From assembly GCF_041886205.1 (NCBI RefSeq), contig NZ_CP169029.1: 64,000 bases of DNA; one strand, 5' to 3'. This document shows positions 1-64,000 of this stretch, one piece after another. Both the position numbers and the translations under genes were made by a program. How positions within the stretch are numbered: position 1 is the stretch's first letter; every line of letters begins with the position of its first letter. Below the pieces are notes generated by a model. It did not search any database. It was given only the letters and a program-made list of their open reading frames with translations, and was not told the origin of the DNA. The stretch comes from Escherichia coli (GTDB lineage Bacteria > Pseudomonadota > Gammaproteobacteria > Enterobacterales > Enterobacteriaceae).

Positions 1-1
1 A

Positions 2-490
2 AGCCCGCAAATCAAAATTGAAACTCTGGTGCCGGATTTCCGTGGTCGTATGGATCGTGCTCTGGATATTCTGACTGCAACGCCACCAGATGTGTTCAAC
101 CATAACCTGGAAAACGTACCGCGTATTTACCGTCAGGTACGGCCTGGTGCAGATTACAACTGGTCGCTTAAGCTGCTGGAACGCTTTAAAGAAGCGCATC
201 CGGAAATCCCGACCAAGTCTGGTCTGATGGTGGGACTGGGTGAAACCAATGAAGAAATTATTGAGGTAATGCGCGACCTGCGCCGTCATGGTGTGACGAT
301 GTTAACGCTGGGGCAATATTTGCAGCCAAGCCGCCATCACCTGCCGGTTCAACGTTACGTTAGCCCGGATGAGTTCGACGAAATGAAAGCCGAAGCGCTG
401 GCGATGGGCTTTACCCATGCTGCATGCGGTCCGTTTGTCCGCTCTTCTTACCACGCCGATTTGCAGGCGAAAGGGATGGAAGTTAAGTAA
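2..490 (+). CDS. lipA: lipoyl synthase LipA, C-terminal portion (5' end lies outside the window)
   Basis: Frame open to window edge; translation matches LipA C-terminus (...[50 protein letters not shown]). Confidence 0.93.
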
Positions 491-520
491 TCCTGTAATA
501 ATTACTTACATCTGTCTGAT

Positions 521-551
521 AAAAAACCCGCTTTTTGAAGCGGGTTTTTTG
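521..551. terminator. bidirectional intrinsic terminator between lipA and tatE
   Basis: GC hairpin AAACCCGC-tttttgaa-GCGGGTTT flanked by A-run and T-run, between convergent genes. Confidence 0.7.
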
Positions 552-590
552 TATCGAACAAGATATTGAGGGAGCGTCCTGCTCGCCACG

Positions 591-794
591 TCACTCTTTA
601 TGAGAGAGCTTTTCAGCCTGAAGATCAACGTCTGCGCCTTTTTTCGCCGCAGCATCGTCATCATTCATCGCCTTCTTGAACCCTTTAATGGCCGCTCCAA
701 GGTCTCCGCCCAGCGTACGTAACTTCTTAGTCCCAAACAGCAGAACGACCAGCGCCGCAACTACCAGCAGTTTGGTAATACTAATCTCACCCAT
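591..794 (-). CDS. tatE: Sec-independent protein translocase subunit TatE
   Basis: 67-aa [33 protein letters not shown]... matches TatE; ATG start confirmed at 794. Confidence 0.95.
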
Positions 795-922
795 AGATAC
801 CTTCTTGACATATAACCGGCAACAGAACGCGCCTTAAAAACCAGAGAATATTAACGGTCATTCGACGCGCGCACACAATAGCAATCTGTAACAAGGTGAA
901 TCAAGCGCCGAGTAAAAAAACA

Positions 923-1717
923 TCATAATAATTGCGGCGGCGCAAAGCGACGGTTGTTTAAGACGGGCAGTTGCGCGCGCACCTGACGCACACGTTCGGG
1001 CGTCACTTCCGCCATAATGAGTGCAGGCATTTCTGACGCTGCCGCAATGGTGACGCCAAAGGGATCTATAATCCGGCTTTGCCCGATATTTTTGTTCCCG
1101 CACTCCCCCGCCGCCACCATATAACAGGTGGTATCCAGCGCACGAGCGGCAAGCAACGTTGACCAGTGATGCTCTTTGAGTGGCCCGCGAACCCAGGCGG
1201 CAGGAAGTACCAGGATTTCAGCTCCCTGTAATGCCTGTGCCAGCGCCAGCTCTGGAAAGCGTAAGTCATAACAGGTCATCAGACCGACCTTCATCCCCTC
1301 CACCTCGAGTAACGGAGCGATTTCATTACCAGCATCAACATGGCGTGATTCCTGAATGGCAAATGCATCATAGAGATGCAGTTTGGCATAACGGGCGACG
1401 ATGTTTCCTGCCTGTAGCGCCACCAGCATATTCCATGCGCGCCCCGGCGTTGAAGGAACATGAATCGTCAGAATTGTCGTCATCATGTTACGTTTACTTT
1501 CTCGCCGTAAACGTCCGAGGAATTCGCCTTCCAGCAGCTGTGCTGATTTAACCGATAGATCTGCATCATGATCATCGCGCGCCTGCAATGCTTCCGGCAG
1601 GACAAACAGCGATACGTCGTTTTCCGCCGCCTGCGCCATCAACGAGGCACAAATCTCAGCGTTCTTTTCCCACACAGATGTAACAGCAAACTGTCCTGCG
1701 GCAACCAGCATTGCCAC
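923..1717 (-). CDS. ybeM: C-N hydrolase (nitrilase/amidase) family protein YbeM, apparently intact
   Basis: 264-aa uninterrupted ORF with C-N hydrolase-like sequence; start could be 1717 or 1711 (MAMLV/MLV). Confidence 0.85.
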
Positions 1718-1803
1718 CTCCTGTCAGAGTCGTAAAATTCGCCAACGACGATTATTCGGCGTTACACTTATCACTCATACAAATCAAATAGCAGGATTTT
1801 GCA

Positions 1804-2187
1804 GTGTTACAACTTCTTTTAGCAGTTTTTATTGGCGGTGGTACGGGAAGCGTGGCGAGATGGCTGTTAAGTATGCGATTTAACCCACTGCATCAGGCGA
1901 TTCCGTTGGGGACGCTGGCAGCAAACCTGATTGGGGCATTCATCATAGGAATGGGATTCGCCTGGTTCAGCAGGATGACGAACATTGATCCAGTGTGGAA
2001 AGTATTAATCACCACCGGATTTTGTGGCGGTCTAACAACCTTCTCAACATTTTCGGCAGAAGTGGTGTTTTTGTTACAAGAGGGCCGCTTTGGCTGGGCG
2101 TTACTGAACGTTTTCGTCAACCTTCTGGGGTCTTTTGCCATGACCGCACTGGCTTTCTGGCTGTTTTCGGCCTCAACCGCACACTAA
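1804..2187 (+). CDS. crcB: fluoride channel CrcB/FluC
   Basis: 127-aa hydrophobic [26 protein letters not shown]... matches CrcB; GTG start. Confidence 0.93.
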
Positions 2188-2193
2188 AGACCA

Positions 2194-2224
2194 AAAAAAA
2201 CCCGCTGATTAAGCGGGTTTTGAA
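2194..2224. terminator. bidirectional intrinsic terminator between crcB and cspE
   Basis: A-run, hairpin ACCCGCT-gatta-AGCGGGT, T-run; convergent genes on both sides. Confidence 0.7.
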
Positions 2225-2240
2225 TTCTTGCTGACGTATC

Positions 2241-2450
2241 TTACAGAGCGATTACGTTTGCAGCAGAAGGGCCTTTGGCACCGTTAGTGATTTCGAACTC
2301 TACGCGCTGACCTTCAGCAAGAGTTTTAAAACCATTAGTCTGGATTGCAGAGAAGTGTACGAACACGTCTTTGCTGCCGTCTTCCGGAGTAATGAAACCG
2401 AATCCTTTGGACTCATTAAACCACTTAACGTTACCTTTAATCTTAGACAT
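2241..2450 (-). CDS. cspE: cold-shock-domain protein CspE
   Basis: 69-aa [36 protein letters not shown]... ; ORF track start trimmed to ATG at 2450. Confidence 0.95.
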
Positions 2451-2624
2451 CAAAATTACCTTTACATGAAAAATAGACACAAATGCTGTGTCGGTTACCA
2501 GTACACCAATTGTGGTACGCTTTGTCCAGTGCAACTTTACTAAAAAGTGATAAAAGTCGCGTTATTTTTGATGTTACTTATTTTAGTTATTGATTTTAAA
2601 GAAGTTACTAAAACTTCATTTGTC

Positions 2625-3185
2625 TCAAAACTGAAAGCGCATCCAGGCAAAGTAAACATTGCCATTGTTGTAGGTACCCGGAATGTAGGTCATCTGAAAA
2701 GTCACTGGGCCATAACCCACGGAGGCCAATGGCAGTAGAACCGGGAGAGGGATGTAATTCCAGTTATCGCGTGCCGTTACGCCAGCGGTGAATCCCAGAC
2801 CTAAATGAAAATTTTCATCCGCCAGCGGTCGCCAGGTACTTTCCCATCCGTATCCGGCAATCGGTTCCCATTTGTTCCACGAGTCCTTAAATGCCATGGC
2901 ATACAGGCCATGCCAGTTTCCTTTTTCATCCCAACGCGACAGGCCAAAACCGCCACCCCACGGTCGCTCGTTATAGCGATCGGTTTTTTCTTTGTCGTAA
3001 GCGAAACGTGCATGCCAGGTGATGGCAGGAATATATAAATCATAATGTTCAGGCTGTTGCCAGGTTTGTGCAATATTTTCTCTAAACGTTGTCATCCACT
3101 CATCTGCGTTAGCAAAAACTTTACCAACGCTGATTAACTGAATAAAAACAAAGGAAAAGATAGCGACATATTTACTCACGTTCAT
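2625..3185 (-). CDS. pagP: lipid A palmitoyltransferase PagP (CrcA)
   Basis: 186-aa [33 protein letters not shown]... with signal peptide; start trimmed to ATG at 3185. Confidence 0.93.
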
Positions 3186-3670
3186 TTGTGACCATAAAAC
3201 ATTTATCAAAAATCTACTACTAGCATAGCAAAGCTACAATTAACATAACCTTAATAGCCCCAACATAAAGAATAATCTGAATAGCTGCTCTATTTATTTC
3301 CGCTTGTTTAAGTTAAATATTTCCGCGCATCGATTAAAGATGATGCGTCGTTTTCTGCGATGGGAATAGTCAAAAAAGAAAAACCAAGTCTTTTTTGATG
3401 ACAAAATGCAATCAAGGAAATATTTCTTTATTTTTTAATTGGATACAACAATCATCTTAACGAAGTATATAATATATATCGTCAACCCATGCTCATGGTA
3501 GATTATTTTCTGAGCACGCAACCGCAGCTAACACCATTGCGATTAACAAATTTGCATCAATCCCCCATCAATTTACACACATTATTATGTGATAATTGCC
3601 AACCGCTAAATATGCGTTTTGTTATCTACGTATAAAAACAGCAACTTCAATGTGTTAATGGCAGTTTTTC

Positions 3671-3684
3671 TTGATTTTAATCAG
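3671..3684. promoter_or_regulatory. FNR-like box (TTGAT-N4-ATCAG) upstream of dcuC
   Basis: ttgattttaatcag about 95 bp upstream of the dcuC ATG; dcuC is known to be anaerobically induced via FNR; motif match only. Confidence 0.4.
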
Positions 3685-3773
3685 CATTCATCGCCAATTT
3701 ATTGGGCATATTTTTTCCTTAAGTTTTAGGAATTTTTTATTATTTACTTTGGGGCCTGGAGACAGGAAAAATT

Positions 3774-5159
3774 ATGCTGACATTCATTGAACTCCTTATT
3801 GGGGTTGTGGTTATTGTGGGTGTAGCTCGCTACATCATTAAAGGGTATTCCGCCACTGGTGTGTTATTTGTCGGTGGCCTGTTATTGCTGATTATCAGTG
3901 CCATTATGGGGCACAAAGTGTTACCGTCCAGCCAGGCTTCAACAGGCTACAGCGCCACGGATATCGTTGAATACGTTAAAATATTGCTAATGAGCCGCGG
4001 CGGCGACCTCGGCATGATGATTATGATGCTGTGTGGCTTTGCCGCTTACATGACCCATATCGGCGCGAATGATATGGTGGTCAAGCTGGCGTCAAAACCA
4101 TTGCAGTATATTAACTCCCCTTACCTGCTGATGATTGCCGCCTATTTTGTTGCCTGTCTGATGTCACTGGCCGTCTCTTCCGCAACCGGTCTGGGTGTTT
4201 TGCTGATGGCAACCCTGTTTCCGGTGATGGTAAACGTTGGTATCAGTCGTGGGGCAGCAGCTGCCATTTGTGCCTCCCCGGCGGCGATTATTCTCGCACC
4301 GACTTCAGGGGATGTGGTGCTGGCGGCGCAAGCTTCCGAAATGTCACTGATTGACTTCGCCTTCAAAACGACGCTGCCGATCTCAATTGCTGCAATTATC
4401 GGCATGGCGATCGCCCACTTCTTCTGGCAACGTTATCTGGATAAAAAAGAGCACATCTCTCATGAAATGTTAGATGTCAGTGAAATCACCACCACTGCTC
4501 CTGCGTTTTATGCCATTTTGCCGTTCACGCCGATCATCGGCGTACTGATTTTTGACGGCAAATGGGGTCCGCAATTACACATCATCACTATTCTGGTGAT
4601 TTGTATGCTGATTGCCTCCATTCTGGAGTTCCTCCGCAGCTTTAATACCCAGAAAGTTTTCTCTGGTCTGGAAGTGGCTTATCGCGGTATGGCAGATGCA
4701 TTTGCTAACGTGGTGATGCTGCTGGTTGCCGCTGGGGTATTCGCTCAGGGGCTTAGCACCATCGGCTTTATTCAAAGTCTGATTTCTATCGCCACCTCGT
4801 TTGGTTCGGCGAGTATCATCCTGATGCTGGTATTGGTGATCCTGACAATGCTGGCGGCAGTCACGACCGGTTCAGGCAATGCGCCGTTTTATGCGTTTGT
4901 TGAGATGATCCCGAAACTGGCGCACTCTTCCGGCATTAACCCGGCGTATTTGACTATCCCGATGCTGCAGGCGTCAAACCTGGGCCGTACCCTTTCGCCC
5001 GTTTCTGGCGTAGTCGTTGCGGTTGCCGGGATGGCGAAGATCTCGCCGTTTGAAGTCGTAAAACGCACCTCGGTGCCGGTGCTTGTTGGTTTGGTGATTG
5101 TTATCGTTGCTACAGAGCTGATGGTGCCAGGAACGGCAGCAGCGGTCACAGGCAAGTAA
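3774..5159 (+). CDS. dcuC: anaerobic C4-dicarboxylate transporter DcuC
   Basis: 461-aa polytopic membrane ORF matching DcuC over full length. Confidence 0.95.
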   Translation: MLTFIELLIGVVVIVGVARYIIKGYSATGVLFVGGLLLLIISAIMGHKVLPSSQASTGYSATDIVEYVKILLMSRGGDLGMMIMMLCGFAAYMTHIGANDMVVKLASKPLQYINSPYLLMIAAYFVACLMSLAVSSATGLGVLLMATLFPVMVNVGISRGAAAAICASPAAIILAPTSGDVVLAAQASEMSLIDFAFKTTLPISIAAIIGMAIAHFFWQRYLDKKEHISHEMLDVSEITTTAPAFYAILPFTPIIGVLIFDGKWGPQLHIITILVICMLIASILEFLRSFNTQKVFSGLEVAYRGMADAFANVVMLLVAAGVFAQGLSTIGFIQSLISIATSFGSASIILMLVLVILTMLAAVTTGSGNAPFYAFVEMIPKLAHSSGINPAYLTIPMLQASNLGRTLSPVSGVVVAVAGMAKISPFEVVKRTSVPVLVGLVIVIVATELMVPGTAAAVTGK

Positions 5160-5167
5160 ATAGTAAT

Positions 5168-5194
5168 GCCGGAGGCAAGTTTCCTCCGGCTTTA
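5168..5194. terminator. bidirectional intrinsic terminator between dcuC and dpiA
   Basis: hairpin GCCGGAGG-caagttt-CCTCCGGC followed by TTTAT. Confidence 0.7.
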
Positions 5195-5199
5195 TCATG

Positions 5200-5880
5200 T
5201 CACCCACTGTGGTATATGCGTTGCGGTCTGCCAACTTTGCCGTGAGCAATTTCAGCAATAATCAGATGGCGGCTGGCGCAATATTCAAGATAACGCCTGG
5301 CAGTGGTGCGGCTGATGGTCAGTGCCTGCGCCACCGTTTCTGCCGTATGTTGCACACCAGGCTCTTTAAACAGTTTTCGCACCGCGTTTAGCGTCAAGGG
5401 GTCAATGCCGGTCGGCAGTTCGTCTTTAGGTTCACCGCGAGCATAGGCATTAAACATCTCATCAATTTGCTTCTGGCTGGCGCTATCAATACTTTCCAGC
5501 ATATGTTTACGCTGGCGGAAACGGGTTAGCGTTTGCCCCAGCCGTTCATAGGCAATGGGCTTAATGAGATAATCAAATACACCACAACGTACGGCTTCAG
5601 ACACCGTTTCCATATCGCTGGCTGCAGTGGTAAACACCACGTCGCCAGGATAATGCGCCTGCACCAGTTCATGCAGTAAATTAATCCCTCTACCGTCAGG
5701 AAGATAGTTATCGAGCAAGATTAGCCCCGGCTTAAAACGCTCGATCATCATTCGGGCCTGCGCCAGGTTTCCCGCCAGTAATATCTGACTGAATCCGGGA
5801 ATGTGACGAATATATTCCGCATGCATCTCTGCCAGCGGCGTTTCGTCCTCAACGATCAATAGGGTTAATGGAGCTGTCAT
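5200..5880 (-). CDS. dpiA: two-component response regulator DpiA (CitB)
   Basis: 226-aa ORF with receiver domain (LLIVEDE...) and C-terminal HTH; matches DpiA. Confidence 0.94.
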   Translation of the reverse strand: MTAPLTLLIVEDETPLAEMHAEYIRHIPGFSQILLAGNLAQARMMIERFKPGLILLDNYLPDGRGINLLHELVQAHYPGDVVFTTAASDMETVSEAVRCGVFDYLIKPIAYERLGQTLTRFRQRKHMLESIDSASQKQIDEMFNAYARGEPKDELPTGIDPLTLNAVRKLFKEPGVQHTAETVAQALTISRTTARRYLEYCASRHLIIAEIAHGKVGRPQRIYHSG

Positions 5881-7507
5881 TAGGTTTCACTTTCGGAATA
5901 TAGATTGAAAATAAGGTACCGCAGGGATCATTATCTTCGAGTGTGATAACACCACCGCAGCGCGTTACGTAGCTGGCAATCAAGTACAACCCAATGCCAT
6001 GTTCACCGGGCTCGTCAGCACGCGTACTGACCCCCTGCTCAAATATTTTGTCTCGTAGAGACTCTGGAACGCCGCAGCCCTGATCGGCGACTTCAATCAC
6101 CACATCATCGCCTTCATCGCTGAGGAATAATTCAACGATCTTGTTTCCTTCATCGCTACGCAGGCTGGCTTCGAAGGCGTTATCAAGTAAATTGCCCACA
6201 ATGGCGGCAAACTCGGTGCTATCCAGTCCTGGCGGCAGTTGCGAAAGCTGGCTACCGGGGACAATGATCATTTTTAGCCCCAGTTCCCGGGCGCGCTGCA
6301 CTTTACCAAAAAGCAGCCCCGCCACCTGGCGATCGGCAAACGCCTCGCGCAGGCTGTCAATAAGCTGTTGCTGGGCCTGAGACTCCCCCTGCACCATCGC
6401 CAGCACGCGATCATACTCTTTCATCTGCAACAGACCATTGAGCGTCGACATCCAATTGAGATGCTCGTGTCGCAATGTACGAAGGCTCTCAACGTATTGT
6501 TTTATTTGCGTCAGTTGCGCATTGAGGGTGGAAATTTCGTCTTTACTGCGAAAGCTGATAATGGCCCCCAGCAAATCATCACCTGAACGAATAGCTTCCC
6601 GATTGGCAATAACGCTCAGACCGTTAAAGTTAGCCACCACATCCTGACGTTTTTCATCAATCTGTTCGGTAAAGAAATCGGCGGGCCTGACCACTTCAGC
6701 AATGGGTTTACCCAACCATTGCCGTCCGGGGGAGCTCAGCCCCAGCATCTTTCTTGCGTTACGATTGATGGCGGTAATGTAACCATGCGGATCCACCGCA
6801 ATCAGCCCTTCATAAACCGAACTAAACAGCGCCTCTTGCTGACGGACCACGCGTGCGATTTGCTTTGGCTCCATGCCCATCATTTGCCGACGGATATGCG
6901 CTGCCAGGAACCACGACAGCAACATCAGAATCCCTAACAGCACGACAAACACACCTGCCATCGGTAATAAAAACTCAGCCCGCCAGCTATCGATTTTACT
7001 CACCAGGTAGCCAATCGACACCACGCCGATGACTTTTCCATCGTCATCAAAGATTGGCGTTTTGGCGCGCATCGCCATACCCATTGACCCTTTCCCGGTA
7101 ATGAAGTAGCTCTCCCCTTTCTCCAGCGCGCCCTGTTTGGTGAACTGCATAGGATAACCAATTTTCTCCGGATTAGGATGGTAAAGGCGGATCGAGTGCC
7201 GGTCCCCAATCACCACATAATCAAAATCGGTATCTCTTTGTAATTTGTTAGCGATGGTCGCCAGCCGTTTGTAGTCACGCGTTTTCACCGCAGAGATGAC
7301 ACTGTCATTGGAGGCAATAATTTTCGCCTGATTCATTGCCATGTCGCGTACATGAAGCGTTAAATAGTCCTCAAAACTGGCCGTAAAATATTGCGCCAGG
7401 GCTGCAATGACAAATATTGAGAACACCAGAATCAGCAAAAAGATACGCAGCGGAAATGCCAGTCTTTGGAAAAATGCAAACTGTTTATTCTCGTTAAGCT
7501 GCAACAT
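5849..7507 (-). CDS. dpiB: citrate-sensing histidine kinase DpiB (CitA)
   Basis: 552-aa ORF from MLQLNENKQFAFFQRLAFPL...; overlaps dpiA by 32 bp; ORF track start trimmed. Confidence 0.93.
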   Translation of the reverse strand: MLQLNENKQFAFFQRLAFPLRIFLLILVFSIFVIAALAQYFTASFEDYLTLHVRDMAMNQAKIIASNDSVISAVKTRDYKRLATIANKLQRDTDFDYVVIGDRHSIRLYHPNPEKIGYPMQFTKQGALEKGESYFITGKGSMGMAMRAKTPIFDDDGKVIGVVSIGYLVSKIDSWRAEFLLPMAGVFVVLLGILMLLSWFLAAHIRRQMMGMEPKQIARVVRQQEALFSSVYEGLIAVDPHGYITAINRNARKMLGLSSPGRQWLGKPIAEVVRPADFFTEQIDEKRQDVVANFNGLSVIANREAIRSGDDLLGAIISFRSKDEISTLNAQLTQIKQYVESLRTLRHEHLNWMSTLNGLLQMKEYDRVLAMVQGESQAQQQLIDSLREAFADRQVAGLLFGKVQRARELGLKMIIVPGSQLSQLPPGLDSTEFAAIVGNLLDNAFEASLRSDEGNKIVELFLSDEGDDVVIEVADQGCGVPESLRDKIFEQGVSTRADEPGEHGIGLYLIASYVTRCGGVITLEDNDPCGTLFSIYIPKVKPNDSSINPIDR

Positions 7508-7886
7508 TGTTTTCCTTGCGGGTTGTCCCGAGCCTCTTTGACGGATGTAATTAAAATGTTGAATCAAAATACATAGATATTAAATATAATCGTGGCAAAT
7601 TTTATTCATTAAATCAATTAAATCACTTAAACCTGCGGGGCATTTCGTAATTACATTAATTAAAAAACTTAAAACCATTAAATAAATAAAAAACCACTAA
7701 CTCTATGTGAAATAAATCAAAATTTCACGCTGCAATACTCCTTAGGATGTATAGCGAAAGGAGAAAAAGATATACCTCGATCGCCCCCCTTTCTCCCAAG
7801 TGAAAATAAAAGGTTATCAGTTTGCAACATCGAACAACATTCGTTGCAAATCGATAACAACATGCACCTTCAGGATACTATTTATT

Positions 7887-8945
7887 ATGTTCGGCAATGA
7901 TATTTTCACCCGTGTAAAACGTTCAGAAAATAAAAAAATGGCGGAAATCGCCCAATTCCTGCATGAAAATGATTTGAGCGTTGACACCACAGTCGAAGTA
8001 TTTATTACCGTAACCCGCGATGAAAAGCTTATCGCGTGCGGTGGAATTGCCGGAAATATTATTAAATGCGTTGCTATCAGTGAATCCGTTCGCGGTGAAG
8101 GACTGGCGCTGACATTAGCCACTGAATTGATAAACCTCGCCTATGAGCGGCACAGCACGCATCTGTTTATTTATACCAAAACCGAATACGAGGCGCTGTT
8201 CCGCCAGTGCGGTTTTTCCACGCTGACCAGCGTACCCGGCGTGATGGTGCTGATGGAAAACAGCGCCACGCGACTGAAACGCTATGCCGAATCGCTGAAA
8301 AAATTTCGTCATCCAGGGAACAAGATTGGCTGCATTGTGATGAACGCCAATCCCTTTACGAATGGTCACCGTTATCTGATTCAACAAGCTGCGGCACAGT
8401 GCGACTGGTTGCATCTGTTTTTAGTCAAAGAAGATTCTTCACGCTTCCCCTATGAAGACCGGCTGGATCTGGTGTTAAAAGGCACCGCCGATATTCCACG
8501 CCTGACTGTGCATCGCGGCTCCGAATACATCATCTCCCGCGCTACGTTCCCTTGCTACTTCATTAAAGAACAGAGCGTCATTAACCATTGTTACACCGAA
8601 ATTGATCTGAAGATTTTCCGTCAGTACCTCGCTCCCGCGCTGGGTGTAACTCACCGCTTTGTCGGTACTGAACCCTTTTGTCGCGTTACCGCCCAGTACA
8701 ACCAGGATATGCGCTACTGGCTGGAAACGCCGACTATCTCCGCAGCGCCCATCGAACTGGTTGAAATTGAGCGGCTGCGTTACCAGGAGATGCCGATATC
8801 CGCTTCCCGGGTACGTCAACTGCTGGCGAAAAACGATCTCACGGCTATCGCGCCGCTGGTCCCTGCAGTCACGCTGCATTATTTGCAGAACCTGCTTGAG
8901 CACTCCCGCCAGGACGCGGCAGCTCGTCAAAAGACCCCCGCATGA
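7887..8945 (+). CDS. citC: [citrate (pro-3S)-lyase] ligase CitC
   Basis: 352-aa ORF starting MFGNDIFTRVKRSENKKMAEIAQF...; upstream in-frame extension in ORF track rejected. Confidence 0.92.
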   Translation: MFGNDIFTRVKRSENKKMAEIAQFLHENDLSVDTTVEVFITVTRDEKLIACGGIAGNIIKCVAISESVRGEGLALTLATELINLAYERHSTHLFIYTKTEYEALFRQCGFSTLTSVPGVMVLMENSATRLKRYAESLKKFRHPGNKIGCIVMNANPFTNGHRYLIQQAAAQCDWLHLFLVKEDSSRFPYEDRLDLVLKGTADIPRLTVHRGSEYIISRATFPCYFIKEQSVINHCYTEIDLKIFRQYLAPALGVTHRFVGTEPFCRVTAQYNQDMRYWLETPTISAAPIELVEIERLRYQEMPISASRVRQLLAKNDLTAIAPLVPAVTLHYLQNLLEHSRQDAAARQKTPA

Positions 8946-8959
8946 GAAACAGGTGAAAA

Positions 8960-9256
8960 ATGAAAATAAACCAGCCCGCCGTTGCAGGCACCCTTGAGTC
9001 TGGGGATGTGATGATACGCATCGCCCCACTCGATACGCAGGATATCGACCTGCAAATCAACAGCAGCGTTGAGAAACAGTTTGGCGATGCCATTCGCACC
9101 ACCATTCTGGACGTTCTCGCCCGCTACAACGTGCGCGGCGTACAGCTGAATGTCGATGACAAAGGCGCACTGGACTGCATTTTACGTGCACGACTGGAAG
9201 CCCTGCTGGCACGCGCCAGCGGTATCCCGGCTCTGCCATGGGAGGATTGCCAATGA
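8960..9256 (+). CDS. citD: citrate lyase acyl carrier protein (gamma subunit) CitD
   Basis: 98-aa [27 protein letters not shown]... Confidence 0.95.
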
Positions 9257-10161
9257 TTTCCGCTTCGCTGCAACAACGTAAAACTCGCACCCGCCGCAGC
9301 ATGTTGTTTGTGCCTGGTGCCAATGCCGCGATGGTCAGCAACTCCTTCATCTACCCGGCTGATGCCCTGATGTTTGACCTCGAAGACTCCGTGGCATTAC
9401 GTGAAAAAGACACCGCCCGCCGCATGGTTTATCACGCGCTGCAACATCCGCTGTATCGCGATATTGAAACCATTGTGCGTGTAAACGCGCTGGATTCCGA
9501 ATGGGGTGTTAACGACCTGGAAGCCGTCGTTCGCGGTGGTGCGGACGTTGTACGTCTGCCGAAAACCGATACCGCTCAGGATGTTCTGGATATCGAAAAA
9601 GAGATCCTGCGTATAGAAAAAGCCTGTGGTCGTGAACCCGGCAGCACCGGCCTGCTGGCGGCGATTGAATCTCCGCTGGGCATTACCCGCGCAGTAGAAA
9701 TCGCTCACGCTTCCGAGCGTTTGATCGGTATCGCCCTCGGTGCAGAAGACTATGTGCGCAACCTGCGTACAGAACGCTCCCCGGAAGGAACTGAACTGCT
9801 GTTCGCACGCTGTTCCATTTTGCAGGCCGCGCGCTCTGCGGGTATTCAGGCGTTCGATACCGTCTATTCCGACGCTAACAACGAAGCCGGATTCCTGCAA
9901 GAAGCCGCCCACATCAAACAGCTGGGCTTTGACGGCAAATCGCTGATCAACCCGCGTCAGATTGATCTGCTGCACAACCTCTACGCACCGACCCAGAAAG
10001 AAGTGGATCACGCCCGCCGCGTCGTAGAAGCCGCTGAAGCCGCCGCTCGCGAAGGCCTCGGCGTGGTTTCCCTGAACGGCAAGATGGTGGACGGTCCGGT
10101 TATCGATCGCGCCCGTCTGGTGCTCTCCCGTGCAGAACTTTCCGGCATCCGCGAAGAATAA
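9253..10161 (+). CDS. citE: citrate lyase beta subunit (citryl-ACP lyase) CitE
   Basis: 302-aa [30 protein letters not shown]...; ATGA overlap with citD stop. Confidence 0.94.
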
Positions 10162-10171
10162 GGCAATCAAA

Positions 10172-11704
10172 ATGACGCAGAAAATTGAACAATCTCAACG
10201 ACAAGAACGGGTAGCGGCCTGGAATCGTCGCGCTGAATGCGATCTTGCCGCTTTCCAGAACTCACCAAAGCAAACCTACCAGGCTGAAAAAGCGCGCGAT
10301 CGCAAACTGTGCGCCAACCTGGAAGAAGCGATTCGTCGCTCTGGTTTACAGGACGGCATGACGGTTTCCTTCCATCACGCTTTCCGTGGCGGTGACCTGA
10401 CCGTCAATATGGTGATGGACGTCATCGCAAAGATGGGCTTTAAAAACCTGACCCTGGCGTCCAGCTCCCTGAGTGATTGCCATGCGCCGCTGGTAGAACA
10501 CATTCGCCATGGCGTGGTTACCCGCATTTATACCTCCGGCCTGCGTGGTCCACTGGCAGAAGAAATTTCCCGTGGTCTGCTGGCGGAACCGGTGCAAATC
10601 CACTCTCACGGCGGTCGCGTGCATCTGGTACAGAGCGGCGAACTGAATATCGACGTGGCTTTCCTCGGCGTCCCGTCCTGTGATGAATTCGGTAATGCCA
10701 ACGGCTACACCGGTAAAGCCTGCTGCGGCTCCCTCGGCTATGCAATGGTCGATGCCGACAACGCAAAACAGGTCGTAATGCTCACCGAAGAACTGCTGCC
10801 TTATCCGCATAATCCGGCAAGCATTGAGCAAGATCAGGTTGATTTGATCGTCAAAGTTGACCGCGTTGGCGATGCTGCAAAAATCGGCGCTGGCGCGACC
10901 CGTATGACCACTAACCCGCGCGAACTGCTTATTGCCCGTAGCGCTGCGGATGTGATTGTCAACTCTGGCTACTTCAAAGAAGGTTTCTCCATGCAAACCG
11001 GCACCGGCGGCGCATCGCTGGCGGTAACCCGTTTCCTGGAAGACAAAATGCGTAGCCGCGATATTCGCGCCGACTTCGCCCTCGGCGGTATTACTGCAAC
11101 GATGGTTGACCTACACGAAAAAGGTCTGATCCGCAAACTGCTGGATGTGCAGAGCTTTGACAGCCACGCTGCGCAATCGCTGGCCCGTAACCCCAATCAC
11201 ATCGAAATCAGCGCCAACCAGTACGCTAACTGGGGTTCGAAAGGCGCATCGGTTGATCGTCTCGACGTGGTAGTACTGAGCGCGCTGGAAATTGACACGC
11301 AGTTCAACGTTAACGTGCTGACCGGTTCTGACGGCGTACTGCGTGGCGCTTCCGGTGGTCACTGCGATACCGCGATTGCCTCTGCGCTTTCCATCATCGT
11401 CGCGCCGCTGGTACGCGGTCGTATTCCGACTCTGGTGGATAACGTGCTGACCTGCATCACCCCGGGCTCCAGTGTCGATATTCTGGTCACAGACCACGGT
11501 ATCGCAGTTAACCCGGCACGTCCGGAACTAGCAGAACGTCTGCAGGAAGCGGGCATTAAAGTGGTTTCCATTGAGTGGCTGCGCGAACGTGCGCGTCTGC
11601 TGACCGGTGAACCACAGCCGATTGAATTCACCGACCGCGTCGTTGCCGTTGTGCGTTACCGCGATGGCTCGGTGATCGATGTTGTGCATCAGGTGAAGGA
11701 ATAA
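10172..11704 (+). CDS. citF: citrate lyase alpha subunit (citrate CoA-transferase) CitF
   Basis: 510-aa ORF MTQKIEQSQRQERVAAWNRRAECD... Confidence 0.94.
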   Translation: MTQKIEQSQRQERVAAWNRRAECDLAAFQNSPKQTYQAEKARDRKLCANLEEAIRRSGLQDGMTVSFHHAFRGGDLTVNMVMDVIAKMGFKNLTLASSSLSDCHAPLVEHIRHGVVTRIYTSGLRGPLAEEISRGLLAEPVQIHSHGGRVHLVQSGELNIDVAFLGVPSCDEFGNANGYTGKACCGSLGYAMVDADNAKQVVMLTEELLPYPHNPASIEQDQVDLIVKVDRVGDAAKIGAGATRMTTNPRELLIARSAADVIVNSGYFKEGFSMQTGTGGASLAVTRFLEDKMRSRDIRADFALGGITATMVDLHEKGLIRKLLDVQSFDSHAAQSLARNPNHIEISANQYANWGSKGASVDRLDVVVLSALEIDTQFNVNVLTGSDGVLRGASGGHCDTAIASALSIIVAPLVRGRIPTLVDNVLTCITPGSSVDILVTDHGIAVNPARPELAERLQEAGIKVVSIEWLRERARLLTGEPQPIEFTDRVVAVVRYRDGSVIDVVHQVKE

Positions 11705-11707
11705 GCC

Positions 11708-13112
<1,405 letters not shown>

Positions 13113-13162
13113 TTATTTAAGCACTTGATAAATTTGGAAATATTAATTTTCGGAGAACCCGT

Positions 13163-14626
13163 ATGTCTTTAGCAAAAGATAATATATGGAAACTATTGGC
13201 CCCACTGGTGGTGATGGGTGTCATGTTTCTTATCCCTGTCCCCGACGGTATGCCGCCGCAGGCATGGCATTACTTCGCTGTGTTTGTGGCAATGATTGTC
13301 GGCATGATCCTCGAGCCAATTCCGGCAACAGCGATCAGTTTTATTGCGGTTACTATTTGCGTTATTGGCAGTAATTACCTGCTCTTTGATGCCAAAGAAT
13401 TAGCTGACCCAGCGTTTAATGCGCAAAAACAGGCACTGAAATGGGGTCTGGCTGGTTTTTCCAGCACCACGGTATGGCTGGTATTTGGCGCATTTATTTT
13501 TGCATTAGGGTATGAAGTTTCCGGGTTAGGTCGTCGCATTGCCCTTTTCCTGGTGAAATTCATGGGCAAACGCACGCTGACGTTGGGTTATGCGATTGTC
13601 ATTATCGACATTCTGCTGGCACCGTTTACACCGTCCAACACCGCGCGTACCGGGGGTACGGTTTTTCCGGTCATTAAAAACCTGCCGCCGCTGTTTAAAT
13701 CATTCCCGAACGATCCGTCCGCGCGTCGTATTGGCGGCTATTTAATGTGGATGATGGTCATTAGTACCAGTCTGAGTTCGTCTATGTTTGTCACCGGTGC
13801 GGCACCAAACGTGCTGGGTCTGGAGTTCGTCAGCAAAATTGCCGGTATCCAGATTAGCTGGTTGCAGTGGTTCCTCTGCTTCCTGCCGGTTGGGGTTATC
13901 TTGCTTATCATTGCGCCGTGGCTTTCCTACGTGCTGTACAAACCGGAAATCACACACAGTGAAGAAGTGGCAACCTGGGCGGGTGATGAACTAAAAACCA
14001 TGGGGGCGCTGACACGCAGAGAGTGGACGCTGATTGGCCTTGTATTGCTCAGCTTAGGTTTGTGGGTATTTGGCAGTGAAGTCATTAATGCTACTGCGGT
14101 TGGTCTGCTGGCAGTTTCGCTAATGCTGGCCCTGCACGTTGTGCCGTGGAAAGACATTACCCGTTATAACAGCGCATGGAACACGCTGGTCAACCTGGCA
14201 ACTCTGGTTGTGATGGCTAACGGCCTGACTCGTTCTGGTTTTATTGACTGGTTCGCCGGTACCATGAGTACGCACCTGGAAGGATTCTCACCAAACGCAA
14301 CGGTGATTGTACTGGTTCTGGTGTTCTACTTTGCACACTACCTGTTTGCCAGCCTGTCTGCGCACACCGCAACCATGCTGCCGGTTATTCTGGCCGTCGG
14401 TAAAGGTATTCCGGGCGTACCAATGGAACAACTGTGTATCCTGCTGGTGCTGTCTATCGGTATCATGGGCTGTCTGACGCCGTATGCAACCGGTCCTGGG
14501 GTGATTATTTATGGCTGTGGCTATGTGAAATCAAAAGATTACTGGCGTCTTGGCGCAATCTTCGGGGTGATTTACATCTCTATGTTGCTGTTGGTTGGCT
14601 GGCCGATTCTCGCCATGTGGAACTAA
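13163..14626 (+). CDS. citT: citrate:succinate antiporter CitT
   Basis: 487-aa polytopic membrane ORF MSLAKDNIWKLLAPLVVMGVMFLIP... Confidence 0.94.
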   Translation: MSLAKDNIWKLLAPLVVMGVMFLIPVPDGMPPQAWHYFAVFVAMIVGMILEPIPATAISFIAVTICVIGSNYLLFDAKELADPAFNAQKQALKWGLAGFSSTTVWLVFGAFIFALGYEVSGLGRRIALFLVKFMGKRTLTLGYAIVIIDILLAPFTPSNTARTGGTVFPVIKNLPPLFKSFPNDPSARRIGGYLMWMMVISTSLSSSMFVTGAAPNVLGLEFVSKIAGIQISWLQWFLCFLPVGVILLIIAPWLSYVLYKPEITHSEEVATWAGDELKTMGALTRREWTLIGLVLLSLGLWVFGSEVINATAVGLLAVSLMLALHVVPWKDITRYNSAWNTLVNLATLVVMANGLTRSGFIDWFAGTMSTHLEGFSPNATVIVLVLVFYFAHYLFASLSAHTATMLPVILAVGKGIPGVPMEQLCILLVLSIGIMGCLTPYATGPGVIIYGCGYVKSKDYWRLGAIFGVIYISMLLLVGWPILAMWN

Positions 14627-14658
14627 TACGTTCGCCAAACGCTGAATAAATCATCACG

Positions 14659-14692
14659 TCCGCCAGGTAAGCCCACCTGGCGGGCTTTTTTA
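14659..14692 (+). terminator. intrinsic terminator after citT
   Basis: hairpin AAGCCC-acctggc-GGGCTT followed by TTTTTT. Confidence 0.7.
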
Positions 14693-14739
14693 TGATTTAA
14701 TAGATAGTATTCAGTGTATGTATGAGTTCCACACCCATT

Positions 14740-15546
14740 ATGAAAGCATTCTGGCGTAACGCCGCGTTGCTCGCGGTTTCTCTGCTTCCCTTCTCTTCTG
14801 CCAACGCCGTGGCGTTGCAGGCAAAACAGTATGGCGATTTTGATCGCTATGTCCTTGCCCTCTCCTGGCAAACCGGATTTTGCCAGAGTCAACACGATCG
14901 AAATCGTAACGAACGAGATGAATGTCGCCTGCAAACCGAAACGACCAACAAAGCTGATTTTCTGACCGTACATGGTCTGTGGCCAGGATTGCCTAAATCG
15001 GTTGCTGCCCGTGGTGTTGATGAACGCCGCTGGATGCGCTTCGGTTGCGCTACTCGCCCAATCCCAAATCTGCCAGAAGCGCGCGCCAGCCGGATGTGTT
15101 CATCGCCGGAAACCGGGTTATCACTGGAAACGGCAGCTAAACTAAGTGAAGTCATGCCAGGAGCTGGCGGACGTTCCTGCCTGGAACGCTACGAATATGC
15201 CAAACACGGTGCCTGCTTTGGTTTTGATCCGGACGCATACTTCGGTACGATGGTACGCCTGAATCAAGAAATTAAAGAGAGCGAAGCCGGAAAATTCCTT
15301 GCGGATAATTACGGTAAAACAGTGAGCCGCCGTGACTTTAACGCCGCCTTTGCCAAAAGCTGGGGAAAAGAGAACGTGAAAGCAGTTAAGCTAACGTGCC
15401 AGGGTAACCCTGCGTATTTGACTGAAATTCAGATCTCGATCAAAGCTGACGCCATCAACGCTCCGCTTTCTGCAAACTCATTCTTGCCACAACCACACCC
15501 AGGCAACTGTGGCAAAACCTTTGTGATTGATAAAGTGGGTTATTAA
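14740..15546 (+). CDS. rna: periplasmic ribonuclease I
   Basis: 268-aa ORF MKAFWRNAALLAVSLLPFSSANA... with signal peptide; start trimmed to ATG at 14740. Confidence 0.93.
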   Translation: MKAFWRNAALLAVSLLPFSSANAVALQAKQYGDFDRYVLALSWQTGFCQSQHDRNRNERDECRLQTETTNKADFLTVHGLWPGLPKSVAARGVDERRWMRFGCATRPIPNLPEARASRMCSSPETGLSLETAAKLSEVMPGAGGRSCLERYEYAKHGACFGFDPDAYFGTMVRLNQEIKESEAGKFLADNYGKTVSRRDFNAAFAKSWGKENVKAVKLTCQGNPAYLTEIQISIKADAINAPLSANSFLPQPHPGNCGKTFVIDKVGY

Positions 15547-15693
15547 TCATCTGATTTACAAAACACGCTAATTCGTCTTCCATAAACTATGACGATTAAG
15601 AATTATACATAATGCGCTGCATTGAGGAATTCCCTGAATGTGACGCAAATCACTTCAAAGAGTGAGCAACAGTCAGTATCATCATGTGAGTTA

Positions 15694-15727
15694 AACCCTC
15701 GCCGCCAGACGGTGAGGGTTTTCTTTT
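15694..15727 (+). terminator. candidate intrinsic terminator/attenuator in rna-rnk spacer
   Basis: imperfect hairpin AACCCTCGCC-gccagac-GGTGAGGGTT followed by TTCTTTT; lies 150 bp after rna stop. Confidence 0.4.
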
Positions 15728-15775
15728 GGGTATGTTTATCTGCGACACTCGCAGTACCGACGACATGGAGTAAAA

Positions 15776-16186
15776 ATGTCCAGACCAACTATCATCATTA
15801 ACGACCTGGATGCCGAACGCATCGATATTCTGCTGGAGCAACCCGCCTATGCTGGTTTGCCAATCGCCGACGCGTTAAACGCAGAGTTGGATCGCGCCCA
15901 AATGTGTTCGCCAGAAGAGATGCCACACGACGTGGTGACAATGAACAGCCGGGTTAAATTCCGCAATCTTAGCGATGGCGAAGTGCGTGTGCGCACGCTG
16001 GTGTATCCGGCAAAAATGACCGATAGCAATACTCAGCTTTCCGTTATGGCTCCGGTAGGTGCCGCACTGCTGGGACTGCGCGTTGGCGATTCCATTCACT
16101 GGGAACTTCCGGGCGGCGTTGCAACCCACCTTGAAGTGCTGGAACTCGAATACCAGCCAGAAGCTGCTGGCGACTACCTGCTTTAA
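15776..16186 (+). CDS. rnk: regulator of nucleoside diphosphate kinase Rnk (GreA/GreB-like)
   Basis: 136-aa [32 protein letters not shown]... Confidence 0.93.
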
Positions 16187-16323
16187 TCCCATCTGCACAA
16201 GCGATAACTCGCTTTGCCCAGAGGATGCACTCGCATCCTCTTTACGCAAAATCAGCAATTTTTCCTGGTTCTCACTGTTCACTTTTGCTGCAAAATTATT
16301 CCGTTTCGTTTGTGGGAATAACC

Positions 16324-16413
16324 ATGGCAGAAGCATTTTACATCCTGATAGGATTCCTGATTATGGCGGCGATTATCGTCATGGCTGCCCTTTACCTCGA
16401 AAACCACTCGTGA
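16324..16413 (+). CDS. candidate small membrane protein (29 aa), not a call I can tie to a known gene
   Basis: ATG with GGGA Shine-Dalgarno 6 nt upstream; MAEAFYILIGFLIMAAIIVMAALYLENHS is one predicted TM helix; ends 3 bp before the convergent ybdR stop. Confidence 0.3.
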   Translation: MAEAFYILIGFLIMAAIIVMAALYLENHS

Positions 16414-16416
16414 CGT

Positions 16417-17655
16417 TCATATTGTTCCCCCCGGCATCGCATTCACCAGACCTGAAACCGCCTTCTGCGCTGCCTCTGCGCTTTGTGCACCGGGTACCAG
16501 AATCACCTTACGGCACTCCTCTTCACGTTTTTCGAAAATCTCATATCCCCGGGCGGCCTCTTCAAACGGCATATAGTGGGTAACAATTTCTTCTGGTTTC
16601 AGTAATCCTTTCTCAATTAACGGTAATAATTCTCCCAGCCATGCGTGAACGTGGGTCTGTCCCATTTTAAACGTCAACCCTTTATCAAAGGCGTCGCCAA
16701 ACAGGAAACCGTGAATAAATCCAGCGTAGACGCCCGGTACGCTAACAATGCCGCCACGCCTGACCGCCGCAATACACTGGCGCAACGCTTTACCGCTGCT
16801 GCCCTCCAGTTTCAGGTTAGTCAGCACCGTTTCCGTGGTGCTGCCTTTCGCTTCAAAACCGACGGCGTCTATTACTGCATCCACGCCCCGGTGACCTGCC
16901 GTTTGTTCAATAATTGACTGTGCCGGATCGCTATCTTCATCAAAATTAATCGGGATCGCGCCGTAGCGGTCAGCGGCGAAACGCAAGCGGTAGGGATGAT
17001 GATCAACAACAAAAATCTGTTCCGCACCGAGCAACCGTGCACAGGCGATTGTCAACAATCCCACTGGACCGGCACCATAGACTGCAACGCTTGAACCTTG
17101 TTGGATCTGCGCATTTTTTGCTGCCTGCCACGCCGTTGGCAAAATATCAGAAAGGAAAAGGGCTTTATCATCTGAAAGCAAAGGCGGTACTTTAAACGGC
17201 CCCACATTCCCTTTAGGGACGCGGACATATTCCGCCTGCCCGCCAGGAACGCCACCATACAGGTGACTATAACCAAACAATGCCGCGGGAGCTGGTATCT
17301 GTTTTTTATTGAGCGCAGCGCCTTTACCCGCATTGGTATTTTCGCAGGCGGCATATTGCTGCAATCGACAGAAAAAACAGTCGCCACAAGCAATGGCGAA
17401 CGGAATTACCACCCGGTCGCCTTTTTGCAAATTTTTTACGTCCTTTCCGGTTTCAACGACTTCCCCCATAAATTCATGACCAAAAATATCGCCATGTTTA
17501 ACCTGGGGTATTTTGCCTCGATAAAGGTGGAGGTCAGAGCCACAGATCGCCGTTGCCGTAATACGCAGAATTATATCATCTGCCTGTTCAATGCCCGGAT
17601 CGGGAACATTTTCTACCTGAACGTGATGTGGGCCGTGATAAGTCAATGCTTTCAT
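16417..17655 (-). CDS. ybdR: Zn-dependent alcohol dehydrogenase-like oxidoreductase YbdR
   Basis: 412-aa [23 protein letters not shown]... with MDR/GroES-like ADH signatures ([15 protein letters not shown]). Confidence 0.92.
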
Positions 17656-17875
17656 GCAACCTCCAGAGACAGTTCAAAAAAGAGTCAGTCTTTAAGGGTA
17701 GCTATCACAGCGGGAAAACGGGCGGTACCGCAGGATTTGGGAGAATTCCTGGTGTTCAGTGAGAATATATTCATCACAGAAACAGTTCGTAAGGAAAAAG
17801 AACCAGACAAATATCAGGGATAAATATTATAATCATGGCGAATGATTTGTTCATGATTAACAGGGAGAAAGGGTT

Positions 17876-18304
17876 ATGTATAAGACAATCATTATGCCAG
17901 TTGATGTATTTGAAATGGAATTGAGCGACAAAGCTGTTCGCCACGCTGAATTCCTCGCCCAGGATGACGGAGTTATTCATCTACTTCACGTACTACCCGG
18001 GTCAGCCAGCCTGAGCCTGCACCGTTTTGCCGCTGATGTGCGTCGTTTTGAAGAGCATCTGCAACATGAAGCAGAAGAACGTCTGCAAACGATGGTCAGC
18101 CACTTCACCATCGATCCTTCCCGCATTAAACAACATGTCCGTTTTGGTAGCGTGCGGGATGAAGTCAATGAGTTGGCAGAAGAACTGGGTGCTGATGTTG
18201 TTGTTATCGGTTCTCGCAACCCATCGATTTCGACCCATCTGTTAGGTTCTAACGCCTCGAGCGTGATCCGCCACGCCAATCTGCCGGTGCTGGTTGTGCG
18301 TTAA
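17876..18304 (+). CDS. uspG: universal stress protein UspG (YbdQ)
   Basis: 142-aa [29 protein letters not shown]... Confidence 0.94.
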
Positions 18305-18367
18305 TTGCCAGAATAAGTATCCAGCCCTGCCCGGAGCCATCCCGGCGGGGCTTTTTAATGCCATAAA

Positions 18368-18395
18368 AAAGCCGCCAGGTTTGACCCCGGCGGCT
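18368..18395 (-). terminator. intrinsic terminator after ahpF
   Basis: on minus strand: GCCGCC-ggggtcaaacct-GGCGGC followed by TTTTTT, 30 bp past ahpF stop. Confidence 0.6.
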
Positions 18396-18424
18396 AAGCA
18401 ATTGCAGGTGAATCTTACTTCTTC

Positions 18425-19990
18425 TTATGCAGTTTTGGTGCGAATCAGGTAGTCAAAAGCACTCAGAGAGGCTTTGGCACCTTCGCCAGTAGCGATGATA
18501 ATCTGCTTGTACGGAACCGTCGTACAGTCACCCGCTGCGAACACGCCTTTGACGTTGGTTTCGCATTTCGCATCAATGATAATCTCACCCATGCGGTTAC
18601 GTTCGACTGCGCCTTCCAGCCAGTTGGTGTTCGGCAGCAGACCAATCTGGACGAAAATACCAGCCAGTTCGATGTTGTGAATATCGCCGCTGATACGATC
18701 TCGATATTCCAGACCAACGACTTTGCTGCCGTCGCCTTTCACTTCCGTGGTTTGCGCATTCAGAATAATATCGACGTTTTTCAGGCTGCGCAGTTTGTCC
18801 TGCAGAACCTGGTCGGCTTTCATTTCTGGCGCAAATTCCAGCAGAGTTACGTGCTCAACGATACCCGCCAGGTCGATTGCCGCTTCCACGCCGGAGTTAC
18901 CGCCGCCGATAACCGCTACGCGTTTGCCTTTAAACAGCGGACCGTCGCAGTGCGGGCAGTAGGTCACGCCTTTGGTGCGATACTGATCTTCGCCCGGAAC
19001 GTTCATGTTGCGCCATTTTGCACCGGTCGCCACGATAATGCTGCGTGCTTTCAGTACCGCGCCAGAAGCTGTTTCAATCTGATGCAGACCACCTTCAACC
19101 GCTGCCGGGATCAGTTTGCTGGCGCTCTGGCTGTCGATCACATCAACGTCGTATTCATCAACGTGAACTTTCAGTGCCCCTGCCAGTTTCTGGCCTTCGG
19201 TCTTCGGTACAGAAATGTAGTTTTCGATATCAACGGTATCGAGGATCTGACCACCAAAACGTTCGCCCATCAGACCGGTACGGATACCTTTACGTGCGGA
19301 GTAAATTGCTGCCGCTGCACCCGCCGGGCCGGAACCAACGATTAATACGTCATAAGCGTCACGCTTGTTCAGCTCTTCTGCCGCACGTTTTTCCGCGCCA
19401 GTATCAATTTTGGCGACGATTTCAGTCAACGTCATGCGGCCCTGACCAAACTCTTTCCCGTTTACGAACACTGCCGGAACGCCCATCACGTTGCGATCGG
19501 TGATTTCGTTCTGGAAGGTGCCGCCGTCAATTGCAGTGTGCTTGATGCGCGGATTCAGTACGCTCATCAGGTTCAGCGCCTGCACCACGTCCGGGCAATT
19601 GTGGCAAGAGAGCGAGTAATAGGTTTCGAATTCAAAATCACCGTCAATATGGCGAATCTGCTCCAGCAGAGACTGCGCTTCTTTCGACGGATGACCACCG
19701 GTCCACAGCAGCGCCAGTACCAGCGAGGTGAACTCGTGGCCCAGCGGGGAGCCTGCAAAACGTGGCCCCTGGTTGGAACCTGGGTTGGTGATCAGGAAAG
19801 ACGGCTTACGCACCGGCAAGCTGTTATCTTCTTTAAAGGTGACTTTGTCTGACAGTTCTGCGATTTCAGCCAACAGTTCCTTGATTTCTGCCGATTTAGC
19901 GCTGTCATCCAGCGTGGCAATTAACTCAACAGGCTTGGTCAATTTCTCAAGGTAAGCCTTGAGTTGAGTTTTCATATTTGTGTCGAGCAT
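18425..19990 (-). CDS. ahpF: alkyl hydroperoxide reductase subunit F
   Basis: 521-aa [29 protein letters not shown]...; CxxC and FAD/NAD motifs; start trimmed to ATG at 19990. Confidence 0.95.
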
Positions 19991-20014
19991 GTTTATCTCC
20001 TGGGCTTTAAACAT

Positions 20015-20098
20015 CATCATGCAAGCGGCCTCTGCGGCTACCTGGATGCAGCTTGCATCATGGTGCGGGGAAGAAAATCGGGTGCCGCAGCACCCGAT
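20015..20098 (-). promoter_or_regulatory. two stem-loops in the ahpC-ahpF spacer (partial terminator after ahpC; hairpin in ahpF leader)
   Basis: 20077-20098 ATCGGGTGC-cgca-GCACCCGAT followed by U-rich tract on minus strand; 20015-20062 12-bp inverted repeat CATCATGCAAGC/GCTTGCATCATG. Confidence 0.45.
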
Positions 20099-20118
20099 TA
20101 ATTACGCGATTGCGGAAC

Positions 20119-20682
20119 TTAGATTTTACCAACCAGGTCCAGAGACGGAGCCAGAGTTGCTTCACCTTCTTTCCATTTAGCCGGGCAAACTTCACCTGGG
20201 TGAGAAGCTACGTACTGTGCTGCTTTGATTTTACGCAGCAGGTCAGACGCGTCACGGCCAATGCCTTCAGCGGTAACTTCGATTGCCTGGATGATACCCT
20301 GCGGGTCAACAACGAAGGTCGCACGGTCAGCCAGACCTTCATCTTCACGCATGTTGTCGAAGTTACGGGTCAGGGCGCCAGTCGGGTCGCCGATCATCGC
20401 ATATTTGATTTTAGCGATGGTTTCAGAGCTGCTGTGCCATGCTTTGTGGGTGAAGTGAGTATCGGTAGATACTGCGTATACGTCTACGCCCAGTTTCTGC
20501 AGTTCTTCGTAGTGGTCAGCAACGTCACCCAGTTCGGTCGGGCATACGAAAGTAAAATCAGCCGGGTAGAAGAAGAAGACGCTCCAGCGGCCTTCGGTAT
20601 CTTTTTCGGTGATTTCGATGAATTCGCCGTTTTTGAATGCCTGGTTTTTAAAAGGTTTAATTTTGGTGTTAATCAAGGACAT
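20119..20682 (-). CDS. ahpC: alkyl hydroperoxide reductase subunit C (peroxiredoxin)
   Basis: 187-aa [31 protein letters not shown]... with FVCPTE peroxidatic Cys motif. Confidence 0.96.
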
Positions 20683-21053
20683 CTATACTTCCTCCGTGTT
20701 TTCGATGAGATGTAAGGTAACCAATTTTTGCCGATTCGGCTAATGCGTTTCCATTATCAAATCGATAAGTTTTACCTTACAACCTTCGTAAGACAACTTT
20801 GTGAACTTTGCACCGCCAGCGGCGATAAAAAGTAAAATGGCCCCCTTTCCAGGTGACCGTGTAATCTGAACTACCCTTTGGTATCTTCAGCGCCTGCCTG
20901 CAGGCTGAGGTGTTGCCCTTACAAATGCAACAACGACATGGATTACAACACCCTCATAAACAAAGGGCAATCACCTGATCTAAGCTCTTACCTATGACAG
21001 TGATAGGTTATGCCTTTTACTCGACTTTTGCACTGACTGAAAAGGACAAATTA

Positions 21054-21800
21054 ATGTTAAAAAAGATACTTTTACTGGCTCTGCTTCCTGCAATCGCCTT
21101 CGCAGAGGAACTTCCTGCTCCAGTAAAAGCGATTGAAAAACAGGGCATTACAATCATCAAAACGTTCGATGCCCCCGGAGGAATGAAAGGTTATCTCGGA
21201 AAGTATCAGGATATGGGCGTCACCATCTACCTGACTCCAGATGGTAAGCACGCTATCTCTGGTTACATGTACAACGAGAAAGGTGAAAACCTGAGTAACA
21301 CACTTATCGAAAAAGAAATTTACGCACCAGCCGGACGCGAAATGTGGCAACGGATGGAACAATCCCACTGGCTCCTCGACGGTAAAAAAGACGCGCCGGT
21401 CATTGTCTACGTCTTCGCCGATCCGTTCTGCCCATATTGTAAACAGTTCTGGCAGCAGGCGCGCCCGTGGGTAGATTCTGGCAAAGTGCAGTTGAGAACA
21501 TTGTTGGTTGGGGTTATCAAACCAGAAAGTCCGGCGACAGCCGCGGCAATTCTTGCCTCCAAAGATCCCGCAAAAACCTGGCAAGAATATGAAGCCTCTG
21601 GTGGCAAGCTTAAGCTAAACGTGCCTGCAAACGTAAGTACTGAGCAAATGAAAGTGTTAAGCGATAACGAGCAACTCATGGACGATCTGGGGGCAAATGT
21701 CACACCCGCTATCTATTACATGAGTAAGGAAAATACGTTGCAACAAGCCGTGGGGTTGCCCGATCAGAAAACGCTTAATATCATTATGGGAAATAAATAA
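21054..21800 (+). CDS. dsbG: periplasmic disulfide isomerase/chaperone DsbG
   Basis: 248-aa [23 protein letters not shown]... with CPYC active site; divergent from ahpC. Confidence 0.93.
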
Positions 21801-22007
21801 AAGATAATTCATGGATGGTTGAAATATACCCCTGCTTTTCAACCATCCTTAAAACGCATGAATTGCTCGCTCTGTGCCAGATGGCTGTGCTATTTTAGAA
21901 AAACTTAATCCTGAGTTAAGCAAAAAAACATAATCAATAAAAATATATACGCAAAAACATTGATTAAGTGAATACTTCATGGAAGAAAAATATAACCGGA
22001 GTACTGT

Positions 22008-22910
22008 ATGGCCAATCTCTACGACCTGAAAAAGTTCGACTTAAATCTTCTTGTCATCTTTGAGTGCATTTATAAACACTTAAGCATAAGCAAGGCTGCT
22101 GAGTCATTATATATCACTCCATCAGCAGTGAGTCAGTCGTTACAACGCTTACGTGCGCAATTTAATGACCCTTTATTCATTCGCTCAGGAAAAGGTATCA
22201 CGCCAACTACGACAGGGTTAAATTTACACAATCACCTTGAGAAAAACCTCAGAGGTCTAGAGCAAACAATCAATCTTGTTAATAAATCGGAAGTAAAGAA
22301 AAATTTTATTATCTACGGTCCTCAGCTCATCTCCTGTTCTCATAACCGCATGCTGATCCGCTGCCTACGGCAAGATACCTCGGTCGAGATTGAGTGCCAT
22401 GACACACTTATTTCAGCCGAGAATGCTGAAGAACTGTTGGTTCATCGCAAAGCCGATCTGGTGATCACTCAAATGCCAGTGATCAGTCGTTCCGTCATTT
22501 GTATGCCATTGCATACGATTCGTAATACCCTAATTTGTAGTAATAAACATCCCCGGATTACAGATACCAGTACTTACGAACAAATTATGGAAGAAGAGTT
22601 CACCCAATTAATTTCCAAATCATCGGGGCTTGATGACATTCAAATGGAAATAGACGAGAGGTTTATAAATCGTAAAATTGCCTTTCGTGGCTCCTCTTTA
22701 TTGGCGATCATAAATAGCATTGCGATTACAGATTTGCTAGGAATAGTTCCCTTTGAACTTTATGAATCCCACCAAGAATCTCTTAATTTAAAGGAAATAA
22801 AACTAGAGCACCCCCTACCCTTGGTTAAGCTTTACATTTGTTACAACAAGACTTCTCTAAACAACCTGGCATTCTCACGATTCATTGACAGATTGAATGA
22901 TAATTCTTGA
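22008..22910 (+). CDS. ybdO: LysR-family transcriptional regulator YbdO
   Basis: 300-aa ORF with N-terminal LysR HTH (SISKAAESLYITPSAVSQSLQRLR); markedly AT-rich coding sequence. Confidence 0.9.
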   Translation: MANLYDLKKFDLNLLVIFECIYKHLSISKAAESLYITPSAVSQSLQRLRAQFNDPLFIRSGKGITPTTTGLNLHNHLEKNLRGLEQTINLVNKSEVKKNFIIYGPQLISCSHNRMLIRCLRQDTSVEIECHDTLISAENAEELLVHRKADLVITQMPVISRSVICMPLHTIRNTLICSNKHPRITDTSTYEQIMEEEFTQLISKSSGLDDIQMEIDERFINRKIAFRGSSLLAIINSIAITDLLGIVPFELYESHQESLNLKEIKLEHPLPLVKLYICYNKTSLNNLAFSRFIDRLNDNS

Positions 22911-23055
22911 TATATAGATTCAGAGAGAGGCTACATCCTTTCATTTCTATTCATTTCATCAATAAAAAATAAAATACTCTACCTTACAGGACTTACTTTA
23001 TAATTAACGACCTTATCTCACTGATCACCCTGTAACGTTCAGAGAGCGTCTTTAG

Positions 23056-24277
23056 ATGTCTATTTATAAAATTCCTCTTCCACTCAATATTCTGGAAGCT
23101 GCACGAGAGCGTATTACCTGGACACTCAATACCCTACCCCGCGTTTGTGTCTCATTTTCTGGCGGCAAAGACTCTGGTTTAATGCTGCATCTGACAGCCG
23201 ACCTTGCCCGACAAATGGGCAAAAAAATCTGCGTTTTGTTTATCGACTGGGAAGCGCAGTTCTCATGCACTATCAACTATGTTCAGTCACTACGCGAGTT
23301 TTACGCCGATGTCATCGAAGAGTTTTACTGGGTTGCGCTCCCGCTTACGACGCAAAATTCCCTTTCACAATACCAACCCGAATGGCAGTGCTGGGAACCT
23401 GATGTCGAATGGGTGCGTCAGCCCCCGCAAGATGCGATAACCGATCCTGACTTTTTCTCCTTTTACCAGCCAGGCATGACCTTCGAACAATTTGTACGTG
23501 AGTTTGCCGAATGGTTTTCACAAAAACGTCCGGCGGCGATGATGATCGGCATCCGTGCGGATGAGTCCTACAATCGTTTTGTCGCCATCGCCAGTTTAAA
23601 TAAACAACGTTTTGCCGACGATAAACCCTGGACTACAGCCGCGCCAGGCGGTCATAGCTGGTACATATACCCCATCTACGACTGGAAAGTCGCCGATATC
23701 TGGACCTGGTATGCTAAAAATCAAAGCCTCTGTAACCCACTGTATAATCTGATGTATCAGGCAGGTGTCCCTCTGCGTCATATGCGAACTTGCGAACCTT
23801 TTGGCCCGGAGCAACGGCAAGGATTATGGCTCTATCACGTCATCGAACCGGATCGCTGGGCGGCCATGTGCGCACGAGCCAGCGGAGTAAAAAGTGGCGG
23901 CATTTACGCCGGACATGACAACCATTTTTTATGGACATCGTAAAATCCTCAAGCCGGAACATTTAGACTGGCAGGAGTATGCATTATTGCTACTCAGCAG
24001 CATGCCGGTGAAAACAGCTGAACATTACCGTAATAAAATCGCCATTTATTTGCACTGGTATCAGAAAAAAGGCATCGAGGTTCCACAAACCCAACAAGGG
24101 GACATTGGCGCGAAAGATATCCCCTCCTGGCGGCGAATATGCAAAGTTTTACTCAACAACGATTACTGGTGCCGGGCATTATCATTTAGCCCCACAAAAG
24201 CGAAGAATTATCAGCGTTATAACGAACGGATAAAAGGAAAACGTCAGGAATGGGGGATACTATGCAACAACGATTAA
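23056..24277 (+). pseudogene. ybdN: ybdN (PAPS reductase-like protein) disrupted by a +1 frameshift
   Basis: frame-1 ORF 23056-23943 (295 aa) and frame-2 ORF continuing to 24277 overlap at 23894-23943 around a T6 run (23926-23931); joining them with one base removed gives 406 codons. Confidence 0.75.
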
Positions 24278-24879
24278 CGCAGGATTTAACCCAATTTCTC
24301 GCCAGCTTGCCGGAAGACGATCGCATCAAAGCGATTAATGAAATCCGCATGGCGATCCATCAGGTAAGTCCTTTTCGGGAAGAGCCGGTGGATTGTGTTT
24401 TGTGGGTCAAAAATGATCAGCTTGTGCCAAATGATTACAACCCAAACAACGTGGCACCGCCCGAGAAAAAATTGCTGAAAAAATCCATTGAAACTAATGG
24501 TTTTACCCAACCCATTGTGGTGACCAACACGACAGCCAATTCACTTGAAATCGTTGATGGTTTTCACCGCCATGAAATCGGTAAAGGATCATCATCATTA
24601 AAACTACGCTTAAAAGGTTATTTACCGGTGACCTGCCTGGAGGGGACGCGTAATCAGCGCATCGCCGCGACTATTCGTCATAATCGCGCTCGTGGACGCC
24701 ATCAAATCACCGCCATGTCGGAAATCGTCCGTGAACTTAGCCAGTTGGGATGGGACGATAATAAAATTGGCAAAGAGCTGGGAATGGACAGCGATGAAGT
24801 GCTGCGCCTGAAGCAAATTAACGGCCTGCAAGAGTTGTTTGCCGACCGTCAATATTCCCGCGCCTGGACGGTTAAATAG
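24250..24879 (+). CDS. ybdM: ParB/sulfiredoxin-like domain protein YbdM
   Basis: 209-aa ORF MGDTMQQRLTQDLTQFLASLPEDDRIKAINE...; overlaps ybdN 3' end by 28 bp. Confidence 0.88.
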   Translation: MGDTMQQRLTQDLTQFLASLPEDDRIKAINEIRMAIHQVSPFREEPVDCVLWVKNDQLVPNDYNPNNVAPPEKKLLKKSIETNGFTQPIVVTNTTANSLEIVDGFHRHEIGKGSSSLKLRLKGYLPVTCLEGTRNQRIAATIRHNRARGRHQITAMSEIVRELSQLGWDDNKIGKELGMDSDEVLRLKQINGLQELFADRQYSRAWTVK

Positions 24880-26040
24880 CTAAAGCTGGCGCAGGCGTTC
24901 AGCTGCTGCCAGCAACGTCGATTCCTTCTTGGCAAAACAGAGACGAATCAGTTTATGTGGGAAGGGATCGGCGCAAAACACCGATAGCGGAATCGCCGCT
25001 ACGCCGTGCTCCTGCGTCAGCCACTGGCAAAACTCAACATCATCCAGGGTAGATACGGCGCTGTAATCCACCAGCAAAAAGTATGTGCCTTCGCACGGTA
25101 AAATCTCCAGCCGACTTTCATTTAAGGCATTTACCAGAATATCGCGCTTCTGGCGATAAAAGTCCGGTAACGCAAGATAATGCTCAGGTTCGGCACGTAG
25201 CATATCCGCAAGCGCCAGCTGTGCCGGGGTATTCACCGAAAAGGTCAGATACTGATGTACCTTGCGAATTTCGGCACTGATGGGCGCTGGCGCAACGCAA
25301 TAACCCACTTTCCAGCCGGTCATATGATAGGTCTTGCCAAACGATGACACCGCCACCGCCCGCTCACGCAACTGCGGATGCGCCAGCACACTGGCATGGC
25401 CCTGTTGTGAAAAGTTGATGTGCTCGTAGACTTCATCGCTAATGACAAAAATCTCGTGCCCGGCGATCGCCTGGCACAAAGCGGCGAAATCAGCCTGCTG
25501 CCAGACAGTTGCACTGGGGTTATGCGGAGTGTTGAGGATCACCAGTCGGGTGCGCTCGCTTAACAATGCGGCAAATTCCTGCCAGTCAACGCGAAAATGC
25601 GGTGGTTGCAGTGCCATACGCTTCACTATTCCCCCAGAAAGCGCGATGGCGGGGGCGTAACTGTCATAGCTGGGATCAAAACAAATCACTTCATCGCCAT
25701 TGCGCACCAATGCGGTAATCGCCGCGTATAACGCCTCCGTCGCCCCTGCCGTTACGGTGATATCGCTGTCGGCATCCGGTTGATAGCCATATAGACGTTC
25801 CGTTTTCTGAGCAATCGCCTCGCTCAAGGCCTGCACACCGCTCATGGGCGCGTATTGGTTTGCCCCCTGGGCAACGTGGTACGCCAGTCGCTCTTGTAAA
25901 TAGCGCGGACCATCAAAATCAGGAAAGCCTTGCGAAAGGTTAATCGCCTGGTGTTGCTGCGCCAGCGCGCTCATCTGGGTGAAAATAGTGGTGCCAAGTT
26001 GTGGAAGTTTGCTTTGTGGAATCAGAGGGTTATTTGTCAT
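24880..26040 (-). CDS. ybdL: PLP-dependent methionine aminotransferase YbdL
   Basis: 386-aa ORF MTNNPLIPQSKLPQLGTTIFTQMSALA... aminotransferase class I fold. Confidence 0.93.
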   Translation of the reverse strand: MTNNPLIPQSKLPQLGTTIFTQMSALAQQHQAINLSQGFPDFDGPRYLQERLAYHVAQGANQYAPMSGVQALSEAIAQKTERLYGYQPDADSDITVTAGATEALYAAITALVRNGDEVICFDPSYDSYAPAIALSGGIVKRMALQPPHFRVDWQEFAALLSERTRLVILNTPHNPSATVWQQADFAALCQAIAGHEIFVISDEVYEHINFSQQGHASVLAHPQLRERAVAVSSFGKTYHMTGWKVGYCVAPAPISAEIRKVHQYLTFSVNTPAQLALADMLRAEPEHYLALPDFYRQKRDILVNALNESRLEILPCEGTYFLLVDYSAVSTLDDVEFCQWLTQEHGVAAIPLSVFCADPFPHKLIRLCFAKKESTLLAAAERLRQL

Positions 26041-26148
26041 TTTTATTGTACCTAACGAGGTTGCGTGTTGAAGGCACTATAACACGATGCTAGTATTTGG
26101 CAATCAAGACGTTTAGATGTCTAAATAAAACAATAAGGACAACACAAC

Positions 26149-27237
26149 ATGCCTCACAATCCTATCCGCGTGGTCGTCGGCCCGGCTAACTACTTTTCAC
26201 ATCCAGGAAGTTTCAATCACCTGCACGATTTTTTCACTGATGAACAGCTTTCTCGCGCGGTGTGGATCTACGGCGAACGCGCCATTGCTGCGGCGCAAAC
26301 CAAACTTCCGCCAGCGTTTGAACTGCCAGGGGCAAAGCATATTTTGTTTCGCGGTCATTGCAGCGAAAGCGATGTACAACAACTGGCGGCTGAGTCCGGT
26401 GACGATCGCAGCGTGGTGATTGGCGTCGGCGGCGGCGCACTGCTCGACACCGCGAAAGCCCTCGCCCGCCGTCTCGGTCTGCCATTTGTTGCCGCTCCGA
26501 CGATCGCCGCCACCTGCGCCGCCTGGACACCGCTCTCCGTCTGGTATAACGATGCCGGACAGGCCCTGCATTATGAGATTTTCGACGACGCCAATTTTAT
26601 GGTGCTGGTGGAACCAGAGATTATCCTCAATGCGCCGCAACAATATCTGCTGGCGGGGATCGGTGACACGCTGGCGAAATGGTATGAAGCGGTGGTGCTG
26701 GCTCCGCAACCAGAAACATTGCCGCTAACCGTGCGGCTGGGGATCAATAATGCGCAGGCCATTCGCGACGTCTTGTTAAACAGTAGCGAACAGGCGCTTG
26801 CCGATCAGCAAAATCAGCAGTTAACGCAATCATTTTGCGATGTGGTGGATGCGATTATCGCCGGAGGTGGAATGGTCGGTGGTCTGGGCGATCGTTTTAC
26901 TCGCGTTGCAGCGGCTCATGCCGTGCATAACGGTCTGACTGTGCTGCCGCAAACCGAGAAATTTCTCCACGGCACCAAAGTCGCTTATGGCATTCTGGTA
27001 CAAAGCGCCTTGCTGGGTCAGGATGATGTGCTGACGCAATTAACCGGGGCGTATCAGCGTTTTCATCTGCCGACCACGCTGGCGGAGCTGGAAGTGGATA
27101 TCAATAATCAGGCGGAGATCGACAAAGTGATTGCCCACACCTTGCGCCCGGTGGAGTCCATTCATTACCTGCCAGTCACGCTGACACCAGATACGTTGCG
27201 TGCAGCGTTCGAAAAAGTGGAATCGTTTAAAGCCTGA
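26149..27237 (+). CDS. ybdH: iron-containing alcohol dehydrogenase family protein YbdH (hydroxycarboxylate dehydrogenase)
   Basis: 362-aa ORF MPHNPIRVVVGPANYFSHPGSFNHL... Confidence 0.92.
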   Translation: MPHNPIRVVVGPANYFSHPGSFNHLHDFFTDEQLSRAVWIYGERAIAAAQTKLPPAFELPGAKHILFRGHCSESDVQQLAAESGDDRSVVIGVGGGALLDTAKALARRLGLPFVAAPTIAATCAAWTPLSVWYNDAGQALHYEIFDDANFMVLVEPEIILNAPQQYLLAGIGDTLAKWYEAVVLAPQPETLPLTVRLGINNAQAIRDVLLNSSEQALADQQNQQLTQSFCDVVDAIIAGGGMVGGLGDRFTRVAAAHAVHNGLTVLPQTEKFLHGTKVAYGILVQSALLGQDDVLTQLTGAYQRFHLPTTLAELEVDINNQAEIDKVIAHTLRPVESIHYLPVTLTPDTLRAAFEKVESFKA

Positions 27238-27246
27238 CGTGCAAAT

Positions 27247-27444
27247 TTAGCAGCAGCGCGCGCCGCCTTTTCCACCGTAGCGCGCGTCCTGCCGCTCACG
27301 GAAAAACTCTTCGTAGGTCATCGGCGTTTGATCGGGATGGTTTACCCGCATATGTTCGACATAGTTGTCGTAATCAGGCATACCAATCATCAGCTTCGCC
27401 GCCTGACCTAAATATTTTCCGGCTTTTGCCAGTGAATCAAACAT
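27247..27444 (-). CDS. ybdD: small protein YbdD (DUF466), cotranscribed with cstA
   Basis: 65-aa [34 protein letters not shown]... Confidence 0.9.
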
Positions 27445-27477
27445 TAATACCTCCGGTAATCAGGTTGCCAGGAGAGT

Positions 27478-27511
27478 GCCGGATGCGGCGTGAACGCCTT
27501 ATCCGGCCTAC
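27478..27511. repeat. REP (repetitive extragenic palindrome) element in cstA-ybdD spacer
   Basis: GCCGGATGCGGCGTGAACGCCTTATCCGGCCTAC, canonical REP sequence. Confidence 0.85.
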
Positions 27512-27530
27512 AAATGCTATCAACGTGCTC

Positions 27531-27610
27531 GGTCAGTCCCCTCGCCCCACCGGGGAGAGGGTTAGGGTGAGGGGAAACCCTCGGCGCCATGCCAACATTC
27601 GCCAACATTC
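27531..27610. repeat. GC-rich imperfect palindrome followed by a 10-bp direct tandem repeat (GCCAACATTC x2)
   Basis: tcccctcgccccaccggggagagggttagggtgagggg... then gccaacattcgccaacattc at 27591-27610. Confidence 0.6.
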
Positions 27611-27625
27611 CCCCTCACTCTGACT

Positions 27626-29731
27626 TTAGTGCGCGCCTTTTGCCTGCGCCACGATCTCCTCGACATTTTCCGGCATTGGCTCATACGGCGTTTCTTTCGC
27701 CGTTGGCTTCGGCTCTTTCAATGCCGCCAGTGCCGTCTTAATCGAGAACAGCGCCAGAACCACCACGACCACCATAAAGAAGATGGTTAACCCGGCATCC
27801 AGACGGTTGTTGAACACCAGTTGCGCCAGCTGTGACTCAGTATACTGCGACGGAATATTGCCGCTGTCGATCATTGCCTGGAACTTATTAGCAATGGCCA
27901 GGAAGCCGACTTTCGCATCCGGGCTAAACGCTTTCTGCCAGCCTGCGGTCAGAGTACAAATCAGCAGCCAGGCCGTTGGTACCAGCGCCACCCAGGCGTA
28001 ACGTTGACGTTTCATCTTGAACAACACCACGGCACAGAGCATCAACGCCATCCCTGCCAGCATCTGGTTGGCAATACCAAACAGCGGCCACAGAGTGTTA
28101 ATACCGCCCAGCGGATCGACCACACCCTGATGGAGGAAGTAGCCCCACGCCAGTACGCACAGCGCCGTTGCCAGCAGGTTAGCAGGCAGTGAATCGGTCC
28201 GTTTCAGGCCCGGAGACACCACGCCCAGCAGATCCTGCAACATAAAGCGCGCAGCACGCGTACCTGCATCCACCGCCGTCAGAATAAACAGTGCTTCAAA
28301 CAAAATGGCGAAGTGATACCAGAACGCCACATCCATCATGCCGCCCAGCGCGCCGTGCAGAATGTAGGCCATCCCCACCGCCAGCGTCGGCGCACCGCCC
28401 GCACGGGAAATGATCGACTGTTCACCCACTTCGCTGGCAATCTGGTTTAGCGTATCCGGGGTAATCGCAAAGCCCCAGCTACTCACCACCTGCGCGGCAG
28501 AAGCGACCACATCCGCCGTCCCTGCCGGAGCCAGCACCGCCATCGGGCTGTTCATGGCGAAGTACACACCCGGATCGATGATACAGGCGGAAACCAGCGC
28601 CATAATCGCTACGAAGGATTCCATCAACATCCCGCCGTAGCCGATAAAGCACGCCTGCCCTTCGTTCGCCAGCATCTTCGGCGTGGTGCCGGAAGAGATC
28701 AGCGCATGGAAGCCAGACACCGCGCCACAGGCGATGGTGATAAACAGGAACGGGAACAGGTTACCGGTCCATACCGGGCCAGTGCCATCGACAAATTTGG
28801 TCAGCGCAGGCATGGTCAGCGTCGGGCGCATAATCAAAATGCCTACCGCCAGACCGACGATAGTCCCGATTTTCAGGAAGGTAGAAAGGTAGTCACGCGG
28901 AGCCAGCAGCAACCACACCGGCAGCACCGCCGCCACAAAACCGTAACCCACCAGCATCCAGGTCAGCTGCACGCCGGTAAAGTCAAAGTACGGTGCCCAG
29001 GTCGGGCTTTCTGCCACCCAGCCGCCAGAGATAATGGCGAAAATCAGGAATACCAGACCGATGACCGACACTTCACCAATACGCCCCGGACGCAGATAGC
29101 GCAGGTAGATCCCCATAAACAGCGCCAGCGGAATGGTGAACGCAACGGTATACGTTCCCCACGGGCTATGAGTCAGGGCTTTCACCACGATCATCGCCAA
29201 CACAGCAAGGATAATGACCATGATCATAAAGCAGGCCACCAGCGCTATCACCCCGGCGGTTGGCCCCATCTCTTCTTTGACCAGCTCACCCAGCGAACGA
29301 CCGTCACGGCGCGTAGAAACAAACAGCACCATGAAATCCTGCACCGCACCGGCGAGAACCACCCCGGCGAGCAGCCAGATCATCCCCGGCAGGTAACCCA
29401 TTTGCGCTGCCAGCACCGGCCCAACCAGCGGACCTGCTCCGGCAATGGCCGCAAAATGGTGACCGAACAGCACTTTCTTGTCCGTCGGCACATAGTCCAG
29501 CCCGTCGTTATGGCGCACCGCTGGCGTCATACGCGTCGGGTCAACCGCCAGCACATTTTTGGCGATATACAGCCCATAAAAACGGTAAGCGATCAGATAG
29601 ATACAGACCGACGCCACCACAATCCACAGCGCGTTGATCTGTTCCCCACGATTTAAAGCAATGTATCCCAGAGCAAATGCTCCCATTACAGAGAGCACTG
29701 TCCAGACGAGGTATTTCCCTGATTTGTTCAT
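27626..29731 (-). CDS. cstA: carbon starvation protein A (peptide/pyruvate transporter) CstA
   Basis: 701-aa polytopic membrane ORF MNKSGKYLVWTVLSVMGAFALGYIAL... Confidence 0.95.
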   Translation of the reverse strand: MNKSGKYLVWTVLSVMGAFALGYIALNRGEQINALWIVVASVCIYLIAYRFYGLYIAKNVLAVDPTRMTPAVRHNDGLDYVPTDKKVLFGHHFAAIAGAGPLVGPVLAAQMGYLPGMIWLLAGVVLAGAVQDFMVLFVSTRRDGRSLGELVKEEMGPTAGVIALVACFMIMVIILAVLAMIVVKALTHSPWGTYTVAFTIPLALFMGIYLRYLRPGRIGEVSVIGLVFLIFAIISGGWVAESPTWAPYFDFTGVQLTWMLVGYGFVAAVLPVWLLLAPRDYLSTFLKIGTIVGLAVGILIMRPTLTMPALTKFVDGTGPVWTGNLFPFLFITIACGAVSGFHALISSGTTPKMLANEGQACFIGYGGMLMESFVAIMALVSACIIDPGVYFAMNSPMAVLAPAGTADVVASAAQVVSSWGFAITPDTLNQIASEVGEQSIISRAGGAPTLAVGMAYILHGALGGMMDVAFWYHFAILFEALFILTAVDAGTRAARFMLQDLLGVVSPGLKRTDSLPANLLATALCVLAWGYFLHQGVVDPLGGINTLWPLFGIANQMLAGMALMLCAVVLFKMKRQRYAWVALVPTAWLLICTLTAGWQKAFSPDAKVGFLAIANKFQAMIDSGNIPSQYTESQLAQLVFNNRLDAGLTIFFMVVVVVLALFSIKTALAALKEPKPTAKETPYEPMPENVEEIVAQAKGAH

Positions 29732-29852
29732 AGTTGTTATCCGTGTGCGTGTCCATAGAGATGTTACATTTTGTTTCTATAACATCTTTGTACGATTTAA
29801 CAACACGGCAACCATGTAAATCGGAGTTGAAACCAATATTTAACTTAACAAT

Positions 29853-29868
29853 GTTAACTCGATCACTC
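29853..29868. promoter_or_regulatory. CRP-like box upstream of cstA
   Basis: TGTTA-actcga-TCACT resembles TGTGA-N6-TCACA; cstA is known to be cAMP-CRP dependent; motif match only. Confidence 0.35.
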
Positions 29869-29911
29869 CATTAACCGAGTTTTCCTGCAATCTCATTTAA
29901 TTCTGTCGGGC

Positions 29912-31073
<1,162 letters not shown>

Positions 31074-31074
<1 letters not shown>

Positions 31075-31931
31075 TATTTCACCTCGCGGGAGAGTAGCTT
31101 CCACCAGGCGTCGATGGTCGGGTTTTTCGCCAGCATGACAAAGTCGATATCGCCATGCACTTTGCGCCAGCGCGCCGCCAGCGCCATCATGCGCACCGAA
31201 TCCAGACCGTAGTCGATCAGGTTGTCGTCATCGAACGGTTCATCGGACTCGTCCAGCAACGGCAGGATAACCTCACGCAGCGCCGCTTTGCTGGCGGGGA
31301 CAGGTGCTGGCAGTAATTCTTCAGTCATCACCACCCGGCCAGACCGTCCGGCCACATATTTCAGCGACATCAAATGCTCGTCACGGCTGAAATCGGCCAG
31401 CGCATCCGCCACCATAAACGGTTTAATATCGCGCATAAATGCGTCGGTTGCGGTAGTCATACAGCCAATGTGGGCATATACCCCGGTAATAATCAGCTGG
31501 TTACGTCCACTCTCTTTGAGCATTTGCTCCAGCGGAGAACGATGAAACGCGCTGTAGCGCCACTTCACCAGCACCGTGTCGTCGGCATCTGGCGTCAGGC
31601 GATCCACCACCTTTTGCTGTTCCGGCGAACGGGTCAGGCCCGGCCCCCACATATCATTCAACAGCGCCCGATCTTCATCACTCTGCTCTTTCGGCTGGGC
31701 GGTGTAATAAACCGGGATATTGTGCTGTTTGCAGTAGTCGCGTAGCGCAGCAATATTCGCGATCACCTGCGCCATCATCGGGCAGTTCTCGCCCCAGAAG
31801 CTGATAAAATAGTCCTGCATATCATGGATTAACAACGCGGCACGTTGCGGTTCAAAGGCCCAGTCGACTTTATTCTTAGGGATATCGTGAGACTCCGGCA
31901 GTGCGTAAGCCTGTAATTTTGGAATAGCCAT
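31074..31931 (-). CDS. entB: isochorismatase / aryl carrier protein EntB
   Basis: 285-aa ORF MAIPKLQAYALPESHDIPKNKVDWAF... Confidence 0.95.
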
Positions 31932-31944
31932 CGTGTTCTCTCCT

Positions 31945-33555
31945 TCAGGCTGATGCGCGTGACACCAGCCACTGACGTAATTGTTTTTTATCGACTTTCC
32001 CGACCGCCGTCAGCGGAAGTGAATCTACACACTCCACGCGATCCGGTAATTTAAATTCGGCAATACCCTGTTCACGCAGGAAACGACGCACCTGCACCGC
32101 GCGCAGCGGCTCTTTTACCACCAGATAAGCGCAGCTTTTTTCGCCCATCAGCTCATCTTCCATGCTCACCAGTGCGGCATAGATCACTGCCGGATGGCGC
32201 AGTAACAGGTTTTCGATCTCTTCGGCAGCGATCTTCTCGCCGCCACGGTTAATCTGATCTTTCTCGCGCCCCTGCACGGTGATGTAACCGTCGGGATCAA
32301 TAGAGATGAGATCGCCGGAACAGTAAAAACCGTTGGCATCAAAGGCACTGGCATTGTGCTGCGGGCTTTTGTAATAACCCCGAAAGGTATACGGCCCGCG
32401 CGTCATCAGGCGTCCGACTTCCCCTTGCGGCAGTGGATTTCCTTCGGCATCGGCAACCCATACTTCGTCATCCGGACACATCGGGTAACCCTGGGTATGG
32501 ATAATTTTCTCCGCGCTATCATCAAGACGGGTGTAGTTCACCAGCCCTTCCGCCATGCCAAACACCTGCTGCAATTGGCAGCCAATCTCAGCGGGAATAC
32601 GCGTCGCAAGCGTGGCAGAAAGGCGTGCGCCGCCGACCTGTAACAGTTTCAGCGAGGCAAGCTGCGCCTGGCTTTCGCCTTCGGTCAGCGCCTGCAACCA
32701 CAGGCTGACTGCCGGCGGCACCAGCGCGGTAACGTTCACCTGATGTTTTGCAATCAATGGGAAGCAAAGCGTGGCGCTGGGATCGGCCGCCAGAACAACC
32801 GTTCCTCCGGCAAGAAAGACGCCCAGCGATCCTGGCGAACTCATGGCGTAGTTATGAGCCGCCGGGATCGCGCACAGGTAGCGTGTCTGTTGTGTGAACT
32901 GACAAATCTCGACGCTACGACGCACGCTGTAGTAGTAGTCGTTATGAGTGCGCGGGATTAGTTTCGGTGTGCCGGTGGTGCCGCCGGAAAGCTGGAAATA
33001 GGCCACTTCATCAGCAGGTGACGGCGTGGCAGTAAAGTCCTCAGCCGGATGGTTAATCGCATCCTGCAAGTTATGCTCACCGCTGTCGTTGTGCAGTTGC
33101 ACCACGCGAATGGAGGAGTGCTCTGCAACAAATGTATTGAGGAAATCATCTCCGCTAAATAGCGCATGTTGGCGATCGGCAATCAGTAACGCCGGTTTAA
33201 TCTGGCTGGCGTATGCGTTCAGTTCACTACGCTGATGGCTGAACAGCGCCAGCACCGGCGCGACGCCCAGTTTCAGCAGCGCGAAAAAGGTAATGTAAAG
33301 TTCAGCGACGTTACCCAGTTGTACCAGCGCGGTTTCACCGGGTTTAATGCCCTGACGGCGCAAACTACAGGCGAGGTTATCCGCCGCCTGATTCAGCTCC
33401 CGGTAACTCAACTGCCGCTCGCCGTCGATAACCGCGATGCTGTCACTCGCAGCATGTCGTGTCAGAATGTCAGTCAATGGCAAATCCTGCCAGTAGCCTT
33501 TTTCCCGATAGCGACGGGCAAACTCTTCCGGCCAGCGGGTAAATGGAATGCTCAT
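31945..33555 (-). CDS. entE: 2,3-dihydroxybenzoate-AMP ligase EntE
   Basis: 536-aa adenylation-domain [28 protein letters not shown]... Confidence 0.95.
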
Positions 33556-33564
33556 CCTCGCTCC

Positions 33565-34740
33565 TTAATGCAATCCAAAAACGTTCAACATGGTAGAAAG
33601 TTTGACGCCTGTTTCGCGCCACTCACCCAACGGTGACGACGCAGGCACAATCCCCGCTCCGGCAAACAGACGCACCTGATTTTCCCGCAGCTTCGCGCAG
33701 CGGATGGTCACCACCCATTCGCCGTTACCTTCGCTGTCACACCAACCCACGATGCCGCCAAACAGTTCGCGGTCGAACGGCTCCAGTTCAGCAATAATCT
33801 GGGTCGCGGCCTGATGCGGGAAACCGCTCAGCGCGGGGGTCGGATGCAGCAGACAGGCCAGAGTCAGTGCGTTTTCTTGCGAATTCGCTTTACCTTCAAA
33901 GGGAGTTGCGAGATGCCACAGCGTCGGCGTGGTAATCAATTGTGGAGAGGAGGGAACGTGTAACTCACTACTGCGTTCGCGCAGTACCTCTTTCATCGCC
34001 TGAGTCACCAGTTCATGTTCATGGCGATCTTTTTCTGACGCCAGCAGACGATTACCCGCTTCGCGATCGAGCACTTCATCCGGCTGACGACGCGCGGAAC
34101 CGGCTAACGGAATGGAGCTAAAACGCTCGCCGTCTTTACGTAGCAGCAGTTCCGGGCTGGCCCCCAGCAGCACTCCACCATCAGCCAGCGGGACATGGAA
34201 GTTGTAACTAACCGGGTTTTGCGCAATCAACCGTTCCAGCAATACGCCACTATCAATGGCGGCGTCAGTGGTGATATCAATCAACCGTGACAACACCACT
34301 TTGTCGACCTGCGGCGTGGCGGTAAGTGCGGCAGCGCGAGCAACCATCTGTTCAAACGTGGTTTTTTGCGGAATTGCCTGGCGTTCCACCACGTTCAGCG
34401 ACTGGCTGCGGGTGAAACGGCGGGCGGAAGCTTGTTTTTCCTGACGGGAGAACGACTGCCAGGATTCAGGAATATACAGCGACGAAGGCTGACGTGGATC
34501 GAAGGGAATCGCCCCGACCATCACCGGATTTTTGATACCCTGCGCTTTGGCATCGGCAAACAGCGCGGCGAGTTTTTGCTGGAAGGGACTGTCGGGCGAA
34601 TCCCCGTTCACAGCCGGTTCATCGAAGCGGGCGAAACATCCTGACGTCGTAAAACTGCGGTACGGCGACATAAAGAAAAAGCGATTGGGCGCAAGTGTTG
34701 CCATGGTCTGCTGTACTTCCTCAGCCAGTGACGTATCCAT
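33565..34740 (-). CDS. entC: isochorismate synthase EntC
   Basis: 391-aa [30 protein letters not shown]...; start trimmed to ATG at 34740. Confidence 0.94.
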
Positions 34741-34751
34741 ATCATCCTCCA

Positions 34752-34790
34752 CAAAATGATAAAGGCTTTAATAATGATTATCATTTATAT
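34752..34790. promoter_or_regulatory. Fur box(es) in entC promoter region
   Basis: aaatgataaaggctttaATAATGATTATCATTTAT matches the GATAATGATAATCATTATC iron box. Confidence 0.7.
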
Positions 34791-34882
34791 TTTCGGTCGC
34801 TAACCTAAAAGCAAACGCGCACTATGTCAACTCTTGAGGTAACGCAATCTGCAACTCGGGGTTGCATCTGGTTGTGGTTACA

Positions 34883-34905
34883 ATGAAAATGAGAAGCATT
34901 AACTT
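34883..34905. promoter_or_regulatory. Fur box in fepB promoter region
   Basis: atgaaaatgagaagcattaac, partial iron-box match upstream of fepB. Confidence 0.5.
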
Positions 34906-34928
34906 CATTAATAACAGGAAGCTGATTT

Positions 34929-35885
34929 GTGAGACTCGCCCCGCTCTACCGCAACGCCCTTCTATTAACAGGACTTTTGCTTTCAGGAATATCCGCAGTT
35001 CAGGCCGCCGACTGGCCGCGTCAGATTACTGACAGCCGTGGCACTCATACCCTGGAAAGCCAGCCGCAGCGTATTGTTTCCACCAGCGTCACCCTGACCG
35101 GCTCACTGCTGGCGATTGATGCTCCGGTGATCGCCAGCGGCGCGACCACGCCAAATAACCGCGTCGCGGATAACCAGGGCTTTTTACGCCAGTGGAGCAA
35201 GGTGGCGAAAGAACGCAAACTGCAACGGCTCTATATCGGCGAACCGAGCGCCGAAGCCGTTGCCGCGCAAATGCCGGATCTGATTTTAATTAGCGCAACC
35301 GGCGGGGATTCGGCGCTGGCACTGTATGATCAGCTTTCCACCATCGCCCCGACATTAATCATCAATTACGACGACAAAAGCTGGCAGGCGCTGTTAACGC
35401 AACTTGGCGAAATTACCGGGCATGAGAAACAAGCGGCAGAGCGGATTGCACAGTTTGATAAGCAACTGGCAGCGGCGAAAGAGCAAATCAAATTACCGCC
35501 GCAGCCGGTCACTGCCATTGTCTATACCGCCGCTGCACACAGTGCCAATCTCTGGACGCCGGAATCAGCACAAGGGCAGATGCTGGAACAACTCGGCTTT
35601 ACGCTGGCGAAGTTGCCCGCAGGGTTAAATGCCAGCCAAAGCCAGGGTAAACGCCATGACATCATTCAGCTTGGTGGGGAAAATCTGGCTGCGGGGTTAA
35701 ATGGCGAGTCACTATTCCTGTTCGCCGGTGATCAGAAAGATGCCGATGCTATTTATGCTAATCCGCTGCTCGCGCACCTGCCTGCAGTACAAAACAAGCA
35801 GGTTTATGCGCTGGGAACCGAGACGTTCCGACTGGATTACTACAGCGCCATGCAAGTGCTGGAACGACTTAAGGCGCTGTTTTAA
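34929..35885 (+). CDS. fepB: periplasmic ferric-enterobactin binding protein FepB
   Basis: 318-aa ORF (GTG start) [29 protein letters not shown]... with signal peptide. Confidence 0.93.
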
Positions 35886-35888
35886 GCA

Positions 35889-37139
35889 TTAACTGTCGGA
35901 CGCTGTCACCTGCGGCGGCGTCTGGCGAAAACGTCGCAACTCCACCAGCACCAGCAACAACAACACGCCGATAATCAACAAACCAAAACCGCTCGCGCTT
36001 GCAGAAGCAACCGGTGTCATCATCGCTCCCAGACCGCCTAACAGCGCCGCACCTATGGCATCGCCCGTCACGTTTTGCGCCGTCCACAAACCGTTAATCC
36101 GCCCTAACATCGCTTCCGGGGTTTGCGTTTGCAGCATTGTGTATTGCAGCAACGAGCTGACCGCACTCAACCAGCCGAACAGCGCCAGACAAACCACGCC
36201 TAAAATCCACATCGGCATCAGGCCAAACAGACCAATGGCGAGGAACGATCCCAGCGTGGAGAGCAGCATCAATAACCCTGGTCGCGCGCTATGTGCCAGC
36301 TTCCCGCTGGTTAACGCGCCAATAGCCGCACCGAGCGGGATCGCCGCATAGAGAAAACCAATCTGTGCCGCCGACATCTGCCAGTTGTCAGCCAGCGCCG
36401 GATACAGTACCCGCACCGCGCTCGCCATCGTCAATAAACCACCCAGCAACGCAATCCCTCCTACCAGCGGGCTGGCGAGCAGAAAACGAAATCCTGCCAG
36501 TAATGATTTCAACGGATGCTCGCGCGGCTGCGGTGGCGGTGGCAACGCCGGAAGGCTTAACAACGGTAGCAAGGTAATAAACGTGCCCGCCGCCGCCAGC
36601 CCGTAGTTCCAGGCTACGCCGCCGGTCGCCAGCAATAAACCGCCAATCATGGGCGAAATCACCGACCCCAGACGCACAGTCAACATGGTGATCGCCCCGG
36701 CCTGCATTAAGTTTTCACGCCCTACCAGTGCAGGTGTCGCCGCCAGTAGCGCCGTAACGCCAAGTGATGCGAAAAAACCATCCCATAAACCAAGTAAATA
36801 GATTGCCAGCAATGACGGTTCAGGCAGAAGTGCATTAAGGCACAGTCCAATGAAGCCAATGCCACAGGTGCCGCGCGCCAGCAAAATCACTTTTTTGCGT
36901 TCATAGCGATCCGCCAGCACACCGCCGACCATCAGGCCAACAAACATCGCGCCGCCGGTCAGCGTCACCGAAAGCCCCACCTGCCAGGTGGAATGTGTCA
37001 TCATCTGGATCTGCACTGGCACCGCGACGCCGAGCAAACCCAGAGAAACAATAGAGATGAAACGAGCGAGGAATACTGCGCGAAACGCCGGGTGCGTTTT
37101 CAACAGGCTGAGGTTAAGCAGCCAGGATTGTTTATTCAT
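35889..37139 (-). CDS. entS: enterobactin exporter EntS (MFS)
   Basis: 416-aa [33 protein letters not shown]... Confidence 0.94.
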
Positions 37140-37212
37140 TACAATGCCTTGCCATCAAATATTTTAAATACCTATTCTTAGGCTGCACATGCTAACATAT
37201 CCAAATAAGATC

Positions 37213-37237
37213 GATAACGATAATTAATTTCATTATC
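37213..37237. promoter_or_regulatory. Fur box in divergent entS/fepD promoter region
   Basis: GATAACGATAATTAATTTCATTATC, strong iron-box match. Confidence 0.7.
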
Positions 37238-37249
37238 ATGGAAGTTCGT

Positions 37250-38254
37250 ATGTCTGGTTCTGTTGCCGTGACACGCGCCATTGCCGTGCCCGGATTGCTG
37301 TTATTACTGATTATCGCGACGGCATTAAGTCTGCTCATTGGGGCAAAATCACTCCCCGCTTCCGTAGTGCTGGAGGCGCTCTCCGGCACCTGCCAGAGCG
37401 CCGACTGCACCATCGTGCTTGACGCGCGACTGCCGCGCACCCTTGCCGGTTTACTGGCAGGCGGCGCGCTTGGGCTTGCCGGAGCGTTAATGCAAACCCT
37501 CACCCGAAACCCACTTGCCGACCCCGGCTTGCTTGGCGTGAACGCCGGAGCCAGCTTTGCCATTGTGCTGGGTGCGGCGCTGTTTGGTTACTCTTCCGCA
37601 CAGGAACAACTGGCGATGGCCTTCGCCGGGGCGCTGGTGGCCTCGTTGATTGTTGCCTTTACCGGCAGCCAGGGCGGCGGGCAGTTAAGTCCGGTGCGTT
37701 TAACCCTGGCGGGCGTGGCGCTGGCGGCGGTGCTGGAAGGGCTGACCAGCGGCATCGCCCTGCTTAATCCTGACGTCTACGATCAACTGCGTTTCTGGCA
37801 AGCCGGTTCGCTGGATATTCGCAATCTACATACCTTAACAGTGGTGCTGATCCCGGTGCTGATCGCCGGAGCAACTGCGCTATTACTGAGTCGCGCGCTG
37901 AACAGTTTGAGCCTCGGCAGTGACACCGCGACGGCGCTGGGCAGTCGCGTGGCGCGCACACAGTTGATTGGTCTGCTGGCGATTACCGTGCTTTGTGGTA
38001 GTGCGACGGCGGTAGTTGGCCCGATTGCCTTTATTGGCCTGATGATGCCGCATATGGCTCGCTGGCTGGTGGGTGCCGATCATCGCTGGTCGCTGCCCGT
38101 CACGCTACTCGCCACCCCTGCCCTGCTGCTGTTTGCCGATATCATCGGGCGGGTGATTGTGCCCGGCGAGTTGCGCGTTTCTGTGGTCAGTGCGTTTATT
38201 GGTGCACCGGTGCTGATTTTCCTCGTGCGACGTAAAACGCGAGGTGGTGCATGA
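37250..38254 (+). CDS. fepD: ferric-enterobactin ABC transporter permease FepD
   Basis: 334-aa ORF MSGSVAVTRAIAVPGLLLLLIIATAL...; alternative in-frame ATG at 37238. Confidence 0.92.
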   Translation: MSGSVAVTRAIAVPGLLLLLIIATALSLLIGAKSLPASVVLEALSGTCQSADCTIVLDARLPRTLAGLLAGGALGLAGALMQTLTRNPLADPGLLGVNAGASFAIVLGAALFGYSSAQEQLAMAFAGALVASLIVAFTGSQGGGQLSPVRLTLAGVALAAVLEGLTSGIALLNPDVYDQLRFWQAGSLDIRNLHTLTVVLIPVLIAGATALLLSRALNSLSLGSDTATALGSRVARTQLIGLLAITVLCGSATAVVGPIAFIGLMMPHMARWLVGADHRWSLPVTLLATPALLLFADIIGRVIVPGELRVSVVSAFIGAPVLIFLVRRKTRGGA

Positions 38255-39243
38255 TTTACGTCTCTCGCCGATTACTCATCACCTGTTTGCTGCTGATTTC
38301 CGCCTGTGTGGTTGCAGGTATCTGGGGATTACGCAGCGGTGCCGTCACGCTGGAAACCTCGCAGGTATTCGCCGCGCTGATGGGCGATGCGCCGCGCAGT
38401 ATGACGATGGTGGTCACCGAATGGCGTTTACCACGCGTGCTGATGGCGCTGCTGATTGGCGCGGCGCTGGGCGTCAGCGGCGCGATTTTTCAGTCGCTGA
38501 TGCGTAACCCGCTCGGCAGCCCTGACGTAATGGGCTTTAACACCGGGGCGTGGAGCGGCGTGCTGGTGGCGATGGTGCTGTTTGGTCAGGATCTGACGGC
38601 TATCGCGCTGGCAGCAATGGCGGGCGGCATTGTCACCTCGCTGTTGGTCTGGCTGCTCGCCTGGCGTAACGGCATCGACACCTTTCGGTTGATTATTATC
38701 GGCATCGGCGTTCGCGCCATGCTGGTGGCCTTTAATACCTGGCTGTTGCTGAAAGCGTCTTTAGAAACGGCGCTAACAGCGGGTTTGTGGAATGCCGGAT
38801 CGCTCAACGGCCTGACGTGGGCAAAAACCTCGCCTTCCGCACCCATCATTATATTGATGCTCATTGCCGCCGCCTTGCTGGTACGCCGGATGCGCTTGCT
38901 GGAAATGGGCGATGATACCGCGTGTGCGCTGGGCGTCAGCGTCGAACGTTCGCGTCTGTTAATGATGCTGGTTGCAGTGGTGCTTACCGCTGCGGCAACA
39001 GCGCTTGCCGGGCCGATTTCCTTTATTGCTTTAGTCGCGCCGCACATTGCCCGACGCATTAGCGGCACCGCTCGCTGGGGGCTGACCCAGGCGGCGCTGT
39101 GCGGGGCGCTGTTACTGCTGGCGGCCGATCTCTGCGCCCAACAACTGTTTATGCCGTATCAACTTCCGGTTGGCGTCGTTACCGTCAGCCTCGGCGGTAT
39201 TTACCTTATCGTCTTGTTAATTCAGGAGTCTCGCAAAAAATGA
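38251..39243 (+). CDS. fepG: ferric-enterobactin ABC transporter permease FepG
   Basis: 330-aa ORF MIYVSRRLLITCLLLISACVVAGIWG...; 4-bp overlap with fepD. Confidence 0.94.
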   Translation: MIYVSRRLLITCLLLISACVVAGIWGLRSGAVTLETSQVFAALMGDAPRSMTMVVTEWRLPRVLMALLIGAALGVSGAIFQSLMRNPLGSPDVMGFNTGAWSGVLVAMVLFGQDLTAIALAAMAGGIVTSLLVWLLAWRNGIDTFRLIIIGIGVRAMLVAFNTWLLLKASLETALTAGLWNAGSLNGLTWAKTSPSAPIIILMLIAAALLVRRMRLLEMGDDTACALGVSVERSRLLMMLVAVVLTAAATALAGPISFIALVAPHIARRISGTARWGLTQAALCGALLLLAADLCAQQLFMPYQLPVGVVTVSLGGIYLIVLLIQESRKK

Positions 39244-40055
39244 CCGAATCAGTAGCCCGTTTGCGCGGCGAACAGTTAACCCTCGGATATGGCAAATATA
39301 CCGTTGCGGAGAATCTGACTGTAGAAATACCTGATGGTCACTTCACAGCAATTATCGGGCCAAATGGCTGCGGTAAATCCACTTTACTGCGTACTTTAAG
39401 CCGCCTGATGACGCCTGCTCACGGGCATGTCTGGCTGGATGGCGAGCACATTCAACATTACGCCAGTAAAGAGGTCGCTCGCCGGATTGGTCTGTTGGCG
39501 CAAAATGCTACCACGCCGGGCGATATCACCGTGCAGGAACTGGTGGCGCGTGGGCGTTATCCGCATCAACCGCTGTTTACCCGCTGGCGCAAAGAGGATG
39601 AAGAAGCGGTAACGAAAGCGATGCAGGCCACGGGAATAACTCATCTGGCAGATCAAAGCGTGGATACCCTTTCCGGTGGGCAACGCCAGCGAGCGTGGAT
39701 CGCGATGGTGCTGGCCCAGGAAACGGCAATTATGCTGCTCGACGAACCCACGACCTGGCTGGATATCAGTCATCAGATTGATCTACTGGAACTGTTAAGC
39801 GAACTGAACCGCGAGAAAGGCTATACCCTGGCGGCTGTGTTGCACGATCTTAATCAGGCCTGTCGTTACGCCAGCCATTTGATTGCGTTGCGGGAAGGGA
39901 AAATTGTTGCTCAGGGAGCGCCGAAGGAAATTGTCACTGCCGAACTGATCGAGCGCATTTATGGTCTGCGCTGCATGATTATTGACGATCCGGTTGCCGG
40001 AACGCCGCTCGTGGTGCCGCTCGGACGAACGGCACCTTCAACCGCAAAGATTTAA
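39240..40055 (+). CDS. fepC: ferric-enterobactin ABC transporter ATP-binding protein FepC
   Basis: 271-aa ORF MTESVARLRGEQLTLGYG... with Walker A GPNGCGKST; ORF track extension rejected. Confidence 0.94.
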   Translation: MTESVARLRGEQLTLGYGKYTVAENLTVEIPDGHFTAIIGPNGCGKSTLLRTLSRLMTPAHGHVWLDGEHIQHYASKEVARRIGLLAQNATTPGDITVQELVARGRYPHQPLFTRWRKEDEEAVTKAMQATGITHLADQSVDTLSGGQRQRAWIAMVLAQETAIMLLDEPTTWLDISHQIDLLELLSELNREKGYTLAAVLHDLNQACRYASHLIALREGKIVAQGAPKEIVTAELIERIYGLRCMIIDDPVAGTPLVVPLGRTAPSTAKI

Positions 40056-41185
40056 ACTAAGTGGTCTGCCATCATGGCATCCTGTTTTCTGGATGCCATC
40101 GCATGGCGCAACAGCACGCCACCACAAGCCACCATCCCGCCGATCAACGCGGAAAGGATTACAATAATCGCCTTACCCGGACCGTCTTTTTTCACTGGCA
40201 ATGACGGGCTTAACTGATATTTAAACGGCGTAAAGTTCACATCGTTGACATTTGCTTTTGTTAATTGCTCGACAAGATACTGCCGATTACGTAATTCACC
40301 ATTCAGTTCCGCAACGTCAGTGACCGCTTTTTCAATTTCCAGTTTGCGTTCAATACCGTCTGCGCCGAGAGAAATAGAGAATTCGGGGTCATCTTTAACG
40401 GCCTGACCATTGCTATAAACGGGCTTTTTAATTCCTGCCGCGTTGGCAATGTCGAGTGAATAATTGAGGCGCTGAATGTTTGCATCAAGTTGGTTTTTCG
40501 TTTTAATGCGATCCTGGGCCAGTTTTTCTTTTTCAAACTGGGTTTTGATTTCCAGTTTATTACGGACGTTTTCTAGCGACTCTTTCACCACCAACGCAGA
40601 GATATAATCGATATACCCGCTCAAAACGGTCTGCGCCTCTTCACTGGTTGGCGCGGTAAAACTTAGCGTCCAGGAGGTATACAGTGACGGTTCATCTTTT
40701 TTCTTACTGGCATTGTCATCAACCGCTTTCATTTTTTCGCTCAATGCGACAATTGCGCGATGCAAATCCAGTTCGTCGATTTTCGCCTCTTTTAATTGGT
40801 CCATCACATAAGGTGATGAACGCAGGTACTCTTCCAGCAAGCTAACAGACTGAAACTTCTTGATAAAAAGGTTAAATGCACCGCCACGGTCGATATTAAC
40901 ATCGAGATCAAGAACGCGGAGTTTGGTAAAGGTTTTCTCCAGGTCCTGCCACTGAATGGCTTCGGCGGGAGTAATGACGGCTGAGCTGGTCCATTTTTGC
41001 GGCAGGATGAAAGAGATCAGTAAACCTGCGCAGGCAAATGCAAAAACGACCGCCATGATCGTTTTTTTTGCCCGCCATAAAACGTCGATTAGATTAAGTA
41101 AATCAATTTCATTACTACTGGGCGACGCCAGAGGATACTCGGGAAAATGAGCGTCACTTCCCTGTTTAATATTCAGTGATGACAT
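40052..41185 (-). CDS. fepE: polysaccharide co-polymerase family protein FepE
   Basis: 377-aa ORF MSSLNIKQGSDAHFPEYPLASPSSNEIDLL...; start trimmed to ATG at 41185. Confidence 0.92.
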   Translation of the reverse strand: MSSLNIKQGSDAHFPEYPLASPSSNEIDLLNLIDVLWRAKKTIMAVVFAFACAGLLISFILPQKWTSSAVITPAEAIQWQDLEKTFTKLRVLDLDVNIDRGGAFNLFIKKFQSVSLLEEYLRSSPYVMDQLKEAKIDELDLHRAIVALSEKMKAVDDNASKKKDEPSLYTSWTLSFTAPTSEEAQTVLSGYIDYISALVVKESLENVRNKLEIKTQFEKEKLAQDRIKTKNQLDANIQRLNYSLDIANAAGIKKPVYSNGQAVKDDPEFSISLGADGIERKLEIEKAVTDVAELNGELRNRQYLVEQLTKANVNDVNFTPFKYQLSPSLPVKKDGPGKAIIVILSALIGGMVACGGVLLRHAMASRKQDAMMADHLV

Positions 41186-41350
41186 GGGTATAACCTGAAA
41201 ATGAGTCCAATAGGGGGAAATCTCCACGGCGCTCACTTTACCAGTTGGTGAGAATTATCCGAAGCTGAAGTTTGTAAATTCCTTCCACTGAATGCAACAT
41301 TCACTCTATTTAAGAGAAATGACCAACAAACATATAAATTAAATAAATGA

Positions 41351-41383
41351 TTAACCCATAATTATTTCCTGTAATTATGGGTT
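41351..41383 (-). terminator. AT-rich perfect hairpin just downstream of entF stop
   Basis: TAACCCATAATTA-tttcctg-TAATTATGGGTTA; 13-bp perfect stem. Confidence 0.45.
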
Positions 41384-41399
41384 AATAGATAATATTAAT

Positions 41400-44300
41400 T
41401 TACCTGTTTAGCGTTGCGCGAATAATCGGCCCAATTTTTTCAAACGCCCCTGGAGAGATAATATCCACATGCGCACAATCTGTACGATAAATATCCAGCC
41501 CGGCTATCCACGGCGACCAGGCGCGTTCGGGACTCATACCTTCCTGAAGCGTGCGTTCAGCAACAAACAGCGTCGCTTTACCGTCAAACGGTACGCTATG
41601 AGCAGTCGTCAGCAGGCGCACAGCATCAGCGTAGTTGCCTTCAATGGTGGTAAACAACTCCGTTGAAGTACTTCCCTGCTGTGCCGCCAGGAAGGCCTCG
41701 CGTTCGCGGTTAATCTCCGCCAGCACTTCCGGGTCCAGGCCATTAGCCTCTTTTTCCTGCCAGTTTTGCGTTTCTGGCGGCCAGGTATCCAGCAAGCCAA
41801 GAAATGCCACCTGTTCGCCACGGGCACGCAGTCGCGCCGCAATACCCTGCGCCAGCGTACCGCCCAGCGAATAACCCAGCAGGTAATAAGGGCCGTGCGG
41901 TTGATGCTCAAGTAACGTTGCCAGATGCGCTTCGCAGACTTCATCCAGATTTGCCGCCGTCTGCATGGGGCCATTGGGGCGCGGTGACTGAATGCCGATA
42001 ATCGACCATTGTGGATCGAGATAACGCGAGAGCACGCTGAACTGCCAGGCAAAACCGGACGCAGGATGGAAACAAAACAGCGTCGGGCCATTACCTTCAC
42101 GCAACGGCAGAATGGTTTCGAATCCCATGCGCCGGGAGCTGTCTTCTTCAGCATCAATAATCGTTGCCAGTTTGGCGACGGTTGATGCGACCATCACCTG
42201 CCCCGGCGTCACCTGACGAGCAAACTGTCGACTTAACTGCGCTGCCAGTTTCATTGCCAGTAGCGAATGACCACCAAGCGCGAAGAAATCAGCATCGGCA
42301 TCCTGCACGTCACAACCCAGTAACGACGAGAATGCCGCGGCGATAATCGTTTCACTGCCCGCTTTCGGCGCACGCCTTGGCGCTTGTGCCTTCAGTTCAG
42401 GCAACGGCAAGGCTTTGCGATCCAGCTTGCCGTTGGCGCTAAGAGGTAACTGTGGAAGTTGCAGCAGAACCACTGGCACCATATGTGGTGGCAATGTTTC
42501 ACGAAGCTGCGCCTGCAATGCGCTGGTATCCAACGGCAGGCCCGATTGCGACACCAGATAGCCCACCAATTGACGCGCATCACCACCGGTGGCAGCCGCC
42601 TGGTTAATCACACAGGCGTGGGTAACGGCTTGTTCGACATCCGGCAGCGCCTGCATCACGCGATCGATTTCGCCCAGTTCAATACGCTGCCCGCGAATTT
42701 TTAGCTGATCGTCACTGCGCCCGAGGTACTCCACCGCGCCGTTATCCAGCCAGCGGGCAACGTCTCCGGTACGGTACATCCGTTCACCAGGAGCAAAAGG
42801 ATCGGCAATAAAGCGGCTGGCGGTCAGATCGGGTCGTCCAAGATACCCCTGCGCCAGTTGAATACCGGTGAGATAGAGATCTCCCGCCACACCCGGCGGC
42901 ACCGGATGCATCATCGCATCAAGAATACGCAGGCCCGTGTTCCACACCGGATAACCAATCGGCACACTGCTGCCGCGCACCTGTGCCAGTTCCTCGCCAA
43001 AAGCCGGATACCAGCTGACATCTACCGCCGCTTCCGTCGGGCCATATAGATTATGCAACGGCGCGCCAGTTAACTGTTGCCATTCGCGGCATAAATCAGC
43101 CGGTAAGGCCTCACCACTACAGAAAACCTGTTTCAACGTCGCGCAACTCTGGCGAGCGGTTTGCGGCGTCAGCGAGGCAACAAATGCCGCCAGCATCGAC
43201 GGCACAAAGTGCGTGGTCGTTACGCCATATTCGGCAAAGAATTGCTGCATAGCGAGCGGGTCGCGGTGCGCTTCCGGTTCAGCCATCACCAGTTTTGCCC
43301 CTGCGATAAACGGCCAGAAAAACTCCCACACCGAGACATCAAAACTGCACGGCGTTTTTTGGGCAACGACATCTTCGCCTGTAAGCGGGTAGTGATTTTG
43401 CATCCATAACAGGCGGTTAACGATAGCCGTCTGCCCGACCATTACCCCTTTCGGCCTGCCGGTGGAGCCAGAGGTAAAGATGATATAAGCCGTGTGGTGC
43501 GGTTGTGAAAGTTGCAGCGGCGCACTGCCCTGGGGGGTAAGCGGGGCGTTATAGCAAAGGCTTGTTAAATTGGGAACATCGCTAAAGCGCGGCAGTTGAT
43601 CGTCGGTGGTAATTAACAGCGACGGACGCGCATCTTCCAGCATCATTTTCAGGCGATCGTCCGGATAGCCGGTATCCAGCGGTAGCCAGGCCGCGCCAGC
43701 TTCAACTATTGCATGGAGTGCCAGGGTCAAAAAGACCGAGCGCGGTAGTGCCACCGCCACGCTGTCCCCTGGTTTAACGCCGCGCTCACGCAGCAGATTC
43801 GCCAGCGCCACCACCTGCTCGCGCATTTCCCGATAGCTGAACAGGTAACGCGCATCTGCCAGCGCCGGAGCATCCGGTGTTTTTGCCGCTTGTTCTGCCA
43901 CCAGCGCGCTCAGCGTGGTTTCTGGAATCTCAACCTGAGTGGCGTTGATCTGCGCCAGCTGCGCATACTCACCTGGCAGCATAATATCGACATCGCCGCA
44001 CAACAGCGCCGGATCCGCGGCGAACTGGGCAATCAGCATTTTCAGGCGTTCAGCATGCTGGATTAACGTTGGCTCATCGTAACGCTGTTTATTGGCGAGG
44101 ATCTCAATACTCAAATCACCGTGTTCATCCGGGAACAGGGCCAGTTCAAGGTCATTAACCGGACCGGTTGCCAGGGTATGGGTTTGCGCCTGAACACCAG
44201 GAATATCCAGTTGGTAATCAAATACCTTAATATTGAGTACCGGACCAAACAGCGGTTCATCACCTGCCGCTCGCCCGCTGTCACGGACAATTTGTTCGGC

Positions 44301-45281
44301 ATCGTAACGTTGATGGCGACGCATTTTTTTCAGTTGAGCCGCCAGTCGGGTTGCCAGTTCCGGCAGCGTTTCTTGCGCCGCAATGTGAATACCCAACGGT
44401 AAAACGTTGAGCACGGGTCCGCTAGCCGTCAGCGCCGCCGAGCCCAGTCGACGCATAAAGATAAATCCGGCGGCATAGTCCATGCGATTGCACAATCGCC
44501 CCAGCCACAAGGCTGCCAGCGCAAGGGCTAAATCGGTACGCTGCACACCTGAAAGTTGCGTAGCCAGCTGGCGGAATTCCCCGTCGGTAAATTCCAGTTT
44601 CAGGCGCAGAATATCTGCCGAAGCGCTGCGCCCCGCTAAAGGTGCCGGAGAAAGTGACGCGGGCGGCGGCAGTTGACGACGCTGTTCTGCCCAGAATGCC
44701 GCATCACGCTGCCAGGCTTCGCTTTCGCGGTATTGCTGGTACTCTTCCACTACATCAGCGAAAGGCGTAAACGGCGAAGCAGGCGTTGGTTCGCCACGCA
44801 GCCATGTGCAGTAAATATTGGCGATCTGGCGAGTAATGGCCGGGAAACTGAAGCCATCGACCAGCAAATGGTGATAACGCTGATACCAGTACCAGCGGTT
44901 ATCCGCAACATGTATCAGCTGATGAAAGACCAGTGGTTTACCGCTATCGACGCGCAAATCTTGTTGCAAATCCGCCAGCATTAATGCCTGCGCAGTACCG
45001 TGCGGATCAATATTGGTTCGCAGGTCGATAATTTCTGGCAGTTCGAATATCAGCGCATCATCGACCCACTGCCAGACTTCGCCGTTATCTTCCGTAAAAC
45101 GCATCCGCAACGTATCTGCTTGCGCTAGTCCGGCAACCACCGCGCGGGCCAGTAATGGCGCATCAACCTCTCCGGTTAACTCAACGTAATGCGCTACGCT
45201 CCAGGCGGAGGGTAAATCCGACAGTTTTTCTGCCATCCAGATGCCGGGCTGTGCGGCGACCAAAGGTAAATGCTGGCTCAT
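41400..45281 (-). CDS. entF: enterobactin non-ribosomal peptide synthetase EntF (C-A-PCP-TE)
   Basis: 1293-aa ORF MSQHLPLVAAQPGIWMAEKLSDLPSAW... with NRPS core motifs. Confidence 0.96.
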   Translation of the reverse strand: MSQHLPLVAAQPGIWMAEKLSDLPSAWSVAHYVELTGEVDAPLLARAVVAGLAQADTLRMRFTEDNGEVWQWVDDALIFELPEIIDLRTNIDPHGTAQALMLADLQQDLRVDSGKPLVFHQLIHVADNRWYWYQRYHHLLVDGFSFPAITRQIANIYCTWLRGEPTPASPFTPFADVVEEYQQYRESEAWQRDAAFWAEQRRQLPPPASLSPAPLAGRSASADILRLKLEFTDGEFRQLATQLSGVQRTDLALALAALWLGRLCNRMDYAAGFIFMRRLGSAALTASGPVLNVLPLGIHIAAQETLPELATRLAAQLKKMRRHQRYDAEQIVRDSGRAAGDEPLFGPVLNIKVFDYQLDIPGVQAQTHTLATGPVNDLELALFPDEHGDLSIEILANKQRYDEPTLIQHAERLKMLIAQFAADPALLCGDVDIMLPGEYAQLAQINATQVEIPETTLSALVAEQAAKTPDAPALADARYLFSYREMREQVVALANLLRERGVKPGDSVAVALPRSVFLTLALHAIVEAGAAWLPLDTGYPDDRLKMMLEDARPSLLITTDDQLPRFSDVPNLTSLCYNAPLTPQGSAPLQLSQPHHTAYIIFTSGSTGRPKGVMVGQTAIVNRLLWMQNHYPLTGEDVVAQKTPCSFDVSVWEFFWPFIAGAKLVMAEPEAHRDPLAMQQFFAEYGVTTTHFVPSMLAAFVASLTPQTARQSCATLKQVFCSGEALPADLCREWQQLTGAPLHNLYGPTEAAVDVSWYPAFGEELAQVRGSSVPIGYPVWNTGLRILDAMMHPVPPGVAGDLYLTGIQLAQGYLGRPDLTASRFIADPFAPGERMYRTGDVARWLDNGAVEYLGRSDDQLKIRGQRIELGEIDRVMQALPDVEQAVTHACVINQAAATGGDARQLVGYLVSQSGLPLDTSALQAQLRETLPPHMVPVVLLQLPQLPLSANGKLDRKALPLPELKAQAPRRAPKAGSETIIAAAFSSLLGCDVQDADADFFALGGHSLLAMKLAAQLSRQFARQVTPGQVMVASTVAKLATIIDAEEDSSRRMGFETILPLREGNGPTLFCFHPASGFAWQFSVLSRYLDPQWSIIGIQSPRPNGPMQTAANLDEVCEAHLATLLEHQPHGPYYLLGYSLGGTLAQGIAARLRARGEQVAFLGLLDTWPPETQNWQEKEANGLDPEVLAEINREREAFLAAQQGSTSTELFTTIEGNYADAVRLLTTAHSVPFDGKATLFVAERTLQEGMSPERAWSPWIAGLDIYRTDCAHVDIISPGAFEKIGPIIRATLNR

Positions 45282-45496
45282 TGCGCCTCCTGCAACTGGG
45301 TGAAATTCGCCGGTGTCAGAGTACGCCAGTGGGCTTCAAGCCACTGCTGGCAGGACTCTTGTGACTGCGGCTGACACACAATGTCCCAGCCTGCCGGTAA
45401 GGCGCATTGTTGCGGCCACAGACTGAATTGCCCCTGCGCATTGCGCAAAATGTAAAACGCTCCCTGTGGATCATCGAAGGGATTACTGAATGCCAT
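45278..45496 (-). CDS. ybdZ: MbtH-like protein YbdZ
   Basis: 72-aa ORF MAFSNPFDDPQGAFYILRNAQGQFSLWP...; 4-bp overlap with entF start. Confidence 0.93.
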   Translation of the reverse strand: MAFSNPFDDPQGAFYILRNAQGQFSLWPQQCALPAGWDIVCQPQSQESCQQWLEAHWRTLTPANFTQLQEAQ

Positions 45497-45498
45497 AT

Positions 45499-46701
45499 TC
45501 AACTCCTGTCATGGAAAAGTGGTTGCCAGAGGTCGATTAGCCCCTGCATCAAGCCACCGCGCCAACAAAGCGCATCATGTCCGCCGTCAACCTGACGCCA
45601 GAAAATGGATTCTTTTATGGGGTGTAATTGCGCATACAGCGCCTGATTGGCCCGCATAATCATCGGCTCGCGAATACCCGCTTCCAGCACAATGCGCAGA
45701 CCTTCGGCGCTAACTTCACCAGCTTTAAGCTTTTCAAGTAACACGCCCTCTTGCTGCCCGCCCCGATGCGGCCACCAGTACGATCCTGACTGGCTTAATA
45801 CACAACCAAAACGTTCAGGCCAGTGCAGTCCGGCATACAGCGCGGAAAGTCCACCAAAACTCTGCCCGGCAACCACGGTGCGATCGGCGCGATCGCTAAA
45901 AGGGGCAATAGCTTTCACCAGGGGTAATAACTCTTGCTGTACTGCGAGCCAGAAATCCGCATTACACGGCAGTTCGTGAGCGCGGTGCGTGGTGTCGATA
46001 GCGTCGATCAACACATACACGGCGGGAGGAAGTTGCTGACGATGGGTCAGCGAAGTCAGCACAGGCCAGACGGGCATACTTTGCGCCCAAAATTCGCCAT
46101 CGAGCAAAACTGCCAGCGGACGTTCTTCTGCTGTTACATCGCCGGTGGTAAAAATCCATACACGCCGTGAATTTTTCAACCGTTCACTTTTCCAGATAAT
46201 TTCTTTGGCTGCTATTTCTGGCGCTTGCGGACAATCCCATCCCGGTTGCAGAGGCGCTTGCGGCATTTCGAGTGCAGAAACAGCGTGCCCTCGCCCGCCT
46301 TTCCAGCTTTGTGGATTCAGCGGATCGGCTATTGCCTGGGGTAATAGTTTTCGCCAGCCTTCACGTAATTCGAGGCGATCGGGGGATGGTGCAGAAAAAA
46401 TGTCATCGCGTTCGGTGGGAATAAAGCAGTAGCTGCCGCGCCAGTTGGCATTGAGTTGTGTCGTCCACTGCCAGACATCAGTACCTGCAATTCGCTGCAT
46501 CGACTGGGGCTGGCTGTTCTGATGATGATCGGTCACACCAGTGATGTAGATCCATACGCGCTTTATCGTCGAGTATTCTTCAGAACCTTGGGGATCACGC
46601 CACCAGAAAGTGACCTCAAACATTTCGTCATTCAGACGCTGCCATTCCGGGCCATGTTTCGACTGCCACCAGCTCTCACTTCCTACTTTTAACGCCGTCA
46701 C
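45499..46701 (-). CDS. fes: ferric enterobactin esterase Fes
   Basis: 400-aa ORF (GTG start) MTALKVGSESWWQSKHGPEWQRLNDEMF... Confidence 0.92.
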   Translation of the reverse strand: MTALKVGSESWWQSKHGPEWQRLNDEMFEVTFWWRDPQGSEEYSTIKRVWIYITGVTDHHQNSQPQSMQRIAGTDVWQWTTQLNANWRGSYCFIPTERDDIFSAPSPDRLELREGWRKLLPQAIADPLNPQSWKGGRGHAVSALEMPQAPLQPGWDCPQAPEIAAKEIIWKSERLKNSRRVWIFTTGDVTAEERPLAVLLDGEFWAQSMPVWPVLTSLTHRQQLPPAVYVLIDAIDTTHRAHELPCNADFWLAVQQELLPLVKAIAPFSDRADRTVVAGQSFGGLSALYAGLHWPERFGCVLSQSGSYWWPHRGGQQEGVLLEKLKAGEVSAEGLRIVLEAGIREPMIMRANQALYAQLHPIKESIFWRQVDGGHDALCWRGGLMQGLIDLWQPLFHDRS

Positions 46702-46719
46702 ACCATAACCCCATGTTTA

Positions 46720-46790
46720 CTGTGCAATTTTTCATTGATTGCAGAAATATATTGATAATATTATTGATAACTATTTGCATTTGCAATAGC
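46720..46790. promoter_or_regulatory. Fur-regulated divergent fes/fepA promoter region
   Basis: attGATAATATTATTGATAACTatttgcatttgcaatagc contains overlapping iron boxes. Confidence 0.7.
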
Positions 46791-46943
46791 GTAATGGCGC
46801 GCCGTGGGAAGCGCGGACATTTATTAACCAACTGCACTGCGTGTCTTTCAGGATCAAAGGTTTTCGCGGTAGCGGGATGCGTCGTGTTGAGGACGACCAT
46901 GCCCGACAGTTGCAATTCGTGGCAAAAATGCAGGAATAAAACA

Positions 46944-49184
46944 ATGAACAAGAAGATTCATTCCCTGGCCTTGTTGGTCAATCTGGGGATTTATGGGGTA
47001 GCGCAGGCACAAGAGCCGACCGATACTCCTGTTTCACATGACGATACCATTGTCGTTACCGCCGCCGAGCAGAACTTACAGGCGCCTGGCGTTTCGACCA
47101 TCACCGCAGATGAAATCCGCAAAAACCCCGTTGCCCGCGATGTGTCGGAGATCATCCGTACCATGCCAGGCGTTAACCTGACCGGTAACTCCACCAGTGG
47201 TCAGCGTGGGAATAACCGACAGATTGATATTCGCGGTATGGGTCCGGAAAACACGCTGATTTTGATTGACGGCAAACCGGTCAGCAGCCGTAACTCGGTG
47301 CGTCAGGGCTGGCGTGGCGAGCGCGATACCCGTGGTGATACTTCCTGGGTGCCGCCTGAAATGATTGAACGTATTGAAGTTCTGCGTGGTCCGGCAGCAG
47401 CGCGTTATGGCAACGGCGCGGCGGGTGGCGTAGTTAACATCATTACCAAAAAAGGCAGCGGTGAGTGGCACGGTTCCTGGGACGCTTATTTCAATGCGCC
47501 AGAACATAAAGAGGAAGGTGCCACTAAACGCACCAACTTCAGCCTGACCGGTCCGCTGGGCGACGAATTCAGCTTCCGCTTGTATGGCAACCTCGACAAA
47601 ACCCAGGCTGACGCGTGGGATATCAACCAGGGCCATCAGTCCGCGCGTGCTGGAACGTATGCCACGACGTTACCAGCCGGGCGCGAAGGGGTGATCAACA
47701 AAGATATTAATGGTGTCATTCGTTGGGATTTCGCACCTATGCAGTCACTCGAACTGGAAGCGGGCTACAGCCGCCAAGGTAACCTGTATGCGGGCGATAC
47801 CCAGAACACCAATTCTGACGCTTACACTCGCTCGAAATATGGCGATGAAACCAACCGCCTGTATCGCCAGAACTACGCGCTGACCTGGAACGGTGGCTGG
47901 GATAACGGCGTGACCACCAGCAACTGGGTGCAGTACGAACACACCCGTAACTCGCGTATTCCGGAAGGTCTGGCAGGCGGTACCGAAGGGAAATTTAACG
48001 AAAAAGCGACACAGGATTTCGTCGATATCGATCTCGATGACGTGATGCTGCACAGCGAAGTTAACCTGCCGATTGATTTCCTCGTTAACCAGACGCTGAC
48101 GCTGGGTACGGAGTGGAATCAGCAGCGGATGAAGGACTTAAGTTCCAACACCCAGGCGCTGACCGGAACGAATACCGGTGGCGCTATTGATGGCGTGAGT
48201 GCCACCGACCGTAGCCCGTATTCAAAAGCAGAAATTTTCTCGCTGTTTGCCGAAAACAACATGGAGCTGACTGACAGCACCATCGTAACGCCGGGGCTGC
48301 GTTTCGATCATCACAGTATTGTCGGCAATAACTGGAGCCCGGCGCTCAACATATCGCAAGGTTTAGGCGATGACTTCACGCTGAAAATGGGCATTGCCCG
48401 CGCCTATAAAGCGCCGAGCCTGTACCAGACTAACCCGAACTACATTCTCTACAGTAAAGGTCAGGGCTGCTATGCCAGCGCGGGCGGCTGCTATCTGCAA
48501 GGTAACGATGACCTGAAAGCAGAAACCAGCATCAACAAAGAGATTGGTCTGGAGTTCAAGCGCGACGGCTGGCTGGCGGGCGTCACCTGGTTCCGTAACG
48601 ATTATCGCAATAAGATTGAAGCGGGCTATGTGGCTGTAGGGCAAAACGCAGTCGGCACCGATCTCTATCAGTGGGATAACGTGCCGAAAGCGGTGGTTGA
48701 AGGTCTGGAAGGATCGTTAAACGTACCGGTTAGCGAAACGGTGATGTGGACTAATAACATCACTTATATGCTGAAGAGTGAAAACAAAACCACGGGCGAC
48801 CGTTTGTCGATCATCCCGGAGTATACGTTGAACTCAACGCTGAGCTGGCAGGCACGGGAAGATTTGTCGATGCAAACGACCTTCACCTGGTACGGCAAGC
48901 AGCAGCCGAAGAAGTACAACTATAAAGGTCAGCCAGCAGTTGGCCCGGAAACCAAAGAAATCAGTCCGTACAGCATTGTTGGCCTGAGCGCGACCTGGGA
49001 TGTGACGAAGAACGTCAGTCTGATCGGCGGCGTGGACAACCTGTTCGACAAACGTTTGTGGCGTGCGGGTAATGCCCAGACCACGGGCGATTTGGCAGGA
49101 GCCAACTATATCGCGGGTGCCGGGGCGTATACCTATAACGAGCCGGGACGTACGTGGTACATGAGCGTTAATACTCACTTCTGA
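46944..49184 (+). CDS. fepA: TonB-dependent ferric enterobactin outer membrane receptor FepA
   Basis: 746-aa ORF MNKKIHSLALLVNLGIYGVAQAQEPTD... ending in C-terminal F; 77-codon upstream extension in ORF track rejected. Confidence 0.95.
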   Translation: MNKKIHSLALLVNLGIYGVAQAQEPTDTPVSHDDTIVVTAAEQNLQAPGVSTITADEIRKNPVARDVSEIIRTMPGVNLTGNSTSGQRGNNRQIDIRGMGPENTLILIDGKPVSSRNSVRQGWRGERDTRGDTSWVPPEMIERIEVLRGPAAARYGNGAAGGVVNIITKKGSGEWHGSWDAYFNAPEHKEEGATKRTNFSLTGPLGDEFSFRLYGNLDKTQADAWDINQGHQSARAGTYATTLPAGREGVINKDINGVIRWDFAPMQSLELEAGYSRQGNLYAGDTQNTNSDAYTRSKYGDETNRLYRQNYALTWNGGWDNGVTTSNWVQYEHTRNSRIPEGLAGGTEGKFNEKATQDFVDIDLDDVMLHSEVNLPIDFLVNQTLTLGTEWNQQRMKDLSSNTQALTGTNTGGAIDGVSATDRSPYSKAEIFSLFAENNMELTDSTIVTPGLRFDHHSIVGNNWSPALNISQGLGDDFTLKMGIARAYKAPSLYQTNPNYILYSKGQGCYASAGGCYLQGNDDLKAETSINKEIGLEFKRDGWLAGVTWFRNDYRNKIEAGYVAVGQNAVGTDLYQWDNVPKAVVEGLEGSLNVPVSETVMWTNNITYMLKSENKTTGDRLSIIPEYTLNSTLSWQAREDLSMQTTFTWYGKQQPKKYNYKGQPAVGPETKEISPYSIVGLSATWDVTKNVSLIGGVDNLFDKRLWRAGNAQTTGDLAGANYIAGAGAYTYNEPGRTWYMSVNTHF

Positions 49185-49223
49185 TGCTAACGTCAGATTG
49201 TTGACAAAGTGCGCGTCGTTCAT

Positions 49224-49324
49224 GCCGGATGCGGCGTGAACGCCTTATCAGGCCTACAAAAATCTTGTCAATTCAATATATTGCAGGATCACGTAGGCCT
49301 GATAAGCGTAGCGCATCAGGCAGT
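49224..49324. repeat. BIME: two REP elements in inverted orientation between fepA and entD
   Basis: GCCGGATGCGGCGTGAACGCCTTATCAGGCCTAC at 49224-49257 and GTAGGCCTGATAAGCGTAGCGCATCAGGCAG at 49294-49324. Confidence 0.85.
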
Positions 49325-49358
49325 TTTGCGTTTGTCATCAGTCTCTAATATGGTCGAC

Positions 49359-49979
49359 ATGAAAACTACGCATACCACCCTCCCCTTTGCCGGAAATACG
49401 CTGCATTTTGTTGAGTTCGATCCGGCGAGTTTTTGTGAGCAGGATTTACTCTGGCTGCCACACTACGCGCAACTGCAACACGCTGGACGGAAGCGCAAAG
49501 CCGAACATTTAGCCGGACGAGTCGCCGCCGTTCATGCTTTACGAGAGTATGGTTTGAAAGGCACACCTGCAATTGGTCGTCATCGCCAGCCTGTCTGGCC
49601 TGCGGAGGTATACGGCAGTATTAGCCACTGCGGGGCTACGGCATTGGCCGTGGTATCCCGTCAACCGATTGGTATTGATATCGAAGAAATTTTTTCTGCG
49701 CAAACAGCGACCGAATTGACAGACAACATTATTACACCAGCAGAACACGAGCGACTCGCAGACTGCGGTTTAGCCTTTTCTCTGGCGCTGACACTGGCAT
49801 TTTCCGCCAAAGAGAGCGCATTTAAGGCAAGTGAGATCCAAACTGATGCAGGTTTTCTGGACTATCAGATAATTAGCTGGAATAAACAGCAGGTCATCAT
49901 TCATCGTGAGAATGAGATATTTGCTGTGCACTGGCAGATAAAAGAGAAAATAGTCATAACTCTGTGCCAACACGATTAA
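49359..49979 (+). CDS. entD: enterobactin synthase phosphopantetheinyl transferase EntD
   Basis: 206-aa ORF MKTTHTTLPFAGNTLHFVEFDPASF...; ATG confirmed at 49359. Confidence 0.92.
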   Translation: MKTTHTTLPFAGNTLHFVEFDPASFCEQDLLWLPHYAQLQHAGRKRKAEHLAGRVAAVHALREYGLKGTPAIGRHRQPVWPAEVYGSISHCGATALAVVSRQPIGIDIEEIFSAQTATELTDNIITPAEHERLADCGLAFSLALTLAFSAKESAFKASEIQTDAGFLDYQIISWNKQQVIIHRENEIFAVHWQIKEKIVITLCQHD

Positions 49980-49998
49980 TTGACCACATCTGGTACGA

Positions 49999-50089
49999 TT
50001 CGCCCGCAGCCATCACTGACCGCGGGCGAAAGTGTAAAGCAGGTGCCTTACCACCCTGACCTGACAACCGGATATGCGGGGATTACTCC
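49999..50089 (-). repeat. hok mRNA 3'-end segment, copy 1 (contains hairpin CGCCCGC-N14-GCGGGCG), cut off from hokE by IS186-A
   Basis: 91-bp block about 98% identical to 51849-51941; ends in the IS186 target duplication. Confidence 0.7.
50080..50089. repeat. 10-bp target-site duplication of IS186-A (GGATTACTCC; second copy 51429-51438)
   Basis: identical decamer directly abutting both IS186-A ends. Confidence 0.85.
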
Positions 50090-51428
50090 CATAAGCGCTA
50101 ACTTAAGGGTTGAACCATCTGAAGAATGCGACGCCTCGGTGCCTCGTTAAGACGATGCCTCGCGTTCTTCAATTGCGTTTTGTAGGCTGTCAGGGATACT
50201 GTCCCACGAATGGCCACCTGTAAGCTCCAGATGACCATTTTTGTTATTCTCCACAACGAGTTAGTTCTTCTTTTCGGATCCGGCACTTCTGGGGGGGAAA
50301 TCCAGCGATGGCTGGATTATGTCGTCAATTAAAAATGCGGCGAGTAGATTAGCAAATATCCACGCTTTCGCGAGTTCAGGTTCCTTTGCACGCAAAGCAT
50401 CCAGGTGCAGCAAACTTTTGAGCCGCTTAAAAGCCAGTTCAATTTGCCATCGCAGACGGTAACAATCAGCCACTTGCTCTGCTGAATATTCATCTTCCGG
50501 TAATGATGTTAGCAATAGCACATGGCCCGCTGCTTCCAGCGTTTCCGCCTGAACTACTCGTCCTTTTCGACGATTCTCGCTGAGCAGTCGGGTTTTACTG
50601 ATTAATGCTTTTTCGGGAGGAAGTGATACGGCAATGAGACGTGCCGGAAAGGGAGCTCCGGCTTTTTTATTACCTGAATTGCCTATCATTACAGTGGTTT
50701 CACCGTTCTTACCGCAATCCAGCCCGCGCAGAAAACCCATCATGTCAAAGCGCATTCCTTCTGCAGTTAACCAGCGCAATCCTCGCCAGTGAACCCGGAC
50801 GATATAATCAGCTTCTCCAAAAGCAAGTGAGCGGATACATTCGGGACGCGAACCGAATCCCCGGTCAGCAATGCGTATCTCGTCTGCCGTTTGCGCAAAT
50901 CGGTCCAGCCGTTCAGCGTCTCTGCTGTCGGTTAGCTCAAAATCAGTGAACTGACAGGTATGAGGATCATATCCCATATGTAGTCGCCATTCAGCGCTGC
51001 CGCCCCCGGGCGCACTGATTGCTGTTCCATCGACAAGACGCAATCTCTTTCCGCTTGTACAACCCGTAACTGCGGCGCGTACAGCAAGTGTTTGTGCGGC
51101 AAGTATGCCAAACCAGTCGGCGGCATTCCGCAGCCGCTTCAGGAGAGCCACGTCAGATAATGTTGCAACGTCATGGAGCTGAGCCCATGCAGTGACTTCA
51201 CGTAATGACATCCCCCCGGGGCCGTAAGCCAGCCCCAGACGTAGCAGAGTTGCAGCATCACGAATTTCGCGGCGGCGGGTTAGAGCCCCGGCATTACGTG
51301 CCGAAGTATCCAGTTCTTCGGGCTTACCAATATGGGCCAGAATTGCTGACCAGTTATCGTGAGAGTAATTCATCGGCACGTTAAATCATATCAGGCGTAA
51401 TACCACAACCCTTAAGTTAGCGCTTATG
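50090..51428 (-). mobile_element. IS186 (IS4 family) copy A
   Basis: 1339 bp; perfect 23-bp terminal inverted repeats CATAAGCGCTAACTTAAGGGTTG at 50090-50112 and 51406-51428; encodes InsL. Confidence 0.95.
50261..51373 (-). CDS. insL: IS186 transposase InsL
   Basis: 370-aa ORF MNYSHDNWSAILAHIGKPEELDTSARNAG... Confidence 0.95.
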   Translation of the reverse strand: MNYSHDNWSAILAHIGKPEELDTSARNAGALTRRREIRDAATLLRLGLAYGPGGMSLREVTAWAQLHDVATLSDVALLKRLRNAADWFGILAAQTLAVRAAVTGCTSGKRLRLVDGTAISAPGGGSAEWRLHMGYDPHTCQFTDFELTDSRDAERLDRFAQTADEIRIADRGFGSRPECIRSLAFGEADYIVRVHWRGLRWLTAEGMRFDMMGFLRGLDCGKNGETTVMIGNSGNKKAGAPFPARLIAVSLPPEKALISKTRLLSENRRKGRVVQAETLEAAGHVLLLTSLPEDEYSAEQVADCYRLRWQIELAFKRLKSLLHLDALRAKEPELAKAWIFANLLAAFLIDDIIQPSLDFPPRSAGSEKKN

Positions 51429-51449
51429 GGATTACTCCCCGCACAGCGG

Positions 51450-51602
51450 CTACTTCTTCGGTTCGTAAGCGAGAACAGCCTTAAACTCAATATTACGTTC
51501 CTTTACCGTAAACTCACACAACGAGTCTCCGACCAGAAGCGTAAATCCCAGCACCGTCAAACACAGCACTATGACTGCCACAAGGGCATATTTCGTCAGC
51601 AT
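51450..51602 (-). CDS. hokE: Hok-family type I toxin HokE (an in-frame upstream mok extension runs to 51701)
   Basis: 50-aa [53 protein letters not shown]; ATG at 51602. Confidence 0.9.
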
Positions 51603-51848
51603 GTTTATATTGCCTCCATGCGAAGAAGGGACTACCATCCGAGTTGTTGAGGTTCGGAGTGGCAGCCCCAGGATTGATAGAAATTTCTCCTGGGGCTTCA
51701 TCTTTCCAGACCTCAGAGTTAACCTGAAACCGGAAAGCTTCAGGCACCCGCCGTTATCTTACCCTTCCTTAGCAAAATAGCTGTTTATTTATACAGTGAG
51801 TCCTGTTTCGGACTTCTGTCAGCAAAACTCATCATTGCTCTTAAAACG

Positions 51849-51941
51849 AAATCGCCCGCAGCCATCACTGACCGCGGGCGAAAGTGTAAAGCAGGTGCCT
51901 TACCATCCTGACCTGACAACCGGATATGCGGGGATTGCTCC
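51849..51941 (-). repeat. hok mRNA 3'-end segment, copy 2, cut off from the second hok copy by IS186-B
   Basis: near-identical to 49999-50089 (2 SNPs). Confidence 0.7.
51932..51941. repeat. 10-bp target-site duplication of IS186-B (GGATTGCTCC; second copy 53281-53290)
   Basis: identical decamer abutting both ends of IS186-B; differs by one base from the IS186-A duplication. Confidence 0.85.
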
Positions 51942-53280
51942 CATAAGCGCTAACTTAAGGGTTGTGGTATTACGCCTGATATGATTTAACGTGCCGATGA
52001 ATTACTCTCACGATAACTGGTCAGCAATTCTGGCCCATATTGGTAAGCCCGAAGAACTGGATACTTCGGCACGTAATGCCGGGGCTCTAACCCGCCGCCG
52101 CGAAATTCGTGATGCTGCAACTCTGCTACGTCTGGGGCTGGCTTACGGCCCCGGGGGGATGTCATTACGTGAAGTCACTGCATGGGCTCAGCTCCATGAC
52201 GTTGCAACATTATCTGACGTGGCTCTCCTGAAGCGGCTGCGGAATGCCGCCGACTGGTTTGGCATACTTGCCGCACAAACACTTGCTGTACGCGCCGCAG
52301 TTACGGGTTGTACAAGCGGAAAGAGATTGCGTCTTGTCGATGGAACAGCAATCAGTGCGCCCGGGGGCGGCAGCGCTGAATGGCGACTACATATGGGATA
52401 TGATCCTCATACCTGTCAGTTCACTGATTTTGAGCTAACCGACAGCAGAGACGCTGAACGGCTGGACCGATTTGCGCAAACGGCAGACGAGATACGCATT
52501 GCTGACCGGGGATTCGGTTCGCGTCCCGAATGTATCCGCTCACTTGCTTTTGGAGAAGCTGATTATATCGTCCGGGTTCACTGGCGAGGATTGCGCTGGT
52601 TAACTGCAGAAGGAATGCGCTTTGACATGATGGGTTTTCTGCGCGGGCTGGATTGCGGTAAGAACGGTGAAACCACTGTAATGATAGGCAATTCAGGTAA
52701 TAAAAAAGCCGGAGCTCCCTTTCCGGCACGTCTCATTGCCGTATCACTTCCTCCCGAAAAAGCATTAATCAGTAAAACCCGACTGCTCAGCGAGAATCGT
52801 CGAAAAGGACGAGTAGTTCAGGCGGAAACGCTGGAAGCAGCGGGCCATGTGCTATTGCTAACATCATTACCGGAAGATGAATATTCAGCAGAGCAAGTGG
52901 CTGATTGTTACCGTCTGCGATGGCAAATTGAACTGGCTTTTAAGCGGCTCAAAAGTTTGCTGCACCTGGATGCTTTGCGTGCAAAGGAACCTGAACTCGC
53001 GAAAGCGTGGATATTTGCTAATCTACTCGCCGCATTTTTAATTGACGACATAATCCAGCCATCGCTGGATTTCCCCCCCAGAAGTGCCGGATCCGAAAAG
53101 AAGAACTAACTCGTTGTGGAGAATAACAAAAATGGTCATCTGGAGCTTACAGGTGGCCATTCGTGGGACAGTATCCCTGACAGCCTACAAAACGCAATTG
53201 AAGAACGCGAGGCATCGTCTTAACGAGGCACCGAGGCGTCGCATTCTTCAGATGGTTCAACCCTTAAGTTAGCGCTTATG
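51942..53280 (+). mobile_element. IS186 (IS4 family) copy B, inverted relative to copy A
   Basis: 1339 bp; same 23-bp terminal inverted repeats at 51942-51964 and 53258-53280; encoded protein identical to copy A. Confidence 0.95.
51997..53109 (+). CDS. insL: IS186 transposase InsL
   Basis: 370-aa ORF identical to the copy-A transposase. Confidence 0.95.
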   Translation: MNYSHDNWSAILAHIGKPEELDTSARNAGALTRRREIRDAATLLRLGLAYGPGGMSLREVTAWAQLHDVATLSDVALLKRLRNAADWFGILAAQTLAVRAAVTGCTSGKRLRLVDGTAISAPGGGSAEWRLHMGYDPHTCQFTDFELTDSRDAERLDRFAQTADEIRIADRGFGSRPECIRSLAFGEADYIVRVHWRGLRWLTAEGMRFDMMGFLRGLDCGKNGETTVMIGNSGNKKAGAPFPARLIAVSLPPEKALISKTRLLSENRRKGRVVQAETLEAAGHVLLLTSLPEDEYSAEQVADCYRLRWQIELAFKRLKSLLHLDALRAKEPELAKAWIFANLLAAFLIDDIIQPSLDFPPRSAGSEKKN

Positions 53281-53301
53281 GGATTGCTCCCCGCACAACG
53301 G

Positions 53302-53454
53302 CTACTTCTTCGGTTCGTAAGCGAGAACAGCCTTAAACTCAATATTACGTTCCTTCACCGTAAACTCACACAGCGAGTCGCCGACCAGAAGCGTAAATCC
53401 CAGCACCGTTAAACACAGTACTATGACTGCCGCAAGGGCATATTTCGTCAGCAT
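53302..53454 (-). CDS. second Hok-family toxin paralog (ORF intact; mok leader interrupted by IS150)
   Basis: 50-aa [53 protein letters not shown], one substitution versus HokE. Confidence 0.75.
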
Positions 53455-53551
53455 GTTTATATTGCCTCCATGCGAAGAAGGGACTACCATCCAAATTGTT
53501 CAGGTTTGGGTAGGTAGCCCTAGGGTGTACTGACCCCAAAAAGTTGGACAG

Positions 53552-54403
53552 TTAAACACGAGGCATATAGGTCTGATTCCGATATTCAATTGGAGTCAGA
53601 CCTTTTAATTTCAGGCTAATTCTTCTGCTGTTGTAGTATTCAATATATTCCGTAACAGCATCCTTCAGTTCGCTTATATTACTGAACTCATCAAGATAAA
53701 AACACTCCGACTTTAAGGTTCCAAAGAAACACTCCACCACAGCATTATCCAGACAATTGCCTTTTCTGGACATGCTTTGTTTAATACCATGTTCTTTAAG
53801 GATATTTTGATATCTTCTCATACGATACTGCCATCCCTGGTCAGAGTGCAGAACAGGATGCTCGTGAGGATTAAGCTTTTTGAATGCCTGATCGAGCATA
53901 TTCTCAACCATGTTCATCACTGGTCTTTCCGAAAGGCTGTAAGAAATAACTTCATTGTTGAAGAGATCTATTACTGGAGACAAATACAGCTTGCGCCCAT
54001 TGACTGCAAATTCAGTAACATCGGTAACCCACTTCTCGTTTGGCCGCGTAGCCTTGAAATCTCTTTGGAGAACATTGGGGGCGGTTTGCCCTACCTCTCT
54101 TCTGTAAGAGCGGTATCGCTTGACCTTAATCGCTGCCTTAAGTGAGAGGGTTCCCATCAGGCGCTGAACAGCTTTATGGTTAATCTGTTTCCCTTCTCGA
54201 TGAAGAGACAGCGTTACCCTACGGTATCCGTATCGGCCTCTATTCTCATGATAAATCTCACCAATACGCTTTTTAACGCCCGCATACTTGTCAGGCTTGC
54301 TGAGAGCCTTTAGATGGTAATAAAACGTACTGCGCGGTATCTCCGCAGCCCTGAGAAGCTCATCAAGAGGATAAAACTGCCTTAGCTCGTTGAGTACTTT
54401 CAC
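53552..54403 (-). CDS. insK: IS150 transposase OrfB (InsB; catalytic DDE domain)
   Basis: 283-aa [33 protein letters not shown]... Confidence 0.9.
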
Positions 54404-54921
54404 TTTTTCGTGGGATGAGCTAAGGCTTTCAGCTTTTTTAGATACACAAGCCGCGTTTCAAGAAATCGAACTTGCCTTTCAAGATCCTCAATGCGTCGGT
54501 CTTTTGACAGCTCCAATGCTGATGCCGCTTTTTCTGGATCAACTGATATTGCAATGTTTCTTTTGGTGCCAATCTTGAGCGCGCGTAAACCAGCTTCTCC
54601 GCGATCTTCATAAACCTTCAGCCACCTGGCTACAGAACCACTACCAGCAAGCATAAAGTGAGCAGCAGCCTGATTAAGGGACATGTGCTGCTCGATCACA
54701 GCTTTCACGACCTTAATACGCAACTCTGGATCAGCACTAACGCCTTTAGGTTTGGGAATTAAACCTTTTTCTCCATGTTTTTCATAGAGGGCAACCCATG
54801 TCCTGACCTGGGTTCGGGGGACACCAAAACGTGCCGAGATGATCCTGTAACCATCATCAGTTGTGAAGTAGTGATTCACGACTTCAAGGCGCTTTTCAAA
54901 AGGGTATTTTGGCTTTGACAT
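54400..54921 (-). CDS. insJ: IS150 OrfA (InsA; HTH DNA-binding)
   Basis: 173-aa ORF MSKPKYPFEKRLEVVNHYFTTDDGYRIISARF... Confidence 0.9.
   Translation of the reverse strand: MSKPKYPFEKRLEVVNHYFTTDDGYRIISARFGVPRTQVRTWVALYEKHGEKGLIPKPKGVSADPELRIKVVKAVIEQHMSLNQAAAHFMLAGSGSVARWLKVYEDRGEAGLRALKIGTKRNIAISVDPEKAASALELSKDRRIEDLERQVRFLETRLVYLKKLKALAHPTKK
54433..54439 (-). promoter_or_regulatory. programmed -1 ribosomal frameshift heptamer (A AAA AAG) joining IS150 orfA to orfB
   Basis: CTAAAAAAG near the end of orfA in the orfA/orfB overlap, as described for IS3-family elements. Confidence 0.6.
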
Positions 54922-55331
54922 ATTAGGGGCTATTCCATTTCATCGTCCAACAAAATGGGTGCAGTACAGGGTTGATAGAAATATCTCCTGGGGCTTCATC
55001 TTTCCAGACCTCAGAGTAAACCTGAAACCGGAAAGCTTCAGGCACCCGCCGTTATCTTACCCTTCCTCAACAAAATAGCTGTTTATTTATACAGTAAATC
55101 CTGTTTCGGACTTCTCACTCCTCATTTAATCAACTGAAGCTGAACCCGTTTTTTCTGCATGCCTCAATCGTCAAAATTCTTCGCCGCCAGCCAGCTAAGA
55201 CGCAACTGGTCACATTGCAAAAGTAGCCAAATTACTTCAGTCACCATCACCAAAAAAAAGAAACATTCCAGAACTTCCGCATCTCGCCCAGCCGCTCCCA
55301 CTTCTATACTGAATGGAAAACGCCAACATAA

Positions 55332-56459
<1,128 letters not shown>

Positions 56460-56524
56460 GCCGGGAATTGCCTTACAGAAGAATATCCCTGACAATGGTG
56501 TTTTAACTTACATTTAACAATGTT

Positions 56525-56773
56525 ATGAAACACCCTTTAGAAACCTTGACTACCGCAGCAGGCATTTTGCTGATGGCTTTCCTCTCTTGCCTGCTGCTGC
56601 CCGCCCCCGCACTGGGGCTGACGCTGGCACAAAAACTGGTGACCATGTTCCATCTGATGGATCTTAGCCAGCTTTACACTTTATTGTTTTGTCTGTGGTT
56701 TTTAGTGCTGGGCGCTATTGAGTATTTTGTTCTGCGCTTTATCTGGCGACGCTGGTTCTCGCTGGCGGATTAA
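56525..56773 (+). CDS. ybdJ: small inner-membrane protein YbdJ
   Basis: 82-aa [33 protein letters not shown]... Confidence 0.85.
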
Positions 56774-56837
56774 ACGTCGAATATCGCCGTACTTCGCGGC
56801 ATACTTTGCTTATTCTCCTTCGCCTAAAGGAACGTTT

Positions 56838-57206
56838 ATGGATAAGCAATCACTGCACGAAACGGCGAAACGCCTAGCCCTTGAGTTACCCTTTGTCGAG
56901 CTTTGCTGGCCTTTTGGCCCGGAGTTCGATGTTTTTAAAATTGGCGGCAAAATTTTTATGCTGTCGTCGGAGCTGCGCGGCGTCCCCTTTATCAATCTGA
57001 AGTCCGATCCACAAAAATCCCTGTTAAATCAGCAGATATACCCGAGCATTAAGCCAGGGTATCACATGAATAAAAAGCACTGGATTTCGGTGTATCCCGG
57101 CGAGGAAATCTCCGAAGCGTTACTTCGCGATCTGATCAACGATTCGTGGAATCTGGTGGTTGATGGTCTGGCTAAACGCGATCAAAAAAGAGTGCGTCCA
57201 GGCTAA
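56838..57206 (+). CDS. ybdF: uncharacterised protein YbdF
   Basis: 122-aa [33 protein letters not shown]...; ATG at 56838. Confidence 0.88.
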
Positions 57207-57299
57207 AGCGGAAATCTATAGCGCATTTTTCTCGCTTACCATTTCTCGTTGAACCTTGTAATCTGCTGGCACGCAAAATTACTTTCACATGGAGTCTTT

Positions 57300-57953
57300 A
57301 TGGATATCATTTCTGTCGCCTTAAAGCGTCATTCCACTAAGGCATTTGATGCCAGTAAAAAACTTACCCCGGAACAGGCCGAGCAGATCAAAACTCTCCT
57401 GCAATACAGCCCATCCAGCACCAACTCCCAGCCGTGGCATTTTATTGTTGCCAGCACGGAAGAAGGTAAAGCGCGTGTTGCCAAATCCGCTGCCGGTAAT
57501 TATGTGTTCAACGAACGTAAAATACTTGATGCCTCGCACGTCGTGGTGTTCTGTGCAAAAACCGCGATGGACGATGCCTGGCTGAAGCTGGTTGTTGACC
57601 AGGAAGATGCTGATGGCCGCTTTGCCACGCCGGAAGCGAAAGCCGCGAACGATAAAGGTCGCAAGTTCTTCGCTGATATGCACCGTAAAGATCTGCATGA
57701 TGATGCAGAGTGGATGGCAAAACAGGTTTATCTCAACGTCGGTAACTTCCTGCTCGGCGTGGCGGCTCTGGGTCTGGACGCGGTACCCATCGAAGGTTTT
57801 GACGCCGCCATCCTCGATGCAGAATTTGGTCTGAAAGAGAAAGGCTACACCAGTCTGGTGGTTGTTCCGGTAGGTCATCACAGCGTTGAAGATTTTAACG
57901 CTACGCTGCCGAAATCACGTCTGCCGCAAAACATCACCTTAACCGAAGTGTAA
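57300..57953 (+). CDS. nfsB: oxygen-insensitive NAD(P)H nitroreductase NfsB
   Basis: 217-aa [34 protein letters not shown]... Confidence 0.95.
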
Positions 57954-58012
57954 TTCTCTCTTGCCGGGCATCTGCCCGGCTATTTCCCCTCAGATTCTCC
58001 TGATTTGCATAA

Positions 58013-59308
<1,296 letters not shown>

Positions 59309-59310
59309 TT

Positions 59311-59358
59311 AAAAAAACCGCTCTCATCGAATGGATGAGAGCGGACATCGTTTTGTCG
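59311..59358. terminator. bidirectional intrinsic terminator between ybdG and pheP
   Basis: A-run, hairpin CCGCTCTCATC-gaatg-GATGAGAGCGG, T-rich tail. Confidence 0.7.
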
Positions 59359-59375
59359 GATGTAGCGTGAATGCC

Positions 59376-60752
59376 TTATTTCCGACGCAGCGTTTTAAAT
59401 GCCACAAACAGGAATACAATCCACACCGGCAGCAGGATCGCTGACAAGCGCATATCATCCATCGTGCACATCAGCAGCAAAATCATGCCGAGGAAGGCAA
59501 TGCAAAGATAGTTGCCGAACGGATAGAGCAGCGCCTTAAACTGTGTTTCACGCCCCTGACGTCGCATCGCTGCACGAAAACGCAGATGCGCCAGGCAGAT
59601 CATAATCCAGTTCAACAGCAGCGTTGCTACCACCAGCGCCATCAGCAGACCAAACGCTTTTTGCGGCAGCAGATAGTTGATTAATACCACCAGCGAAGTG
59701 ATCGCTCCGGAAAGCATCAGCGAATTAATCGGCACACCGCGACGGCTGACGCGAGTCAAAAACTTCGGCGCATTACCCTGCACAGAAAGGCCAAACAGCA
59801 TGCGGCTGTTAGAGTAAACCCCGCTGTTATACACTGACAGCGATGCTACCAGAATGACAAAGTTCAGCGCAGAAGCTACCACGTTGCTGTCGAGATTATG
59901 GAAAATCATCACAAACGGGCTACTGTTGGATTTCACTTCCACCCACGGATAGAGCGCCAGTAAAACCACCAGTGAGCCGATGTAAAACAGCAGGATGCGA
60001 TACACCACCTGATTTACCGCTTTTGGAATGCTTTTTTCCGGATCGCGCGCTTCAGCGGCAGTAATCCCAATCAGCTCCAGACCGCCGAAGGAGAACATAA
60101 TTACCGCCAGCGACAAAATCAGCCCATTCCAGCCGGTGGCAAAGAAACCACCGTAGCGCCAGAGGTTGTCGATACTGGCTTTCTCGCCGCCGTGACCAGA
60201 AAACATCAGCCACAGGCCAAAGCCGATCATACCGATGATCGCCAGCACTTTAATCAGCGCAAACCAGAACTCGGTTTCACCATATAAGCGCACGTTCACC
60301 AGGTTAACGGCGTTGATGATAATAAAGAAGGCGGCAGCCCAAATCCACGTTGGAACATCCGGGAACCAGTACTGCATATAGATGCCCGCAGCGGTCAGCT
60401 CTGCCATTCCCACCAGCACGAACATTACCCAGTAGTTCCAGCCAGAGAGGAAGCCCGCAAACGGTCCCCAGTATTTATAGGCAAAGTGGGCAAATGAACC
60501 GGATACCGGCTCTTCGACCACCATCTCGCCAAGCTGGCGCATAATCAGGAAAGCGATGATCCCGGCGACGCCGTAGCCCAGCAATACAGCCGGACCCGCC
60601 ATCTGAATCGCCGGACCAATGCCAAGAAACAGACCAGTACCAATTGCGCCACCCAGCGCAATCAGTTGAATATGACGGTTATGTAATCCGCGATGAAGCG
60701 TCGGCTCTTGATTCGACGCAGTATCTTCCGATACGGTTGACGCGTTTTTCAC
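59376..60752 (-). CDS. pheP: phenylalanine-specific permease PheP (APC family)
   Basis: 458-aa ORF (GTG start) MKNASTVSEDTASNQEPTLHRGLHNRHIQLIALGG... Confidence 0.94.
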   Translation of the reverse strand: MKNASTVSEDTASNQEPTLHRGLHNRHIQLIALGGAIGTGLFLGIGPAIQMAGPAVLLGYGVAGIIAFLIMRQLGEMVVEEPVSGSFAHFAYKYWGPFAGFLSGWNYWVMFVLVGMAELTAAGIYMQYWFPDVPTWIWAAAFFIIINAVNLVNVRLYGETEFWFALIKVLAIIGMIGFGLWLMFSGHGGEKASIDNLWRYGGFFATGWNGLILSLAVIMFSFGGLELIGITAAEARDPEKSIPKAVNQVVYRILLFYIGSLVVLLALYPWVEVKSNSSPFVMIFHNLDSNVVASALNFVILVASLSVYNSGVYSNSRMLFGLSVQGNAPKFLTRVSRRGVPINSLMLSGAITSLVVLINYLLPQKAFGLLMALVVATLLLNWIMICLAHLRFRAAMRRQGRETQFKALLYPFGNYLCIAFLGMILLLMCTMDDMRLSAILLPVWIVFLFVAFKTLRRK

Positions 60753-60853
60753 GCCTTTCCCCTGTGTGTCTTTTTTGTTGAGGGGCACCTTTTAACATTT
60801 AGTGCCCATCGTCGCAAGACACAATCCACACGGTTAAACGGGGTATCCTGCTT

Positions 60854-63800
60854 TTATTTCCGTACCCGATGTCGGTGCAGCCACATCAGCTTATACGCCG
60901 CCGGGATAATAAACAGCGACAGCAAAGGTGCGGTGATCATGCCGCCAATCATCGGTGCGGCAATCCGGCTCATCACCTCTGAACCAGCCCCCGTTCCCCA
61001 CAGAATCGGCAGCAGACCGGCGATAATCACCGCCACCGTCATCGCTTTCGGGCGCACGCGCAGTACCGCGCCGTGATACAACGCCTCATCCAGCTTCTGC
61101 TCACTGAATGTTTGCGGATTATTCAACGACGGCTCGGCCTCTATGGCGTGACGTAAATACATCAGCATCACCACGCCAAATTCGGCAGCGACCCCGGCAA
61201 GGGCAATAAAACCGGTGCCCGTTGCCACAGAAAGATGAAAGCCCATCCACCACAGCAACCAGATGCCGCCCACCAGCGCAAACGGTACGCTGCTGATAAT
61301 CAGCAACGCTTCGCCCACCCGACGGAATGCCAGATACAACAGCACGAAGATGATCATCAGTGTCATCGGCACCATGAGTTTCAGCTTATGGTTGGCGCGC
61401 TCCAGTAGCTCGAACTGCCCGGAGAATGCCACGCTGGTGCCCGGTTTTAACTGCACTTTTTCAGCTATCGCTTTTTGCAAATCGTGAACCACCGACACCA
61501 TGTCACGATCGCGGGCATCGATATAAATCCAGCTCGTCGGGCGCGCATTCTCGGTTTTCAGCATCGACGGTCCGGTAGAGACTTTAATGTCGGCCACGTC
61601 TGCCAGGGTGATTTGCTGCTTCATCGGCGTCAGGATCGGCAGCTGGCGCAGTGCCTGCGGACTATCGCGCCAGCTTTGCGGATAACGCAGATTAATTGGA
61701 TAACGGGCAATCCCTTCCACCGTTTCGCCAACCATCGCCCCGCCCACCGCAGAAGTCACAAACAACTGCACATCCGCCACCGTCATACCGTAACGTGCGG
61801 CTTTTTCACGGTTAATCTCAACGTTGATATAGCGCCCACCTTCCAGCCGCTCGGCAAGCGCAGAAGCTACGCCTGGCACCGTTCGCGCCACTTCTTCAAT
61901 TTGCTCCGCCATCGCGTCGATATCCGCCAGCACAGTGCCGGAAACTTTAATGCCGATGGGGCTTTTAATGCCGGTTGAGAGCATATCGATACGGTTACGA
62001 ATTGGCGGCACCCACAGATTCGCCAGCCCCGGCAGACGCACGGTGTTATCCAGTTCCTCAATGATTTTGTCCATCGTCATGCCTGGCCGCCACTGCTCCT
62101 GCGGCTTAAGCTGGATGGTCGTTTCTACCATCTCCAGCGGAGCAGAATCGGTGGCGGTTTCCGCTTTCCCGGTTTTGCCAAATACCCGCGCCACTTCAGG
62201 TACGCTCATAATTAGCTTGTCGGTTTTTTGCAGCATACTCGCCGCCTCTGCTGCGGAAATCCCCGGCAGCGTCGATGGCATATACAACAAGTCGCCTTCA
62301 TTGATCTGCGGTAAAAATTCCCCGCCAACTTTATTGAGCGGCCAGAGAACCGTCAGCACCGAAAGCGCCGCCACCAGCAGCGTGGTTTTCGGCCAGTGCA
62401 GTACTTTCAGCAACAGCGGATGATAAACACGAATCAAAAAGCGATTGAGCGGGTTACTGCTTTCCGGCGGAATTTTGCCACGGATCCAGTAGCCCATCAG
62501 GATCGGGATCACTACGATCGCCAGCAGCGCCGCACCCGCCATCGCATACGTTTTGGTGAACGCCAACGGGCCAAACAGACGCCCTTCCTGCCCTTCCAGG
62601 GTGAAGATCGGGATAAACGACAACGTGATAATCAGCAGACTGATAAATAGCGCCGGCCCCACTTCAACAGACGCATCGGTGATCACCTGCCAGCGCGTTT
62701 TATTATCCAGCGTGGCGTCAGGATGCTGGTGCTGCCACTCTTCCAGCCGTTTATGTGCATTTTCGATCATGACGATAGCGGCATCGACCATCGCCCCGAC
62801 GGCAATCGCAATGCCGCCCAACGACATAATATTGGCATTCAGTCCCTGGAAGTGCATGACAATAAAAGCAATACACAACCCCAGCGGCAACGAAATAATC
62901 GCCACCAGCGCCGAGCGCACATGCCAGAGAAACAGCGCACAGACTACCGCCACCACAATAAACTCTTCCAGCAACTTGCCGCTGAGGTTGTCGATGGCGC
63001 GGTCAATGAGCTGGCTGCGATCGTATGTTGTAACTATCTCCACGCCTTCCGGCAGACTACTTTTCAGCGTTTCCAGTTTGTCCTTCACGGAGGCGATCAC
63101 TTCTCGGGCGTTTTTGCCGGAGCGCAGGATCACCACCCCGCCCGCCACTTCACCTTCGCCATTCAGTTCGGCAATGCCCCGGCGCATCTCCGGGCCAATC
63201 TGGACCTTCGCAACATCACGCAGATAAACGGGCACGCCATTTTCACTGGCTTTTAAAACGATGTGATTAAAGTCGTCGAGCGTTTGCAGATAGCCGCTGG
63301 CGCGCACCATATATTCCGCTTCCGCCAGTTCGATCGACGAACCGCCCGCTTCCTGGTTTGAAGCATCCAGCGCGCTTTTTACTTCGGCGAGACTGATGCC
63401 ATATTGCGCCAGGCGCTGGGGATCGATAATCACCTGATACTCTTTCACCACACCGCCCACCGACGCCACTTCCGCAACGTCAGGGATGGTTTTCAGCTCA
63501 TATTTGAGAAACCAGTCCTGCAATGAGCGTAAATCGGCAAGATCGTGCTTACCGCTGCGATCCACCAGTGCATATTCATAGATCCAGCCAACACCCGTGG
63601 CATCTGGCCCCAGCTCGGCGCTGACTCCCGCAGGCAGCTTACCCTGTACCTGGTTGAGGTACTCCAGCACCCGCGAGCGCGCCCAGTATGGATCGGTGCC
63701 ATCTTCGAAAATGACATACACATAAGAGTCGCCAAACTGTGAGAAACCGCGCACAGTCTTCGCGCCAGGCACCGACAACATCGTGGTGGTTAGCGGATAA

Positions 63801-63997
63801 GTCACCTGATTTTCAACGATTTGCGGTGCCTGACCGGGATAGCTGGTTTTAATAATCACCTGTACATCGGAGAGATCCGGCAGCGCATCCACTGGCGTGT
63901 TAATGATGGTCCAGGTGCCCCAGATACTCAGAAACAACGCGCCCATCAGTACCAGAAAACGGTTCGCCACCGAGCGACGAATAATCCATTCAATCAT
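60854..63997 (-). CDS. cusA: Cu(I)/Ag(I) efflux RND transporter CusA
   Basis: 1047-aa [32 protein letters not shown]...; complete, start 3 bp from window edge. Confidence 0.96.
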
Positions 63998-64000
63998 TGG

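Follow-up and report, generated by a model that had tools for sequence, protein, structure and literature searches.

Tandem hokE-type toxin loci split by IS186 and IS150 between entD and ybdK in Escherichia coli

Organization of the entD–ybdK interval

The window analysed here, a stretch of 64,000 nucleotides of Escherichia coli DNA, carries two Hok/Gef ORFs in direct tandem on the minus strand of the 5.4 kb intergenic interval between entD and ybdK, and both of the hokE-type loci to which they belong are split by insertion sequences (ISs) (Table 1). An earlier note on this DNA had described a tandem pair of diverged loci broken up in this way, a description that the sequence bears out; each of the elements that it listed (ORFs, repeats and IS ends) is present where it had been placed or within a few bases of it. 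The two ORFs have 50 codons each, and their products are identical at 49 of 50 residues. The sole difference is residue 8, which is valine in copy A and alanine in copy B; K-12 HokE also has alanine at this position. The homologous blocks of the two loci are 94–98% identical. Direct repeats pair 50000–50112 with 51852–51964 (98%), 51406–51672 with 53258–53524 (94%) and 51669–51817 with 54967–55115 (95%), and in two of these repeat families the copies lie exactly 1852 bp apart.

Both copies are Hok/Gef toxin ORFs of ~50 amino acids. For copy A, the match to Pfam PF01848 (E = 2.5e-8) spans model positions 1–42 of 42. Against the NCBIfam HokA and Hok-family models, both copies reach E-values of 1e-10 to 1e-13 with scores below the curated cut-offs; Hok membership is therefore based on Pfam, on the hokE names given by PGAP in related genomes and on homology to K-12. 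The ORF corresponding to copy A is annotated as hokE (WP_000956465.1) in MB53 and IAI1, and that corresponding to copy B as hokE (WP_000956455.1) in VE-T9 and MB53. Each copy also has an in-frame mok-type ORF of 62 codons that opens at an upstream ATG (at 51638 in copy A); mokC and mokA of MG1655 are annotated in the same way, as in-frame extensions ending at the hok stop codon. The intact state of both toxin ORFs counts against inactivation.

Table 1. Features of the entD–ybdK interval and its boundary genes, in window coordinates
Feature	Position	Strand	Basis
entD, left boundary gene	49359–49979	+	ORF; corresponding gene of L001 annotated as entD by PGAP
Detached 3' end of copy A hok mRNA: fbi (AGGCACC), terminator-type hairpin, left duplication (50080–50089)	49999–50089	-	98% repeat with 51852–51964; fold
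IS186a, 1339 bp, transposase ORF 50261–51379	50090–51428	-	100% identical to MG1655 IS186B
Right target duplication of IS186a, GGATTACTCC	51429–51438		Repeat of 50080–50089
Intact hok ORF of copy A (50 aa, V8 variant)	51450–51602	-	Pfam HOK_GEF PF01848
Intact copy A hok 5' leader, with tac, its hairpins and the start region of mok	51603–51749	-	Rfam RF01794; aligns with MG1655 hokE leader
Sok-A antisense RNA gene	51646–51705	+	Position-for-position alignment with annotated MG1655 sokE
Promoter and upstream region of copy A (as far as 51817), then 31-bp A–B linker (51818–51848)	51750–51848	-	Repeat with copy B; population count of junction 51780–51880
Detached 3' end of copy B hok mRNA: fbi plus T-run terminator hairpin; left duplication at 51932–51941	51849–51941	-	Repeat; fold
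IS186b, 1339 bp, inverted relative to IS186a	51942–53280	+ (transposase)	Exact reverse complement of IS186a
Right target duplication of IS186b, GGATTGCTCC	53281–53290		Repeat of 51932–51941
hok copy B, 50 aa, A8 variant, ORF intact; in-frame mok-type ORF to 53490	53302–53454	-	ORF; family profiles; K-12 homology
Sok-B stub, first 28 nt still on promoter	53498–53525	+	Homology with copy A and MG1655 sokE
IS150, 1443 bp, orfA 54400–54921, orfB 53552–54403	53526–54968	-	99.2% identical to MG1655 IS150
Copy B hok promoter region and mRNA nt 1–79, detached (5' end near 55047)	54969–55115	-	95% repeat; RF01794 match
ybdK, right boundary gene	55341–56459	+	ORF and annotation

Insertion sequences

The two IS186 copies conform to this IS4-family element in length, ends, transposase, duplication and GC-rich target; the transposase scores 133 bits against NF033592 (cut-off 115). 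Both have identical perfect 23-bp terminal repeats (CATAAGCGCTAACTTAAGGGTTG), with the 10-bp duplication inside GGGGATTRCTCCCC, and for IS186a the original target was GGGGATTACTCCCC. In both loci the site is a GGGG-N6-CCCC hairpin 11 nt past the hok stop codon, so placed that the insertion detaches the block of fbi and terminator from the hok ORF. The same motif, GGGG-N6-CCCC, is reportedly the IS186 target consensus of SaiSree et al. 2001. The mutual inversion of the two copies is an addition to the description in the earlier note.

IS150 has the features of this IS3-family element, which is 1443 bp long and is known by imperfect terminal repeats beginning TGTACTG, two ORFs linked through a frameshift and a 3-bp duplication. 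Its ends are TGTACTGACCCC and TGTACTGCACCC, it is flanked by GGG target duplications at 53523–53525 and 54969–54971, and its orfB scores 347 bits against NF033516 (cut-off 160). It differs from MG1655 IS150 by 11 bases, and PGAP annotates the matching elements in related genomes with a programmed frameshift. Since IS150 and the hok gene of copy B have the same orientation, read-through transcription of mok/hok of copy B without a matching Sok is possible in principle.

Leaders, Sok genes and transcript ends

The leader of copy A scores 80.2 bits against Rfam RF01794 (sok) at 51594–51749 (gathering score 59) and aligns base for base with sokE/hokE of MG1655. An antisense Sok gene overlapping the hok leader is present in copy A, but no longer in copy B, where IS150 splits the leader at mRNA nucleotide 79 and cuts the Sok-B gene after 28 nt. 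In copy B the sok match is split: a weak part covers 53446–53536, and the 3' half of another, at 54892–55047, extends into IS150. The putative Sok promoters consist of TTGCCT (51610–51615) and TACCAT (51633–51638) for Sok-A, and of TTGCCT (53462–53467) and TACCAT (53485–53490) for Sok-B; a simple promoter scan reported neither the hok nor the sok promoters at its thresholds.

Pairing of the mRNA ends by tac and fbi has been described for hok mRNA (PMC9841398). When the ISs were removed in silico, nucleotides 1–8 (GGGUGCCU) of both transcripts were predicted to pair with nucleotides 353–360 in the 3' blocks, and the IS186 target to lie in a hairpin at nucleotides 306–328. This end pairing was found in the IS-removed reconstructions only; in the actual sequence 1339 bp separate the ORF from the fbi block. 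A terminator-like site at 51881–51852 is a further feature of the copy B 3' block. Judged by the predicted fold, the 3'-end blocks are real functional pieces of the hok mRNAs. Copy A is in the state of K-12 hokE, with ORF, leader and Sok intact and the end-pairing element gone, and copy B is fully dismantled with its toxin ORF still intact.

Distribution among complete genomes

Frequencies were obtained by searching 5,426 complete genomes. The tandem junction (51780–51880) occurs in 2,098 of them, distant lineages included. An entD-adjacent IS186 is present in minus orientation in 1,646 genomes and in plus orientation in 225, the copy B IS186 in plus orientation in 73 and in minus orientation in 101, and the IS150 junction at the exact site of the window in 551. 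The earlier note had suggested that the extra elements may be strain-specific. This is right only in part. The full combination is rare: the same layout was found only in QA-1986 83 (99.0% identity) and in ES7, which gives a full-length single-piece match of 98.9% with an identical list of annotated features, and one further genome has a rearranged layout. Taken singly, the elements are more widespread: the second hok copy is present in ~39% of complete genomes, IS150 at this place in ~10% and the copy B IS186 in ~3%. The expectation of one hokE and one IS186 in K-12 MG1655 proved right, with only sokE-hokE-IS186B at the site. Neither of the refuting results named in the earlier note was obtained: K-12 is not identical across the interval, and two hok copies and two IS186 copies both recur in independent complete assemblies.

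Simpler states are also found. IAI1 and O157:H7 have tandem hokE without ISs, and a tandem with two IS186 copies occurs in MB53 and CP55_Sichuan; elsewhere, the IS186 orientation combinations A+B+, A-B+ and A+B- are all seen. Edited versions of the window match relatives of the same haplotype at 99.88% identity or better: ET201 corresponds to the window minus all ISs, 6EVA to the window minus both IS186 copies, MB53 to the window minus IS150, VE-T9 to the window with 50090–51941 deleted, and wlxctx60 to the window with 51439–53290 deleted, save that its IS186 is interrupted by an IS1. The relatives with the highest flank identity (VE-T9, XJ5.2, LHM10-1 and CP52E) have a single unit. VE-T9 combines an A-type left target duplication with a B-type right one, and its paralogue-specific bases switch exactly at IS186, a pattern that would be expected of a deletion from a tandem.

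Interpretation of the locus

It is very probable, in our judgement, that the interval is the two-copy form of the chromosomal hokE locus, in which two paralogous hok/mok/sok modules arranged head to tail have been dismantled by three IS insertions. The ancestral state would be an IS-free tandem of these modules, followed by gain of ISs at hot spots and lastly by loss of one unit through recombination between repeats; the order of these steps is one that we infer. IS186 would have entered the same hairpin in each copy, once per orientation, and so parted the toxin ORF from fbi and the terminator. In an intact module these elements pair back with the 5' end, which stabilizes the full-length mRNA and prevents its translation. 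The entry of IS150 into the leader of copy B would have detached the hok promoter and tac region and cut Sok-B. By analogy with the R1 hok/sok mechanism and with reports on K-12 gef/hokC carrying IS186, both loci are probably no longer killer modules.

Short-read assemblers are prone to errors in structures like this one, with its exact 1852-bp spacing and identical IS186 copies, and the strain of the window is itself absent from the complete-genome collection; a single hokE-IS186 unit might thus have been falsely expanded to two through the repeated IS186/hok sequence. Nevertheless, the units differ by 2–6%, the target duplications match within each unit but not between the units (ATTACT versus ATTGCT), and inverted IS186 copies are not a product of a collapsed or expanded repeat. 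Furthermore, the independent complete assemblies of QA-1986 83 and ES7 have the same layout, and those of MB53 and CP55_Sichuan reproduce the two-IS186 tandem. Near-identical relatives with simpler states (no IS in ET201, IS150 only in 6EVA, both IS186 copies only in MB53), together with two one-unit deletion forms, make such an artefact extremely improbable. Another alternative is a recent, strain-specific duplication or import; the second unit would then be a product of unequal crossing-over, or of recombination of a K-12-type with a VE-T9-type allele. The single-unit state of the closest flank relatives would fit such an event, as would the K-12 orientation of IS186 in copy A and the VE-T9 orientation plus IS150 in copy B. 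We consider it highly unlikely, however, because the A–B junction is kept in distant lineages and in IS-free tandems, the tandem is found on the same haplotype in ET201 and 6EVA, and the mixed duplications and base switch of VE-T9 fit deletion from a tandem. The view of the earlier note that the copies are old paralogues, neither recently duplicated nor artefactual, is supported: they appear old because they have diverged by 2–6% and share their junction with 2,098 of 5,426 genomes, including the IS-free IAI1 and O157:H7.

Identical inverted IS186 copies flank hok copy A and the 3' block of copy B, as they would if both elements and the 503 bp between them had moved in as one composite transposon carrying hok. 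Such a transposon would have one duplication, at its outer ends only. Here, a separate 10-bp duplication brackets each IS186, no single shared duplication is present at the outer flanks, removal of the ISs restores the exact IS-free tandem of ET201 and IAI1, and other genomes have all the orientation combinations listed above; the candidate was rejected and retains next to no probability. A different question is whether the loci are still active modules that the ISs have rewired, with copy A checked by Sok-A and copy B read through from IS150 without Sok. The hok ORF and the in-frame mok-type ORF are unbroken in each copy, copy A retains its leader and Sok, the IS150 ORFs are directed toward the hok gene of copy B, and K-12 gef/hokC with IS186 is reportedly still transcribed and regulated by antisense RNA (PMC3562002). 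This reading nonetheless seems rather unlikely to us: fbi, which is needed for a stable, inert mRNA pool, is 1.3 kb away in both copies, IS-free chromosomal hok loci reportedly show no post-segregational killing (bioRxiv 10.1101/2025.08.07.668861, citing earlier work), and selection against an unchecked hok in copy B is to be expected, yet 551 genomes carry the IS150 junction. The dismantled two-copy hokE locus is the reading that we prefer, and its structure is an ordinary stage of IS-driven decay in a known type I toxin–antitoxin locus.

Comparison with known systems

The window loci share with hok/sok of plasmid R1, a type I system of post-segregational killing, the Hok/Gef toxin, an antisense Sok in the leader and, as predicted for the IS-removed transcripts, the tac/fbi pairing, and they have a mok-type frame that overlaps hok. 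They differ in being chromosomal, tandem and IS-split. Islets of 2–6 copies hold ~10% of Hok genes (bioRxiv 10.1101/2025.08.07.668861).

The sokE-hokE-IS186B locus of MG1655 (b4835, b4415, IS186B) lies at the same chromosomal site, between ybdK and entD. Its IS186B and that of window copy A are 100% identical and agree in target hairpin, ATTACT duplication and orientation relative to hok. However, MG1655 has one unit only, without IS150, and its hokE carries many paralogue-specific bases of the window B type. At K-12 hokC (gef)/sokC, IS186A occupies the homologous GGGGATCACTCCCC site (GGGG-N6-CCCC) just past the hok stop codon, in opposite orientation to hok, as in window copy B; this is another paralogue, in single copy at another chromosomal site. 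The published view is that the IS186 behind gef/hokC disrupts both fbi and the processing of the mRNA (PMC3562002). K-12 hokA has IS150 in its leader at mRNA nucleotide ~76, compared with nucleotide 79 in window copy B, and in both cases the element breaks sok and cuts mok/hok off from its promoter and 5' leader. The hokA insertion differs in its opposite orientation, in belonging to a distant paralogue and in that a clean 3-bp duplication is not visible.

E. coli B (BL21 lineage, NEBExpress) has the order entD-IS186(-)-hokE(A8)-IS150-ybdK, and its IS150 lies at the leader position that it occupies in the window. This arrangement resembles the window minus one unit, and wlxctx60 is the corresponding form on the window haplotype. 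The E. coli B locus differs in its single unit and in its IS150, which is interrupted by IS1, partly deleted and of the canonical K-12 sequence, unlike the variant in the window. In the tandem IS-split hokE structure, variants that are common and already known in E. coli are thus combined in a way that is rare.

Architecture of the hokE tandem

Between entD and ybdK the window carries two diverged hokE units, the entD-proximal copy A and the ybdK-proximal copy B, together with three insertion sequences (ISs). This structure is a rare combination of common, already known events at a known locus, and no new kind of system is revealed. The earlier note had described a tandem pair of hok loci broken up by ISs, a description borne out by sequence reading of 49000-56500, ORF listing and repeat finding, which links the two units through three direct-repeat families. 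The note did not mention the orientation of the IS186 pair and is corrected here: IS186a in copy A and IS186b in copy B are exact reverse complements, inverted relative to each other. IS186a matches MG1655 IS186B at 100% identity. The original IS186 target in both copies was GGGGATTRCTCCCC, 11 nt past the hok stop codon. The features are collected in the table, with those of the neighbouring fepA-entD intergenic region.

Features of the entD-ybdK interval and its neighbourhood
Feature	Position	Strand	Remarks
Hok ORF, copy A	51450-51602	-	50 codons; residue 8 is V
Hok ORF, copy B	53302-53454	-	50 codons; residue 8 is A, the sole difference
3' block repeats	50000-50112 / 51852-51964		98% identical
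ORF and proximal leader repeats	51406-51672 / 53258-53524		94% identical
Distal leader and upstream region repeats	51669-51817 / 54967-55115		95% identical
IS186a	50090-51428	transposase -	GGATTACTCC at both flanks
IS186b	51942-53280	transposase +	GGATTGCTCC at both flanks
IS150	53526-54968		1443 bp; GGG duplication each side; 11 positions differ from K-12 IS150
Sok-A	51646-51705	+	by alignment with MG1655
Copy A 3' hairpin	49999-50030		identical to copy B hairpin; followed by AATCGTACC, no T-run
Copy B 3' hairpin	51849-51881		terminator-type; followed by T-run (TTTCGTTTTA)
69-codon ORF	51571-51780	+	opposite copy A leader
REP-type repeats, fepA-entD	49194-49300		
Rfam ES036 match	49259-49300		within the REP repeats; 39.8 bits, above gathering score 37.6
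Rfam naRNA4 match	49213-49254		fepA-entD region; sub-threshold

Identity of toxin, Sok and transposase genes

The copy A ORF matches Pfam HOK_GEF, and both Hok ORFs match NCBIfam Hok models with scores below the curated cut-offs; in close relatives, PGAP calls hokE at the matching positions. Of the IS genes, the IS186 transposase passes the NCBIfam IS4 cut-off and IS150 orfB the IS3 cut-off. The copy A leader matches the Rfam sok family RF01794 at 80 bits (gathering score 59), and in copy B the match is split into two fragments, one on each side of IS150. Since the strand of these matches is hok-sense, what they mark is the stretch of leader shared by hok and sok. For Sok-A we infer TTGCCT-17 nt-TACCAT as the putative promoter; the homologous Sok-B start would be at 53498, and IS150 cuts 28 nt further on. 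At the thresholds used, a promoter scan gave neither a hok nor a sok promoter, and it gave a terminator-like site for the 3' block (the detached mRNA end) of copy B only. Given the missing T-run, the entD-proximal unit may be without a canonical intrinsic terminator, IS-free strains included.

An ORF such as the one opposite the copy A leader is often called a 'hypothetical protein' by PGAP in related genomes, frequently with a frameshift flag, on the strand opposite the hok leader. At one compared locus (L005, 3385-3654) it is annotated across the leader of hokB, the copy B gene, and IS150 interrupts the corresponding site in the window. The ORF, which overlaps the sok/hok leader, is apparently an artefact of annotation.

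Frequency among complete genomes

The collection comprised 5,426 complete E. coli genomes, with the window's own strain outside it. A 252-bp junction query was unfit for counting because the search joins non-colinear pieces, so that single-copy, IS-free genomes reached 87% coverage; the counts used a 101-bp junction query and three-part queries of 251-253 bp, for which 80% coverage needs all three parts. The whole interval is covered to at least 80% in only three genomes: QA-1986 83, which has the window's layout at 99.0% identity; ES7, with a full-length single-piece match at 98.9% and the same list of annotated features; and FCI17. The FCI17 locus (2501-7474) has the two hokE units, the IS186 pair and IS150 in a different order, and on its left lies an SDR oxidoreductase gene rather than entD, which together imply a larger IS-mediated rearrangement.

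The A-B tandem junction itself is present in 2,098 genomes, and two hokE units thus occupy this site in ~39% of the collection. The K-12 state, a single hokE with IS186, is a reduced one. An IS186 next to the entD-proximal 3' block occurs in minus orientation in 1,646 of the 5,426 genomes, a count probably inflated by K-12 derivatives, several of which are among the sampled matches, and in plus orientation in 225; for the 3' block of copy B, counted together with the junction, the figures are 73 (plus) and 101 (minus). The junction of the hokB leader with IS150 was found in 551/5,426. The suggestion that the second hok copy, the second IS186 and IS150 may be strain-specific thus fails for the second copy and IS150, and only the full combination is rare. 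Tandems without ISs occur in IAI1 and O157:H7, and CEA601S has an IS-free single copy. Tandems with two IS186 copies, signed here by IS orientation, are A+B+ in TUM18780, A-B+ in CP55_Sichuan and MB53, and A+B- in O104:H4. Tandem hok 'islets' have been described previously (bioRxiv 10.1101/2025.08.07.668861), and for E. coli W more than one hokE copy has been reported (PMC3032704).

Relatives of the window and origin of the layout

The 10-kb stretch on the left side of the locus is essentially identical in only six complete genomes; in MB53 the identity is 99.4%. We compared relatives with edited versions of the window, and each was colinear at an identity of at least 99.88%. ET201 has the window's sequence without any IS; across the wider 10-kb flank its identity falls to 98.4%, but the hok locus is of the same haplotype. 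6EVA corresponds to the window minus both IS186 copies, MB53 to the window minus IS150, VE-T9 to the window with 50090-51941 deleted, and wlxctx60 to the window with 51439-53290 deleted, except for an IS1 interrupting its IS186. In VE-T9 the IS186 duplication is A-type (ATTACT) on the left and B-type (ATTGCT) on the right, and the paralogue-specific bases switch exactly at IS186, the pattern expected of a deletion from a tandem. Single-unit relatives likewise have left ATTACT and right ATTGCT halves (compare window 50080-50112 and 51932-51964). Such unequal halves point to a crossover in 27 identical bases formed by the duplication end and the IS186 terminal repeat, or alternatively inside the IS186 of an A+B+ ancestor such as TUM18780. 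These sequence comparisons identify the window as a probable intermediate, with the intact tandem on one side and IS-laden alleles of one unit on the other. On this one haplotype, IS150 and IS186 are found in all four presence-absence combinations, which requires repeated hot-spot insertion or within-locus recombination.

Inversions, deletions and errors of assembly are likely to arise at the 1852-bp direct repeat and at the IS186 pair, whose two copies are identical and inverted. It is very unlikely that the layout is an assembly artefact, since relatives on the same haplotype match edited versions of the window, the units have diverged and each IS186 has separate matching duplications. A recent duplication as the source of the second unit is argued against by the 2-6% divergence between units and by the wide conservation of the A-B junction; the reading of the units as old paralogues in the earlier note is thus upheld. 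A composite transposon was ruled out because each IS has its own duplication and IS removal restores the IS-free tandem. In-place inversion between the inverted IS186 copies was also ruled out, as it would put the two 3' blocks back to back.

Predicted effect of the insertions

Transcripts were rebuilt with the ISs removed in silico and then folded. In each copy the predicted fold joins nt 1-8 (GGGUGCCU) to nt 353-360 of the detached 3' block, which corresponds to the tac/fbi pairing of mRNA ends known from hok (PMC9841398), and the IS186 target forms a small GC hairpin at nt 306-328. Each toxin ORF is thus split by IS186 from its own fbi element and terminator. IS150, at nt 79 of the copy B leader, leaves mokB/hokB without promoter and tac region. 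The state of copy A is that of K-12 hokE, and copy B is dismantled at both ends.

Both loci would then no longer function as killer modules. A module that is still active, or has been rewired, would fit the two intact hok ORFs and the orientation of IS150 toward hokB, but we consider it improbable. At K-12 gef/hokC, a downstream IS186 is believed to disrupt both fbi and the processing of the mRNA, although the locus is still transcribed (PMC3562002). In a passage of one preprint citing earlier work, post-segregational killing is reportedly not mediated by IS-free chromosomal hok loci (bioRxiv 10.1101/2025.08.07.668861).

Possible insertion hot spots

Many IS186 insertions are found in the 3' hairpin, in both copies and both orientations. 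SaiSree et al. reportedly gave the GC-rich GGGG-N6-CCCC as the IS186 target consensus in 2001. IS150 occupies exactly one nucleotide position, with orientation and GGG duplication unchanged, in the window (53523-53526, 54968-54971), QA-1986 83 (L001), VE-T9 (L003) and loci L008 and L015, despite different flanking bases. This site is shared by loci of the window type, the IAI1 type (QA-1986 83) and E. coli B, and is occupied by two IS150 sequence variants, 11 differences apart; IS-free counterparts exist on both the window's haplotype and the IAI1-type haplotype. The recurrence suggests that IS150 inserted repeatedly and independently at a hot spot, or alternatively that gene conversion has acted between IS150 copies. 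Taken with the IS186 hot spot and the parallel in K-12 hokA, a different paralogue, it would mean an undescribed IS150 preference for the second hok-leader hairpin; this possible hot spot is the sole lead with some novelty. The hokE tandem could be a recurrent IS trap, with the single 'hokE' alleles of laboratory strains as deletion products of similar IS-laden tandems, a proposal that we regard as somewhat doubtful.

The window represents a rare state in which both units are kept and three ISs have already been inserted. Because IS-free, IS150-only, both-IS186 and one-unit deletion forms occur in near-identical genomes, the decay of the toxin locus can be followed directly, step by step. The relevance is mainly to annotation and comparative genomics.

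Comparison with K-12 and E. coli B

In MG1655 the order is ybdK-sokE-hokE-IS186B-entD, as the earlier note had expected, with one unit and without IS150, whereas the window has two units and IS150. K-12 hokE was ruled out as the equivalent of copy A, because its protein and many diagnostic bases are B-type. MG1655 hokC has IS186A at the homologous GGGGATCACTCCCC site. Pedersen and Gerdes reportedly noted in 1999 that K-12 hokA, hokC and hokE are adjoined by IS150 or IS186. The IS150 of MG1655 hokA (L010, 3634-5076) lies at leader nt ~76, compared with nt 79 in copy B, at most 3 nt from the homologous position in this distant paralogue, but it points the other way and shows no clean 3-bp duplication at the insertion; an identical site and orientation were thus ruled out. 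E. coli B (NEBExpress) has the order entD-IS186(-)-hokE-IS150::IS1-ybdK, and experimental evolution of E. coli B has yielded IS-mediated deletions with hokE as the starting point (PMC4557228). Given the K-12 and E. coli B loci, no type of event seen in the window is without precedent among laboratory strains.

Follow-up and report, generated by a model that had tools for sequence, protein, structure and literature searches.

Two IS186 copies in the hairpins of a tandem Escherichia coli hokE pair enclose a segment that occurs in both orientations and may move as a composite

How two identical copies of IS186 came to lie in opposite orientation at the same place behind each of two neighbouring hokE genes, and what can become of the DNA between them, is the question raised by a 64,000-nt stretch of the E. 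coli chromosome (contig NZ_CP169029.1), which we analysed as a whole and refer to as the window. The locus is the hokE intergenic region of E. coli between fepA-entD and ybdK in its tandem two-copy form, and it comprises the following features:

50000-50089, minus strand: 3' block of the hokE-A mRNA, with a terminator-like hairpin and a presumed fold-back element; its final 10 bp (50080-50089) are the left copy of GGATTACTCC
50090-51428, minus strand: IS186-A, 1339 bp, outer end IRR, inner end IRL
50261-51379, minus strand: transposase ORF of IS186-A
51429-51941, minus strand: segment between the IS186 copies, 513 bp
51429-51438: right duplication of IS186-A, inside the 513-bp segment
51450-51602, minus strand: hokE-A ORF, 50 aa
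51450-51701, minus strand: mok-like ORF of hokE-A, 83 aa, overlapping the hokE-A ORF
51594-51749: sok antisense region of hokE-A (Rfam sok RF01794, 80.2 bits versus a gathering score of 59)
51852-51941, minus strand: hokE-B 3' block, ending in GGATTGCTCC, with a terminator-like hairpin at 51881-51852
51942-53280, plus strand: IS186-B, 1339 bp, inner end IRL, outer end IRR
51991-53109, plus strand: transposase ORF of IS186-B
53281-53525, minus strand: hokE-B part with the right duplication, the ORF and the start of the leader up to IS150
53281-53290: right duplication of IS186-B
53302-53454, minus strand: hokE-B ORF, 50 aa, protein identical to K-12 HokE
53526-54968, minus strand: IS150, 1443 bp, ends TGTACTG...CAGTACA, InsJ/InsK-like ORFs
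54969-55115, minus strand: remainder of the leader and sok region of hokE-B, upstream of ybdK
55341 onward, plus strand: ybdK

Comparison within the window showed that IS186-A and IS186-B are exact reverse complements over 1339 bp, and that, the flanks being partly palindromic, the perfect inverted repeat reaches 3 nt past the element on either side. All four ends of the two copies carry the 23-bp terminal repeat CATAAGCGCTAACTTAAGGGTTG, which has four exact occurrences in the window, with 0 expected by chance. The 372-aa transposase ORF matches the IS4-family model NCBIfam NF033592 (133.2 bits versus a cut-off of 115), the element agrees with IS186A and IS186B of E. coli K-12 MG1655 at all 1339 positions, and identical DNA in RefSeq genomes is annotated as an IS4-like element IS421 family transposase (WP_001300563.1). 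Nearly all strains examined carry the very same IS186 sequence, so the match between the two copies gives no clue to how recent they are, and we rejected it as a sign of recent insertion. In both cases IS186 lies 11 bp past the last base of the hok stop codon and parts the ORF from a 3' block of ~90 bp with a terminator-like hairpin. All structural statements of an earlier reading of the sequence alone (the sequence-only reading), which had placed the two copies between hok stop codon and 3' block, are confirmed. A 10-bp duplication, GGATTACTCC, lies on both sides of IS186-A and another, GGATTGCTCC, on both sides of IS186-B, from which the empty sites can be rebuilt as GCGGGGATTACTCCCCGC and GCGGGGATTGCTCCCCGC. 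Both duplications fall within GGGG-N6-CCCC, the target motif that the same reading had named, and a GC-rich hairpin, GCGGGG-N6-CCCCGC, lies 1 bp past the last base of the stop codon in both hokE paralogs. By its sequence, this hairpin fits the IS186 target of a G run, a short spacer and a C run, the spacer of the consensus being 3-6 nt (saiSree 2001, as cited in PMC3045373 and PMC3861542).

The repeat unit measures 1852 bp, its non-IS parts being 94-98% identical between the copies and its IS copies 100%. The hokE-A 3' block is a direct repeat of 51852-51941 (98%), and the leader part at 54969-55115 is a direct repeat of 51669-51702, with a BLAST match to 51669-51817. The hokE-A protein has a single difference from K-12 HokE (A8V), both Hok ORFs are matched by NCBIfam Hok models with scores below the cut-offs, and Rfam finds sok partially in the 53281-53525 part (23.7 bits) and again at 54892-55047. 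The element at 53526-54968, labelled IS3-like element IS150 in matching genomes, is flanked by the 3-bp duplication GGG (53523-53525 and 54969-54971) and splits the mok/sok leader of hokE-B. Classical regulation needs an intact full-length hok mRNA with a contiguous 3' fold-back. In neither hokE copy is the fold-back element contiguous with the ORF, IS186 lying between them, and IS186-A cuts the hokE-A 3' block off from its ORF. By analogy with gef/hokC, where IS186 downstream of the gene is thought to disrupt the fold-back element (PMC3562002), normal hokE mRNA processing is presumably disrupted by IS186 in both copies. Among strains the locus holds one (VE-T9), two or three (EC12) hokE units; a tally of tandem against single loci by a query across the junction of leader A and 3' block B gave 3588 genomes, a figure that is unusable because the search tool joins non-collinear pieces, genomes with a single unit also reaching full coverage.

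Across a comparison set of 5426 complete E. coli genomes (assemblies rather than reads), IS186 sits at the junction with the 3' block in one orientation in 1715 genomes and in the other in 285, which provides the survey of site occupancy that had been proposed as a check. In K-12 hokE the element stands at this very position, again with GGATTACTCC as its duplication, and it occupies the homologous hairpin in K-12 hokC (duplication GGATCACTCC), in a hok gene between cas3 and cysH (GGTTTTACCC) and in a hok gene on a Klebsiella plasmid (GGGCTTCCCC). At these four junctions the 10-bp duplications lie within a G run of four or more, a spacer of 4-6 nt and a C run of four or more, and all rebuilt IS186 sites at hok genes fold as hairpins with G/C stems. 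Two IS186 insertions outside hok genes, on plasmid p510016_84, comprise one that fits the consensus and one with three G and a 7-nt spacer. In the literature, IS186 is described as adjoining a hok/sok system at cysH-cas (PMC3903273) and as hitting a single site in the lon promoter in either orientation (PMC3045373, citing saiSree et al. 2001).

Writing the strands of IS186 at the two sites as (A,B), the window is (-,+) and its mirror layout (+,-), and the 513-bp middle is inverted in nine strains, four of the window layout and five of the mirror layout. A synthetic inverted version of the window locus, used as query, gave one-piece matches in c1-17, O111:H8 SF26 102-1, SW070910 and 2017-02-2CC, and the inversions of SF26 102-1 and SW070910 were also read directly from the sequence. 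For the mirror layout, inversion was read directly in SCPM-O-B-9427 and TUM1857 and judged by match pattern in VTB97432v, ZH177 and FCI23. The proposal that the segment can invert is borne out by these strains and by two sister pairs that differ by exact inversion only: SW070910 and SW071620 are otherwise identical over 13,534 bp, and SCPM-O-B-9427 and O104:H4 C227-11 over ~8.2 kb. In the inverted forms the inner decamers appear as reverse complements. Homologous recombination between the two IS186 copies would produce such a flip. For the window strain one orientation is known, that of the assembly, and some orientation calls could stem from how an assembly was put together or from whichever state prevailed in a mixed culture.

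The two copies together delimit a candidate composite of 3191 bp (50090-53280), whose outer ends are both IRR with an intact 23-bp repeat. In strains 118C_1_fosA3 and 20.1 (2 of the 5426 genomes), an IS186-513 bp-IS186 unit is also present between cas3 and cysH, flanked on both sides by GGTTTTACCC, a new 10-bp duplication. Its passenger is identical to the hokE-locus segments, and each second copy matches the hokE-locus composite of its own strain, including two strain-specific SNPs. The earlier suggestion that the segment could move as a composite unit gains support from these two strains, in which a second copy with its own duplication lies at another hok locus, and the unit was very probably copied there as a whole. 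Close relatives of both strains carry a single IS186 at the same cas3-cysH site with the same duplication, so the site was probably occupied beforehand, and composite transposition would have needed prior loss of that IS186. Homologous recombination or gene conversion with a resident single IS186, instead of transposition, would make use of just such a copy, the relatives being many and their flanks 100% identical, and the two inverted IS186 at the hokE locus offer it long homology. Yet the hok-side flank abuts IRR in the composite and IRL in the single-IS186 state, and since flanking sequence of the hokE type did not come along, a conversion would have to cross over within the 23-bp terminal repeat that both share. 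One clean 10-bp duplication bounds the whole unit, as is the signature of transposition, and precise excision of IS186, as reported from the lon hotspot (PMC3861542), would free the site. We judge recombination with a resident copy a serious but somewhat unlikely origin of the second unit, and transposition the more likely one. A search for the hokE composite on plasmids found none; four plasmids with two inverted IS186 carry separate insertions, each with its own duplication, around an unrelated insert. Our literature search found no Tn number and no published description of an IS186 composite with hokE/sokE, which appears to be undescribed so far.

Turning to the origin of the pair itself, all four combinations, (-,+), (+,-), (-,-) and (+,+), occur among E. 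coli genomes and share one identical flanking haplotype. The two-IS186 layout is present in at least 94 complete genomes, namely 61 inverted pairs and at least 35 same-orientation pairs (at least 19 (-,-) and at least 16 (+,+)) less two strains that owe their place among the 61 solely to the second copy at cas3-cysH. We rejected the idea that inverted pairs alone survive because same-orientation pairs are quickly deleted, (-,-) and (+,+) being about as common. A chain of recombinational flips that passes through the inverted state could on paper turn the window layout (-,+) into its mirror (+,-); we rejected this route as well, because the predicted exchange of paralog SNPs is absent (0 differences in the middle segment) and because same-orientation states with an un-inverted middle cannot come from it. 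Two O104:H4 isolates, 2009EL-2071 with (-,-) and C227-11 with (+,-), show 0 differences outside IS186. Such orientation change on one haplotype is surprisingly fast for independent neutral insertions, and may instead reflect allelic exchange, loss and re-insertion, or unequal crossing-over, to which the three-unit strain EC12 is pertinent.

That the two insertions were independent events in a hotspot, as the sequence-only reading had proposed, is supported by the occupancy of the site, by strain 405, by the opposite orientation of the window copies and by the four orientation combinations, partly on other grounds than had been given. In strain 405, whose hokE genes are likewise paired in tandem, IS186 fills the second site only, so the hokE duplication predates the IS186 copies, and a simple duplication of one insertion is ruled out because the window copies are oppositely oriented. 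The decamers had been part of the earlier argument. Each window IS186 does carry the decamer of its local paralog, but the A/G difference between them is not a stable paralog marker because the base varies between strains, others with the window-type layout showing G throughout the four junctions or A throughout. The converse rule, that identical decamers would indicate a duplicated insertion, proved invalid, as strains with identical decamers at both IS186 still have them inverted. A more elaborate version, in which one IS186 insertion was duplicated together with hokE as a 1852-bp tandem unit and one copy later turned in place, would explain why the units lie exactly 1852 bp apart with IS186 at exactly the same position in both, and it agrees with unit numbers that change by unequal exchange (three in EC12, one in VE-T9), with the existence of same-orientation pairs and with the strains in which all four decamers are identical. 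We nevertheless consider it improbable: outside IS186 the units diverge by 2-6%, yet the IS186 copies are identical, the tandem pair with an empty first site puts gene duplication before IS186, a turn in place would need recombination over ~26 bp (the 23-bp ends plus 3 bp of flank), and the window decamers each match their own paralog. That the layout is instead an assembly artefact, the 513-bp segment being oriented arbitrarily or one IS186 copy falsely duplicated, is more improbable still, for although short reads cannot resolve such a structure, only assemblies were compared here and the sister pairs differ by orientation alone, as arbitrary choice would give, the two-IS186 layout recurs in independent complete genomes (at least 94), the window decamers pair correctly across each IS186, as they should before any inversion, the decamers of the inverted assemblies are exchanged just as real recombination predicts, and in general practice complete genomes are usually built from long reads, which would span the 3.2 kb.

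We thus favour, with good confidence, an explanation in which IS186 would have entered each hokE hairpin separately, once per orientation, each insertion making the usual 10-bp duplication and cutting the hok ORF from its 3' fold-back and terminator block. The two copies would then act as 1.34-kb perfect inverted repeats around the 513 bp (hokE-A, mok, sok and the hokE-B 3' block), recombination between them would invert this segment, and transposase acting on the two outer ends could move the 3191-bp unit as a composite transposon, which would land again in a hok hairpin. A further step is quite possible, though we stop short of favouring it: IS186-hokE/sokE-IS186 may be an active composite transposon that homes into hok loci, because IS186 targets a hairpin conserved in hok mRNAs, and single IS186 copies at hok hairpins may change their orientation within the life of a clone, which is what the O104:H4 isolates of 2009 and 2011 suggest.

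The target preference of IS186, its presence beside hok genes and inversion between IS pairs are already known and largely textbook matter. For the most part an instance of such known biology, the locus illustrates how an RNA hairpin that is conserved can at the same time serve as a DNA target, with one IS entering every member of a gene family again and again, and how two such insertions give rise to a short segment that flips and probably moves. The hokE locus is also a recurrent difference among close E. coli genomes, O104:H4 isolates included, in the orientation of the 513 bp, the orientation of each IS186 and how many repeat units there are (one to three), and in outbreak comparisons such differences can be mistaken for assembly errors or masked by them. 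Were the composite truly mobile, it would be the first described composite based on IS186 and a new way to copy a type I toxin-antitoxin cassette within the chromosome; were the homing reading true, it would give a self-reinforcing route for spread and rearrangement of the hok family.

Among known systems, the closest are the K-12 hok genes, beside which IS186 lies (hokE/IS186B and hokC/gef/IS186A, reportedly described by Pedersen and Gerdes in Mol Microbiol in 1999). The element is the same, as are the hokE position and duplication, and the hairpin at hokC is homologous. Where K-12 has a single hokE unit with a single IS186, the window shows two occupied units, inverted IS186 copies and an IS150 in the second leader. 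We know of no selectable phenotype of IS186 insertions in hok hairpins. In K-12, too, the hok ORF is parted from the 3' fold-back region (PMC3562002). With the lon-promoter hotspot (saiSree, Reddy and Gowrishankar, J Bacteriol 2001, as cited in PMC3045373 and PMC3861542) the hok hairpins share a GC-rich, partly palindromic target, one recurrent position, either orientation and a duplication of ~10 bp; in one case a lon insertion proved unstable and was lost again through precise excision (PMC3861542). Unlike lon, the target here belongs to a toxin-antitoxin family, whose conserved RNA hairpin is repeated in chromosomal and plasmid paralogs. The two hokE units also fit the hok islets of a preprint that assigns 10% of Hok homologs to islets, each of 2-6 copies with spacings below 2 kb, ascribes these to local duplication and, in the passages searched, does not name IS186 as a driver of islet rearrangement (bioRxiv 10.1101/2025.08.07.668861).

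At the level of the whole unit, the resemblance is to composite transposons. Tn10 (IS10) and Tn5 (IS50) are built with inverted IS4-family copies, and segments flanked by IS elements invert. As in Tn10 and Tn5, inverted IS4-family copies here bracket a passenger, recombination between them would invert it, and the outer ends could act together to leave one target duplication around the whole unit, as is seen at cas3-cysH. Compared with them, the IS186 copies of the window are identical and both look intact, the putative movement is deduced from two genomes, and what is carried is a type I toxin-antitoxin cassette of 513 bp in place of a resistance gene.

The E. coli hokE locus is the part of the window bounded by fepA-entD and ybdK, in which two hokE units of 1852 bp each (units A and B, carrying hokE-A and hokE-B) lie in tandem on the minus strand, each in the order 3' block (the fold-back/terminator region of the hok mRNA), hok ORF and mok/sok leader:

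46713-49979, plus strand: fepA-entD, left neighbour of the hokE region
50090-51428: IS186-A, 1339 bp, exact reverse complement of IS186-B
51942-53280: IS186-B, 1339 bp, exact reverse complement of IS186-A
53526-54968: IS150, 1443 bp, with a 3-bp duplication (GGG), splitting the mok/sok leader of hokE-B
55341 onward, plus strand: ybdK, right neighbour of the hokE region

The element between each hok ORF and its 3' block is IS186 by all tests applied: its transposase ORF scores above the NCBIfam IS4-family cut-off, both copies are identical (1339/1339) to IS186A and IS186B of K-12 MG1655, and the window contains exactly four occurrences of the 23-bp terminal repeat, against an expectation of none. 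The 10-bp target duplication (decamer) GGATTACTCC is present at both edges of IS186-A and GGATTGCTCC at both edges of IS186-B, giving GCGGGGATTACTCCCCGC and GCGGGGATTGCTCCCCGC as the respective reconstructed empty sites. These sites begin 1 bp beyond the last base of the hok stop codon, each IS186 lies 11 bp beyond it, and the hairpin sequence that serves as target is GCGGGGTTTTACCCCCGC. Unit A retains a full sok region (Rfam, 80.2 bits) and that of unit B is split by IS150, so that hokE-B is interrupted twice, by IS186-B and IS150. The locus is thus hokE/sokE, but without a contiguous 3' fold-back region, and the structure described in the sequence-only reading (IS identity, inverted orientation, decamers and positions) was borne out in all details. 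In K-12, loci interrupted in this way are assumed to be inert. In the fepA-entD intergenic region we also noted an Rfam match to ES036 (CssrF) just over the gathering score (49259-49300) and a weak match to naRNA4 (49213-49254), both probably REP-like repeats.

That the two copies arose by independent insertion into a hotspot, as first proposed from the sequence, is supported by several lines of evidence. The mutual inversion of IS186-A and IS186-B rules out that a single insertion was simply duplicated. Outside the IS, the two units diverge by 2-6%, and strain 405 carries a tandem hokE pair with the first site unoccupied, indicating that the hokE duplication predates both insertions. In a set of 5426 complete E. 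coli genomes, the junction between 3' block and IS186 occurs in the orientation of copy A in 1715 (K-12 among them) and in that of copy B in 285. Moreover, all four combinations of orientation at the two sites (strands of the first and second IS186) were found: (-,+) in the window, (+,-) in O104:H4 C227-11, (-,-) in O104:H4 2009EL-2071 and GB089, and (+,+) in AL.H8 and ECO2947. Two supporting arguments of the earlier proposal fell away, however. Identity of the copies carries no weight, since the IS186 sequence is the same almost everywhere, and the A/G base of the decamer does not mark the paralog, as it varies among strains with inverted IS pairs: all four junctions have G in QA-1986 83 and LZSFT34 and A in FCI17, and the pairs are nonetheless inverted. 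The homologous hairpin also carries IS186 at K-12 hokC (duplication GGATCACTCC), at the hok gene between cas3 and cysH (GGTTTTACCC) and at a Klebsiella plasmid hok gene (GGGCTTCCCC), and folding showed each of these sites to be a hairpin with a G/C stem and a variable loop.

One flanking haplotype is common to all four orientation combinations, with no differences in the 513-bp middle segment. O104:H4 2009EL-2071 and C227-11 have no differences in 700, 513 and 1800 bp of non-IS sequence, the opposite orientation of the first IS186 being the sole difference at the locus.

The segment between the copies had been predicted to invert, and both of its orientations were found in sister isolates of E. 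coli. A synthetic inverted locus (window 49990-51428, the reverse complement of 51429-51941, then 51942-53524) used as query was matched in one piece at 100% coverage in c1-17, O111:H8 SF26 102-1, SW070910 and 2017-02-2CC, and we inspected the sequences of SF26 102-1 and SW070910 directly. The inverted segment within the mirror layout (+,-) was seen by direct inspection in SCPM-O-B-9427 and TUM1857, and by hit pattern in VTB97432v, ZH177 and FCI23; judged from the hit patterns, the segment is flipped in about 9 of the 59 strains whose IS186 copies form an inverted pair. After inversion the inner decamers read as reverse complements, precisely the outcome predicted for a crossover inside the IS copies. 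SW070910 and SW071620, wastewater isolates from one island, show no difference over 13,534 bp other than the segment being exactly reverse-complemented, and the same inversion is all that separates SCPM-O-B-9427 from O104:H4 C227-11 across about 8.2 kb. The decamers of the window pair correctly across each IS, which marks its layout as original and un-inverted. Inversion is probably neutral for hokE-A, because the IS would part this gene from any 3' block in either state.

Movement of the 3191-bp IS186-513 bp-IS186 unit (50090-53280) as a composite, also anticipated earlier, is supported by two strains, 118C_1_fosA3 and 20.1, whose best match to the inverted query lies outside the hokE locus, between cas3 and cysH. 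Here the full unit sits inside the hairpin of the resident hok gene, edged by its own 10-bp duplication (GGTTTTACCC) on both sides, with a passenger segment identical (513/513) to hokE-locus segments of several strains; both strains also retain the unit at hokE. In strain 20.1 the two copies are identical (3191/3191) and both carry the two SNPs that set its unit apart from that of 118C, and in 118C they are the same except for a 1-bp indel. Such within-strain matches are the signature of intragenomic copying that took place separately in the two strains, or else of subsequent homogenisation of the copies within a strain. This second copy, present in only 2 of the 5426 genomes, supports putative composite transposition. 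In close relatives a lone IS186 occupies precisely this site, with an identical duplication, so that either the earlier element had to leave before the unit arrived or some unusual recombination took place; precise excision of IS186 has been reported at the lon hotspot (PMC3861542). The flank on the hok side fits poorly with a recombinational origin, as it abuts the IS end IRR in the composite versus IRL in the single-IS state. Our search for the hokE composite on plasmids found none, and no published IS186 composite turned up in the literature searched.

Unit number and copy sequence vary as well (positions within locus extracts):

VE-T9 (NZ_AP027963.1, L002), 1681-3039: single-unit hokE locus, IS186 with mismatched decamers
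MB53 (L005), 2601-3939 and 4453-5791: inverted IS186 copies, annotated with an internal stop

VE-T9 and its group have a single hokE unit, equal to the window minus 1852 bp, with the A-type decamer GGATTACTCC on the left and the G-type GGATTGCTCC on the right of IS186. From its sequence, this locus most plausibly derives from a window-type layout by deletion between direct repeats of 113 bp, each comprising the 3' block and an IS terminus; single-strand annealing after excision of IS186-A would be one possible, inferred step. EC12 (NZ_CP095830.1) has three units, each with IS186 (-,-,+), showing that the number of units is subject to change, presumably through unequal exchange. MB53, the closest relative of the window (99.8%), lacks IS150, and both of its IS186 copies carry the same two private SNPs (G>T at position 26, C>A at position 804), which suggests gene conversion between inverted copies. 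Many single-unit genomes carry IS150 at apparently the same position as the window. In FCI17 and TUM1857 a pair of SDR oxidoreductase genes replaces entD left of the hokE units, and window homology begins exactly at the repeat-unit boundary (49999); the first unit of FCI17 is the IS150-bearing one.

On plasmids, IS186 occurs both beside hok and as a pair (positions within locus extracts):

Klebsiella pneumoniae pCAV1344-250 (L019), 1501-2839: IS186, identical to the window copies
p510016_84 (L018), 2013-5484: inverted IS186 pair 794 bp apart, unrelated ORF between

The pCAV1344-250 copy lies inside a GGGGG-N4-CCCCCC hairpin directly behind the plasmid hok gene, and several plasmids of Klebsiella and Raoultella have the same junction. 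The p510016_84 copies have separate 10-bp duplications (GGCTTTCGCC and GTGCGTATCC), indicating two separate insertions, and may form another potential composite or invertible unit.

The interpretation first drawn from the sequence is therefore supported. The proximity of IS186 to hok genes, the kind of target it prefers and the inversion or co-mobilisation of DNA by IS pairs are already established; new are the population picture of two hotspots with free orientation at each, the natural evidence of a segment flip from sister isolates, and a probable IS186-based composite with a toxin-antitoxin cassette as cargo. A passage in PMC3045373, citing saiSree et al. 2001, describes one site in the lon promoter that IS186 enters repeatedly in either orientation; IS186 targets are GC-rich and the element adjoins the cysH-cas hok/sok system (PMC3903273); and a copy downstream of gef/hokC is presumed to disrupt the fold-back element (PMC3562002). 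This published behaviour (lon hotspot, GC-rich targets and hok neighbours) agrees with the hairpin occupancy at hok genes.

Follow-up and report, generated by a model that had tools for sequence, protein, structure and literature searches.

An IS150 insertion splits sokE in the second copy of a tandem hokE/sokE locus of Escherichia coli and leaves an intact, most likely untranslated hok reading frame

The hok/mok/sok (parB) system of plasmid R1 provides the paradigm against which we read the locus described here. The two share a Hok/Gef toxin, a full-length mRNA in which the 5′ and 3′ ends are predicted to pair by fold-back, and an antisense RNA, Sok, whose 5′ tail and terminator hairpin overlap the start of mok. 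Under this paradigm the mRNA is held inert by the fold-back element and becomes active when that element is lost. In R1, mok must be translated as far as the hok Shine-Dalgarno (SD) sequence; according to PMC9841398, mutations of the mok start, or stops placed upstream of the hok SD, abolish toxicity.

Insertion sequences are found in several chromosomal hok loci. In K-12, hokA, a different paralog situated between cspA and glyS, carries IS150 in the overlap of sok and mok, just 5′ of the conserved TTGAT Sok loop. The hok ORF is intact there, and mokA and sokA are pseudogenes in the MG1655 annotation. In K-12 hokE and hokC, IS186 elements (IS186B and IS186A respectively), identical in sequence to those described below, occupy a GGGG(N6)CCCC hairpin a few nucleotides past the hok stop codon, so that the fold-back element and terminator are removed. 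K-12 hokE is a single copy without IS150, and its mok frame is open and in-frame. The inactivation of chromosomal hok loci by insertion sequences is reportedly a classic observation, from Pedersen and Gerdes in 1999. In E. coli B strain REL606, hokE is likewise present in one copy with IS186 downstream, but here IS150 has been interrupted by IS1A and approximately 160 bp of the promoter/mok side have been deleted. Finally, PMC11551753 (Nucleic Acids Res 2024) reports sokE::IS150 from XL1-Blue and over 400 natural isolates, together with an IS150-disrupted sokA; in sokE::IS150 the element lies in the sokE/mokE overlap beside ybdK, and hokE is intact.

We analysed a stretch of 64,000 nucleotides of E. 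coli DNA (contig NZ_CP169029.1; hereafter the window). Its entD-ybdK region contains a tandem hokE/sokE type I toxin-antitoxin pair interrupted by three IS elements. Unlike parB, the locus is chromosomal and has been split into three pieces by the IS elements; it is not expected to mediate post-segregational killing. Deletion of all three elements in silico yielded a tandem hok-hok arrangement that matched the IS-free strain ET201 in a single piece of 1557 bp at 99.9% identity. Because this IS-free join matches a natural genome unbroken, the reconstructed anatomy is not a product of chance. IS-free tandem hokE-hokE loci made up about a quarter to 40% of evenly spaced results from the search with the IS-free join. 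The flanks of the two copies are 94-95% identical (51406-51672 against 53258-53524, and 51669-51817 against 54967-55115), in agreement with the proposed homology between the region upstream of the second hok (hok-2) and the intact region of copy 1. All coordinates of the original prediction were verified on the sequence.

These observations are best explained, with a high degree of confidence, by three independent IS insertions into a tandem hokE/sokE pair, by which copy 2, on the ybdK side, became a dismantled module with an intact but most likely untranslated hok ORF, in an old inherited or recurrent allele that has already been described. It is extremely improbable that a repeat-driven assembly artefact placed an inverted IS186 pair and IS150 around two hok copies. 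An artefact would fit the identity of the two IS186 copies, the presence of the full arrangement in only three of 5426 complete genomes, and the single hok and single IS186 of the closest relatives, whose flanks are 100% identical. However, the genomes that carry the architecture are three independent complete genomes, a natural genome is colinear with the IS-free join, and every IS is bounded by a perfect target duplication, those of the two IS186 copies being one base apart and each fitting its own hok copy.

In copy 1 the hok CDS (51450-51602, minus strand) encodes a 50-aa Val8 variant that scored 34.0 bits with the HOK_GEF model (cut-off 22). The mok-1 frame, starting with an ATG at 51699-51701 (minus strand), is open, in phase with hok and 83 aa long, and begins MKPQE, as does the frame from the ATG at 54997-54999 in copy 2. 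Here mok starts 33 codons upstream of hok, compared with 19 in R1, and is in phase with hok in this allele, compared with +1 in R1. The structured leader of the hok mRNA (51594-51749, minus strand) was detected on the hok strand by the Rfam 'sok' model RF01794 with 80.2 bits. An intact sok-1 (51646-51705, plus strand), homologous to the annotated sokE of K-12, is preceded by the promoter TTGCCT-17-TACCAT (51610-51638, plus strand). The fold-back element and terminator that belong to the 3′ end of copy 1 have been severed from it by IS186-A (50090-51428, minus strand), which comprises 1339 bp between 23-bp inverted repeats, with a transposase ORF at 50261-51379 and the 10-bp duplication GGATTACTCC.

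The second element, IS186-B (51942-53280, plus strand; 1339 bp), is the exact reverse complement of IS186-A and identical to K-12 IS186B, and is flanked by the perfect 10-bp duplication GGATTGCTCC (51932-51941 and 53281-53290). Relative to hok it is reversed compared with K-12, whereas IS186-A and copy 1 have the K-12 orientation. Both copies display the features of IS186 in the IS4 family, namely a length of about 1.34 kb, 23-bp inverted repeats, a DDE_Tnp_1 transposase (the Pfam model was matched on the IS186-B ORF) and a 10-bp duplication in GGGG(N6)CCCC. The possibility that the two copies belong to one duplicated 1852-bp unit was ruled out, as they are mutually inverted and have their own perfect duplications, which differ by one base.

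The IS186-B site is the GGGG(N6)CCCC hairpin immediately 3′ of the hok-2 stop codon, ahead of the fold-back element and terminator. The 3′ end of the hok-2 mRNA, displaced to 51852-51900 (minus strand), comprises the fold-back element AGGCACCU (51893-51900) and the terminator hairpin (51852-51881). In the reconstructed transcript the element pairs with the 5′ end at 55040-55047. For both copies, the predicted minimum-energy fold of the reconstructed 410-nt mRNA pairs nucleotides 1-8 with nucleotides 353-360, followed by the terminator, and the IS186 target hairpin falls after the stop codon and before the fold-back element. This pairing is a prediction for the reconstructed transcript only; in the actual DNA IS186-B separates the two parts. 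By entering the post-stop hairpin, IS186-B removed both the 3′ fold-back element, as had been claimed, and the terminator from hok-2.

On the other side of hok-2 lies IS150 (53526-54968, minus strand; 1443 bp), which has 11 mismatches to K-12 IS150. It is flanked by a 3-bp GGG target duplication (53523-53525 and 54969-54971), and its terminal inverted repeats are imperfect. The intact genes insJ (54400-54921, minus strand; 173 aa) and insK (53552-54403, minus strand; 283 aa) encode HTH and rve domains, with an A-AAA-AAG frameshift heptamer at 54433-54439, and lie upstream of hok-2 on the same strand. These properties are those of IS150 in the IS3 family: about 1.44 kb, repeats starting TGTACTG, orfA and orfB joined by a -1 frameshift at A-AAA-AAG, a DDE (rve) transposase and a 3-bp duplication. 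The insert separates hok-2 from its promoter side and mok start, as originally predicted.

IS150 cuts sok-2 after nucleotide 28 of 60, the K-12 sokE annotation mapping to 53498-53525 plus 54972-55003. The 5′ 28 nucleotides (53498-53525, plus strand) contain the recognition tail and the 5′ arm of the terminator hairpin. The 3′ 32 nucleotides (54972-55003, plus strand) contain the loop, the 3′ arm and the terminator U-tail, and are orphaned from the promoter. The surviving sok-2 promoter, TTGCCT-17-TACCAT (53462-53490, plus strand; position deduced from the 5′ end of K-12 sokE), overlaps the SD and start region of hok-2 and is now directed into IS150. Copy 2 therefore lacks an antisense Sok gene that overlaps the start of mok and has both a promoter and a terminator hairpin of its own, sok-1 being intact. 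Because the sok homolog is split by IS150, copy 2 is the disrupted member of the pair and not a functional locus. IS150 entered the Sok terminator hairpin directly 5′ of its TTGATAGAAAT loop, a point that is mok codon 11 on the opposite strand. A single event therefore detached hok from its promoter, leader and mok start and cut the antitoxin gene in two.

This insertion agrees with sokE::IS150 as presented in PMC11551753, except that IS150 here disrupts the second of two tandem copies, one whose mok allele contains a TGA codon. The suggested comparison with hokA/IS150 of K-12 held for the sok/mok spot and the intact hok ORF. It failed in other respects: the K-12 sokA element has the opposite orientation and no target duplication, and a 39-nt deletion on the hok side takes out the sok -10 region. 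REL606 hokE has the same hok-side IS150 junction as the window and the same Hok protein.

The 5′ leader of the hok-2 mRNA (54969-55047, minus strand) retains the 5′ end GGGUGCCU, the leader hairpin and the mok SD and ATG, and is still joined to the upstream promoter region and the ybdK intergenic DNA. By homology to R1-type leaders, the hok-2 promoter probably lies just upstream of 55047; no convincing -35/-10 pair for it was identified upstream of that position. RF01794 was matched on copy 2 in two parts around IS150. The promoter-side match (54892-55047) scored 63.7 bits, above the gathering score of 59 but with half of the alignment extending into IS150, and the hok-side match scored 23.7 bits.

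Rejoining 53525 to 54969 had been predicted to restore a mok start in frame with hok. The start (54997-54999, minus strand; MKPQE) and its phase are indeed correct, but the frame is closed by an in-frame TGA at 53500-53502 (minus strand). The rejoined mok-2 reads MKPQEIFLSTLGLPTQT and stops after 17 codons, 16 codons (48 nt) before the hok ATG. This join retains both copies of the target duplication, and hence one extra codon; the frame is in phase but closed with or without it. As the IS-free strains ET201 and C325 have the identical allele, the TGA lesion is independent of IS150, and decay of mok-2 after the insertion was ruled out as its origin. As it stands, the truncated mok′ ORF (54940-54999, minus strand) reads MKPQEIFLSTLYCTHFVGR; it is native to codon 10, continues into the left end of IS150 and ends after 19 codons, with its stop in the insJ frame and 18 nt short of the insJ ATG. 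Leader translation reaching the hok SD and start is thus absent from copy 2 both before and after excision of IS150 in silico.

The position of mok′ raises the question of whether the insertion benefits IS150, with a constitutive hok-2 promoter and mok′ boosting transposase synthesis, and copy-1 Sok pairing with the mok′ leader to provide antisense control. We consider this very unlikely. The mok′ stop precedes the insJ ATG by 18 nt in a shared frame, IS150 has this orientation in all 521 genomes with the junction, as their colinear matches show, and the leaders of the two copies are approximately 95% identical, but the argument is purely positional. The element in K-12 sokA is the opposite way round, so this orientation does not hold generally. 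A trans-acting Sok is lacking where there is only one hok copy, and in REL606 the promoter side is altogether gone.

The dismantled module nevertheless retains a complete toxin gene, in keeping with the prediction that the reading frame survives. The hok-2 CDS (53302-53454, minus strand) consists of 50 codons and a stop; its product has the same sequence as K-12 HokE and scored 32.1 bits with Pfam HOK_GEF (PF01848; cut-off 22). [quoted passage not shown] The Tyr46 codon of hok-2 is TAC (53317-53319) in a UACG context. MG1655 HokE, the identical peptide, has served as a previously characterised toxic control in an overexpression assay (bioRxiv 10.1101/2025.08.07.668861). The Hok ORF was intact in 18 of 18 loci inspected, a small sample of a short ORF; such conservation would be unexpected for a long-dead gene.

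As it stands, hok-2 has no dedicated promoter and no flow of ribosomes from upstream to open its start region. We infer from these two properties that under the R1 paradigm it is most likely untranslated; silence of hok-2 is plausible, since normal Hok synthesis should be prevented. The original prediction had invoked a dependence of hok translation on both mok and 3′ processing. The requirement for mok is supported in R1 by PMC9841398; loss of the fold-back element, by contrast, is not in itself silencing. In the predicted local fold of the orphan hok-2 fragment (z = -1.7) the SD lies in the loop of a small hairpin and is not clearly sequestered.

Outward transcription from the flanking elements had been named as a possible driver of hok-2. 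IS186 was ruled out on geometry: IS186-B is situated 3′ of hok-2, has its transposase encoded on the other strand, and could therefore yield only antisense RNA. The elements in a position to drive hok-2 are confined to IS150 itself and, by way of read-through across IS150, the hok-2 promoter. A consensus scan of the minus strand near the IS150/hok-2 junction found no promoter-like site, and overall counts were below shuffle expectation. The hybrid TTGGGG-17-TACCTA, considered as an outward IS150 promoter, was poor by eye and was dropped as evidence.

Read-through from the hok-2 or IS150 promoters, or both, might nevertheless yield low levels of Hok, sok-2 and the fold-back element being lost and copy-1 Sok in trans the only restraint; we regard this as unlikely. 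The hok-2 promoter, insJ/insK and hok-2 lie in series on the minus strand, no terminator-like site was found on that strand from insK to hok-2, and transcripts could carry the hok ORF and its SD. However, 98 nt separate the insK stop (53552) from the hok ATG downstream of it, and a TGA closes the mok frame, so no ribosomes would arrive from upstream; in R1 such a loss abolishes Hok synthesis. There is also the lack of a promoter-like site directed out of IS150 towards hok-2, and the surviving sok-2 promoter is predicted to give RNA antisense to a read-through transcript, in the form of a Sok′-IS150 chimera of roughly 110 nt on the plus strand (53498 to about 53610). A microarray study placed hokE among the genes with high expression in REL606 compared with MG1655 (PMC3446290). 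This strain shares the hok-side IS150 junction, and the result would favour read-through, but the array was possibly not strand-specific, and REL606 has IS1A inside IS150 and its promoter side deleted. Replacement of sokE::IS150 by sokE+ alters the RecA-dependence of viability in engineered K-12 strains (PMC11551753); the same study obtained a revertant by precise excision of IS150. On this account sokE::IS150 is not phenotypically neutral in every background, and the difference in phenotype, like the retention of the Hok ORF in every allele seen, is in line with some Hok synthesis.

The hok-IS150-mok′ junction was found in 521 of 5426 complete E. coli genomes (approximately 10%). It is at the identical site in QA-1986 83 and VE-T9, and in REL606 its hok side only is present. 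QA-1986 83 and ES7 are examples of strains with the arrangement of the window, and VE-T9 of the single-copy type. The insertion is an old allele, inherited and/or recurrent. The IS150-split sokE allele is real, ordinary and already published as sokE::IS150; we equate the two sites from the wording of PMC11551753 and from our own junction search.

In sokA, sokC and sokE alike, IS150 occupies a homologous position within the Sok hairpin. In sokE it is found there in the window and in the 521 genomes, and in K-12 sokA at the same spot in the opposite orientation. For sokC, the reported coordinate of new IS150 insertions in three evolved E. coli B lines is the homologous spot, and the same hairpin motif is present in sokB. 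The target resembles the inner IS150 inverted repeats (CCCCA..GTTG) by eye, a likeness that we did not use as evidence.

We tentatively raise the possibility, with less than even confidence, that IS150 lands in a sequence- or structure-specific manner at the end of the Sok terminator hairpin that carries the loop (sense GGG|TTGATAGAAAT), a site shared by paralogous hok/sok loci. If so, hok/sok loci would be knocked out by targeted transposition and not by selection alone, and in the orientation seen in the window the hok promoter and the mok′ mini-ORF would feed the IS150 transposase. Target specificity would also explain the recurring hok/sok IS150 'targets of selection' in evolution experiments. 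The value of the present findings lies mainly in annotation. The second 'hokE' called by pipelines in such genomes is an intact toxin ORF in a dismantled module whose promoter, mok start, sok and fold-back element/terminator are detached, and it represents a further case of the long-known inactivation of chromosomal hok loci by IS150 and IS186.

Between entD and ybdK the window carries two tandem hokE/sokE toxin-antitoxin loci, copy 1 and copy 2, in the order IS186-A, hok copy 1, IS186-B, hok copy 2, IS150, the truncated mok leader ORF (mok′) with the leader of copy 2, and ybdK (55341). IS186-A occupies 50090-51428, with its transposase on the minus strand, and IS186-B occupies 51942-53280, with its transposase on the plus strand. 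In copy 1 the hok CDS lies at 51450-51602, the mok ATG at 51699-51701 and the antitoxin RNA gene sok at 51646-51705. Tyr46 is encoded by UAC in both hok copies, in the context GCUUACGAACC (53317-53319 and 51465-51467, minus strand); A-to-I recoding of codon 46 to Cys in hokE mRNA is described in a 2026 preprint (10.1101/2025.08.07.668861). The nearby fepA-entD intergenic region (49194-49300) contains a match to Rfam ES036 (CssrF) at 49259-49300 on the plus strand (39.8 bits, gathering score 37.6), and a sub-threshold naRNA4/REP-like match at 49213-49254 on the minus strand.

The original prediction that IS150 splits copy 2 and leaves its toxin ORF intact was borne out, and its coordinates were accurate. 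The hok ORF of copy 2 (hok-2; 53302-53454, minus strand) encodes 50 amino acids, scores above threshold for Pfam HOK_GEF and is identical to K-12 HokE. IS150 lies at 53526-54968 (1443 bp, ends TGTACTGACCCC.../...GGGTGCAGTACA) between the two copies of a 3-bp target duplication (GGG, 53523-53525 and 54969-54971), and differs from K-12 IS150 at 11 of 1443 positions. Both of its minus-strand genes, insJ (173 aa) and insK (283 aa), are intact; HTH and rve domains are present, as is the A-AAA-AAG frameshift heptamer at 54433-54439. The sequences flanking IS150 are 94-95% identical to uninterrupted copy 1, and the mok-like ATG proposed to the right of the element is present at 54997-54999, where it opens the same MKPQE sequence as in copy 1.

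On the hok strand, IS150 breaks mok in codon 11. The resulting mok′ ORF, MKPQEIFLSTLYCTHFVGR*, has 19 codons (54940-54999), and its stop lies 18 nt upstream of the insJ ATG, on the same strand and in frame; with this geometry (54919-54999), transcription from the hok-2 promoter and the accompanying translation would run directly into the transposase gene. IS150 also cuts sok, on the opposite strand, a point that the original prediction had missed. The 60-nt K-12 sokE annotation maps onto 53498-53525 plus 54972-55003. The hok side retains the sok-2 promoter (TTGCCT-17-TACCAT, 53462-53490) and, of the RNA itself, the 5′ tail with the first (5′) arm of the terminator hairpin; the rest of the hairpin (loop and 3′ arm) and the U-tail are displaced by 1.4 kb. 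Rfam leader model RF01794 matches copy 1 with 80.2 bits, and on copy 2 the match is split over IS150 into 63.7 and 23.7 bits.

Rejoining the IS150 flanks had been expected to restore a mok start in frame with hok. The rejoined start is indeed in phase, but the frame is not open: a TGA at 53500-53502 closes it after 17 codons. Since the IS-free genomes ET201 and C325 carry the same TGA-closed allele, the stop was not caused by the IS150 insertion. The spacing between the mok and hok ATGs was compared at 18 loci in 11 sequences, comprising 10 genomes and the IS-free reconstruction of the window (window 51603-51701 and 53455-53525 plus 54972-54999; comparison loci L003, L005-L007 and L013-L018). 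The hokE-family mok ORF proved polymorphic among IS-free alleles. A spacing of 100 nt places mok at +1 relative to hok and gives a 62-aa Mok overlapping hok, like those of plasmid R1 and K-12 mokB; at 99 nt the two are in phase and mok is either open (83 aa) or TGA-closed; at 98 nt mok is shifted (mod 3 = 2) and forms a 22-aa ORF. The 50-aa Hok ORF was intact at all 18 loci. Section 18 of one source on R1 reports that toxicity is abolished by mok stops ahead of the hok SD (PMC9841398); by that paradigm, translation of copy 2 was already crippled before, or regardless of, the arrival of IS150.

The hok–IS150–mok′ junction is colinear in 521 of 5426 complete E. coli genomes, and the IS150 site is identical in QA-1986 83 and VE-T9. 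Pedersen & Gerdes reportedly found in 1999 that K-12 hokA, hokC and hokE are inactivated by IS150 or IS186 near, not in, the toxin gene. In E. coli B REL606 (L008 13543-15696) the hok-side IS150 junction is the same as in the window, but IS150 is interrupted by IS1A, and on the other side a deletion of about 160 bp has removed the hok promoter together with the leader and the mok start. The allele has been named sokE::IS150, and is known from XL1-Blue, more than 400 natural isolates and some Shigella flexneri (PMC11551753). The IS150-split hokE allele is already described and widespread.

IS186-A is the exact reverse complement of IS186-B, and both are identical to K-12 IS186B. The two are flanked by different perfect 10-bp duplications (GGATTACTCC at IS186-A, GGATTGCTCC at IS186-B), each inside a GGGG(N6)CCCC hairpin immediately after the hok stop, and they are therefore separate insertions into homologous sites of two diverged tandem repeats. 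In silico removal of both IS186 copies and IS150, keeping one copy of each duplication, left 1557 bp that matched E. coli ET201 as a single piece at 99.9% identity (window 49700-55400 against L005). In ET201, then, the empty site of each of the three insertions exists naturally. Tandem hokE-hokE loci free of IS elements are common in E. coli, accounting for about a quarter to 40% of evenly spaced hits (about 11-16 of 40), and hokE is single in other genomes; hok genes in tandem 'islets' have also been described (bioRxiv 10.1101/2025.08.07.668861). The full three-IS arrangement is rare (3 of 5426 complete genomes, 98.5% identity) and is a variation on a known theme. The closest relatives (among them VE-T9 and LHM10-1), whose flanks are 100% identical across 22 kb, carry only one copy each of hok and IS186. 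In VE-T9, the one relative examined for this feature, the repeats on the two sides of IS186 differ: the left one, GGATTACTCC, and the right one, GGATTGCTCC (L002 2081-2090 and 3430-3439), correspond to those bordering the IS186-A site on its left and the IS186-B site on its right (window 50075-50089, 51429-51443, 51927-51941 and 53281-53295). These repeats indicate that copy 1 was lost there through IS186-mediated adjacent deletion or IS186-IS186 recombination.

In minimum-energy folds of reconstructed 410-nt transcripts of both copies, nucleotides 1-8 (GGGUGCCU) pair with nucleotides 353-360 (AGGCACCU), followed by the terminator hairpin, a predicted structure that follows the classical hok fold-back plan. 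The hairpin targeted by IS186 falls after the hok stop codon and before the fold-back element. As proposed, IS186-B severs hok-2 from its 3′ element: the copy-2 fold-back element and terminator are at 51852-51900, beyond IS186-B. Losing the fold-back element does not by itself qualify as a silencing lesion, because in the R1 hok/mok/sok paradigm this element keeps the mRNA inert.

Copy 2 of hok lacks a promoter of its own within 1.5 kb, an upstream ORF to deliver ribosomes, a cognate antitoxin gene and its native 3′ end, and we infer that it is not translated. Outward transcription from either element had been offered as a possible driver. From IS186-B, downstream of hok-2 and on the opposite strand, only antisense RNA could arise, so that this half of the proposal fails on geometry. 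A promoter scan found no outward promoter-like site from IS150 towards hok-2. Read-through from the hok-2 promoter or the IS150 transposase promoter, both aimed at hok-2, is the only sense route. The surviving sok-2 promoter points into IS150 (53462-53610, plus strand), and its predicted product begins with 28 nt of sok and continues as IS150 antisense sequence. At 53569-53603 there is a strong hairpin of 15 bp with a U-run (fold of 53498-53625, z = -3.9). This hairpin could terminate a Sok′-IS150 chimeric RNA of about 110 nt, which would be antisense to the insK 3′ end and complementary to any read-through transcript. The evidence against complete silence of hok-2 comes from the literature and not from the window sequence: hokE is among the genes highly expressed in REL606 relative to MG1655 (PMC3446290), and in engineered K-12 strains a RecA-dependence phenotype is suppressed once sokE+ takes the place of sokE::IS150 (PMC11551753). 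The original interpretation was largely right but incomplete, in that sok is cut too, the mok stop pre-existed and IS186 is no driver of hok-2.

Two other sok genes have IS150 at or near the homologous position. In sok sense, the sokE site in the window reads ...CCCTA[GGG]TTGATAGAAAT (53523-53525 / 54969-54975). New IS150 insertions in hokC/nhaA at 16,972 were reported in three evolved E. coli B lines (PMC5419217, Table 3), and on REL606 this coordinate falls in sokC at ...CCTCG[GGT]TGATAGTAAA (L009 451-509). K-12 sokA is likewise disrupted by IS150 (PMC11551753); judged from the IS-free hokA allele of HH97, the junction is ...GGGGCCTC|ACT TTGATTTATAG (L004 1634-3076; L019 384-425). In the suggested comparison with K-12 hokA, the position of IS150 is homologous; the K-12 element is reversed in orientation, has no duplication and is accompanied by a hok-side deletion of 39 nt. 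The same loop motif occurs in sokB, and hokB/sokB is cited among the loci hit repeatedly in the Lenski experiment (bioRxiv 10.1101/027086). The Sok terminator hairpin has a conserved TTGAT(A/T) loop, and in sokE, sokA and sokC IS150 lies directly 5′ of it. Insertion within about one nucleotide of the homologous position in three paralogs argues for target preference besides any selection, and suggests that the Sok hairpin loop is a target hot spot for IS150.
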